From the NCBI GenBank assembly GCA_035354435.1, contig DAOQAY010000090.1, forward strand, positions 1 through 11,929: a stretch of DNA of 11,929 nucleotides, written 5' to 3'. Source of the stretch: a bacterium. Lineage in GTDB: Bacteria; UBP6; UBA1177. The notes under the pieces are model-generated. The model saw only the letters and a program-made list of their open reading frames with translations. It searched no databases and was not told the DNA's origin. Shown in pieces: positions 1-11,929 of this stretch. Numbering within the stretch: position 1 is the stretch's first letter; the number at the start of each line of letters is the position of its first letter. The position numbers were made by a program, and so were the translations under genes.

Positions 1-2
1 TC

Positions 3-314
3 GATCTTTCGATGCAGGCTTATACTCCGGCGTTGTCTGCGGCTCTCGGAGTTTTTATTCCGCTTATCACAACAAACTGTGCAGTTCTCGGTGTTGCAAT
101 CATCGTTATTTAGAAACATTACAACCTTGTAACAAGCGTTGTTTTCACAATTGCGACCGCACTCGGATTTTTTTTTGCACTAGTCGTTTTTGCAGGAATC
201 AGAGAACAGCTTGAACTGTTCGACCCGCCAAAAGCAATGAAAGGCGCACCCATCTCTCTCATCACAGCAGGACTTCTTTCACTCGCATTCATGGGATTCG
301 CAGGTCTGGTTTAG
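3..314 (+). pseudogene. rnfA: C-terminal fragment of an RnfA/NqrE-family ion-translocating oxidoreductase membrane subunit. The gene runs off the 5' edge of the window and carries an in-frame TAG at 111-113.
   Basis: Frame 3 translates to ...[88 protein letters not shown]. From memory, the [13 protein letters not shown] and ITAGL(M/L)SLAFMGF(S/A)GLV blocks match E. coli RsxA/RnfA, and there is an NqrE-like AGIRE block. The stop is TAG at 312-314. The internal TAG at 111-113 aligns with a Gln/Leu position in homologues. Confidence 0.6.
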
Positions 315-332
315 TCCGGCACACCGTCTTCT

Positions 333-360
333 TGACTTAAATTCACCTATAAAGTAAATT
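333..360 (+). promoter_or_regulatory. Candidate sigma70-like promoter for the nfeD-floT operon.
   Basis: TTGACT at 333-338 and TAAATT at 355-360 with a 16-nt spacer. An AGAGG RBS lies 7 nt before the ATG at 392. The -10 is weak. Confidence 0.3.
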
Positions 361-391
361 CTTATGTCGTTTTCAAAAAAGAGGTAATTCA

Positions 392-991
392 ATGACGGAA
401 AATTCAATTTTTCAAAGTGTTCTGCAGTGGTGGGATGCACTTCCGGGGATTTTGAAGGTGTTCTGGATGCTGGCGGTTCCTTCAACACTGCTTTTTCTTA
501 TTCAGATGATTCTTGTGATGTTCGGGTTTGATTCAGATCACGATCTGGATGCTCCGACCGGTGACGGAGGACTTGGCGTTCACGCTGATTCGGGGATGAA
601 TCTCTTTTCAGTCCGCAATCTTATAATTTTCATGACTGTTTTTTCATGGAGCGGCATTACAGGTATTTCTTCCAAGTTTGATACTGGAGCAACACTGGTT
701 GTGAGCTTTATGCTGGCACTCGGGATAATGGTTCTTGTTGCGTGGATGTTCAAAAAAATGTCATCGATGGGTGAAAACGGAAATTTCGATATCACGAAGG
801 CAAAAGGTTCGATTGCTACGGTCTATATTCCTATTATCGGCAGTTCAAAAGGGAAGGTAAGCGCAAAAGTTGACGGCAGACTGGTTGAACTTGAGGCGGT
901 ATCTTTGACAAAAAAGGATATTCCGACAGGCACCGTAGTCGAAATAGTTGAAGTTGCTGATAAACAGTTTGTTGTTGTAAAAATAAAGTAA
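392..991 (+). CDS. nfeD: NfeD-like membrane protein (YuaF/YqiJ-like). It has N-terminal TM helices and a C-terminal OB-fold beta-barrel, and is a flotillin-associated partner.
   Basis: 199-aa ORF with a hydrophobic N-terminal half. The C-terminus GSIATVYIPIIGSSKGKVSAKVDGRLVELEAVSLTKKDIPTGTVVEIVEVADKQFVVVKIK is typical of the NfeD C-terminal domain. The gene sits 16 nt upstream of the flotillin gene, in the classic nfeD-floT arrangement. RBS AGAGG. Confidence 0.7.
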   Translation: MTENSIFQSVLQWWDALPGILKVFWMLAVPSTLLFLIQMILVMFGFDSDHDLDAPTGDGGLGVHADSGMNLFSVRNLIIFMTVFSWSGITGISSKFDTGATLVVSFMLALGIMVLVAWMFKKMSSMGENGNFDITKAKGSIATVYIPIIGSSKGKVSAKVDGRLVELEAVSLTKKDIPTGTVVEIVEVADKQFVVVKIK

Positions 992-1007
992 ATTAAGGGG
1001 GTTGCAA

Positions 1008-2525
1008 ATGGCTGAAGTGAGTGGATTTTCATTATTTGCAGTGATACTTGTCGCTGTTTTGGTCCTTGCTCTTTTTGGAACATTCCTCGGTCTTATGAGG
1101 AGATATAAAAGATGTCCTGCTGATAAAGTTCTTGTAGTCTATGGAAAAATAGGTGCAGGTCACAGTTCCCGCTGTATTCACGGCGGTGCGGCGTTTATCT
1201 GGCCGTTATTTCAGGATTATCAGTTCCTTGACCTTATTCCGATGTCGATCGAAGTAAATCTGAGGAATGCACTTTCAAAACAGAATATCAGAGTTGATGT
1301 TCCGTCAAGATTCACTATCGGTATTTCAACCGAAATGGAAGTTATGCAGAACGCTGCGGAAAGACTTCTCGGGCTTTCACAAAAACAGATCACCGATATT
1401 GCAAGTGATATCCTTTTCGGTCAGCTCAGGCTTGTTATCGCAACGATGAATATTGAGGAAATAAACTCAGACCGTGACAAATTTCTTTTAAATGTCAGCA
1501 AAAATGTTGAGGCCGAGCTTTCCAAGATCGGTCTGAAGCTGATAAATGTCAATGTTACAGATATCAAGGATGAGTCGGGCTATATCGAAGCACTTGGAAA
1601 AGAAGCTGCCGCTCAGGCTATAAACGACGCTAAAAAGTCGGTTGCTGAAAAAGACCGTGACGGTGCCATCGGTGAGGCAAATGCCAAACAGGATGAAAGA
1701 GTTCAGGTCGCCAATGCTCTTGCTCTGGCAAAGATCGGTGAAGCGGAAGCTCACAGAAGCGAACGAATCAAGATTTCAGAAGCGGAATCTCTTGCACAGT
1801 CCGGTGAAGCAGACTGGCAGAGAGCGCAGCGTATTTCGATAGCCAGTGCAAATTCAAAAGCAGTTCAGGGCGAAAACACTGCAAAAATAGAAATCGCCAA
1901 TTCCGATGCGACAAGAAGAGAGAAAGAGGCGGAAGCACTTCGTAAGGCAACTGCGGCAGAAAAAGTTGCAACTGCAAAAGCTCTTGAAGAATCATATCAG
2001 GCTGAAAAAGACGCTGAAACCGCCCGTGCTAAAAGAGAGCAGGCAACCCGTGAAGCAGATGTCATCATTCCTGCTGAGATCGGCAAACGAAGAATAGAGA
2101 TTGACGCTGAAGCTGAAGCTGAAAAGACCCGCCGTCTGGCAAGAGGTCAGGCAGATGCGATATTTGCAAAAATGGAAGCTGAAGGCCGCGGAATTTATGA
2201 GATACTTTCAAAACAGGCTGATGGTTTCAAACAGATTGTCGGTGCAGCAGGCGGTGATTCAAAGAGCGCATTCCTTCTTATGATGGCTGATAAGATGCCG
2301 GAACTTGTGAAAATGCAGGTCGAAGCGATAAAGAATATCAAGATCGACAAGGTTACAGTGTGGGATAGCGGCAACGGTGCAGGCGGTGACAAAACATCGA
2401 CTGCGAACTTCATGTCAGGACTTGCAAAGACCATCCCGCCATTGAACGACCTCTTCAACCTTGCCGGAATGAAACTCCCTGAATACCTCGGTCAGGAAAA
2501 AGAAAAAGCGAAAGATCCTGAATAA
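1008..2525 (+). CDS. floT: Flotillin-like SPFH/band-7 protein (FloT/YuaG-like) with a long Ala/Glu/Lys-rich coiled-coil region.
   Basis: 505 aa from the ATG at 1008, with RBS AAGGGGG at 994-1000. The ORF track starts at a TTG 6 nt upstream. There is an N-terminal TM helix. Blocks RYKRCPADKVLVVYG, GGAAFIWPLFQ, NVTDIKDESGYIEALGK, an EA-repeat coiled coil and VTVWDSGNGAGG parallel B. subtilis FloT blocks recalled from memory. It directly follows nfeD. Confidence 0.8.
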   Translation: MAEVSGFSLFAVILVAVLVLALFGTFLGLMRRYKRCPADKVLVVYGKIGAGHSSRCIHGGAAFIWPLFQDYQFLDLIPMSIEVNLRNALSKQNIRVDVPSRFTIGISTEMEVMQNAAERLLGLSQKQITDIASDILFGQLRLVIATMNIEEINSDRDKFLLNVSKNVEAELSKIGLKLINVNVTDIKDESGYIEALGKEAAAQAINDAKKSVAEKDRDGAIGEANAKQDERVQVANALALAKIGEAEAHRSERIKISEAESLAQSGEADWQRAQRISIASANSKAVQGENTAKIEIANSDATRREKEAEALRKATAAEKVATAKALEESYQAEKDAETARAKREQATREADVIIPAEIGKRRIEIDAEAEAEKTRRLARGQADAIFAKMEAEGRGIYEILSKQADGFKQIVGAAGGDSKSAFLLMMADKMPELVKMQVEAIKNIKIDKVTVWDSGNGAGGDKTSTANFMSGLAKTIPPLNDLFNLAGMKLPEYLGQEKEKAKDPE

Positions 2526-2528
2526 ATA

Positions 2529-3479
2529 ATGATTGATATTTTCTTTAAAGATATTGTAAAAGCTCACGAGCTTATAAGACCTTTTATCACAAAAACGCCG
2601 GTGATGAACAGCAGATCTATTGATGAAATTGCAGGTTGTCAGATATTTTTCAAGTGTGAGAACTTCCAGAAAGCCGGTGCTTTCAAGTTTAGAGGAGCGA
2701 CTAATGCCGTTATGAGCCTGAGTGATGATATGGCTTCAAAAGGGGTTTGCACTCACAGTTCGGGGAATCATGCCGCCGCCCTTGCACTTGCTGCAAAACT
2801 CAGGAATATCAAGGCATTAGTTGTGATGCCTAAGAATGCTCCATTGGTGAAAAAAGAAAATGTGAGAAGTTTCGGGGCTGAAATATTTGATGTCGAGCCG
2901 ACGCTTAAGGCAAGAATTGAAGGGCTTGAAAAAGTTGTTGCACAAACCGGTGCGGTGTTCATTCATCCTTACGATAATCCAAGCGTCATCGCAGGTCAGG
3001 GAACTGCTATTAAAGAACTTATGGAAGAGATCGGGCTTATGGATGCTGTTATCACTCCGGTAGGCGGCGGCGGTCTGCTTTCAGGAACTTCAATTGCATC
3101 TCATGGAATGTTTCCGGAAATTGAGGTTTATGCAGGTGAACCAGCTGGTGCAGATGATGCATTCAGGAGTCTCAAAGAAAACAGACTTCTATCCATGGAA
3201 AACCCGCAGACAATTGCCGACGGACTCAGAACTTCATTGTCTGAAAGGACTTTTTCCATAATAAAATCGAATGTCAAGGCAATTCTGCCTGTTGAAGATG
3301 AACTGACACTGACCGCCATGAAAATGGTGTATGACGAGCTTGACATAATAATCGAGCCGAGTTCCGCTGTCCCTCTTGCCGCAATACTTAAAAACAGAGA
3401 AATTTTCGCAAGAAAAAAAGTGGGGCTTGTTATTTCAGGTGGAAATGTTGACAGAAGTCAGTATGATTGGTTGTCTTAA
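2529..3479 (+). CDS. Fold-type II PLP-dependent serine/threonine dehydratase family enzyme (threonine ammonia-lyase / serine racemase-like).
   Basis: 316 aa. FFKCENFQKAGAFKFRGATNAV matches the PLP-lysine motif (xExxQxxGSFKxRGA). HSSGNHAAALALAA and the phosphate-binding loop TPVGGGGLLSG are present. The start lies 3 nt after the floT stop, so it is probably co-transcribed. Confidence 0.75.
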   Translation: MIDIFFKDIVKAHELIRPFITKTPVMNSRSIDEIAGCQIFFKCENFQKAGAFKFRGATNAVMSLSDDMASKGVCTHSSGNHAAALALAAKLRNIKALVVMPKNAPLVKKENVRSFGAEIFDVEPTLKARIEGLEKVVAQTGAVFIHPYDNPSVIAGQGTAIKELMEEIGLMDAVITPVGGGGLLSGTSIASHGMFPEIEVYAGEPAGADDAFRSLKENRLLSMENPQTIADGLRTSLSERTFSIIKSNVKAILPVEDELTLTAMKMVYDELDIIIEPSSAVPLAAILKNREIFARKKVGLVISGGNVDRSQYDWLS

Positions 3480-3502
3480 GAATCATTCCGGGAGGTTACA
3501 TC

Positions 3503-4573
3503 ATGAAATATTTTATCATTTGTGCGGTGTTTATCCTTTTTACAGCATGTGAGAACAGTGTTAAGATAAAAGGTGACATTGAATCTGTGAAAGATGCGGA
3601 TATTTCAGTAGCCGATGAAGATACTGATTTTGTACAAGTACCTGATACTAATGATGAAAACATTGCCGATGATGCCGTCGATGAGATAGTTGTTCCTGAT
3701 GACGATACGATCGGTGACGGTTGTCTGACCAACGATGACTGCGGGACTGATACATACTGCCTGAAAGATGCCGGCGTGTGTGATGCAGTAACGGTCGGTG
3801 TCTGCACAGTGCGTCCTGAAAACTGTTTTTATACCCGTGCCATTGAGCCTCAATGCGGCTGTGACAATTATACATACAGCAACGAATGCTGGGCCGGATC
3901 TGCCGGAGCAGTGATCGCTCATGCCGGTGAGTGTGAAGGCGATGTTCTGTGCCGGGATTCCTCAGCATGCAGCATGAATGAATACTGTCAGAAAAAACAA
4001 GGAGTTTGCGATATGGGAATGGGTGTGTGCCGTCCAGCCCTTGAAGACTGTAACGGTCAGGAAGACCCGGTAGTCTGCGGATGCGATCTTAAACAGTATA
4101 CAGGTGAATGTCAGGCCCAACTATCCGGAATATCTGTGAAACACGATGGGGAGTGCAACCGCAATGACGATTCGCTTGTCAGGTATTTCTATGCCGATAA
4201 TGCTGAATCAATAGACGGTTATCTGAAAATTATAGTGTCTCCGGTCGAAATAAAGGAATTTTTTGCGATAGACACATTCCAGGAACAGTTCATGGATAGC
4301 GAAAATTCGGTCATTATCACAGTCCGTTTCTACGAGAAAGGCGATATGAATAAAGATTACGCAGAGTTGCAATACAAACTCTCCATGCCGCTGACACTCC
4401 CCATGGGCGTAGGCTTCGGATATGAAGGAAGTTATCTCAAATGGTTCAGCTTCGACGGCGGGGAACTCGGCGACATGGACGGCACAGTGATCACATACGA
4501 TTATATACCGCTTGACAAAGAAAACGAAGTCTCAACCCTCAGTGTGACCGGACTGAACCTGTCGATGAAGTAG
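3503..4573 (+). CDS. Secreted lipoprotein with an acidic linker and two tandem Cys-rich modules, each ending in a Kazal-type-inhibitor-like motif. The C-terminal roughly 140 aa form a Cys-free domain.
   Basis: GGAGG RBS at 3491-3495 and ATG at 3503. The ORF-track start at 3467 lacks an RBS and overlaps the upstream gene. Signal peptide MKYFIICAVFILFTAC has lipobox FTAC. A D/E-rich low-complexity linker follows. CGCDNYTYSNECWAGSAGAVIAHAGEC and CGCDLKQYTGECQAQLSGISVKHDGEC resemble the Kazal CGSDGxTYxNxC...HxGxC motif. Stop TAG at 4571-4573. Confidence 0.65.
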   Translation: MKYFIICAVFILFTACENSVKIKGDIESVKDADISVADEDTDFVQVPDTNDENIADDAVDEIVVPDDDTIGDGCLTNDDCGTDTYCLKDAGVCDAVTVGVCTVRPENCFYTRAIEPQCGCDNYTYSNECWAGSAGAVIAHAGECEGDVLCRDSSACSMNEYCQKKQGVCDMGMGVCRPALEDCNGQEDPVVCGCDLKQYTGECQAQLSGISVKHDGECNRNDDSLVRYFYADNAESIDGYLKIIVSPVEIKEFFAIDTFQEQFMDSENSVIITVRFYEKGDMNKDYAELQYKLSMPLTLPMGVGFGYEGSYLKWFSFDGGELGDMDGTVITYDYIPLDKENEVSTLSVTGLNLSMK

Positions 4574-4660
4574 AGATCCCATATTTCAAACAAATTCATT
4601 TTTTAAATTGATAATCAAACATCAAAGTTTAGAATATCCTGAATTGATTATTGAAAAATT

Positions 4661-4687
4661 GTAGGGGCGAGATTTATCACGCCCTTT
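4661..4687 (+). repeat. Left copy of a 27-bp inverted-repeat pair (GTAGGGGCGAGATTTATCRCGCCCTTT).
   Basis: Its reverse complement recurs at 6676-6702 with 26/27 identity (A/G at one position). Each copy is itself a GC hairpin. Confidence 0.7.
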
Positions 4688-4689
4688 TT
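4661..4689 (+). terminator. Rho-independent terminator of the Kazal-like lipoprotein gene.
   Basis: tAGGGGCG-agatttatca-CGCCCTt forms a 5-7 bp GC stem with a 10-nt loop, followed by TTTTT at 4685-4689. It lies 88 nt after the stop codon. Confidence 0.6.
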
Positions 4690-4772
4690 GAGTGGATGTT
4701 TAGATGTCGGACATTACTGAAGGGTTTGAAAGAATTAAATGAAAATAGGAGTAATGTTGTGGAGAGAAGGTG

Positions 4773-5741
4773 ATGGTAAGCGAAGAACAATCAAAAAGGA
4801 ATGCAAACATTAGCAGAGAATTATTATTAAAATCGGATTATTTTAAAGACATCGTTAGTTTTGCAGAATATTTGAGAAATTCGCCAGTAATGAACGAATT
4901 TTTGAAGTTCAGGCAGGATTTACAAAAATCTATAGAACCCGTTCTGTCAATGATTCAAAAGATTCAAGACACCGCCAGACCTTATTTGTTGAAAGCAATT
5001 CCTACATTGAAATATTTTGTAATTAGAGACAGTTATTTCTATATTTCAGATGATTGTTTTTTAAAAGAATTGGAAGATAGATACTCAAACACTATAGATA
5101 AAAATATTCTTTTAAACTTTATTGAAGAATTTTATTCCAGAAATAATTATGAAGAGATGTGCAGATTAATTGATGAATTGGACAGTTTCGAGCTTATTGA
5201 AAAAAGGATTCACATAATAAAAAGTGTAAAATCTGTGATTTCAAGTGGTTTAAAAGACACGGATATTGCAAATGTTGTGATACCTGTGATTATTTCGCAG
5301 TTAGATGGAGTAGTTAAAGACTTTTACATTAAGCTGGATCCAGAGATTAGTAAAAAGAAGATATTAAAACATAAAAATGTATTAAGAGAAAATCCCCTAA
5401 TAAACGACATTTCCTTTTCTAATTATATAAATATTCTTCATCCTATTTTCTATCTATTTGAGTTTGAAAATGGCATTAAAAACGAAACGAAAAAAAACGA
5501 AAACAATCACGAAGAATATTTTATTGAAAAAGCTACAGAGGAAGAATTAGAAAATTATGTTTTGAATCGAAATGGAATCATGCATGGAGAAAAAGTAGAT
5601 TACGGCAAAAAAATTGAGTTGATAAGAGTGGTTTTATTTTATGATACAGTTGTTAAATCTGTAACAAATGCAATAAATGATATAAATAAGAAAATATTGG
5701 AAAATAATGAAGAAATAAAAATCGTTGAGGGCGAGAAGTGA
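4773..5741 (+). CDS. Hypothetical protein with a C-terminal HEPN-type Rx4H motif. Candidate RNase effector (Abi/toxin-like).
   Basis: About 322 aa. RBS GGAGAG at 4761-4766, ATG at 4773, and an alternative GTG at 4770. Eyeball GC about 30%. Motif LNRNGIMHGE at nt 5568-5585 fits the HEPN R-[NHQ]-x3-H signature. No Walker A/B motif is seen. There is a 1-nt overlap with the downstream gene. Confidence 0.6.
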   Translation: MVSEEQSKRNANISRELLLKSDYFKDIVSFAEYLRNSPVMNEFLKFRQDLQKSIEPVLSMIQKIQDTARPYLLKAIPTLKYFVIRDSYFYISDDCFLKELEDRYSNTIDKNILLNFIEEFYSRNNYEEMCRLIDELDSFELIEKRIHIIKSVKSVISSGLKDTDIANVVIPVIISQLDGVVKDFYIKLDPEISKKKILKHKNVLRENPLINDISFSNYINILHPIFYLFEFENGIKNETKKNENNHEEYFIEKATEEELENYVLNRNGIMHGEKVDYGKKIELIRVVLFYDTVVKSVTNAINDINKKILENNEEIKIVEGEK

Positions 5742-6583
5742 TGATGGAATCAAAGCTTAGAAATTTGTTAAGATTTGAAGCACAGGAAATAAAAATGTCT
5801 TTTGAAAAGGCGAGTATTGAAGGTCAAGGAACGCCGCAAGAAATTGCTGACCGTAGAGAAGCCGCTTTTGTCTCTTCCTTCTTAAAAAAATATTTTCCTT
5901 TTCCGTATAGGATTGAAAAAGGAAATATTATTGATAGCTATAATAACAGAAGCAATTCAATAGATTGTATTATATTAAACCCATCCCATCCTTACACAAT
6001 AGATCCCAAAAATGAAAGAGCTTCAATAATATTTGCTGATGGTGTCGATTGTGCAATAGAAATAAAGCCAGATCTTGCTAATAACCATGAATTAATTAGA
6101 AGTCTAGATCAGATTAGAAGTGTGAAAAAGTTAAGACGCAAAAGAGACGGATTATTGTTGAAAGGCAAATATAATGATCATCAATTGCTCACAGCGAAAA
6201 CAATTCCTTCTTTTATTTTTGCAGATAGAACATATGTCGATTTAAGGTTATTAATTAGTCAAATTGTAGAATACTTTATAAAGGAAAGAGTTCCTTATGA
6301 CGAGCAGTTTGACTATATCGTTATAAACAATAGAGGTCTCATATTCAATTCAAGAAAGGACTTTTATTGTGATCTCAAACCAACTGAAGGAATTTGTTTT
6401 GCTGAAACACAAGAAGATACAATTGCTACATTTTTATTGTTGCTTAACAATCTGCCAAAATCAGAACCAGCAATTAGCGAGAGTGTTTTGAGCTTTTACC
6501 TTGATAATAGTTTGTATTCTGACAAATTGAAGACCTTTCAAGATATTAACGAAAAAATGCATGCTGTTTTAGGTAAACCTTGA
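5741..6583 (+). CDS. Hypothetical protein with a candidate PD-(D/E)xK (restriction-endonuclease-fold) nuclease motif.
   Basis: About 280 aa. The ATG at 5741 overlaps the TGA of gene A (gTGATGatg), with alternative starts at GTG 5738 and ATG 5744. Strand-turn-strand SIIFAD-GVD-CAIEIK has D at 6038-6040 and E-x-K at 6059-6067. It is preceded by GTPQEIADRRE (helix Glu) and SIDCIIL. There is no nucleotidyltransferase (MNT) motif. Eyeball GC about 30%. Confidence 0.6.
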   Translation: MMESKLRNLLRFEAQEIKMSFEKASIEGQGTPQEIADRREAAFVSSFLKKYFPFPYRIEKGNIIDSYNNRSNSIDCIILNPSHPYTIDPKNERASIIFADGVDCAIEIKPDLANNHELIRSLDQIRSVKKLRRKRDGLLLKGKYNDHQLLTAKTIPSFIFADRTYVDLRLLISQIVEYFIKERVPYDEQFDYIVINNRGLIFNSRKDFYCDLKPTEGICFAETQEDTIATFLLLLNNLPKSEPAISESVLSFYLDNSLYSDKLKTFQDINEKMHAVLGKP

Positions 6584-6595
6584 GCGTCCTTCTTT

Positions 6596-6644
6596 TGATT
6601 CACAGCACATTCCTCTATAATTTCCCCATAGCGAATCTTGGAAG
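6596..6644 (+). repeat. Copy 1 of a duplicated junction segment (TGATTCACAG-cacattcctctata-ATTTCCCCATAGCGAATCTTGGAAG). It contains a perfect TATAAT at 6616-6621.
   Basis: It aligns to 6740-6773 (TGATCACACAG-ATTTACCATAGCGAAATCAAGAAG) with a 14-bp indel that removes most of the TATAAT. Possible -35 elements are TTGATT (15-nt spacer) or TTTTGA (17-nt spacer). Confidence 0.5.
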
Positions 6645-6675
6645 AAAAAGGGAAAACAAATCCAAATTCAAAGAG

Positions 6676-6702
6676 AAAGGGCGCGATAAATCTCGCCCCT
6701 AC
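6676..6702 (-). repeat. Right copy of the 27-bp hairpin repeat, in inverted orientation.
   Basis: The minus strand reads GTAGGGGCGAGATTTATCGCGCCCTTT, followed by CTC rather than a T-run. Confidence 0.7.
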
Positions 6703-6714
6703 GGAAATTCAACC

Positions 6715-6736
6715 GCAAATTCTCTTTAGTAAATAA
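6715..6736 (+). repeat. Direct repeat DR1 (GCAAATTCTCTTTAGTAAATAA).
   Basis: An identical 22-mer sits at 7717-7738, which is the 3' end of the dinD-like CDS (...TANSL*). The DR1 reading frame also encodes ...TANSL* but shows no further similarity upstream. Confidence 0.7.
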
Positions 6737-6739
6737 TCT

Positions 6740-6773
6740 GATCACACAGATTTACCATAGCGAAATCAAGAAG
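6740..6773 (+). repeat. Copy 2 of the duplicated junction segment.
   Basis: See copy 1. It lies immediately downstream of DR1 and upstream of the dinD-like promoter region (TTGACT at 6779-6784). Confidence 0.5.
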
Positions 6774-6858
6774 TTAGATTGACTTTTAAGAAGTATTCTA
6801 TATTGTTTTCCATGTTCTGGGCTAAATATATGGCAATATTTGCAACAAGGAGTCTTAA

Positions 6859-7731
6859 ATGGACAGAAGGCTTATCCAGTCAATGAAATCAATATTTGAT
6901 GAACTTACAAAAAAAATAAATGAGGAAAATATTGAGTTCTGGTTCGCCAGAGAGATCATGGAACATCTGGGATATGCTCGCTGGGAAAATTTTCTGACAG
7001 CCATTAACCGTGCGATTTATTCTTGTATATCAACAGGTACAGATCCAGAAGACCATTTTCGTGGAGTAAAGAAAATGGTTAATATCGGTAGTAGCGCAAC
7101 AAGAGACATAGATGATTTTATGCTTACTCGTTACGCATGCTATTTAATTGCTCAAAACGGCGATCCGAGAAAAGAGGAAATTGCTTTTGCTCAAAGTTAT
7201 TTTGCTTTCCAGACAAGAAAACAGGAAATTATTGAAGATAGAATGCAGCTTCAGTTTCGTATTGAAGCCAGGGAAAGACTAAGAGAATCAGAAAAAACAC
7301 TGTCACAGAATATTTATGAAAGAGGTGTTGATGATGATGGTTTTGCTAGAATAAGATCTAAAGGTGATGCAGCACTATTTGGTGGTAATTCAACTCAGAT
7401 GATGAAGGATAAATTCGGGATTACACAGTCACGGCCTCTAGCTGATTTTTTGCCGACATTGACAATTGCTGCAAAAAATCTTGCGACTGAAATGACAAAT
7501 CATAATGTATTGGAAGAGGATTTAAAAGGCGAAGAATCAATAACTGATGAACATGTGCAGAACAATAAAAGTGTCCGCGAAATGTTGGAAAAACGAGGAA
7601 TTCAACCTGAGAGTCTTTCTCCAGAAGAGGATATTAAAAAACTTGAGCGACGAGTAAAATCAGAAGAAAAAAAATTGGCAAGACAATCTGGTAAATTGCC
7701 AAAAAATAAAACCACTGCAAATTCTCTTTAG
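6859..7731 (+). CDS. dinD: DNA-damage-inducible protein D family protein (DinD-like).
   Basis: 290 aa. The blocks EFWFAREIMEHLGYARWENF, HFRGVKKMVNIGS, LTRYACYLIAQNGDP, AQSYFAFQTRKQE and the C-terminal IKKLERRVKSEEKK track my recollection of E. coli DinD (EFWSARELAPLLDYRDWRNF, LSRYACYLVVQNGDP, GQTYFAIQTRRQE, IKQLENSVKITEKK). RBS AAGGAG at 6848-6853. Eyeball GC about 40%. Confidence 0.85.
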   Translation: MDRRLIQSMKSIFDELTKKINEENIEFWFAREIMEHLGYARWENFLTAINRAIYSCISTGTDPEDHFRGVKKMVNIGSSATRDIDDFMLTRYACYLIAQNGDPRKEEIAFAQSYFAFQTRKQEIIEDRMQLQFRIEARERLRESEKTLSQNIYERGVDDDGFARIRSKGDAALFGGNSTQMMKDKFGITQSRPLADFLPTLTIAAKNLATEMTNHNVLEEDLKGEESITDEHVQNNKSVREMLEKRGIQPESLSPEEDIKKLERRVKSEEKKLARQSGKLPKNKTTANSL

Positions 7732-7738
7732 TAAATAA
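7717..7738 (+). repeat. Direct repeat DR2, identical to DR1 and overlapping the dinD-like stop codon.
   Basis: Identical 22-mer, 1002 bp downstream of DR1. Confidence 0.7.
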
Positions 7739-7744
7739 ATTATC

Positions 7745-7768
7745 CATCCTTCGATGAACTCAGGATGA
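7745..7768. terminator. Weak hairpin between the convergent dinD-like and lipoprotein genes. It is a candidate bidirectional terminator.
   Basis: CATCCT at 7745-7750 and AGGATG at 7763-7768 form a 6-bp stem with a 12-nt loop. There is no clear U-tract on either side. Confidence 0.2.
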
Positions 7769-7807
7769 ATAGCAAATTCAGCCACTTATTTTGAAGGTTG
7801 AAAGTTT

Positions 7808-8751
<944 letters not shown>

Positions 8752-8792
8752 AGCCTGTTTTTAGTATTTTCATAATTTCTCAGGAGGAAAAC

Positions 8793-9083
8793 ATGAAACT
8801 TAAACCTTTGAATGACAGAGTGATCGTAAAAAGAGTGGAAAGTGAAACAAAAACAGCTGGCGGGATTATAATCCCCGATACAGCAAAAGAAAAACCGGTT
8901 GAAGCGGAAGTAATAGCAGTCGGTACAGGTAAAATGCTTGAAAACGGCGACCGTCAGAAAATGCAGGTCAAGGCTGGTGACAAAATCCTTTTCGGCAAAT
9001 ACAGCGGAACCGAAGTCAAAATTAACGGCGAGGAACATCTTATCCTTAAAGAAGATGATATTCTTGCAATAGTTGAAAAGTAA
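8793..9083 (+). CDS. groES: Co-chaperonin GroES (Hsp10).
   Basis: 96 aa. [35 protein letters not shown]...[30 protein letters not shown] is canonical. RBS AGGAGG at 8782-8787. Confidence 0.95.
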
Positions 9084-9089
9084 TAATAA

Positions 9090-10763
<1,674 letters not shown>

Positions 10764-10899
10764 TTTTCCTGTCATAATGTCAATTTGACTATTTGTCACT
10801 CTTTTCTAAATCATAACTAATTGAAATAATTCAAAAAAATAGCTGGTATAAAAATTGCATTAACAGGCGGCTTTAGTTGTATTTATAGGTGGTCGCCTG

Positions 10900-11868
10900 A
10901 TGAAAAGTAGAACGATTCTCAATGTTGCTCTTTTTATTTCAATTGTTTTTGCTGTAGCTGCAGCTATCGGTTTTGTGCTGAGTTTTGTTGTGAAGGGTGA
11001 ACAGGTATTTGTTCCGGTCAGCAAAAATTATTACAAAAGCACAGCCGAAGAAAACTCCGATACCAAAAAAGAGAGTTTTTATTTCGGTCATAGCAGTGAA
11101 ACAATATCTTCAAGCAATATTTTTGATGCAGCTGCAAGATCCATTGCACTTTCAGAAAACAATGCCGGTGATGCCGCTGTTGGCGGTGCTGTTCCTGAAG
11201 CGAGTCAGGAAGATCTGGCTTTTTTTATTGAGAATCCCGATAAATGTCCGCTTATGGGCGGTCTTACTCTGAGCGGAACCATTGTTGCAAATTCAAATGA
11301 AGACTCTGTTGCGATCATGAAGGAAGGTCGTGGCGAGGAATCGGCTATAATTGCAAGAGTCGGATCTGAAGTCACTGCCGGAGCTGTACTTGCATTTGTC
11401 TGGAGGAATTTCGTAGTTCTCAAGACTAATACCGGTATCAAATGTATCGGTGAAGGTGTTGCAGAAGGCAGAACCGGTGCAGTAGATCAGAAAATTTTAC
11501 AAGAAGGAGCTCCTGCAGCTGGCGGAGATGACAGCATTGATGTCAGAAAGGTCGGCGAAAACCAGTATGTCATTCGAAGACAGGATCTTCAGAAAGTTAC
11601 AGGCAATCTCAATGCACTTGCAAGACAGGCCAGAATCGTTCCTTCAAAAAAGGACAATGGATTCAAGGTTTTTTCGATAGCGCCGGACAGTCTTTACCAG
11701 AAAATAGGCATCCAGAACGGAGATGTGATAAAGTCAATCAACGGAATAGAACTTTCCAGCCCCGACAAAGCTCTTGAGGCCTATTCAAGACTTCAGAGCG
11801 CTTCCAAGCTTTCACTCGATATCGTAAGAAGAGGTCAGGCAACCACAATGGAATATACAATAGAGTAG
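10900..11868 (+). CDS. Bitopic membrane protein with a C-terminal PDZ-like domain, resembling type II secretion system protein C (GspC; PilP-like).
   Basis: 322 aa. N-terminal TM helix MKSRTILNVALFISIVFAVAAAIGFVLSFVV. The C-terminus GFKVFSIAPDSLYQKIGIQNGDVIKSINGIELSSPDKALEAYSRLQSASKLSLDIVRRGQATTMEYTIE resembles the GspC PDZ region. The next ORF starts with a signal peptide, consistent with GspD. RBS AGGTGG. Confidence 0.5.
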   Translation: MKSRTILNVALFISIVFAVAAAIGFVLSFVVKGEQVFVPVSKNYYKSTAEENSDTKKESFYFGHSSETISSSNIFDAAARSIALSENNAGDAAVGGAVPEASQEDLAFFIENPDKCPLMGGLTLSGTIVANSNEDSVAIMKEGRGEESAIIARVGSEVTAGAVLAFVWRNFVVLKTNTGIKCIGEGVAEGRTGAVDQKILQEGAPAAGGDDSIDVRKVGENQYVIRRQDLQKVTGNLNALARQARIVPSKKDNGFKVFSIAPDSLYQKIGIQNGDVIKSINGIELSSPDKALEAYSRLQSASKLSLDIVRRGQATTMEYTIE

Positions 11869-11877
11869 GAGAGAGAT

Positions 11878-11929
11878 ATGTTTTTGAAAAGATTTGCAAT
11901 TCTGATGATGGCGTTTTTGCTGGTTTTCA
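11878..11929 (+). CDS. 5' end of an ORF encoding a signal peptide (MFLKRFAILMMAFLLVF...), possibly a secretin (GspD-like). It is truncated by the window edge.
   Basis: The ATG at 11878 is preceded by GGAGAGAG. It shows a hydrophobic signal-like N-terminus. Only 17 codons are visible. Confidence 0.35.
   Translation, partial: MFLKRFAILMMAFLLVF

Follow-up and report, generated by a model that had tools for sequence, protein, structure and literature searches.

Positions ~4574-7740 of the window (the whole 11,929-nt stretch of contig DAOQAY010000090.1 that was analysed) probably constitute a small defence islet that was acquired horizontally and lies between two lipoprotein genes of the core genome, in which one operon encodes a HEPN ribonuclease (gene A) and a stand-alone NucC-like DNA endonuclease (gene B), and to which a dinD-like gene also belongs; this judgement applies to the explanation as a whole. 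Genes A and B are both on the plus strand and tightly coupled, with inverted hairpins matching at 26 of 27 positions on either side. The features of the locus are as follows.

4608-4635, plus strand: candidate sigma-70-type promoter, TTGATA-16-TAGAAT, 10 of 12 matches, the best site in 4300-7100
4661-4687, plus strand: left REP-type hairpin, GTAG followed by GGGGCGAGATTTATCACGCCC and a T-run, 27 nt, -11.1 kcal/mol
4770-5741, plus strand: gene A open reading frame, 323 aa from GTG, or 322 aa from the ATG at 4773 (NCBI and JGI call)
4773-5741, plus strand: gene A, 322 aa, all-alpha, with an N-terminal helical region (residues ~1-110) and a HEPN-like domain (~111-320)
5738-6583, plus strand: gene B open reading frame, 281 aa from GTG, with alternative ATG starts at 5741 and 5744
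5744-6583, plus strand: gene B, 279 aa, DUF6602/NucC-like PD-(D/E)xK nuclease, assigned from family profile matches and invariant residues
6676-6702, minus strand: right REP-type hairpin, inverted copy of the left, T-rich tail on the minus strand
6706-6736, plus strand: copy of the last codons of dinD (...TANSL*), stop and trailer, in direct repeat with 7708-7738
6859-7731, plus strand: dinD-like gene with a Bro-N domain, the third gene of the islet (NF008573 DinD 4e-110; Bro-N 1.6e-11; PDC-S13 1e-115)

Gene coupling and transcription signals

The junction between the two genes reads AAG-TGA-TGA-TGG, with the gene A stop codon at 5739-5741. The GTG start of gene B lies 1 nt ahead of this stop, the ATG at 5741 (JGI call) begins on its last base, and the ATG at 5744 (NCBI call), which is the start agreeing with homologues, lies 2 nt past it. 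Every candidate start of gene B therefore abuts or overlaps the gene A stop, and the two genes are tightly coupled regardless of which is used; the first-pass annotation was thus right about the coupling, but the literal ATGA-type overlap that it described does not exist. An identical A-B arrangement was found on six contigs. The promoter-like site at 4608-4635 is located between the upstream gene and the left hairpin, and transcription from it would run through the hairpin into gene A. The count of promoter-like sites was not above shuffle expectation, and the site is therefore a candidate only. No Rfam family was matched within 4400-7000.

Base composition and acquisition of the segment

The low GC content that was first judged by eye was borne out by computation, at 27.9% for gene A, 31.9% for gene B and 30.4% between the hairpin arms, compared to 42-46% in the flanking genes. 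GC3 was likewise depressed (0.26 and 0.24 in genes A and B, respectively, versus 0.35-0.47 in the flanking genes), so that the segment is compositionally foreign. The codon-adaptation index relative to the core genes of the window was only slightly lower (0.63-0.64 for A and B, 0.66-0.78 for the others), as could be expected if A and B were ordinary housekeeping or other non-defence genes with a GC content lowered by amino-acid bias rather than by acquisition. We regard such an origin as extremely unlikely, given the GC3 values, and given that a word-indexed search of 5.8 billion proteins returned a single relative of gene A (47% identity, 84% of the query), and that relatives are scattered over phyla in defence settings. 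The fall in GC starts directly past the stop codon of the upstream gene (4573), and hence before the left hairpin.

No empty site proving recent insertion was found; all six contigs carrying the exact gene A product come from a single population and do not differ in their intergenic DNA. For the upstream lipoprotein, the closest homologue that could be used (56% identity) is encoded at the end of a contig, in a locus lacking synteny.

Gene B encodes a DUF6602/NucC-like nuclease

The D...ExK motif from which a nuclease had been proposed for gene B belongs to a PD-(D/E)xK fold, as demonstrated by matches to DUF6602 and NucC. The product matched Pfam DUF6602 with an E value of 2.7e-18 (66.2 bits against a cut-off of 27), as well as the PADLOC models PD_DExK (4.5e-16) and NucC effector (6.5e-16), and a profile search of PDB sequences retrieved Serratia NucC (8.4e-10) together with the Vibrio and E. 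coli proteins. The earlier view that neither protein could be placed in a described family consequently does not hold for gene B, which is a NucC homologue carrying the domain of the Damona system. Numbering residues from the GTG at 5738, the motif comprises I75-D76 (D76 at nt 5963-5965), E108 (6059-6061) and K110 (6065-6067), which align with the ID and EVK of NucC, and S-I-D76, D101, D104, E108 and K110 were invariant in 34 homologues. Among the matches listed, all 120 gene B homologues carried PF20247.

NucC (PDB 6P7O, 6UXF, 7ZGV), an effector of CBASS and type III CRISPR systems, shares with gene B the PD-(D/E)xK core and has a like ID...ExK spacing and a similar size, and the two are collinear over ~170 columns; hhalign against a bona fide CBASS NucC gave 88.8% probability over 169 columns (residues 50-241). 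The similarity is nevertheless distant (E 1e-9 to 1e-16) and lies mainly in the N-terminal 130 residues, with the C-terminal half aligning weakly. NucC proper requires a cyclic trinucleotide. No CBASS cyclase (CD-NTase/SMODS) was detected in the window or the 15.8-kb contig stretch, and there was no type III CRISPR system near gene B. A SMODS neighbour was present in only one of 40 members of the gene B clade, another difference from CBASS. The clade consists mostly of stand-alone genes in defence islands, where the neighbours include MmeI restriction-modification (R-M), a RES-domain protein, an AAA_21 ATPase, ThsB-TIR, AbiTii and a SMODS protein.

These features resemble those of Damona, a single-gene anti-phage system from the Vibrio cholerae chromosomal integron in which DUF6602 alone is sufficient for defence, and for which the authors reported secondary matches to Cas PD_DExK and CBASS small endonuclease (bioRxiv 10.1101/2024.07.02.601686). 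Gene B has the same Pfam domain and the same two secondary matches, a likeness of domain and description rather than of alignment, and its clade is likewise mostly solo in defence islands. It differs in that its locus is not an integron cassette and in that it is coupled to a HEPN gene.

Gene A belongs to a HEPN-like family without a name

Gene A carries the motif R267-N-G-I-M-H272-G (residues counted from the GTG at 4770; R267 to H272 at nt 5568-5585, G to 5588), and the HEPN-type R-x4-H that had been noticed in the sequence withstood closer analysis, both in its conservation among relatives and in the HEPN-like fold of the predicted structure. An exhaustive search yielded 235 remote relatives, forming 235 clusters at 50% identity; all 11 close relatives retain R267-x4-H272-G, and among 80 remote ones its conservation is 90% or higher. 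A structural model built on the 80-relative alignment reached a pLDDT of 92, compared to 38 with a two-sequence alignment, and is an all-alpha bundle that can be superposed on solved HEPN domains, with its best likeness to the HEPN proteins Roquin, RnlA and LsoA. We infer from these results that gene A encodes a HEPN-superfamily protein, predicted to be a metal-independent RNase with R267 and H272 as catalytic residues.

Curated libraries did not capture the family. Pfam, NCBIfam and PADLOC (v2) held no family for gene A or its 80 relatives, and no named HEPN family (Pfam clan CL0291, Abi_2, DUF4145) was reached; an hhalign comparison with an Abi_2 protein reached a probability of just 0.2%, the A-family profile produced only coiled-coil noise against PDB sequences, and a Foldseek search of the model against PDB and BFVD gave nothing significant. 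A metagenome scan with A-family peptide patterns found nothing, and the wider alignment was too divergent for patterns to be derived. As originally remarked, neither A nor B shows an ATPase or nucleotidyltransferase, since none was matched in the family searches.

The relatives of gene A reside mostly inside R-M operons, often with overlapping reading frames, and seven of the 11 A-family contexts show coupling to DNA-targeting defence genes. Two relatives occupy the position of PrrC between hsdS and hsdR (L001, P0002; L039, P0123), a third overlaps hsdS (L040, P0124), and others adjoin or overlap N6_N4 methyltransferase and SNF2/ResIII genes (L169, L173). Elsewhere, an A-family gene follows a CBASS cyclase (8.9e-87) and NucC (L041), or adjoins Abi_2 (L042). 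Overall, relatives come from scattered phyla and occur in R-M operons, defence islands and a Tn7-like element, and the defence contexts expected of such proteins were indeed found for both genes.

Gene A is therefore comparable to PrrC/RloC and to R-M-linked HEPN proteins in its Rx4H motif and in the positions of its relatives, including those overlapping type III-like methyltransferase and helicase genes. Unlike PrrC/RloC, it has no ABC-ATPase (no nucleotide-binding family was matched), with residues 1-110 modelled as helices, and its partner in the window is a solo nuclease, there being no type I R-M operon here. The RnlA and LsoA toxins and the Roquin HEPN domain are structural neighbours with sequence identities of 6-12% and a different domain composition. 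No RnlB/LsoB-type antitoxin gene is present, and the window has no minimal nucleotidyltransferase antitoxin gene of the kind found in HEPN-MNT toxin-antitoxin systems. A toxin-antitoxin pair serving addiction or stabilization instead of phage defence accordingly seems improbable to us: neither protein resembles a known antitoxin (no MNT, RnlB-like or DNA-binding domain), both are enzyme-sized with conserved catalytic residues, and they mostly occur without each other.

Relationship between genes A and B

A two-gene cassette had been envisaged for A and B, and comparative analysis did not support it as a conserved pair. None of the 39 other B-clade loci had an A-family gene nearby, except for one distant, frameshifted copy (L002). 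Counting the window, the A-family gene was absent from 38 of 40 B-clade loci and DUF6602 from nine of 11 A-family loci; the only one of the ten other A-family loci with a DUF6602 gene is L041, where that gene is a bona fide CBASS NucC accompanied by its cyclase. Adjacency of the two was thus limited to three independent contexts, namely the window, L002 and L041. Searches of phage and plasmid collections with both proteins (tblastn) gave no match, and IMG/VR contained two relatives of gene B and one distant relative of gene A, with no entry containing both. Because A and B are mostly found apart, they may be two independent modules joined in one operon.

The most likely working model for A-B is a two-pronged defence of the abortive-infection type, in which the gene B product would degrade DNA, while the gene A product, like PrrC beside EcoprrI, would serve as an accessory or back-up effector that cuts RNA (tRNA or mRNA). 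The PrrC analogy, and the linkage of HEPN clades to R-M systems, are established in PMC3710099. Domain identities, foreign composition, shared orientation and coupling, and the defence settings of relatives are observations; the enzymatic activities of A and B, what sets them off and whether A relies on B are inferred. It is conceivable, but rather unlikely, that A-B is an obligate two-component system, in which the HEPN protein binds the nuclease, guarding it or held latent by it, and would be set off, in the manner of PrrC with EcoprrI, when phage proteins block or stimulate the nuclease. The overlapping or abutting reading frames of A and B, the coupling of the A family to DNA-targeting genes and the three independent cases of its adjacency to DUF6602 are consistent with such a dependence, as is the PrrC-type logic proposed for HEPN clades linked to R-M systems (Anantharaman et al. 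2013, PMC3710099). The numerous loci at which either gene lacks the other argue against it, as do the frameshift in the L002 A-family copy and the presence of a dedicated cyclase with the L041 NucC. We offer, also tentatively and with more doubt than conviction, a broader version, whereby the A family would be a general "rider" or guard subunit able to join diverse defence enzymes that target DNA (type I and type III-like R-M, CBASS-NucC and solo NucC-like nucleases), and A-B would show it in its simplest form, with two genes making up a new abortive-infection system of two components, with an RNase controlled by, or controlling, a signal-independent NucC-like DNase.

Whether coupled to gene B or not, gene A is a member of a HEPN-like family of fair size that is named in no curated library (Pfam, NCBIfam, PADLOC v2) and occurs repeatedly inside R-M and nuclease operons. 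Defining it would add a new family to defence-system annotation and a compact model of RNase "second lines" wired to DNA-targeting immunity. Gene B provides further evidence for NucC-like nucleases working outside cyclic-oligonucleotide signalling, and how solo NucC-like nucleases are silenced is a question that the A-B operon could make testable. If A and B prove independent, the locus would simply be another islet of defence genes, and a small one.

The flanking hairpins are REP elements

Inverted 27-nt hairpin copies had been reported around the two genes, and we confirmed them at 4661-4687 and 6676-6702. The arms, 1,988 nt apart, are complementary at 26 of 27 positions and each fold at -11 to -12 kcal/mol; no other inverted pair in the window is as long, and 200 shuffles gave no match. 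Their proposed role as boundaries of a cassette was not upheld, because they are dispersed REP/RAYT-type copies, and such pairs also enclose ordinary genes. The exact 21-mer of the hairpin was present at a minimum of 119 loci (at least 119) in unrelated metagenome contigs, and the family had 237 copies at up to 4 substitutions. GTAG starts both window arms and nearly all of ~90 copies among the matches listed, and ~40 of the at least 119 loci are ordinary short convergent doublets with spacers of 17-32 nt. Six loci have, only tens of nt away from the REP, a 228-aa ORF that is a RAYT candidate, matching Pfam Y1_Tnp (25.8 bits against a cut-off of 23) and containing HUH-like (NHFH) and YIVNNP motifs, which we take to be RAYT hallmarks. 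In GTAG plus imperfect palindrome, multiple copies, convergent doublets and nearby Y1_Tnp, the hairpins therefore match REP/REPIN elements with their RAYT (IS200-like Y1), and they are not private cassette ends. They differ in the wide separation of the window arms, and in the identity of a 24-mer across contigs of very different GC (38-62%), which is unusual for REPs. A literature search for the hairpin sequence returned primer coincidences only.

It is scarcely likely that the 2-kb segment is the cargo of a REP-bounded mobile unit, with two convergent REPs worked in trans by a RAYT so as to carry defence genes from genome to genome. The convergent arms around low-GC DNA would suit this reading, as would the sharing of the 24-mer between contigs of such different GC and the finding that, in L051, the same REP family encloses a low-GC GmrSD gene directly beside a RAYT. 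Against it, both the fall in GC and the candidate promoter begin outside the left arm, no RAYT occurs within 15.8 kb around the window, convergent pairs of the same REP also enclose recG-like and glnK-amtB genes, and many copies are the ordinary doublets described above. There was also no convincing target-site duplication; a transposon origin of this kind was rejected, as only AAATT was common to the arm edges by eye and was judged to be chance. To our knowledge, RAYTs move REP/REPIN units only.

An integron gene cassette was considered and rejected as well, because the genes called across the 15.8-kb stretch include no integrase and the hairpins are REPs rather than attC-like sites.

Within the islet as we interpret it, the REP hairpins may act as terminators or attenuators of transcription. 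A TTTTT run follows the left arm, with no call there in a consensus terminator scan; this arm may serve the upstream lipoprotein gene as a terminator-like element or, within the gene A leader, work as an attenuator.

The dinD-like gene and its duplicated end

The dinD-like gene is also low in GC (36.4%) and GC3 (0.255), and its product matches a PADLOC candidate single-gene defence family (PDC-S13). The end of dinD is duplicated at 6706-6736, just outside the right hairpin, with 6712-6736 and 7714-7738 identical at 24 of 25 positions (repeat family D8; also family D4).

Gene content and composition

This locus is best read as a small, horizontally acquired defence islet, containing a HEPN-like predicted RNase of an unnamed family associated with restriction-modification (R-M) genes (gene A), a Damona-type solo NucC-like nuclease (gene B), and dinD. 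ORF calls confirmed the two coupled, low-GC ORFs described in the first-pass annotation:

4770/4773-5741, + strand: gene A, ORF co-oriented with gene B
5738/5741/5744-6583, + strand: gene B, ORF with three possible starts

As read from the sequence, every possible start of gene B is overlapped or abutted by the gene A stop codon (5739-5741), and a GAGG lies ~13 nt 5' of the ATG at 5744; the two genes are predicted to be co-transcribed. The GC check proposed in that annotation was run, and both genes were lower than their flanks. Computed GC content was 27.9% in gene A and 31.9% in gene B, versus 42-46% in the surrounding genes of the window (flotillin, a PLP-dependent enzyme, cysteine-rich lipoproteins, groES/EL and a GspC-like gene), and GC3 was 0.26 and 0.24, respectively, versus 0.35-0.47. 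The next gene, a dinD homologue (6859-7731), was likewise low in GC (36.4%), and GC fell directly past the upstream stop codon at 4573, indicating a foreign segment of ~4574-7740. The interval proposed earlier, 4661-6702, is thus indeed low in GC, but too narrow in extent. The dinD homologue matched NF008573 (4e-110), contains a Bro-N domain, and matched the PADLOC candidate single-gene defence family PDC-S13 (1e-115). This match, together with its low GC, indicates that the islet holds three defence-associated genes.

Gene B and the NucC-like nucleases

Gene B scored 66.2 bits against Pfam DUF6602 (threshold 27), and also matched the PADLOC models for a Cas-associated PD_DExK domain and the CBASS NucC effector. 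A profile of 34 gene B homologues matched the solved NucC structures of Serratia, Vibrio and E. coli (best E 8.4e-10), and hhalign aligned this profile with a bona fide CBASS NucC over 169 columns (probability 88.8%). I-D76 and E108-x-K110, plus D101 and D104, were invariant in the 34 homologues, the first two forming the same ID...ExK arrangement as in NucC. These matches and residues identify gene B as a predicted NucC-like PD-(D/E)xK nuclease, in agreement with the restriction-endonuclease-fold D...ExK motif noted earlier; the accompanying view that the system could not be placed is superseded by the DUF6602 assignment. Damona is a single-gene anti-phage system of the Vibrio cholerae chromosomal integron, and its authors report the same DUF6602 domain and the same two secondary matches as we found for gene B (bioRxiv 10.1101/2024.07.02.601686). 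It was the only paper mentioning the domain in a literature search for DUF6602.

The gene B clade is common, with 293 matches in a homologue search, and no conserved partner gene was found in 37 reference-genome loci. Neighbours included an MmeI-type R-M enzyme, a RES-domain protein, an AAA_21 ATPase, a ThsB-like TIR protein, AbiTii, assorted proteins of unknown function and, once, a SMODS protein. The last of these (CD-NTase-like; Pfam 2.1e-14) follows the gene B homologue of Polaribacter filamentus (L017, 6001-7961), the sole locus of the clade seen with a possible cyclase partner. A sub-clade of six loci from Clostridia and Mollicutes MAGs (L018, L019, L021, L022, L023 and L025) has its own conserved upstream gene of ~240 aa, which overlaps the gene B homologue, is unrelated to gene A, and has neither a Pfam or PADLOC match nor an Rx4-6H motif. 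This is possibly a different two-gene DUF6602 system.

An unnamed HEPN-like family

Searches of Pfam, NCBIfam and PADLOC gave no match for gene A, and its one PHROG match, to a group of unknown function, was weak. A word-indexed search of 5.8 billion proteins returned gene A itself and one relative (47% identity), while an exhaustive HMMER search seeded with these two found 235 cluster representatives. In an alignment of 80 of the 235, residues W137, R146, P172, L174, Q177 and G180 were nearly invariant, as were R267-x-x-I-x-H272-G and Y278-G279; none of the 80 had a relevant Pfam, PADLOC or NCBIfam domain. Conservation of R267-x4-H272-G across these relatives supports the HEPN-type R-x4-H motif proposed from the sequence. 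Eleven independent contexts of the family were examined, including the window.

Genomic contexts of A-family genes
L001: between hsdS and hsdR of a type I R-M system, in a Tn7-like element, adjoining two GmrSD genes
L039: in the hsdS-hsdR interval of a type I R-M system
L040: overlaps an hsdS gene
L169: precedes an N6_N4 methyltransferase by 3 nt
L173: overlaps both a SNF2-type helicase and a methyltransferase, type III-like system
L041: follows a CBASS cyclase-NucC pair after 22 nt (PADLOC cyclase 8.9e-87, NucC 6.6e-102)
L042: adjoins an Abi_2 gene
L171, L174: islands that also carry toxin-antitoxin genes
L180: distant relative on a viral contig
Window: gene A, coupled to DUF6602 gene B

Tight coupling to a DNA-targeting defence enzyme was seen in seven of the eleven. 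Anantharaman et al. (PMC3710099) found the same R-M-linked pattern in at least 16 clades of HEPN proteins, and accounted for it with PrrC and EcoprrI as the model. PrrC and RloC have an ABC ATPase, whereas gene A does not, and membership of gene A in that family was therefore ruled out; by analogy, it may work in a similar way. The location of relatives of both genes among R-M, CBASS and Abi genes supports the defence role originally suggested. In L039, the A-family gene is part of a five-gene operon, hsdM-hsdS-A-X-hsdR, in which the overlapping gene X (4029-4769) directly follows it. The 246-aa product of X starts MKRGICKYCGDEKELQKSHVIPKHFY, has no family match, and may be HNH-like.

Association of genes A and B

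The proposed search for a conserved neighbourhood was run, and A-B proved not to be a conserved pair, contrary to the two-gene system first envisaged: when the surroundings of 39 other genes of the B clade (37 genomic and 2 viral) were searched with the A-family HMM, 38 had no family member within ~6 kb. The exception, a Bacillota MAG (L002), carries the closest gene B homologue (70% identity), with a distant, frameshifted A-family gene ~420 nt downstream (41.7 bits with frames joined). Among the other A-family loci, a DUF6602 gene occurred in L041 only, as a NucC with its own cyclase. These three independent adjacencies (window, L002 and L041) are more than we would expect for two rare families; the majority of A-family and of B-clade members occur apart. 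Neither gene was found in plasmid and phage collections. Genes A and B could be interdependent or independent. The locus is valuable chiefly for its unnamed HEPN family and as an opportunity to test the control of a signal-less NucC-like nuclease.

Flanking hairpins

The 27-nt inverted repeat reported earlier (4661-4687 and 6676-6702, 26/27 identical) is real: the window has no longer inverted repeat, and 200 shuffles yielded none like it. Its 21-nt hairpin core, GGGGCGAGATTTATCRCGCCC, recurred exactly at least 119 times in metagenome contigs, and the 24-mer GTAGGGGCGAGATTTATC(A/G)CGCCC (window 4661-4684 and 6679-6702) was unchanged in at least 119 contigs (L050-L168). Among the matches listed, GTAG nearly always lay directly 5' of the core, and contigs ranged from 38% to 62% GC with unrelated flanks, so that an identical repeat is common to compositionally different genomes. 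The matches listed also included at least 237 copies with up to four substitutions, convergent doublets with 17-32 nt spacers at ~40 loci, and six loci where a hairpin copy has a 228-aa ORF close by, only tens of nucleotides away. This ORF passed the Pfam threshold for Y1_Tnp (IS200-like), and its motifs resemble HUH and YIxxNP. Dispersed GTAG hairpins, doublets and a nearby Y1_Tnp are what we take to be the signature of REP/REPIN elements and RAYT transposases, a family reportedly defined by Nunvar et al. in 2010 and in the work of Bertels and Rainey. The repeat found in the window behaves as a family of this kind, accompanied by an IS200-like RAYT.

Elsewhere, convergent pairs of this REP with wide spacing surround a recG-like gene and glnK-amtB. 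Because REP pairs bracket ordinary genes, bracketing as such is not evidence of a cassette, and the hairpins can no longer be regarded as the cassette's own boundaries. A parallel to the window was found in a digester contig of 38% GC (L051, 1978-4774), where convergent copies of this REP again enclose a defence gene, a single low-GC GmrSD type IV restriction gene; GC is 33.6% inside the pair versus ~40% outside, and the RAYT gene begins 41 nt past the right arm. The left REP of the window carries a T-run and may act as a terminator for the upstream gene; alternatively, it may attenuate transcription from a candidate promoter at 4608-4635 that is not statistically distinguishable from chance.

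Other repeats

A direct repeat lies on either side of dinD (6706-6736 and 7708-7738; 24/25 over 25 nt, extending to ~31 nt). The upstream copy, at 6706-6736, reproduces the end of dinD from its final codons through the stop into the trailer (...TANSL*). It could be left over from a dinD allele that was replaced, or the repeat could be att-like and belong to a 1-kb cassette. Within a minus-strand gene (7808-8641), a 9-nt tandem repeat of at least 16 units (8367-8564) encodes the GNT/GDT collagen-like repeats of a DUF7478 cysteine-rich lipoprotein. Tract length varies among assemblies of the same population, with one 9-nt gap relative to L044 and ~146 nt more in the NCBI record L045.

What the first reader, a model, noticed from the sequence alone, without database searches (positions are those of the whole stretch)
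4661..4687. 27-bp GC hairpin present as an inverted pair (4661-4687 and 6676-6702). The left copy is also a terminator.
GTAGGGGCGAGATTTATC(A/G)CGCCCTTT occurs on the + strand after the lipoprotein gene, followed by T5, where it acts as an intrinsic terminator. It recurs on the - strand 2 kb downstream with no T-run and no convergent gene. This inverted pair brackets exactly the compositionally foreign operon. Three explanations are possible. They may be terminal inverted repeats of a non-autonomous element. They may be members of a REP/BIME-like genome-wide palindrome family that serves as an insertion or recombination hotspot. Or the terminator may have been duplicated during insertion.
Basis: seen in the sequence. 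Interest (0 to 1): 0.55.

Follow-up and report, generated by a model that had tools for sequence, protein, structure and literature searches.

The report
GTAG-type REP hairpins flanking inserted genes
The two hairpins are copies of a known, very widespread bacterial repeat (a GTAG-tagged REP, spread by a RAYT transposase) that was at this spot before a foreign, defence-like two-gene cassette came to lie between them, so the finding is real but ordinary.

Summary
The 27-mer lies at 4661-4687 (+) and 6676-6702 (-), the copies are 26/27 identical, and none is expected by chance.

It is a GTAG-tagged REP: an unpaired 5' GTAG, a 9-bp stem with three G-C pairs at its foot and one internal A.A or A.G mismatch, and a TT loop.
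- at least 120 stretches in genomes of many phyla
- at least 119 metagenome contigs

The copies found are mostly intergenic and often form head-to-head dimers. Stem positions covary. In 12 of 239 loci a RAYT (Y1/HUH transposase) gene lies within or beside the copies.

Three related genomes settle the local history:
- L249 has the same two REP positions about 120 bp apart, with no cassette, next to a decayed RAYT gene.
- L260 has a single REP between the convergent flanking genes.
- L250 has a truncated REP.

So the pair is independent of the AT-rich cassette (an unknown 322-aa protein plus a DUF6602 nuclease). The hairpins are not the cassette's ends, and they are not a terminator duplicated on insertion. 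A terminator role for the left copy is plausible but untested. This is a new member of a known kind.

The parts
4661..4684 (+). Left REP: unpaired GTAG tag, then stem GGGCGAGAT / ATCACGCCC with an internal A.A mismatch and a TT loop. It starts 88 nt after the stop of the lipoprotein gene.
   Evidence: Same position as the REP GTAGGGGCGACATTCATGACGCCC in relative L249.
4685..4689 (+). T5 run after the left REP. Together with the hairpin it looks like an intrinsic terminator.
   Evidence: The hairpin is -11.1 kcal/mol as RNA. The consensus terminator scan did not call it. About 20% of family copies have such a T-rich tail.
6679..6702 (-). Right REP, GTAGGGGCGAGATTTATCGCGCCC on the - strand, with an A.G mismatch. 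This is the commonest variant of the subfamily. It starts 96 nt after the stop of the cassette operon.
   Evidence: (100 of 138 copies are A..G). Identical to the REP at 1954-1977 (-) of L249.
6620..6678 (.). Conserved non-coding stretch attached to the right REP. It is the pre-existing spacer of the REP pair, and the right edge of the inserted cassette lies just to its left.
   Evidence: blastn: window 6620-6692 matches L249 1881-1952 at 90% identity.
4773..5741 (+). Cargo gene 1: a 322-aa protein of unknown family, AT-rich. Across 54 family members an Rx4H motif (R266...H271, then G272) is invariant.
   Evidence: Searches found no family. Only 3 homologues at 45-47% identity. Two of them lie between hsdS and hsdR of type I R-M operons. 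A profile search finds 312 distant relatives.
5741..6583 (+). Cargo gene 2: a DUF6602, PD-(D/E)xK / NucC-like nuclease of 280 aa.
   Evidence: Pfam DUF6602, 2.7e-18. PADLOC PD_DExK 4.5e-16 and NucC effector 6.5e-16. More than 290 homologues; the nearest, at 60-69% identity, sit in plasmid- or phage-like contexts without REPs.
6859..7731 (+). dinD-like gene. It occupies the position where relative L249 has a decayed RAYT gene behind the same upstream sequence.
   Evidence: NCBIfam DNA damage-inducible protein D, 4e-110. PADLOC PDC-S13, 1e-115. Window 6745-6800 aligns with L249 1990-2040.
6706..6736 (+). First copy of a 31-nt direct repeat, with a 22-nt exact core (GCAAATTCTCTTTAGTAAATAA). It is probably a relic of the 3' end of a dinD-like gene.
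   Evidence: (D4, D8). Relative L250 has a single copy directly after a truncated REP.
7708..7738 (+). Second copy of the direct repeat. It overlaps the last codons and the stop of the dinD-like gene (KTTANSL*).
4574..7806 (.). The whole variable (accessory) region between the convergent core genes, the lipoprotein gene and the DUF7478 collagen-like gene.
   Evidence: In L260 these 3.2 kb are replaced by 42 bp that hold one REP. In L249 they are replaced by a REP cluster plus a RAYT pseudogene.

Best explanation
Both hairpins are copies of a GTAG-tagged REP (repetitive extragenic palindrome). The type matches the 'canonical long REP' described for TnpA_REP/RAYT subclass 2.4.

How such elements work is established knowledge, not tested here. 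As single-stranded DNA the palindrome folds into a hairpin. A Y1/HUH endonuclease (RAYT) binds the hairpin, reads the unpaired GTAG, and cuts and rejoins the DNA. REPs and inverted REP doublets (REPINs) spread in this way to gaps between genes, mostly behind genes.

Shown here: the two window copies correspond to a head-to-head REP pair, with the GTAG tags outward, that lies about 120 bp apart beside a decayed RAYT gene in a related genome. That arrangement is a REPtron.

Inferred: in the window's lineage a horizontally acquired, AT-rich, defence-like two-gene cassette came to lie between the two partners. A dinD-like gene took the place of the RAYT gene. The REPs are older residents of this gap, not the ends of the cassette.

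Also inferred: today each REP sits about 90 nt behind a + strand transcription unit. There it probably serves as a 3'-end RNA hairpin. The left copy, with its T5, would act as a terminator or attenuator for the lipoprotein gene. The right copy would act as a 3' stabiliser for the cassette transcript.
For: Anatomy:
- The hairpin leaves GTAG unpaired.
- In 146 genome hits, found with a pattern that did not specify the two bases 5' of AGGGG, 135 have GT there.
- The variable stem pair is Watson-Crick in 127 of 146 (81 C..G, 38 T..A, 8 G..C) and T..G in 14.
- CTAC follows in only 3.
- In 111 further family members the four inner stem pairs are 87-98% Watson-Crick, with several pair types each.

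Dispersal:
- At least 120 genome stretches labelled with many phyla.
- At least 119 metagenome contigs with GC 0.32-0.70.
- Several contigs come from the same MAG.
- 107 of 146 copies lie outside my crude ORF calls. Only 6 of the 86 that have a called gene on both sides lie between divergent genes.
- The 150 neighbouring genes scanned are an unrelated mix of housekeeping genes.

Dimers: 81 head-to-head dimers, with a spacer mode of 22-26 nt.

RAYT link:
- 12 of 239 loci carry a RAYT homologue. In eight of them family REPs flank the gene closely: 18-135 nt upstream of the start in six, 1-105 nt downstream in six, both sides in four. REPs also lie in frame inside the gene.
- This matches the published description of subclass 2.4 (PMC6006769) and of GTAG REPs (PMC3733652).

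Local history:
- L249: left REP, then 120 bp, then a right REP that is identical and has the same flanks, then a RAYT pseudogene. The reconstructed protein scores Pfam Y1_Tnp 28.4 bits (cut-off 23) and NCBIfam REP_Tyr_transpos E = 6e-14.
- L260: a single REP in a 42-bp gap.
- L250: a truncated REP.

Cargo: both genes are foreign and move without REPs elsewhere.
Against: - Only about 25 kb of the window's own genome could be read, and it holds just these two copies and no RAYT. Multi-copy status in this genome is therefore not shown.
- The left REP of L249 is a different subtype (3 differences, one of them a compensatory pair). It could be an independent arrival at the same site rather than an orthologue.
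- A 2-kb spacing is far outside the 20-100 bp usual for REP dimers.
- The direction of the event is inferred from base composition only. It could be insertion in the window lineage or loss in L249.
- Terminator and stabiliser roles rest on sequence alone, and the consensus terminator scan did not call the left copy.
- Phylum labels come from MAG bins, which can be contaminated.
Confidence: 0.85

Rival explanations
1. The REP cluster is more than a bystander. It is an active recombination or integration hotspot that promoted capture and exchange of the accessory genes. Possible routes are RAYT cleavage, hairpin-induced breaks or slippage, or REP-targeting elements. This adds to the best explanation rather than excluding it.
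For: - Four different alleles occupy the same REP-containing gap among relatives whose flanks are 75-79% identical in DNA.
- The breakpoint in L250 lies inside the right REP, at window 6692/6693.
- The cassette's right edge abuts the conserved REP spacer.
- The literature notes DNA inserted between REP dimer partners (PMC3733652).
- From my memory, not checked here: REPs are known targets of some insertion sequences.
Against: - There is no recombinase, IS or integrase in the region.
- No target-site duplication is seen at the cassette edges.
- Gaps between convergent genes tolerate insertions anyway.
- The sample is only four alleles.
Confidence: 0.3
2. The two hairpins are the terminal inverted repeats of a non-autonomous composite element (REP-cargo-REP). 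A RAYT supplied in trans moves it as a unit, and that is how the cassette arrived.
For: - The tags point outward, as in REPINs and around RAYT genes.
- The cargo is compositionally foreign.
Against: - The pair exists without cargo in L249.
- All 10 contigs that encode the identical lipoprotein (8 with DNA read here) carry the cassette in the same context.
- The closest homologues of both cargo genes lie in other contexts with no GTAG hairpin.
- REPtrons are reported not to transpose as units (PMC6006769).
- The accessory region extends beyond the right REP.
Confidence: 0.05
3. A local terminator hairpin was duplicated when the cassette was inserted. The pair would then be a by-product of that single event and unrelated to any genome-wide family.
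For: - The two copies are 26/27 identical.
- The left one is followed by T5.
Against: - The same 24-mer occurs in hundreds of unrelated contigs.
- Both REP positions are occupied in L249, which lacks the cassette.
- The copies are inverted, not direct.
Confidence: 0.02

Closest known systems
GTAG-tagged REPs and REPINs mobilised by RAYTs (Nunvar 2010, PMC2817692; Bertels & Rainey 2011, PMC3116915; Di Nocera 2013, PMC3733652)
   Same: - An unpaired 5' GTAG followed by a GC-rich imperfect palindrome.
- A short TT loop (the published consensus is 'TY').
- Compensatory stem variants and G-T pairs.
- Head-to-head dimers with the tags outward.
- Location behind genes and between convergent or same-direction genes.
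- RAYT genes flanked by the same repeat.
   Different: - In the window the two partners are 1991 bp apart and enclose two genes, instead of a 20-100 bp spacer.
- The copy number in the window's own genome is unknown.
- This exact sequence family (GTAGGGGCG-NGATTTATCN-CGCCC) was not found by name or by sequence in the searchable literature.
TnpA_REP (Y1/HUH) subclass 2.4 REPtrons (Quentin et al. 2018, PMC6006769)
   Same: - A canonical long REP with three G-C pairs at the foot of the stem.
- REP copies inserted in frame inside the transposase gene, between the HuH and Tyr motifs.
- A patchy, multi-phylum distribution.
I see all three in L161, L238, L166, L226, L052 and L249.
   Different: - I did not place these RAYTs in that paper's tree, so the subclass assignment rests on its described features only.
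- The window itself has no RAYT. At the RAYT position it has a dinD-like gene.
E. coli REP/BIME elements as 3'-end RNA hairpins (transcription attenuation, mRNA stabilisation)
   Same: A REP hairpin lies shortly after a stop codon. The left copy adds a U-run, so it looks like a terminator.
   Different: No expression data exist here. The sequence is unrelated to the E. coli Y/Z REPs apart from the GTAG-plus-palindrome plan. This comparison rests on my general knowledge and on the reviews within PMC3733652.
IS200/IS605 ends and MITEs
   Same: Small hairpin-forming repeats that are recognised by Y1 transposases or that flank a mobile unit.
   Different: - IS200/IS605 hairpins lie on the same strand at both ends, next to a transposase gene.
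- MITEs move as whole units with target duplications.
- Neither is seen here: there is no transposase, no duplication and no second copy of the unit.

Membership tests
GTAG-type REP / REPIN-RAYT system | Conserved unpaired 5' GT[AG]G tetranucleotide at the foot of the hairpin | tested here: met
   Both window copies start with GTAG, which stays unpaired in the folds. GT precedes AGGGG in 135 of 146 hits although the pattern did not specify it; 6% is expected by chance.
GTAG-type REP / REPIN-RAYT system | A 20-40 bp imperfect palindrome whose structure, rather than sequence, is conserved (compensatory changes) | tested here: met
   - 24-nt core with a 9-bp stem.
- The variable pair is C..G 81, T..A 38, G..C 8 and T..G 14 of 146.
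- The inner pairs are 87-98% Watson-Crick with 3-4 pair types each in 111 independent members.
- The window-versus-L249 left REP shows a G-C to C-G flip.
GTAG-type REP / REPIN-RAYT system | Many dispersed copies within one genome, in intergenic DNA | tested here: inconclusive
   This is met for the family: several contigs of the same MAG carry copies, copies are mostly intergenic, and neighbours are unrelated. For the window's own genome only about 25 kb could be read, and it holds 2 copies.
GTAG-type REP / REPIN-RAYT system | Frequent inverted dimers (HH/TT; REPIN/BIME) | tested here: met
   There are 81 HH dimers in 239 loci, with a spacer mode of 22-26 nt. The syntenic pair in L249 is 120 bp apart. 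The window pair has HH orientation but is 1991 bp apart.
GTAG-type REP / REPIN-RAYT system | A cognate RAYT (Y1/HUH) gene flanked by the same REPs (REPtron) | tested here: met
   - 12 of 239 loci carry a RAYT homologue, and in eight the gene is closely flanked by family REPs: 18-135 nt upstream in six, 1-105 nt downstream in six.
- L249 has a RAYT pseudogene at the syntenic site. Its reconstructed protein scores Pfam Y1_Tnp 28.4 bits (above the cut-off of 23). It scores NCBIfam REP_Tyr_transpos 52 bits, which is below the equivalog cut-off of 80.
- There is no RAYT in the window itself.
GTAG-type REP / REPIN-RAYT system | RAYT binds and cleaves the REP hairpin; the REPs are mobile | not testable with these tools
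   This needs biochemistry or population data. It is inferred from the E. coli TnpA_REP work cited in PMC6006769 and PMC3479197.
Composite or non-autonomous transposon with terminal inverted repeats | The repeats mark the ends of a unit that recurs elsewhere with its cargo, usually with a target-site duplication | tested here: not met
   - There is an empty-site allele that has both REPs.
- The cassette is always in one context.
- Cargo homologues elsewhere lack the hairpins.
- No duplication is seen at the edges.
Intrinsic (Rho-independent) terminator, left copy only | A GC-rich stem-loop followed at once by a U-run, downstream of a gene | tested here: inconclusive
   The hairpin is -11.1 kcal/mol and is followed by U5, 88 nt after the stop codon. 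The stem has an internal mismatch and the consensus scan did not report it. There are no transcript data.
Known RNA families (Rfam) | A match to a curated covariance model | tested here: not met
   No Rfam family reaches its gathering score anywhere in the window.

The most novel reading that the evidence does not exclude
REP/REPtron sites may act as capture points for defence genes. At this gap a RAYT gene has been replaced by a dinD-like (PDC-S13) gene behind the same upstream sequence. A cassette of an Rx4H-motif protein plus a PD-(D/E)xK nuclease sits between the partners of a REP dimer. A third allele breaks inside the REP. If REP hairpins or RAYT activity drive such exchanges, REP clusters would seed small defence islets in lineages that lack classical integrases at these sites.
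Probability: 0.12. Interest if true: 0.6.

Novelty: new member of a known kind. Interest (0 to 1): 0.3.

Why it matters
It explains a striking inverted repeat as a member of the known REP/RAYT world. It also shows, with an empty-site allele, that the repeat pair is independent of the foreign genes it brackets.

Three practical points follow:
- This 24-nt GTAG hairpin is very common in metagenomes of many phyla. It produces spurious peptide strings such as GRDKSRPY, GAINRAPT and VGARFIAP in ORF calls, so recognising it avoids misannotation.
- The gap between the lipoprotein gene and the DUF7478 gene is a variable spot where defence-like genes come and go.
- The unknown 322-aa protein belongs to an uncharacterised family. 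Two of its three close homologues are embedded in type I R-M operons, which may deserve its own study.

Tried and rejected
- **Viral contigs:** a scan for the hairpin gave 0 hits.
- **Rfam:** nothing in the whole window.
- **Literature by sequence:** a search for the sequence strings or the peptide strings found no bacterial REP paper. The supplements of PMC3733652 do not contain the motif, and its family consensus sequences are in a figure that is not held.
- **Plasmids:** the collection gave only a related but distinct REPIN in Pantoea megaplasmids.
- **Non-syntenic homologues:** lipoprotein homologues P0007 and P0010 sit in the dcw cell-division cluster, so they say nothing about this site.
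- **Shared sequence:** none of the 120 genome loci shares anything with the window apart from the hairpin.
- **Cassette edges:** I looked for a split second REP or a target duplication at the edges. The similarities were too weak to use.
- **Structure of the 322-aa protein:** the prediction failed (pLDDT 49.6). Pfam, NCBIfam and PADLOC found nothing for it, PHROGs gave one unknown-function family (phrog_28904, 2.5e-06), and a PDB profile search gave only coiled-coil noise. The HEPN idea therefore rests only on the invariant Rx4H motif.
- **Copy number in the source genome:** this could not be measured.

Full report
**1. Observation**

It lies at 4661-4687 on the + strand (GTAGGGGCGAGATTTATCACGCCCTTT) and at 6676-6702 on the - strand (GTAGGGGCGAGATTTATCGCGCCCTTT). 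Allowing up to 3 mismatches there are no other matches, and none of 200 shuffles gave any. It is the longest inverted repeat in the window. Each copy folds into a hairpin that leaves the first four bases unpaired. T5 follows the left copy. The DNA between the copies has GC 0.25-0.33, against 0.42-0.50 to the left.

**2. Surroundings**

From left to right the window holds:
- an SPFH protein gene and a PLP-dependent enzyme gene;
- a Cys-rich lipoprotein gene that ends at 4573;
- the left hairpin;
- an unknown gene for a 322-aa protein (4773-5741);
- a DUF6602 / NucC-like PD-(D/E)xK nuclease gene (5741-6583);
- the right hairpin;
- a dinD-like gene (6859-7731; NCBIfam 4e-110, PADLOC PDC-S13 1e-115);
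- a collagen-like DUF7478 lipoprotein gene on the - strand;
- groES and groEL.

The window comes from an unclassified MAG, GCA_035403905.1. The same sequence occurs in several metagenome assemblies.

**3. What the hairpin is**

I scanned one genome per species with AGGGGCGNGATTTATCNCGCCC. The MAGs are labelled Chloroflexota, Gallionella, Deltaproteobacteria, Oscillospiraceae, Bacteroidales, Omnitrophota, CPR groups, Armatimonadota, Nitrospirae, WOR-3 and others. These loci share nothing with the window apart from the hairpin.

The 146 copies in those stretches have these features:
- The two bases before the pattern, which I had left free, are GT in 135.
- The free stem pair is C..G in 81, T..A in 38, G..C in 8 and T..G in 14.
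- The 3' side is variable, and CTAC follows in only 3.
- In 111 further family members in the same loci, which the patterns did not select, the four inner stem pairs are 87-98% Watson-Crick with several pair types each.

The conserved object is therefore an unpaired GTAG tag plus a hairpin whose structure is maintained.

N was G in 100 copies, A in 23, T in 9 and C in 6. The mismatched forms in the window (A.G on the right, A.A on the left) are thus the usual forms of this subfamily, not decay products.

Other properties of the copies:
- 107 of 146 lie outside my crude ORF calls.
- Of the 86 that have a called gene on both sides, only 6 lie between divergent genes.
- Their 150 neighbouring genes are an unrelated mix of housekeeping genes.
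- There are 81 head-to-head dimers, tags outward, with a spacer mode of 22-26 nt.

**4. Link to the transposase**

A Y1/HUH transposase gene of the RAYT type is present in 12 of the 239 loci. In eight of them copies of this family flank the gene closely: 18-135 nt upstream of the start in six, 1-105 nt downstream in six, and on both sides in four. L016 has a dimer on each side. In L161, L238, L166, L226, L052 and L249, REP copies also lie in frame inside the gene, between the HUH motif and the tyrosine helix.

All of this matches published descriptions:
- GTAG-tagged REPs have an unpaired tag, 6-13 bp stems, short 'TY' loops, compensatory variants and HH dimers. They sit behind genes and have been reported with DNA inserted between dimer partners (PMC3733652).
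- TnpA_REP subclass 2.4 has long REPs with three G-C pairs at the stem foot, in-frame REP insertions between HuH and Y, a patchy multi-phylum distribution, and REPtrons that do not move as units (PMC6006769).

**5. Local history**

Homologues of the lipoprotein led to three syntenic relatives whose flanks are 75-79% identical in DNA.

- **L249.** After the lipoprotein stop comes a REP, GTAGGGGCGACATTCATGACGCCC, at the position of the window's left copy. It keeps the A.A mismatch and has a G-C to C-G flip. A second GTAG hairpin follows. Then comes a stretch 90% identical to window 6620-6692, ending in a REP identical to the window's right copy. The two REPs are about 120 bp apart and there is no cassette. 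Downstream, behind a sequence that aligns with the region upstream of the window's dinD-like gene, lies a RAYT gene with REP sequences inside its reading frame. A 7-nt insertion in one of them breaks the frame. The reconstructed protein scores Pfam Y1_Tnp 28.4 bits (cut-off 23) and NCBIfam REP-associated tyrosine transposase E = 6e-14, which is below the equivalog cut-off.
- **L260.** The convergent lipoprotein and DUF7478 genes are 42 bp apart, and the gap holds a single REP.
- **L250.** Only the last 10 nt of the right REP remain, and they join the same downstream sequence.

REPs are therefore the constant residents of this gap, and the 3.2 kb at 4574-7806 are variable.

**6. The cargo**

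The DUF6602 nuclease has more than 290 homologues. The nearest, at 60-69% identity, sit next to primase, methylase, ParAB or RadC genes, without the 322-aa partner and without GTAG hairpins.

The 322-aa protein has three close homologues. The two with readable context lie between hsdS and hsdR of type I restriction-modification operons. A profile search finds 312 distant relatives, and an Rx4H motif is invariant across 54 aligned members. No known domain or structure matched.

The cassette is thus a horizontally acquired, defence-like module that does not travel with REPs.

**7. Verdict on mechanisms**

- The best explanation (0.85) is a pre-existing GTAG-type REP pair, part of a degraded REPtron locus, with foreign genes now between and beside the partners.
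- Terminal repeats of a cargo element (0.05) are contradicted by the L249 allele and by the wide spread of the family.
- A terminator duplicated on insertion (0.02) is contradicted by the same evidence.
- An active hotspot role for the REPs (0.3, as an addition to the best explanation) is suggested by the four alleles and by a breakpoint inside a REP. It is not shown.
- The roles as terminator (left copy) and as 3' stabiliser (right copy) are inferred from position and sequence only. About one in five family copies has a T-rich tail.

**8. Limits**

- The copy number and the presence of a RAYT in the window's own genome could not be measured.
- Phylum labels come from MAG bins.
- The subclass assignment follows described features, not a tree.

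**9. Novelty**

This is a new member of a known kind. Interest is modest: the cross-phylum spread and the in-gene REPs are already published, and the REP-flanked cassette is the kind of case the literature anticipates.

Noticed in passing
window 6706-6736 and 7708-7738; L250 2287-2319: A 31-nt direct repeat, with a 22-nt exact core GCAAATTCTCTTTAGTAAATAA, flanks the dinD-like gene. The second copy is the gene's own 3' end. Relative L250 has a single copy and no dinD. This looks like gain or loss of the gene through this repeat, or a relic of an earlier dinD copy.
   Followed up: partly
window 4773-5741; L261 6001-6879; L262 3127-4032: The unknown 322-aa protein has only three close homologues. 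Two of them are embedded between hsdS and hsdR of type I R-M operons. Across 54 distant relatives R145, P171, G179 and an Rx4H-G motif (R266, H271, G272) are invariant. This may be a HEPN-like RNase, but no Pfam, PDB or structure-model support was obtained.
   Followed up: partly
L161, L238, L166, L226, L052, L249 (RAYT genes): REP copies lie in frame inside the RAYT genes, between the HUH motif and the tyrosine helix. They encode strings such as VGAQFIAP, GAINRAPT and GRDKSRPY. This is already described for TnpA_REP subclass 2.4 (PMC6006769). It explains such odd peptide strings in ORF calls that run across REP copies.
   Followed up: yes
L249 2130-2697: In the syntenic relative, a RAYT pseudogene sits where the window has the dinD-like gene. 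It lies behind the same upstream sequence, and its 3' end overlaps the end of the convergent DUF7478 gene by 13 nt. A 7-nt insertion in an internal REP breaks the reading frame.
   Followed up: yes
L250 2260-2283 versus window 6692/6693: One allele has a breakpoint inside the right REP. Only TCGCCCCTAC is left, which hints that the hairpin itself takes part in deletions or rearrangements.
   Followed up: partly
window 8367-8564 (within the gene at 7808-8641, - strand): A 9-nt tandem repeat array encodes GNT/GDT collagen-like repeats in the DUF7478 lipoprotein. The called protein is 274 or 277 aa where complete and 243 aa in L245, which has a longer gap before groES. This suggests repeat-number variation, or it may be an assembly artefact.
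   Followed up: no
L263 1501-1571 (Pantoea sp. At-9b plasmid NC_014838.1): A cultured Pantoea strain carries a related REPIN, GTAGCGGCGCGATTTATCGCGCG, a 25-nt spacer, then the inverted copy. The search reports 11 matching places on this 794-kb megaplasmid. It has the same inner stem-loop as the window family but a different stem foot.
   Followed up: partly
L007, L013, L038, L071, L099, L110 and others: Many copies form heterodimers with a second REP subtype, GGGCGCAATGAATTGCGCCCCTAC, only 1-8 nt away. This recalls the Y/Z pairing of E. coli BIMEs.
   Followed up: no

What the first reader, a model, noticed from the sequence alone, without database searches (positions are those of the whole stretch)
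5568..5585. HEPN-type catalytic motif R-N-G-I-M-H near the C-terminus of gene A
The sequence LNRNGIMHGE fits the HEPN R-[NHQ]-x3-H signature. The polar residue after Arg and the small residue after His are both typical of HEPN RNases (Abi_2/AbiD/AbiF, Csm6, Cas13, RnlA/LsoA-type toxins). It lies in a predicted helical, Cys-free, Lys/Glu-rich protein of about 322 aa with no nucleotide-binding motifs. A short motif can arise by chance in an AT-rich, Asn/Lys-rich protein, so this is suggestive rather than proven.
Basis: partly seen in the sequence, partly recalled or inferred. Interest (0 to 1): 0.65.

Follow-up and report, generated by a model that had tools for sequence, protein, structure and literature searches.

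The report
Unannotated HEPN-like RNase toxin family
The R-N-G-I-M-H motif is real and is the invariant signature of a previously unannotated protein family, found in bacteria, archaea and prophages, that most likely belongs to the HEPN class of RNA-cutting defence toxins; this adds another family to a well-known class and is not a new principle.

Summary
The motif is present exactly as described: window 5568-5585 codes for RNGIMH in gene A (4773-5741, 322 aa).

A single occurrence proves little, since R[NHQ]x3H appears in 2.2% of shuffles of this protein. But gene A belongs to a family of at least 234 cluster representatives, and R266, H271 and G272 are invariant in 53 of 53 aligned members.

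No Pfam, NCBIfam or PADLOC model covers the family. Its only library match is phrog_28904, of unknown function.

Relatives sit inside type I and type III restriction-modification operons. Others lie beside CBASS, Abi_2 and HipA genes, or behind a Panacea antitoxin.

In the window, gene A overlaps the start of a DUF6602/NucC-core nuclease (gene B). The pair is bracketed by 27-nt inverted repeats in an AT-rich islet.

Verdict: a probable new HEPN-superfamily RNase toxin or defence family. RNase activity and any functional link to gene B are untested.

The parts
4773..5741 (+). Gene A, 322 aa (alternative GTG start at 4770). A member of an unannotated family with a HEPN-like core. The N-terminal residues ~4-86 form a long helical hairpin that is not conserved in distant relatives.
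   Evidence: ORF and translation. Identical protein P0001 called on 12 contigs. 234 family representatives at E<=1e-3. No Pfam, NCBIfam, PADLOC or PDB sequence hit. Matches phrog_28904, unknown function, at 2.5e-6. AF2 model pLDDT 92.4.
5085..5708 (+). The conserved core domain (residues ~105-312), the HEPN-like region shared by all family members.
5568..5585 (+). R266-N-G-I-M-H271, the Rx4H motif of the finding and the predicted catalytic Arg/His. It is followed by the invariant G272 and by E273.
   Evidence: Sequence. Column counts: R 53/53; next residue H27/N23/P3; I 50/53; H 53/53; G 53/53; E/D 46/53. In the AF2 model it lies in short helix 266-270 and then a loop, before the final helix 280-320. 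hhalign aligns it to RnlA R318..H323.
5280..5309 (+). I170-P-V-I-I-S-Q-L-D178-G179 (family consensus IPTLIAQIDG), the second family signature, in helix 162-188. It carries the conserved acidic residue D178, and D183 follows four residues after G179.
   Evidence: P171 53/53, Q176 51/53, G179 53/53, D/E178 42/53, D/E183 47/53. hhalign aligns it to RnlA P-x-L-R255-x-x-E258-G259 with P=0.029. RnlA E258 is essential (PMC8266594).
5205..5207 (+). R145, an invariant Arg in helix 140-156 (family consensus R-x-x-I-x-x-x-C). It is a candidate additional active-site or substrate-binding residue.
   Evidence: 53/53. Whether it lies near R266/H271 in space could not be checked, because no model coordinates were available.
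5738..5744 (+). The junction between gene A's stop codon and gene B's start (GTGATGATG). The TGA stop at 5739-5741 overlaps candidate starts at 5738, 5741 and 5744, an arrangement typical of translational coupling.
   Evidence: Sequence. Gene callers place the B start at 5741 or 5744.
5741..6583 (+). Gene B, 280 aa: a DUF6602 PD-(D/E)xK nuclease with a NucC-like N-terminal core (D75 ... E107-x-K109) and a different C-terminal half.
   Evidence: PF20247 at 2.7e-18. PADLOC PD_DExK 4.5e-16 and NucC effector 6.5e-16, but only over profile positions 2-144 of 244. Family profile against Serratia NucC 7zgv at 1.7e-8, aligning the ID...EVK motifs. D75, E107 and K109 invariant in 21 homologues. 291 homologues.
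4661..4687 (+). Left arm of a 27-nt inverted repeat (GTAGGGGCGAGATTTATCACGCCCTTT). It is itself a hairpin followed by a T run.
   Evidence: the repeat finder I1, 96% complementary. Only two copies in the window and in the contig stretches held (~16 kb of the 25-kb contigs), with 0 expected by chance. Hairpin folds at -11.1 kcal/mol.
6676..6702 (-). Right arm of the same inverted repeat. Together the two arms bracket exactly genes A and B (a 2,042-bp unit).
6859..7731 (+). A DinD-like (Bro-N) gene, the third gene of the AT-rich islet. It is a neighbour and is not shown to belong to the same system.
   Evidence: NCBIfam NF008573 at 4e-110, PF02498 at 1.6e-11, PADLOC candidate PDC-S13 at 1e-115, phrog_8036 at 1e-84. 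GC is 26-37% across ~4500-7750 against 42-47% in the flanks.

Best explanation
Gene A encodes a member of a previously unannotated family of the HEPN superfamily.

Its conserved core (residues ~105-312) is a helical HEPN-type bundle. The invariant R266-[N/H]-x-I-x-H271-G272 motif sits in a short turn before the last helix. With the conserved acidic residues D178/D183 of the 'IPTLIAQIDG' helix, and possibly the invariant R145, it would form a metal-independent endoribonuclease site.

By analogy with RnlA, LsoA, PrrC and Abi-type HEPN proteins, the protein would cleave cellular or phage RNA when activated, most likely as a dimer that brings two Rx4H motifs together. It would act as a toxin or abortive-infection effector that travels in defence islands and R-M operons.

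In this window it was acquired horizontally in an AT-rich islet. There it is the first gene of a two-gene cassette, bounded by inverted repeats and translationally coupled, whose second gene is a DUF6602/NucC-core DNase.

Shown here: the motif, its invariance, the existence of the family, the HEPN-like predicted fold, the genomic contexts and the anatomy of the cassette.

Inferred: RNase chemistry, dimerisation, toxicity or defence, and any cooperation with gene B.

My estimates: HEPN-fold domain with a functional Rx4H site ~0.75; toxin or defence role ~0.6; functional coupling with gene B ~0.35.
For: Motif and family. The motif is confirmed. There are 234 representatives at E<=1e-3. R145, P171, G179, R266, H271 and G272 are invariant in 53 of 53. 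The residue after the Arg is H or N in 50 of 53. D/E183 is present in 47 of 53. Of 152 representatives, 144 carry Rx4H[GAS].

Profile comparison with an RnlA/LsoA alignment. A local match with P=0.029 puts D178/G179 on RnlA E258/G259. On trimmed domains a single co-linear alignment of 148 columns contains both motifs, with P=0.0084. One of 300 column shuffles reaches that score. RnlA R255, E258, R318 and H323 are experimentally essential (PMC8266594).

The HEPN criteria themselves come from PMC3710099.

Context of relatives:
- hsdS|A|hsdR
- hsdM-hsdS|A|HNH-like|hsdR
- A|hsdS
- A|type III Mod
- SNF2|A|N6_N4 methyltransferase with overlapping genes
- beside Abi_2 and HigB
- 22 nt behind a CBASS cyclase-NucC pair
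- 3 nt behind an MqsA-HTH/Panacea antitoxin-domain gene; Panacea antitoxins neutralise many unrelated toxins (PMC8832971)
- one member fused to a C5 DNA methyltransferase

Cassette. The stop and start codons overlap, 27-nt inverted repeats bracket A and B, and the region is an AT-rich island.
Against: No HEPN-clan Pfam model, or any other curated model, matches any of the 53 members. None matches 10 isolated core domains even at E<=10.

Foldseek against PDB finds nothing. Profile search against PDB sequences gives only coiled-coil noise.

The hhalign probability is only 4.8%. When the motifs are kept intact in 8-column block shuffles, 19 of 300 reach the observed score.

I had no model coordinates. 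I therefore could not verify that R145, D178, R266 and H271 cluster in space, or that the topology is the canonical up-down four-helix bundle.

No member of the family has been tested experimentally. The family has no single conserved partner. None of 45 metagenomic loci of gene B homologues has an A-family gene within 5 kb, so the A-B pairing may simply reflect neighbouring genes in a defence island.
Confidence: 0.7

Rival explanations
1. A and B form one obligate two-nuclease defence system. In this reading the HEPN-like protein A senses infection or licenses the system, or is itself restrained by B. The NucC-core DNase B is then activated through protein-protein contact instead of by a cyclic oligonucleotide, and the 2-kb unit bounded by inverted repeats moves as a cassette.
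For: The stop and start codons overlap and the 27-nt inverted repeats bracket exactly A and B. An A-type gene lies next to a DUF6602 nuclease in three independent loci, in both gene orders: the window; L053, where it follows a CBASS NucC; and L112, the locus of gene B's closest homologue at 70% identity, where an A-like gene lies 420 nt downstream. In L051 an HNH-like gene follows the A-family gene.
Against: None of 45 metagenomic gene B loci has an A-family gene within 5 kb. Homologues of B at 62-69% identity stand alone in contexts that look like mobile elements. Only 2 of ~55 A-family loci carry a DUF6602 gene. A neighbour census finds no conserved partner. A DUF6602 protein, 'Damona', is reported as a defence gene in integron cassettes (bioRxiv 10.1101/2024.07.02.601686). 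In L053 the nuclease already has its own cyclase. The A-like gene in L112 is frameshifted.
Confidence: 0.15
2. Gene A has a HEPN-like fold but is not a nuclease. It would bind RNA or a nucleotide, or act as a regulator, like Roquin's HEPN domain or the HEPN domains attached to nucleotidyltransferases. An example role would be as a sensor or inhibitor for neighbouring effectors.
Against: Non-catalytic HEPN domains typically lose the Rx4-6H motif (PMC3710099). Here R, H and the following G are invariant in 53 of 53, with a polar residue after the Arg and a conserved acidic residue upstream. In one locus a Panacea antitoxin-domain gene sits immediately upstream, which suggests a toxin.
Confidence: 0.08
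3. [not shown]
Confidence: 0.07

Closest known systems
RnlA / LsoA (RNase LS) HEPN toxins of E. coli
   Different: There is no significant sequence homology. Gene A lacks the two TBP-like N-terminal domains and has a helical hairpin instead. The gene downstream of A is a 280-aa nuclease, not a small RnlB/LsoB antitoxin. RnlA R255 has no aligned equivalent; the A family instead has invariant R145 and Q176. The insert between the two motifs is longer (about 87 residues against 58) and contains a beta-hairpin.
HEPN proteins embedded in restriction-modification operons (PrrC/RloC anticodon nucleases, Abi_2/AbiD-F, DUF4145-type; Anantharaman et al. 2013, PMC3710099)
   Same: They share an Rx4H motif with a polar residue after the Arg. 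The genes are nested between hsdS and hsdR or next to Mod/methyltransferase genes. They are spread across bacteria and archaea in defence islands.
   Different: No Pfam or PADLOC model of these families matches. Gene A has no ABC-ATPase domain as in PrrC/RloC. In this window there is no R-M system at all.
Roquin-1 HEPN domain (PDB 4TXA, 4QIK)
   Different: Roquin is a eukaryotic RNA-binding protein with only 6% identity to gene A. It is not known to use an Rx4H catalytic site, and its biology is unrelated.
NucC (CBASS / type III CRISPR effector) and the DUF6602 defence gene 'Damona': comparators for gene B
   Same: Gene B shares the PD-(D/E)xK core with NucC and the DUF6602 domain with Damona.
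   Different: Only the N-terminal ~140 residues match NucC. No cyclase or CRISPR locus lies nearby in the window.

Membership tests
HEPN superfamily | A conserved Rx4-6H motif | tested here: met
   R266 and H271 are present in 53 of 53 aligned members. Of 152 representatives, 144 carry Rx4H[GAS], and most of the rest are short sequences of 141-234 aa, probably fragments.
HEPN superfamily | A polar residue (N, D or H) immediately after the conserved Arg | tested here: met
   Position 267 is H in 27, N in 23 and P in 3 members. The criterion is from PMC3710099.
HEPN superfamily | A conserved acidic residue in an upstream core helix (helix 2) | tested here: met
   D/E178 is present in 42 of 53 and D/E183 in 47 of 53, both in helix 162-188. 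hhalign aligns D178-G179 with RnlA E258-G259.
HEPN superfamily | A four-helix up-down bundle fold similar to solved HEPN domains | tested here: inconclusive
   [not shown]
HEPN superfamily | [quoted passage not shown] | tested here: met
   The AF2 secondary structure shows short helices 256-260 and 266-270, a loop at 271-279, and then the final helix 280-320.
HEPN superfamily | A significant profile match to an established HEPN family | tested here: not met
   No HEPN Pfam hit for 53 members at E<=0.01 or for 10 core domains at E<=10. hhalign against an RnlA/LsoA profile gives P=0.0084 and a probability of 4.8%. Controls: 1 of 300 column shuffles and 19 of 300 block shuffles reach the score. 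HHpred against full libraries was not available.
HEPN superfamily | Metal-independent RNase activity and dimerisation through the Rx4H face | not testable with these tools
RnlA/LsoA (RNase LS) family | NTD and NRD (TBP-like) domains before the HEPN domain, and an RnlB/LsoB antitoxin gene downstream | tested here: not met
   Gene A's N-terminus is a helical hairpin. The downstream gene is a DUF6602 nuclease. There is no significant sequence similarity.
Abi_2 (AbiD/AbiF), PF07751 | A match to the family profile | tested here: not met
   No Pfam hit. hhalign against the Abi_2 protein of L054 finds nothing relevant.
HEPN-MNT toxin-antitoxin pair | An adjacent minimal nucleotidyltransferase gene | tested here: not met
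   The window has no NTase gene. The NTase in L053 is a CBASS cyclase (PDLC00803 at 8.9e-87).
PrrC/RloC anticodon nucleases | An N-terminal ABC-type ATPase domain, with the gene embedded in a type I R-M operon | tested here: not met
   There is no P-loop or ATPase hit. Embedding in an R-M operon is seen for relatives but not in this window.
Panacea (PanA) toxin-antitoxin pairs | A toxin gene directly adjacent to a gene with a Panacea domain | tested here: inconclusive
   This is seen in one viral-contig locus, L116: PF13274 at 9.8e-18, with a 3-nt gap. It is not seen in the window.
NucC (for gene B) | A full-length match to NucC and an adjacent cyclase or type III CRISPR locus | tested here: not met
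   PADLOC NucC models match only the N-terminal ~145 residues. PDB NucC aligns to residues 30-136 only. The window has no cyclase.
DUF6602, PF20247 (for gene B) | A Pfam profile match above the gathering score, with the D...ExK catalytic residues | tested here: met
   66.2 bits against a cut-off of 27. D75, E107 and K109 are invariant.

The most novel reading that the evidence does not exclude
The 2-kb unit bounded by inverted repeats (4661-6702) is a mobile two-nuclease defence cassette. In it a new HEPN-family RNase and a NucC-core DNase act together, physically and functionally, without any cyclic-oligonucleotide signal. More generally, this HEPN family would be a portable 'second-strike' module that plugs into R-M, CBASS, HipA and Panacea systems.
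Probability: 0.15. Interest if true: 0.65.

Novelty: new member of a known kind. Interest (0 to 1): 0.5.

Why it matters
If this is right, it adds a widespread and so far unannotated family to the HEPN RNase toxins. The family has at least 234 clusters at 50% identity, in bacteria, methanogenic and other archaea, and prophages. No Pfam, NCBIfam or PADLOC model currently detects it.

That would improve annotation of defence islands. It would also explain orphan genes nested in type I and type III R-M operons.

It gives a clear experimental handle: R266, H271, D178 and R145.

The tight pairing with a NucC-core nuclease in this window, seen again in two other loci, gives a testable hypothesis about combined RNase and DNase effectors.

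It would not change any concept. HEPN toxins in defence islands are well established.

Tried and rejected
- **Single-sequence family scans.** Scans of gene A against Pfam, PADLOC, NCBIfam and PDB sequences found nothing.
- **AF2 with the 2-sequence alignment.** The model was unusable at pLDDT 38. It only became confident with the 53-sequence alignment.
- **Word-indexed homologue search.** It found only one real homologue, and the repeat with the family profile was swamped by low-complexity candidates. The exhaustive HMMER search was what revealed the family.
- **Locus scans.** The genome scan with the 11 closest sequences found nothing. The 53-sequence alignment was too divergent for pattern design.
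- **Fold libraries.** Foldseek against PDB gave nothing. BFVD gave one uncharacterised siphovirus protein. AFDB50 was not available.
- **Plasmids and phages.** tblastn of gene A against both collections gave no match.
- **Direct comparisons.** hhalign against the Abi_2 protein of L054 gave no relevant match. Weak Pfam hits for isolated core domains were unrelated noise.
- **Gene B as a genuine NucC/CBASS effector.** Rejected for the window, because the match is partial and there is no cyclase.
- **The downstream partners in L051 and L052 as gene B homologues.** Rejected: one looks HNH-like and the other like HsdS, judged from sequence motifs, and neither resembles gene B.
- **A conserved partner gene for the A family.** Rejected by the Pfam census and by clustering of the neighbours.
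- **The ~240-aa upstream partner of gut-clade gene B homologues as a hidden A-family or HEPN protein.** Rejected: no family-profile (HMM) hit and no Rx4-6H motif.
- **Inverted repeats at other A or B loci.** None found.
- **RNA genes.** No Rfam family and no tRNA in the window.

Full report
**Observation.** Window 5568-5585 (+) reads cga aat gga atc atg cat, which codes for R-N-G-I-M-H inside ...YVLNRNGIMHGEKVDYGKKIELIR.... The ORF (gene A) runs from GTG 4770 or ATG 4773 to the stop codon at 5739-5741.

It is the only Rx4-6H in the protein. Shuffling the protein 20,000 times gives at least one Rx4H in 18.9% of cases and R[NHQ]x3H in 2.2%. The Lys/Glu/Ile/Asn-rich composition is right.

**A real but unannotated family.** Gene A matches nothing in Pfam, NCBIfam, PADLOC or among PDB sequences. 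The word-indexed search found only one true homologue, P0002 at 47% identity. In it the motif lies in the longest identical block.

An exhaustive HMMER search of 1.84 billion cluster representatives with that two-sequence profile returned 234 proteins at E<=1e-3 and 28 at E<=1e-10. In a 53-member alignment, with identities to gene A down to 17-20%, the invariant columns are R145, P171, G179, R266, H271 and G272. Nearly invariant are L173, Q176, I269, Y277, G278 and L288.

The family signature is R-x-x-I-x-x-x-C ... IPTLIAQIDG-x3-[DE] ... N-R-[HN]-K-I-[ML]-H-G-[ED]-x-L-x-Y-G-T-x-x-N-L-I-R. Of 152 representatives, 144 carry Rx4H[GAS]; most of the eight that lack it are short sequences of 141-234 aa, probably fragments.

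None of the 53 members hits any coherent Pfam or PADLOC family. Ten isolated core domains give only unrelated noise even at E<=10. The only library family that recognises gene A is phrog_28904, of unknown function: 2.5e-6 for gene A and 2.2e-9 for P0037.

**Fold.** With the two-sequence alignment AlphaFold failed (pLDDT 38). With the 53-sequence alignment it gave a confident model (pLDDT 92.4, pTM 0.79). The model has these elements:
- an N-terminal helical hairpin (4-86)
- helices 110-138, 140-156 (carrying R145) and 162-188 (carrying IPxLxxQxDG)
- an insert of short helices and a beta-hairpin (190-255)
- short helices 256-260 and 266-270 (the motif)
- a loop at 271-279
- a final long helix, 280-320

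**Published HEPN criteria.** These come from Anantharaman et al. 2013 (PMC3710099):
- a polar N, D or H after the Arg
- a conserved acidic residue in helix 2
- variable inserts between helices 2 and 3

The family meets all of these at the level of sequence and secondary structure.

**Link to a characterised HEPN RNase.** I built a five-member RnlA/LsoA alignment from annotated records. Its invariant residues include R255, E258, G259, R318, H319 and H323. Four of these (R255, E258, R318, H323) are experimentally essential (PMC8266594).

hhalign of the family profile against single E. coli RnlA gave as its only local match NRHKIMHGE on ERHSLFHME (R318-H323), which is not significant at E=0.19. 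Against the RnlA profile, the only local match put VIPtLIAQIDG on fPxLRt-EG, so that D178/G179 align with E258/G259 (P=0.029).

On trimmed domains with a relaxed alignment threshold, one co-linear alignment of 148 columns contains both motif pairs (score 21.8, P=0.0084, probability 4.8%). The controls were as follows:
- **Column shuffles:** mean 12.2, with 1 of 300 reaching the observed score.
- **8-column block shuffles, which keep the motifs intact:** mean 18.2, with 19 of 300 reaching it.
- **Reversed profile:** 12.0.

The sequence link is therefore supportive but weak. I do not file gene A as an RnlA-family member, because it has different N-terminal domains and no RnlB.

**Genomic context of relatives.** The closest relatives lie in defence settings:
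- P0002 lies between hsdS and hsdR, inside the cargo of a Tn7-like element that also carries GmrSD genes.
- P0003 lies between hsdS and hsdR, followed by an overlapping gene that looks HNH-like.
- P0004 lies directly upstream of a gene that looks like hsdS.
- P0009 lies upstream of a type III Mod methyltransferase.
- P0006 lies beside an Abi_2 gene and a HigB/HTH pair.
- P0008 lies in an island that also carries a PIN_2 gene.
- P0005 lies 22 nt behind a bona fide CBASS cyclase (8.9e-87) and full-length NucC (6.6e-102).

Forty-four further loci come from many bacterial phyla and from archaea (Methanosarcina, Methanobrevibacter, Archaeoglobus, Bathyarchaeia). A Pfam census of their immediate neighbours shows Schlafen/AlbA_2 (4), AAA_23 (4), HipA (3), N6_Mtase, Type ISP, SWI2/SNF2, ResIII, Methylase_S and HNH (2 each), but no conserved partner.

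Three viral-contig loci add useful contexts:
- **L116:** an MqsA-HTH/Panacea antitoxin-domain gene lies 3 nt upstream of the family gene.
- **L120:** the family gene overlaps both an SNF2 helicase gene and an N6_N4 methyltransferase gene.
- **L118:** the family gene overlaps a HipA kinase gene.

Panacea antitoxins neutralise dozens of unrelated toxins (PMC8832971), so L116 is a single but pointed hint that the family is toxic. One member is fused to a C5 DNA methyltransferase. This is the context typical of HEPN Abi-type and R-M-linked toxins.

**Anatomy in the window.** Gene A's TGA overlaps the start of gene B (GTGATGATG, 5738-5744). Gene B (5741-6583, 280 aa) is a DUF6602 protein (2.7e-18). 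Its N-terminal ~140 residues align with the PD-(D/E)xK core of NucC, including D75 and E107-x-K109, but its C-terminal half does not. No cyclase is present. A DUF6602 gene, 'Damona', has been reported as a defence gene in Vibrio integron cassettes.

A and B are bracketed exactly by a 27-nt inverted repeat, 96% complementary, at 4661-4687 and 6676-6702. It occurs nowhere else in the window or in the contig stretches held, about 16 kb of the 25-kb contigs. Each arm is itself a hairpin.

Together with a DinD-like gene (6859-7731; NF008573 at 4e-110; PADLOC candidate PDC-S13), the pair forms an islet of 26-37% GC between flanks of 42-47% GC that carry housekeeping-type genes such as groESL.

**Is A-B a system?** Evidence for: the translational coupling, the inverted-repeat bracket, and three independent adjacencies of an A-type gene with a DUF6602 nuclease. 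These are the window; L053; and L112, the locus of gene B's closest homologue at 70% identity. In L112 an A-like gene with IPSLFSILEG and NRHWILHG lies 420 nt downstream but is frameshifted.

Evidence against:
- None of 45 metagenomic gene B loci has an A-family gene within 5 kb.
- Homologues at 62-69% identity stand alone in contexts that look like mobile elements.
- A human-gut clade of B has a different, non-HEPN upstream partner of ~240 aa.
- Only 2 of ~55 A-family loci carry a DUF6602 gene.

I put functional coupling at about 0.35. An obligate two-nuclease system is the main rival to 'independent neighbours in a defence islet'.

**Mechanism proposed.** This part is inferred. Gene A is a metal-independent endoRNase of the HEPN type. 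H271 would act as the general base and R266/N267 would stabilise the transition state. D178 or D183 would position the His, as E258 does in RnlA. R145 may bind substrate. The enzyme is probably active as a dimer and acts as a toxin or abortive-infection effector.

None of this chemistry is shown here, and no family member has been studied.

**Novelty and score.** The result is a new family-level member of a well-known kind. It is absent from the curated libraries tested but conceptually ordinary. Interest is moderate (0.5): useful for annotation and easy to test, with some upside if the HEPN and NucC-core pairing proves functional.

Noticed in passing
window 4661-4687 and 6676-6702: A 27-nt inverted repeat (96% complementary) brackets exactly genes A and B, forming a 2,042-bp unit. 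It has only two copies in the window and in the contig stretches held (~16 kb of the 25-kb contigs). Each arm is itself a GC-rich hairpin, and the left one is followed by TTTTT. It could be the terminal repeats of a non-autonomous mobile cassette, or a pair of terminator-like hairpins.
   Followed up: partly
window 6706-6736 and 7708-7738: A 25-nt direct repeat (24 of 25 identical) flanks the dinD-like gene. The upstream copy, immediately right of the right inverted-repeat arm, reads ...N-S-T-A-N-S-L-stop, a relic of a dinD 3' end. This suggests that the A-B cassette displaced or split an earlier dinD copy, or that the two copies are att-like sites.
   Followed up: partly
window ~4500-7750: An AT-rich islet (GC 0.26-0.37 against 0.42-0.47 in the flanks) holds gene A, gene B and dinD. 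It lies between a Cys-rich secreted protein gene and a repeat-containing lipoprotein gene, upstream of groES-groEL. It is probably horizontally acquired. No tRNA and no Rfam family were found in the window.
   Followed up: partly
window 6859-7731: The DinD-like / Bro-N protein matches PADLOC candidate family PDC-S13 (1e-115), a PADLOC type I specificity-subunit model (3.2e-47) and phrog_8036 (1e-84). Like the A family, it appears to be a kind of gene that travels with R-M systems, yet no R-M system is present here.
   Followed up: no
window 7808-8641 (-), repeat tract ~8340-8560: A lipoprotein-like gene (DUF7478) carries a run of GNT/GDT tripeptide repeats that hits the collagen profile. The length of the gene call differs between otherwise near-identical contigs (277, 274, 243 and 211 aa), though some of those calls may be cut by contig ends. 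This could be variation in repeat number.
   Followed up: no
L053 4466-6966: A minimal CBASS, with a 253-aa cyclase (PDLC00803 at 8.9e-87) and a full-length NucC (6.6e-102), is followed 22 nt later by the A-family gene P0005. The A-family gene could be an accessory to the CBASS, or the two could simply be stacked defence genes.
   Followed up: partly
L116 3519-5921; L118 3130-5570 (also L046, L047, L050); L120 1879-7237: In viral or prophage contigs, A-family genes are tightly coupled to three kinds of partner: an MqsA-HTH/Panacea antitoxin-domain gene (3-nt gap), HipA-like kinase genes (4-nt overlap, recurring in Alphaproteobacteria-like loci), and an SNF2 helicase plus an N6_N4 methyltransferase (both overlapping).
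   Followed up: partly
L081, L083-L092, L094, L098 (for example L087 4217-6791): A human-gut clade of gene B homologues has a conserved three-gene layout: an overlapping upstream ~240-aa gene and a downstream 342-aa gene. Neither has a Pfam or PADLOC hit, and the upstream one has no Rx4-6H motif. This is a candidate uncharacterised three-gene system built on DUF6602.
   Followed up: partly
L051 4029-4769: A 246-aa protein with C-x2-C ... S-H-V-I-P-K (it looks HNH-like but has no Pfam or PADLOC hit) lies between the A-family gene and hsdR inside a type I R-M operon. It is another case of an A-family gene followed by a nuclease-like gene.
   Followed up: partly
L021 6509-11363: In Methanosarcina sp. 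2.H.T.1A.6, the A-family gene and a 387-aa gene are flanked by long inverted repeats (at least 74 nt exact) that lie within two inverted copies of a ~300-aa gene. The arrangement resembles a composite transposon.
   Followed up: no
L112 2321-3050: The A-like gene downstream of gene B's closest homologue (70% identity) is split by a frameshift between the IPSLFSILEG and NRHWILHG motifs. This is either a pseudogene or an assembly error.
   Followed up: no

What the first reader, a model, noticed from the sequence alone, without database searches (positions are those of the whole stretch)
6038..6067. Candidate PD-(D/E)xK nuclease active site (FAD...EIK) in gene B
SIIFAD-GVD-CAIEIK has the hydrophobic-strand-Asp, short turn, hydrophobic-strand-Glu-x-Lys arrangement characteristic of the restriction-endonuclease fold. 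An upstream helix carries Glu (GTPQEIADRRE) and a further hD strand (SIDCIIL) precedes it. No MNT GSx10DxD motif is present, which argues against a HEPN/MNT toxin-antitoxin reading of the pair.
Basis: partly seen in the sequence, partly recalled or inferred. Interest (0 to 1): 0.6.

Follow-up and report, generated by a model that had tools for sequence, protein, structure and literature searches.

The report
Stand-alone NucC-like DNA endonuclease gene
Gene B encodes a restriction-enzyme-fold DNA-cutting protein closely related in shape to NucC, the bacterial anti-virus nuclease switched on by a cyclic nucleotide, but it lacks NucC's switch residues and any linked signal-making enzyme, so it is a fairly ordinary defence-island nuclease with an unknown trigger.

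Summary
Window 6038-6067 encodes D101-G-V-D-C-A-I-E108-I-K110 of a 281-aa ORF (5738-6583). D76, D101, D104, E108 and K110 are invariant in 47 homologues of 49-70% identity.

The interpretation, a PD-(D/E)xK nuclease rather than a HEPN/MNT pair, is supported with one correction. The canonical catalytic Asp is D76 in SIDCIIL, which aligns with NucC D73. D101 aligns with a second conserved acidic residue, NucC E97.

NucC's regulatory features are not kept:
- R53 is replaced by Pro and Y81 by His.
- The gate-loop motif is absent.
- No cyclase or Cas10 lies nearby.

Thirty genomic homologues have no conserved partner and often sit among defence genes. Here B is translationally coupled to a HEPN (Rx4H) protein in an AT-rich islet bracketed by inverted REP-like hairpins.

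Verdict: a real, probably cA3-independent NucC-like defence nuclease, and a variant of a known kind. Interest is modest.

The parts
5738..6583 (+). Gene B: 281-aa NucC-like (DUF6602) PD-(D/E)xK endonuclease. Alternative starts are ATG 5741 or 5744, so the start overlaps or abuts the stop of gene A (TGA 5739-5741).
5834..5893 (+). Helix alpha1 (residues 33-52) carrying invariant E35, D38, R39 and E41. D38 and E41 align with NucC D36 and E39.
5960..5977 (+). Strand beta2, I75-D76-C-I-I-L80. D76 (5963-5965) is the canonical catalytic Asp and aligns with NucC D73.
   Evidence: alignments; invariant; E75-80; NucC D73 binds Mg; D73N is inactive.
6038..6067 (+). D101 aligns with NucC E97. D104 is specific to the B family (NucC has Y100).
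5903..5989 (+). Positions equivalent to the NucC cA3-pocket residues. P56 (5903-5905) sits where NucC has invariant R53. H84 (5987-5989), in the invariant NPSHPYT, sits where NucC has invariant Y81.
   Evidence: hhalign, hmmsearch, NucC family invariants, B family invariants, and the role of R53/Y81.
6134..6208 (+). Residues 133-157, at the place of the NucC gate loop. This is the least conserved, indel-rich segment of the B family (16-27 aa) and has no PIPHAGGTY motif.
4770..5741 (+). Gene A: 323-aa all-alpha HEPN-like protein, co-oriented with B and translationally coupled to it.
5568..5588 (+). HEPN Rx4H motif of gene A: R267-N-G-I-M-H272-G273. R, H and G are invariant in 57 family members.
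4661..4687 (+). Left REP-like hairpin (GTAG + GGGCGAGAT..ATCACGCCC), followed by TTTTT. It is one arm of the 27-nt inverted repeat that brackets A-B.
6676..6702 (-). Right REP-like hairpin. It is an inverted copy (96% complementary) lying 93 nt after the stop codon of B.
6859..7731 (+). Neighbouring dinD-like gene (Bro-N; PADLOC candidate PDC-S13). It is a separate unit, bracketed by a 25-31-nt direct repeat (6706-6738 and 7708-7740).

Best explanation
Gene B encodes a Mg2+-dependent DNA endonuclease of the restriction-endonuclease (PD-(D/E)xK) fold. It belongs to the NucC/DUF6602 family.

Shown:
- It has the full-length NucC fold, including the N-terminal alpha0 helix.
- It has an intact catalytic constellation: E41 on alpha1, D76 on beta2, and E108-x-K110 on beta3, with extra invariant acidic residues D66, D101 and D104.
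- The family is widespread, occurs without a fixed partner, and often sits among defence genes and mobile elements.

Inferred:
- It acts as a defence or abortive-infection effector that cuts DNA non-specifically once released from autoinhibition. By analogy with NucC, release would come from a change of oligomeric state (trimer to hexamer).
- The trigger is probably not cA3 bound as in NucC. The two reliably alignable pocket residues and the gate-loop latch are replaced, and no cyclase is linked.
- In this genome it is co-expressed with, and possibly controlled by or acting alongside, an upstream HEPN (Rx4H) putative RNase. The two genes form a horizontally acquired AT-rich cassette.
For: Family and fold:
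- Pfam DUF6602 66 bits.
- PADLOC NucC effector models 4.5e-16 to 7.7e-14.
- PDB sequence hits are NucC; the only other matches have E of 0.055 or weaker.
- NucC proper carries the same Pfam domain.
- hhalign probability 95.7%.
- AlphaFold model pLDDT 91.6.
- Foldseek top 14 hits are all NucC, E about 1e-11, 250-275 columns.

Active site:
- D76, E108 and K110 are invariant.
- They align with NucC D73, E104 and K106, whose role is experimentally established.

Stand-alone and defence context:
- The 30 genome loci have no conserved neighbour.
- Neighbours include type IIG and type IV restriction enzymes, ThsB-TIR, AriA, AbiLi, MADS, integrases and recombinases.
- A DUF6602 single-gene integron cassette ('Damona') has published anti-phage activity.

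Diverged regulation:
- NucC-invariant R53 corresponds to B-invariant P56, and Y81 to H84.
- The gate-loop motif is absent and that segment is hypervariable.

Operon and islet:
- The A stop and B start overlap.
- GC is 27-31% against 40-48% in the flanks.
- A has an invariant Rx4H motif and HEPN-like fold matches.
Against: - No biochemical data exist. DNase activity, metal dependence and oligomeric state are inferred from homology.
- The pocket comparison rests on two aligned positions. The C-terminal pocket residues (NucC T226/V227) could not be aligned reliably (0.1-bit segment). H84 is aromatic and R58 lies two residues from the R53 position, so a nucleotide ligand, even cA3, is not excluded.
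- A defence role is contextual only. B is almost absent from viral contigs (2 loci) and from the phage and plasmid collections. Several homologues sit next to housekeeping genes.
- A functional A-B link is unsupported outside this lineage. A's closest homologue lies inside a type I R-M operon with no DUF6602 gene. Only one other locus has a weak A-like ORF near a B homologue.
Confidence: 0.75

Rival explanations
1. B is a bona fide cA3-activated NucC. It works in trans with a CBASS CD-NTase or a type III CRISPR Cas10 encoded elsewhere in the genome.
For: - Full-length NucC fold, same Pfam family and retained alpha0 helix.
- One neighbour among 138 scanned matched a CBASS cyclase model.
- H84 could stack on a base as Y81 does in NucC.
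Against: - The NucC-invariant cA3 contact R53 is an invariant Pro in the B family and Y81 is His. R53 and Y81 mutants abolish cA3 activation in NucC.
- The conserved gate-loop latch PIPHAGGTY (H136, Y141) is absent and that segment is hypervariable.
- No cyclase or Cas10 lies within the 25-kb contig region seen or in nearly all of the 30+ homologue loci.
Confidence: 0.12
2. B is a sequence-specific or modification-dependent restriction endonuclease (type II or type IV). It acts constitutively on foreign DNA, either with a methyltransferase encoded elsewhere or with none needed.
For: - Some homologues lie just downstream of a DNA methyltransferase: N6_N4_Mtase 157 nt upstream in L033, and a type IIG RM enzyme overlapping by 4 nt in L005.
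Against: - There is no conserved methyltransferase partner across 30+ loci and none in the window.
- Family conservation is very high across phyla in the N-terminal half. That is unusual for REases, whose specificity elements diverge fast.
Confidence: 0.08
3. A and B form a toxin-antitoxin pair. Either the HEPN toxin A is neutralised by B, or the nuclease toxin B is neutralised by A. The nuclease motif would then be incidental to the pair's real role.
For: - Overlapping stop and start, and co-orientation.
- HEPN toxins commonly have a downstream partner.
- A resembles the RnlA/LsoA toxins in fold.
Against: - Co-occurrence is not conserved. A has two close relatives in 5.8 billion proteins, and the non-self one has no DUF6602 neighbour.
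- B homologues carry many different upstream genes or none.
- B has no MNT motif and keeps an invariant catalytic site, which argues for an enzyme rather than a mere binder.
Confidence: 0.05

Closest known systems
NucC (CBASS / type III CRISPR cA3-activated homotrimeric DNA endonuclease; PDB 6P7O, 6P7P, 6Q1H, 6UXF, 7ZGV)
   Same: - Same Pfam family, DUF6602.
- Catalytic I-D-x30/31-E-x-K motif, plus conserved D36/E39, D63 and E97 equivalents.
- An N-terminal alpha0 helix is present.
   Different: - About 16-20% identity only.
- About 40 residues longer.
- cA3 contacts R53 and Y81 are replaced by Pro and His.
- The gate-loop latch motif is absent and that region is hypervariable.
- It is not encoded next to a CD-NTase or Cas10.
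- Sequence similarity is undetectable beyond residue about 137.
Damona (single-gene anti-phage cassette of the Vibrio cholerae chromosomal integron; Darracq et al., bioRxiv 10.1101/2024.07.02.601686)
   Same: It is described as a DUF6602 protein that also matches the 'Cas PD_DExK' and CBASS small-endonuclease profiles. Gene B gives the same profile pattern. It works as a single gene without a cyclase.
   Different: - Damona homologues are reported in Acinetobacter prophages, whereas B has no tblastn hit in the phage collection.
- In this window B is coupled to a HEPN gene.
CCGG-family type II restriction endonucleases (Kpn2I, NgoMIV, Bse634I, Cfr10I, SgrAI, PspGI)
   Different: The match is much weaker than to NucC. 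There is no cognate methyltransferase and no sign of a recognition module.
RnlA / LsoA HEPN mRNA endoribonuclease toxins (for the partner gene A)
   Different: There is no sequence-level match to any Pfam, NCBIfam or PADLOC family. There is no RnlB/LsoB-like antitoxin. The domain arrangement differs, with a long N-terminal helical region.

Membership tests
PD-(D/E)xK (restriction endonuclease-like) superfamily | alpha-beta-beta-beta-alpha-beta core fold | tested here: met
PD-(D/E)xK (restriction endonuclease-like) superfamily | Conserved D on beta2 and (D/E)xK on beta3 | tested here: met
   D76, E108 and K110 are invariant in 47 homologues. They lie on E75-80 and E103-112. The spacing of ID to E-x-K is constant across the family.
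PD-(D/E)xK (restriction endonuclease-like) superfamily | Metal-dependent phosphodiester cleavage | not testable with these tools
   Requires purified protein.
NucC / Pfam DUF6602 | Match to the family profile above the curated threshold | tested here: met
   PF20247 66.2 bits against a cut-off of 27. NucC itself carries PF20247. hhalign probability 95.7%.
NucC / Pfam DUF6602 | Full-length NucC fold, meaning the nuclease core plus the family-specific embellishments | tested here: met
NucC / Pfam DUF6602 | cA3-binding residues R53 and Y81 | tested here: not met
   R53 corresponds to P56 and Y81 to H84. Each residue is invariant within its own family. Their role is described.
NucC / Pfam DUF6602 | Gate loop with latch residues H136 and Y141 (PIPHAGGTY) | tested here: not met
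   The motif is conserved in NucC fragments. The hhalign alignment stops just before it. The equivalent B segment is 16-27 aa long and poorly conserved.
NucC / Pfam DUF6602 | C-terminal cA3 contacts T226 and V227 | tested here: inconclusive
   Only a 0.1-bit local alignment covers this region. Full-length NucC sequences could not be retrieved; only fragments were returned.
NucC / Pfam DUF6602 | Encoded in a CBASS (CD-NTase) or type III CRISPR (Cas10) operon | tested here: not met
   There is none in the window or in the 16.6-kb locus. At most one cyclase match was found among 138 neighbours of 28 homologue loci.
NucC / Pfam DUF6602 | Homotrimer that hexamerises on activation | not testable with these tools
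   No multimer prediction or biophysics was available.
Damona (DUF6602 single-gene defence) | DUF6602 domain with matches to Cas PD_DExK and CBASS small-endonuclease profiles | tested here: met
   for gene B, compared with the description.
Damona (DUF6602 single-gene defence) | Sequence relatedness to the V. cholerae Damona protein | not tested
   The sequence is not held in the tools. It is not in the paper's supplementary text either.
Damona (DUF6602 single-gene defence) | Confers phage resistance as a single gene | not testable with these tools
   Needs phage challenge experiments.
HEPN/MNT toxin-antitoxin pair | One partner has the HEPN Rx4-6H motif | tested here: met
   Gene A has R267-x4-H272, invariant in 57 sequences. 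Its fold resembles HEPN proteins.
HEPN/MNT toxin-antitoxin pair | The other partner is a minimal nucleotidyltransferase (GSx10DxD) | tested here: not met
   No such motif occurs in B or in the 47 family members. B has the REase fold.
REP / RAYT repetitive extragenic palindromes (the hairpins flanking A-B) | 5' GTAG followed by a GC-rich imperfect palindrome. Multi-copy, often in inverted doublets, and associated with Y1 (IS200-like) RAYT transposases. | tested here: met
   - GTAG plus hairpin.
- More than 119 metagenome contigs carry the exact 21-nt core, with only the preceding GTA conserved in the flanks.
- 69 of 119 adjacent pairs are convergent, mostly 17-32 nt apart.
- Y1_Tnp homologues lie next to copies in 7 loci.

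The most novel reading that the evidence does not exclude
The B family is a widespread clade of NucC-fold nucleases. On this reading it has swapped the cA3 pocket and gate loop for a different trigger, either a new small-molecule ligand or a protein trigger. It serves as a plug-in effector for varied upstream partners: a HEPN protein here, a conserved 240-aa unknown protein in six Mollicutes/Clostridia loci, and a caspase-TIR-TIR operon in two Acholeplasmatales-type MAGs.

In addition, the A-B cassette sits exactly inside a convergent pair of REP hairpins. A GmrSD restriction gene next to a RAYT transposase has the same geometry in another contig. REP doublets may therefore capture or move defence cargo.
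Probability: 0.3. Interest if true: 0.6.

Novelty: new variant of a known kind. Interest (0 to 1): 0.38.

Why it matters
NucC is the model for how a restriction-type nuclease is put under second-messenger control. A large, phylogenetically broad sister clade keeps the fold and active site but has invariant, different residues at the ligand pocket, and it occurs without cyclases. That clade asks what else can switch such a nuclease on.

If the trigger is a new ligand or a phage protein, it would extend the repertoire of effector control in bacterial immunity. It would also supply a mechanism for DUF6602 single-gene systems such as Damona.

For annotation, the result turns a 'hypothetical protein / DUF6602' into a specific, testable enzyme with named catalytic residues: D76, E108 and K110, not D101 as the primary Asp.

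The REP-bracketed geometry is a lead on how small defence cassettes might be placed or moved.

Tried and rejected
- tblastn of B against the phage and plasmid collections gave no match, so no annotated close relative or Damona homologue could be recovered that way.
- The Damona sequence or locus tag was not in the paper's text or held supplement.
- The last homologue search, seeded with an E. coli NucC fragment to obtain full-length NucC sequences, returned only N-terminal fragments of up to 167 aa. The gate loop could therefore be compared, but not the C-terminal pocket residues T226/V227.
- A search for a conserved partner of B found none. The upstream and downstream ORFs of 30 loci were clustered by BLAST and scanned with Pfam and PADLOC. 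Gene A's profile hits only one weak ORF, downstream of B in L002.
- A search for an 'empty site' without A-B failed. All 11-13 contigs carrying the identical upstream gene or gene A have the same A-B-dinD arrangement and an identical intergenic sequence.
- Rfam gave no match in 4400-7000. There are no tRNAs in the window. There were no literature hits for the hairpin sequence.
- The promoter and terminator scan gave nothing above the shuffled expectation.
- The idea that D101 is the canonical PD Asp was considered and rejected. It lies 7 residues before E108 in the turn preceding beta3, and three alignments put D76 on NucC D73.
- The idea that the regular arrays of the hairpin in some metagenome contigs are CRISPR arrays was considered and not pursued. 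In L041, L064 and L074 the inter-repeat sequence is itself repeated, so these are tandem repeats.

Full report
**1. The observation**

The window contains two co-oriented ORFs, gene A (4770..5741, 323 aa) and gene B (5738..6583, 281 aa). The stop of A (TGA 5739-5741) overlaps the possible starts of B (GTG 5738, ATG 5741, ATG 5744).

SIDCIIL (D76) and GTPQEIADRRE (E41) lie upstream.

As a bare pattern the motif is weak evidence. A loose version occurs once in the 3,528 residues of the window's proteins, but also in 4.6% of shuffles of B. Its significance comes from conservation and structure.

**2. Homologues and conservation**

B has 293 detectable homologues, nearly all 270-285 aa and all carrying Pfam DUF6602. 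They come from Bacillota, Bacteroidota, Gammaproteobacteria, Deinococcales, Planctomycetota, Spirochaetes and Mollicutes.

In an alignment of 47 sequences (49-70% identity to B, mean column identity 54%), 38 columns are invariant. These include E35, D38, R39, E41, D66, D76, H84, D101, D104, E108, K110 and Q125.

**3. Family and fold**

- B scores 66 bits on DUF6602 against a cut-off of 27. It scores about 1e-16 on the PADLOC profiles for the NucC effector and the CRISPR-associated PD-DExK.
- Among solved structures, the matches are NucC proteins; the only others are weak (E 0.055 or higher), and with the family profile all five matches at E up to 0.006 are NucC. NucC itself carries DUF6602.
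- A profile-profile comparison of the B family with NucC N-terminal sequences gives 95.7% probability over B 32-137 and NucC 30-132.
- The AlphaFold model is confident (pLDDT 91.6, pTM 0.91). It shows alpha0 (6-28), alpha1 (33-52), beta1 (58-62), beta2 (75-80), beta3 (103-112), alpha2 (116-130) and beta4 (158-164), followed by a C-terminal alpha/beta part.
- The Foldseek top 14 PDB hits are all NucC (E 1e-11 to 1e-8, 250-275 aligned columns). The next hit has E 0.7.

The REase core is therefore present, and the kinship to NucC is specific and full-length.

**4. The active site**

The NucC paper defines the motif I-D73-x30-E104-A-K106. D73 and E104 bind Mg2+, and D73N is inactive in vitro and in vivo.

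Three alignments give the following equivalences:

| Gene B | NucC |
|---|---|
| D76 | D73 |
| E108 | E104 |
| K110 | K106 |
| D101 | E97 |
| D66 | D63 |
| D38 | D36 |
| E41 | E39 |

D104 has no acidic counterpart in NucC, which has Y100 there. The canonical triad is therefore D76, E108 and K110, with I-D-x31-E-I-K spacing that is constant across the family.

**5. What differs from NucC**

NucC is switched on by cA3. The ligand binds in a pocket on the three-fold axis formed by R53, Y81 and T226/V227. The pocket is closed by a gate loop latched by H136 and Y141. Mutating any of these residues abolishes activation.

In NucC sequences, R53 and Y81 and most of the SLPIPHAGGTY loop are invariant or nearly so. 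In the B family:

- R53 is an invariant Pro (P56).
- Y81 is an invariant His (H84, in NPSHPYT).
- The alignment ends just before the gate loop.
- The corresponding B segment (133-156) is the most variable part of the protein, at 16-27 residues.
- The C-terminal pocket residues could not be compared (only NucC fragments were retrieved).

There is also no CD-NTase or Cas10 in the window or in the 16.6-kb locus. A Pfam and PADLOC census of 138 neighbours from 28 homologue loci found no recurrent partner and at most one cyclase.

So B works like NucC at the catalytic level, but it fails the features that define NucC as a cA3-controlled effector.

**6. Context**

B-family genes are typically solitary, each with its own upstream intergenic region. 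Where a tightly linked upstream gene exists, it differs between subclades:

- a type IIG RM enzyme (L005);
- a RES-like protein (L007);
- a conserved 240-aa unknown protein in six Mollicutes/Clostridia loci with different outer flanks;
- a caspase-like, TIR, TIR-like operon in two MAGs;
- a HigA-like HTH protein (L026);
- integrases, ParAB and primase genes of mobile elements.

Neighbours also include type IV restriction, AriA, AbiLi and MADS genes. This is the pattern of a mobile defence effector.

A DUF6602 single-gene integron cassette, Damona, has been shown to protect against phage. It was described with the same profile matches. I could not obtain its sequence, so I do not claim membership.

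B is rare in viral contigs (2 loci) and absent from the phage and plasmid collections at tblastn sensitivity.

**7. Gene A**

A has no Pfam, NCBIfam or PADLOC match. In 5.8 billion proteins it has only one close relative besides itself. An exhaustive HMMER search found 128 remote relatives.

Across 57 of them R146, P172, R267, H272 and G273 are invariant. This gives R-[N/H]-x-I-x-H-G, the HEPN Rx4H signature.

A's closest homologue sits between hsdS and hsdR of a type I R-M operon on a Tn7-like element, with no DUF6602 gene nearby.

A is thus a HEPN-type putative RNase of defence islands. Its pairing with B is lineage-specific. The only other hint is a weak A-like ORF downstream of the closest genomic B homologue. 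A HEPN/MNT reading is excluded because no MNT motif is present and B has the REase fold.

**8. The islet**

A and B have 27-31% GC against 40-48% in the flanks. All 11-13 metagenomic contigs of this organism carry the same arrangement, and no empty site was found.

A 27-nt inverted repeat (4661-4687 and 6676-6702, 96% complementary) brackets A-B exactly. These are the only two copies in the window and in the 16.6-kb locus. Each arm is a hairpin preceded by GTAG.

The 21-nt core occurs exactly in more than 119 metagenome contigs, with unrelated flanks apart from the GTA. The copies mostly form convergent doublets 17-32 nt apart. In seven loci a copy lies next to IS200-like Y1 transposase (RAYT-like) genes. 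These are the hallmarks of REP/REPIN elements.

In one contig a convergent pair 2,046 nt apart encloses a single GmrSD restriction gene, with the RAYT-like gene next door. The window has the same geometry, with 1,988 nt between the arms. This may be coincidence, because REPs populate intergenic regions and the left copy looks like the terminator of the upstream gene. It may instead mean that REP doublets mark or mobilise defence cassettes. I treat it as an unproven lead.

**9. Mechanism and verdict**

Most likely (about 0.75), B is a Mg2+-dependent, NucC-fold DNA endonuclease that uses D76, E108 and K110. It is held inactive until triggered and serves as a defence or abortive-infection effector. 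The trigger is probably not cA3 bound in the NucC manner. In this genome B is co-expressed with a HEPN putative RNase.

The fold, the family, the conserved catalytic site, the divergence of the NucC regulatory residues and the lack of a conserved partner or cyclase are shown. The enzymatic activity, the oligomeric switch, the defence role and any A-B cooperation are inferred.

The rivals are each less likely, for the reasons given in the rival-explanation entries:

- a trans-acting canonical NucC (0.12);
- a restriction enzyme (0.08);
- an A-B toxin-antitoxin pair (0.05).

The finding is real and correctly interpreted in essence. It is a variant of a known kind and of modest interest.

Noticed in passing
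window 4661-4687 (+) and 6676-6702 (-): A 27-nt inverted repeat (96% complementary) brackets the A-B gene pair exactly. Each arm is GTAG plus a GC-rich hairpin. The 21-nt core occurs exactly in more than 119 metagenome contigs, mostly as convergent doublets 17-32 nt apart, and sometimes lies next to IS200-like Y1 (RAYT-like) transposase genes. It is therefore a REP/REPIN-type element. There was no Rfam or literature match.
   Followed up: partly
L040:1978-4774: A convergent pair of the same REP element, 2,046 nt apart, encloses a single GmrSD-type restriction gene (GmrSD_N 103 bits). A Y1_Tnp (RAYT-like) gene follows immediately. The window's A-B cassette has the same geometry.
   Followed up: partly
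window 6706-6738 and 7708-7740: A 25-31-nt direct repeat brackets the dinD-like gene. It consists of the 3' end of that gene, including the stop codon, plus TAAATAA. The first copy lies right after the right REP arm. This suggests a cassette-like insertion or a remnant of an earlier gene copy.
   Followed up: no
window 6859-7731 (+): The downstream gene is a DNA-damage-inducible protein D (DinD) homologue (NCBIfam 368 bits, Bro-N domain). It also matches the PADLOC phage-defence candidate PDC-S13 at 1e-115. The AT-rich islet therefore holds three defence-associated genes.
   Followed up: partly
window 7808-8641 (-), repeats at 8397-8556: A Cys-rich lipoprotein gene carries a 9-nt tandem array (about 17 plus 9 copies, encoding TGN/TGD repeats). 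Its length differs between assemblies of the same organism (243, 274 and 277 aa), so it is a contingency-like repeat polymorphism. The upstream gene 3467-4573 is also a Cys-rich lipoprotein.
   Followed up: partly
L025:1332-3961 and L024:34-1989: In two Acholeplasmataceae/Izemoplasmatales MAGs a B homologue is the last gene of a tightly packed operon: caspase-like (323 aa), ThsB-type TIR (139 aa), TIR/STALD-like (130 aa), then the NucC-like nuclease. This may be a TIR-signalling system that uses this nuclease as its effector.
   Followed up: partly
L012:5286-6014, L013:273-1001, L015:5218-5928, L016:5217-5936, L017:2858-3577, L019:4067-4789: A conserved 236-242-aa protein with no Pfam or PADLOC match lies immediately upstream of the B homologue, overlapping or within 10 nt. 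It occurs in six Mollicutes/Clostridia loci whose outer flanks differ. It is a candidate dedicated partner in that subclade.
   Followed up: partly
L032:5211-12135: The only close homologue of gene A (47% identity) is inserted between hsdS and hsdR of a type I R-M operon. Two GmrSD genes lie beside it, and TniB- and TniQ/TnsD-type Tn7-like transposition genes lie on the same contig.
   Followed up: no
L041, L064, L074 (period about 85 nt); L126:9654-9957 (period 56); L119 (period 67): The same REP core also occurs in regular tandem arrays. In L041, L064 and L074 the inter-copy sequence is itself repeated, so these are tandem repeats rather than CRISPR arrays. L126 and L119 were not examined.
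   Followed up: no

What the first reader, a model, noticed from the sequence alone, without database searches (positions are those of the whole stretch)
6715..7738. 22-bp direct repeats bracket a 1002-bp DinD-family gene unit. The downstream repeat is the gene's own 3' end.
GCAAATTCTCTTTAGTAAATAA occurs at 6715-6736 and at 7717-7738. The second copy encodes the last residues and the stop of the dinD-like ORF (...TANSL*). The first copy lies upstream of the dinD-like promoter and also reads ...TANSL* in frame, but nothing further upstream resembles dinD. Several events could produce this pattern. Site-specific integration (att core) would do so, as would tandem duplication followed by deletion. 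A cassette array in which successive units end in the same sequence is a third possibility. In any of these cases the DinD unit would be a discrete, separately acquired module next to the HEPN/REase cassette.
Basis: seen in the sequence. Interest (0 to 1): 0.55.

Follow-up and report, generated by a model that had tools for sequence, protein, structure and literature searches.

The report
Repeat-bracketed mobile dinD gene module
The same 22 bases really do sit on both sides of a roughly 1-kb dinD gene; they mark the joint where this widely transferred gene was spliced into a variable spot of an uncultured bacterium's genome, by a known but mechanistically unexplained route.

Summary
GCAAATTCTCTTTAGTAAATAA occurs exactly twice (6715-6736, 7717-7738). 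It extends to 24/25 and is present in 8 independent assemblies.

The ORF between the copies is a true DinD (NCBIfam 368 bits against a cutoff of 242). Family conservation stops at P281 (7701). The tail KNKTTANSL* is not conserved, and its last five codons (four residues and the stop) lie in repeat 2. So the repeat completes the gene, rather than being the gene's native end.

Repeat 1 with its left flank is resident DNA. A relative (L108) has it once, beside the same REP remnant. Another relative (L115) has only 39 nt between the two flanking genes, so window 4574-7807 is all accessory.

In about 14 of 80 dinD loci from diverse Bacteria and Archaea, dinD is bracketed by locus-specific direct repeats of 16-387 bp. 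In one case an empty allele proves a 44-bp target duplication, and the right copy again supplies dinD's last codons.

Best reading: this is the joint scar of a transposase-less "insertion with target duplication", a mode described for restriction-modification genes.

Caveat: the 6750-6826 region also matches a relative, so the left edge of the insert is ambiguous. It is a new member of a known kind, of moderate interest.

The parts
4661..4687 (+). REP-like element (GTAG plus a GC-rich hairpin). It is the left member of an inverted REP pair and, followed by TTTTT, is a likely terminator of the upstream Kazal-like gene.
   Evidence: (I1). The same REP family occurs in relatives L109, L115 and L108.
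4773..6583 (+). Neighbouring two-gene cassette of very low GC: a 322-aa protein with no family hit and a 281-aa DUF6602/NucC-like PD-(D/E)xK nuclease. It was inserted inside the REP pair and is a separate acquisition from dinD.
   Evidence: The cassette is absent from L108, L109 and L115. No direct repeats flank it.
6676..6702 (-). REP-like element, the right member of the inverted pair. Together with 6615-6675 it is shared with relative L109.
   Evidence: L109 1881-1952 matches window 6620-6692 at 90%.
6703..6714 (.). 12-nt spacer between the REP and repeat 1. It is resident sequence.
   Evidence: L108 2274-2319 matches window 6693-6737 at 91%, E 5e-12.
6715..6736 (+). Direct repeat copy 1 (T1), the resident copy. 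It extends to 6712-6736 at 24/25.
   Evidence: An orthologous single copy sits beside the REP remnant in L108.
6750..6826 (+). Leader region P1, with a promoter-like site TTGACT-16-TATTGT at 6779-6806. It is homologous to the region upstream of the broken REP-associated transposase gene in L109. It is either resident DNA or was brought in from a related donor.
   Evidence: promoter-like site. (local score 56; 0 of 2000 shuffles reach it).
6859..7731 (+). dinD gene (290 aa; Bro-N domain plus a helical C-terminal part). The family-conserved part ends at P281 (7699-7701). The tail K282-L290 (7702-7728) is not conserved.
   Evidence: NF008573, 367.7 bits, cutoff 242; PADLOC PDC-S13.
7717..7738 (+). 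Direct repeat copy 2 (T2) at the 3' joint of the dinD module. It supplies codons 287-290 and the stop. It extends to 7714-7738.
   Evidence: DNA similarity to the closest dinD (L022) ends at 7703.
7739..7787 (.). 49 nt of unresolved origin between T2 and the conserved 3' flank of the collagen-like gene. It contains an imperfect hairpin (7742-7770).
   Evidence: no significant similarity to L108, L022 or L109. Homology with L009 resumes near 7788-7794.

Best explanation
The 22-bp repeat (24/25 when extended) is the duplicated joint left when a roughly 1-kb dinD module was installed at a pre-existing resident sequence, T. T lies 12 nt from a REP hairpin, in a variable intergenic hot spot between two convergent core genes.

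Copy 1 is the resident T. Copy 2 lies exactly where the imported dinD coding sequence gives out, a few codons after the conserved ...SGKLP. The ORF therefore reads on into T and takes its last residues and its stop codon from it.

[quoted passage not shown] In this mode a DNA segment without defined ends is joined at two points of the target that lie some tens to hundreds of bases apart. A joint guided by short homology on one side and an illegitimate joint on the other would give the same result. Either way, the stretch between the two points ends up on both sides of the insert.

Consequences:
- dinD has a lineage-specific 9-residue tail.
- dinD is probably transcribed from the promoter-like site at 6779-6806.
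- The flanking repeats allow precise loss or tandem amplification by repeat-by-repeat recombination.

Shown: the repeat itself, the residency of copy 1, the accessory nature of the whole 4574-7807 stretch, the family-wide repeat pattern, and one empty-site-proven case.

Inferred: that the window's event was of this same kind, and its molecular steps.
For: 1. The repeat is exact, non-random and fixed in 8 assemblies.

2. Copy 1 plus its left flank is orthologous to a single copy in relative L108, beside the same REP remnant. L108 lacks the two-gene cassette and has no dinD in the ~660 nt that its contig covers beyond T (91% over 46 nt).

3. Relative L115 has only 39 nt (one REP hairpin) between the Kazal-like and collagen-like genes. 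L109 and L009 carry other cargo there. The site is therefore an insertion hot spot.

4. DinD conservation stops at P281, and tails differ in every homologue. DNA similarity to the closest dinD ends at 7703.

5. Of 80 dinD loci from diverse Bacteria and Archaea, about 14 have locus-specific direct repeats of 16-387 nt (85-100% identical) bracketing the gene.
- Controls: repeats of 20 nt or more in 9 of 63 real loci against 2 of 187 cross-locus pairings (Fisher p 9e-5). At shifted positions, 1-4 of about 55 loci, nearly all with 13-18 nt. Inverted matches were rare.

6. In several loci one repeat copy is part of an intact host gene and the other is a fragment: the hsdM 5' end in L075, the deacetylase 3' end in L064, the 3' end of a Bro-N paralogue in L043.

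7. Empty-site proof. L116 and L117 carry the same SNF2-DUF4391-methylase operon without dinD. L116 4747-4790 (44 nt) occurs on both sides of an 884-bp dinD insert in L056. There too the right copy supplies dinD's last two codons and the stop.

8. No integrase, transposase or tRNA gene is present in the window.

9. This mode of insertion is documented for restriction-modification genes (PMC2853133).
Against: 1. 6750-6826, between copy 1 and dinD, is significantly similar to the region upstream of a broken REP-associated transposase gene in relative L109. A simple 22-bp target duplication with the insert starting at 6737 requires this leader to have come from a related donor. Otherwise the insert starts near 6827, and copy 2 duplicates something about 100 nt away from the left joint.

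2. The right flank of copy 2 (7739-7787) cannot be matched to the sequence after T in L108. No true empty allele of this exact site was found.

3. A T-like sequence (19/22 plus one indel; 81.6% over 38 nt including flanks) lies upstream of the closest dinD homologue, in a different locus (L022). This hints that T may travel with dinD rather than being only a target.

4. At 22-25 bp the repeat is below the 30-bp threshold used in the published definition.

5. My control was positional. It did not use other horizontally transferred gene families.
Confidence: 0.55

Rival explanations
1. Segmental or tandem duplication of a resident leader (T-x-P), with later decay. In one version, dinD was inserted downstream of P1 with a long duplication of more than 110 nt. 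In another, a T-P-dinD unit was duplicated in tandem. In both, the right-hand copy was later eroded so that only its first 22-25 nt survive intact.
For: P1 (6750-6826) looks resident because it matches L109. Long duplications of 126-387 nt flank dinD elsewhere. The 12-mer ATAGCAAATTCA after copy 2 recalls the start of P. [quoted passage not shown]
Against: 22/22 identity in T is hard to reconcile with the absence of significant similarity immediately after it. Post-T1 against post-T2 scores 26, and 86 of 500 shuffles do as well. Post-T2 against L109 is reduced to a 12-mer once the collagen-gene flank is excluded (54 of 1000). This history needs at least two events plus a very uneven decay.
Confidence: 0.2
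2. T is an attachment or crossover core. A circular or tandem dinD unit carrying T recombined with the resident T, either through a trans-acting site-specific recombinase or through RecA acting on about 25 bp of identity. This is Campbell-type integration. T would be attB in L108 and attL plus attR in the window.
For: Identity is confined to a sharp core with dissimilar arms. T is single-copy at the orthologous place in L108. A T-like element is the only sequence besides the ORF that is shared with the closest dinD locus, L022. There it lies on the other side of the gene, as a circular permutation would predict.
Against: - No integrase or recombinase is present in the window, and none appears among the Pfam families on record for the called genes of the 19 kb of the contig that was read.
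- T has no hairpin or attC-like structure.
- Repeats flanking dinD in other genomes are unrelated in sequence and come from the local target. The family as a whole does not use a fixed core.
- L022 has no second T.
- The arm comparisons are too short to assign.
Confidence: 0.12
3. Copy 2 is a short templated patch. It would be filler DNA copied from a nearby template during an illegitimate joining event, or a later gene-conversion tract, and so unrelated to target duplication.
For: Copy 2 sits exactly at a junction. Copy 1 lies about 100 nt from the alternative left junction (near 6827). Identity is perfect while the neighbouring sequence is unrelated.
Against: There is no direct evidence. The parallel case L056, with an empty allele, shows a genuine target duplication with the same ORF-completing geometry.
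Confidence: 0.08
4. Chance, or independent selection of a functional motif such as an operator or a terminator part.
For: T is AT-rich. Exact 22-mer hits exist in unrelated freshwater contigs.
Against: 0 of 200 shuffles of the window gave even one match. T has no stable structure. No Rfam family or terminator-like site was found. Two identical 22-mers placed exactly at a gene-module boundary are not expected by chance.
Confidence: 0.02

Closest known systems
[quoted passage not shown] 2000, as cited in Furuta, Abe and Kobayashi 2010, PMC2853133)
   Same: An accessory, defence-linked gene unit with no integrase or transposase and no terminal inverted repeats. It is flanked by direct repeats that are single-copy local sequence in genomes lacking the insert. 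Repeat length varies from case to case. Gene fusion can occur at the joint. For dinD this is shown with an empty allele in L056 against L116 (44 bp).
   Different: The cargo is a single dinD gene, not a restriction-modification system. The window's repeat is 22-25 bp, below the authors' 30-bp cut-off. For the window itself no perfect empty allele was found, and the left edge of the insert is ambiguous.
Integrative islands and prophages with an att core that duplicates the 3' end of a target gene (tRNA-type integration)
   Same: A direct repeat brackets the inserted unit, and one copy forms the 3' end of a gene.
   Different: Here the gene completed by the repeat is the cargo gene, not the target gene. 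No integrase or tRNA gene is present. Repeats at other dinD loci differ in sequence.
Integron gene cassettes (attC-bounded promoterless ORFs)
   Same: A compact single-ORF unit, inserted into arrays or operons, and sometimes using host start or stop signals.
   Different: There is no IntI and no attC-like imperfect palindrome. The boundaries are not fixed relative to the ORF: 5 nt inside the ORF to 629 nt upstream on the 5' side.
Homology-facilitated illegitimate recombination during DNA uptake (PMC3240628, abstract), and transformation-generated merodiploids (PMC3784515, abstract)
   Same: They join foreign DNA with one homologous and one illegitimate joint, or bridge two chromatids. This could leave a duplicated stretch on both sides of an insert.
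   Different: Anchors described experimentally are much longer than 22-25 bp (from my own knowledge). This is not demonstrated for dinD or for this organism.
REP/RAYT systems (REP elements and REP-associated tyrosine transposases)
   Same: The insertion site is beside GTAG-hairpin REP elements. A relative has a broken RAYT gene at the place where the window has dinD.
   Different: The 22-mer is not a REP. RAYT-type HUH enzymes do not make target duplications (from my own knowledge). No RAYT gene is present in the window.

Membership tests
DinD (DNA damage-inducible protein D, NCBIfam NF008573) | Full-length match to the family model above its curated cut-off | tested here: met
   367.7 bits against a cut-off of 242. 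Residues 3-280 match profile positions 3-287 of 288.
DinD (DNA damage-inducible protein D, NCBIfam NF008573) | N-terminal Bro-N DNA-binding domain | tested here: met
   PF02498, E 1.6e-11, residues 20-111.
DinD (DNA damage-inducible protein D, NCBIfam NF008573) | SOS (LexA) regulation, as for E. coli dinD | not testable with these tools
   The LexA motif of this uncultured lineage is unknown. Only a 6-N6-6 palindrome (6733-6750) and a sigma-70-like site (6779-6806) were seen. Identity to E. coli DinD is only about 34%.
Insertion with long target duplication (criteria of PMC2853133) | The flanking direct repeats align with one single-copy sequence in a genome that lacks the insert | tested here: inconclusive
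   Window: copy 1 and its left flank align with a single copy in L108, but the right flank of copy 2 does not align. Sister case: fully met for L056 against L116 and L117.
Insertion with long target duplication (criteria of PMC2853133) | No mobility gene (integrase, transposase) in or beside the inserted unit | tested here: met
   No such Pfam or NCBIfam hit among the window ORFs, and no tRNA gene.
Insertion with long target duplication (criteria of PMC2853133) | Duplication longer than 30 bp | tested here: not met
   The window has 22 bp exact and 24/25 extended. Other dinD loci meet the criterion, with 38-387 bp.
Site-specific (att) integration | A cognate tyrosine or serine recombinase encoded nearby | tested here: not met
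   None in the window, and none among the Pfam families on record for the called genes of the 19 kb of the 25-kb contig that was read. The rest of the genome could not be searched.
Site-specific (att) integration | The same core sequence at independent insertions of the element | tested here: inconclusive
   A T-like sequence lies next to dinD in L022. However, about 14 other dinD loci have unrelated, target-derived repeats.
Integron cassette | An attC imperfect palindrome at the cassette end, and intI nearby | tested here: not met
   The T region has no hairpin of its own; the weak fold of 6705-6770 rests on the adjacent palindrome (-7.2 kcal/mol, z -2.2). No integrase is present.
Classical IS or transposon | Terminal inverted repeats, a transposase, and a fixed-length short target duplication | tested here: not met
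   No inverted repeats at the ends of the unit. No transposase. Across loci the repeat length varies from 16 to 387 nt and the insert ends are not fixed.
REP element (for the neighbouring 27-nt inverted pair) | 5' GTAG followed by a GC-rich hairpin, repeated in the lineage and linked to a RAYT gene | tested here: met
   GTAGGGGCGAGATTTATC[A/G]CGCCC, hairpin energy -11.1 kcal/mol. Copies occur in L108, L109 and L115. The spliced L109 ORF hits NF047646, REP-associated tyrosine transposase, at E 1.7e-11. This is below the cut-off, as expected for a broken gene.

The most novel reading that the evidence does not exclude
The highly conserved dinD clade (62-84% amino-acid identity from Methanothrix to Pectobacterium) may be a selfish single-gene mobile unit of about 0.9-1 kb. 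It would spread across Bacteria and Archaea, land preferentially inside defence operons (BREX, type I and type III restriction-modification), and integrate without a transposase or defined ends while duplicating 16-387 bp of target. DinD's own DNA-binding or RecA-modulating activity might promote the illegitimate joint. The window's 22-mer would then be one footprint of a new kind of mobility, and T (also next to dinD in L022) a preferred landing or crossover sequence in this lineage.
Probability: 0.12. Interest if true: 0.8.

Novelty: new member of a known kind. Interest (0 to 1): 0.45.

Why it matters
dinD has been known as an SOS gene for decades, yet its function is poorly understood. It is now listed as a candidate phage-defence gene (PADLOC PDC-S13).

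This work shows that one dinD clade is accessory and hyper-transferred. It is repeatedly found spliced into defence operons with target duplications. One case is proven by an empty allele.

That extends the unexplained 'insertion with long target duplication' route from restriction-modification systems to a solitary gene. A 1-kb unit is a compact and tractable model for working out the mechanism.

It also explains why DinD C-terminal tails are so variable: at least some are read-through into the joint.

For this window specifically, the result sorts 3.2 kb into two independently acquired modules sitting in a REP-marked hot spot.

Tried and rejected
- Exact 22-mer scan of metagenome contigs. 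Four contigs from two unrelated contexts matched. None has dinD. The window's own organism is not in that collection. These are chance hits, although one shows 33/36 identity to 6703-6737, which I could not explain.
- Degenerate T pattern in viral contigs. 39 hits with unrelated flanks and no dinD nearby.
- dinD loci in viral contigs. 8 loci, none with flanking repeats.
- Plasmid search. Only distant dinD genes, no usable allele pairs.
- E. coli. dinD is present or absent between yicC and yicG, but as a substitution of 1160 nt for 77 nt without repeats. That gene is only about 34% identical to this clade, so it is not a model for it.
- A 'P2' copy of the leader after repeat 2, and a T copy in L109. 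Both looked plausible by eye but failed shuffle tests once shared flanks were excluded.
- Direct repeats around the neighbouring two-gene cassette. None found.
- tRNA genes, Rfam families and intrinsic terminators. None found.
- AlphaFold model of DinD. pLDDT was 51, too poor for a fold search, so none was run. No solved structure exists.
- L047, L072 and L081 were dropped from the count of target duplications. Their repeats are paralogue fragments or dispersed REP-like or palindromic elements.
- Literature. Nothing was found on dinD mobility or on PDC-S13.
Full report
**1. The observation**

GCAAATTCTCTTTAGTAAATAA occurs at 6715-6736 and 7717-7738 and nowhere else in the window. This holds even at 3 mismatches, and none of 200 dinucleotide-preserving shuffles gave a single match. 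Ungapped, the repeat is 25 nt with one mismatch (D8). With a 3-nt indel, weak similarity runs about 10 nt further left.

ORF 6859-7731 ends inside copy 2 (...T-A-N-S-L-stop). The window is a stretch of a metagenome-assembled genome, GCA_035403905.1, contig DAONGB010000040.1. Eight independently assembled contigs of the same species carry both copies unchanged. The repeat is therefore real and fixed.

**2. The gene**

The ORF is a true DinD. It scores 367.7 bits on NCBIfam NF008573 (cut-off 242), has a Bro-N domain, and is the best match to PADLOC candidate PDC-S13.

Its homologues are extraordinarily conserved and widely scattered. Identity is 73-84% among the top 120 database clusters. It is 62-77% in 80 species spanning Proteobacteria, Verrucomicrobiota, Planctomycetota, Bacillota, Hydrogenedentes and the archaea Methanothrix, Methanimicrococcus and Methanolapillus. 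This is a signature of rampant horizontal transfer.

Conservation ends at ...SGKLP (P281, window 7699-7701). After that every homologue has a different tail of 1-20 residues. The window's tail KNKTTANSL is unique. DNA similarity to the closest dinD (L022, 81.5%) stops at 7703. The last codons are thus not a native, conserved 3' end of dinD.

**3. The site**

Orthologues of the upstream Kazal-like gene led to four related organisms.
- L115: the Kazal-like and collagen-like genes converge with only 39 nt, a single REP hairpin, between them.
- L109: the gap holds a cluster of REP elements and a broken REP-associated tyrosine transposase gene.
- L009: the gap holds a small winged-helix gene and a nucleotidyltransferase-like gene.
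- L108: the Kazal-like gene is followed by half a REP, the 12-nt spacer and one copy of T (ACAAATTCTCTTTAGCGAAATAA). L108 2274-2319 matches window 6693-6737 at 91%. It lacks the two-gene cassette, and a different gene follows T.

So window 4574-7807 is entirely accessory, and copy 1 with its left flank is resident DNA.

Base composition separates two modules. The cassette at 4700-6600 has 27-33% GC and the dinD unit about 36%. The flanking core genes have 40-50%. The cassette lies inside an inverted REP pair (4661-4687 and 6676-6702). That pair exists without the cassette in L109.

**4. The family-wide pattern**

For each of the 80 dinD loci I compared the DNA upstream and downstream of the gene. 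About 14 loci, representing about 12 independent events, have direct repeats bracketing dinD. Lengths are 16-387 nt and identities 85-100%. The sequences are different in every lineage.

Controls:
- Shifted pseudo-gene positions gave 1-4 hits in about 55 loci, nearly all of 13-18 nt.
- Pairing the upstream flank of one locus with the downstream flank of another gave 2 of 187 with 20 nt or more, against 9 of 63 for the real pairs (Fisher p 9e-5).
- Inverted matches were rare.

The repeats are pieces of the local target:
- the first 131 nt of hsdM with its leader (L075);
- the last 38 nt of a deacetylase gene, with the insertion exactly at its stop codon (L064);
- the 3' end of a Bro-N paralogue (L043);
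- the ribosome-binding site and ATG of the next gene (L037/L063);
- the start of a methylase gene (L056/L046).

Inserts measure 876-1522 nt. Their ends are not fixed relative to the ORF. Many lie inside defence operons: BREX brxC|dinD|pglX, type I hsdM|dinD|hsdS, and type III-like operons.

**5. Proof in one case**

L116 and L117 carry the same SNF2-DUF4391-methylase-Res operon as L056 (91.6% and 88.5% DNA identity over 4.1 kb), but without dinD. L116 4747-4790 (44 nt, the start of the methylase gene) is present once in L116. In L056 it is present twice (5934-5977 and 6862-6905), on either side of an 884-bp dinD insert.

The right copy supplies the last two codons and the stop of dinD. This is the same geometry as in the window. 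[quoted passage not shown] Its mechanism is unknown. Such repeat-flanked units are reported to amplify (PMC2853133).

**6. Applying this to the window, and what does not fit**

The simplest reading is a 22-25 bp duplication of resident T around an insert spanning 6737-7716. Two results complicate it.

First, 6750-6826, which lies between copy 1 and dinD and contains a promoter-like site at 6779-6806, is significantly similar to the region upstream of the broken transposase gene in L109 (score 56; 0 of 2000 shuffles). There are two ways to read this.
- This leader came in with dinD from a related donor. L108, the closest relative, has no recognisable P after T.
- The leader is resident. Then the real insert starts near 6827, and copy 2 repeats something 100 nt away from the left joint.

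Second, a T-like element is the only sequence besides the ORF that is shared with the closest dinD locus, L022. There it lies 62 nt upstream of the gene. It matches copy 2 with its flanks (81.6% over 38 nt; score 49; 0 of 2000) slightly better than it matches copy 1 (score 39). That could mean a common ancestry of T-leader-dinD. It could also mean a circular or tandem intermediate, or a preferred crossover sequence.

The right flank of copy 2 (7739-7787) matches nothing significantly. The exact history therefore cannot be fixed. What is solid is that copy 1 is resident, that copy 2 sits at the module's 3' joint, and that this joint gives the ORF its end.

**7. Mechanism and rivals**

I put 0.55 on a joint scar of transposase-less insertion. 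This covers either a target duplication between two staggered joining points or a joint guided by the roughly 25-bp identity on one side and an illegitimate joint on the other.

The rivals:
- 0.20: a longer duplication of the resident T-P leader, or a tandem duplication, later eroded. Perfect identity in T beside unrelated sequence argues against it.
- 0.12: a true att or Campbell-type crossover core.
- 0.08: a templated filler or a gene-conversion patch.
- 0.02: chance or a functional motif.

No integrase, transposase, tRNA gene, Rfam family, terminator-like site or stable structure is associated with T.

The DinD model was too poor to use (pLDDT 51). Its predicted mostly helical C-terminal part gives no hint of a nuclease or recombinase, but that is weak evidence.

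**8. Verdict**

The direction of the gene-end argument has to be reversed. The best category is a known but unexplained insertion mode, of which this is a short-repeat example.

The wider result is new as far as I could find in the literature searches. One dinD clade behaves as a hyper-mobile solo gene that is often repeat-flanked, with one case proven by an empty allele. That is the part worth following up.

Noticed in passing
window 4661-4687 and 6676-6702, enclosing 4773-6583: Two REP-like elements (GTAG plus hairpin; 27 nt; 96% complementary) in inverted orientation enclose a very low-GC two-gene cassette: a 322-aa protein with no family hit and a DUF6602/NucC-like nuclease. Relative L109 has the same REP pair about 140 nt apart without the cassette. 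The cassette was therefore inserted into a REP doublet. No direct repeats flank it.
   Followed up: partly
L109 1800-2685 (relative of the window organism): A cluster of at least five REP copies, and a REP-associated tyrosine transposase gene broken by REP insertions. It lies where the window has dinD. The spliced ORF hits NCBIfam NF047646 at E 1.7e-11.
   Followed up: partly
L115 1155-1193; L009 51-922; L108 2249-2977: The same intergenic spot between the Kazal-like and collagen-like genes is empty (39 nt, one REP) in L115. In other relatives it holds different cargo: a winged-helix gene plus a DUF2204-like nucleotidyltransferase gene in L009 (the winged-helix protein gives the PADLOC PDC-M05A match), and a lipoprotein gene with collagen-like repeats in L108. 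It is a small insertion hot spot.
   Followed up: partly
window 8367-8564 (inside the collagen-like/DUF7478 gene, 7808-8641, minus strand): An array of 9-nt units encoding G-D/N-T repeats. Its length differs between assemblies of the same species; L005 is about 146 nt longer.
   Followed up: no
L018/L019/L020 (= viral contigs L120/L133), around the 22-mer: Large freshwater contigs listed as viral carry the exact 22-mer in a 31-nt gap between two genes. Similarity to window 6703-6737 extends to 33/36. There is no dinD nearby. This is probably chance, given an AT-rich 22-mer in a huge database, but the extra flank identity is unexplained.
   Followed up: partly
L112 (E. coli K-12, 5541-6700) against L113 (strain SaT040): E. 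coli dinD lies between yicC and yicG and is an accessory gene. 4221 of 5425 complete genomes cover at least 80% of the K-12 locus. SaT040 has 77 unrelated nt where K-12 has 1160 nt. No flanking repeats are present. One strain (H26) has BRO/DnaD pseudogene remnants at this site.
   Followed up: partly
L055, L075, L081, L023, L056 (dinD loci in other genomes): This dinD clade is repeatedly embedded inside defence operons: between brxC and pglX of BREX, next to or between hsdM and hsdS, upstream of a type III Res gene, and between DUF4391 and the methylase of an SNF2 system.
   Followed up: partly
window 6733-6750: A perfect palindrome, AATCTG-N6-CAGATT, starts in the last bases of repeat 1, upstream of the promoter-like site of dinD. 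It is a possible operator.
   Followed up: no
L089 230-3123 and L043 5246-7019: In some genomes the repeat-flanked unit holds dinD plus extra genes: a DUF3427 gene and a 161-aa ORF in L089, and a gene with a DUF1016 N-terminal domain in L043. The inserted segments are therefore not always single-gene.
   Followed up: no
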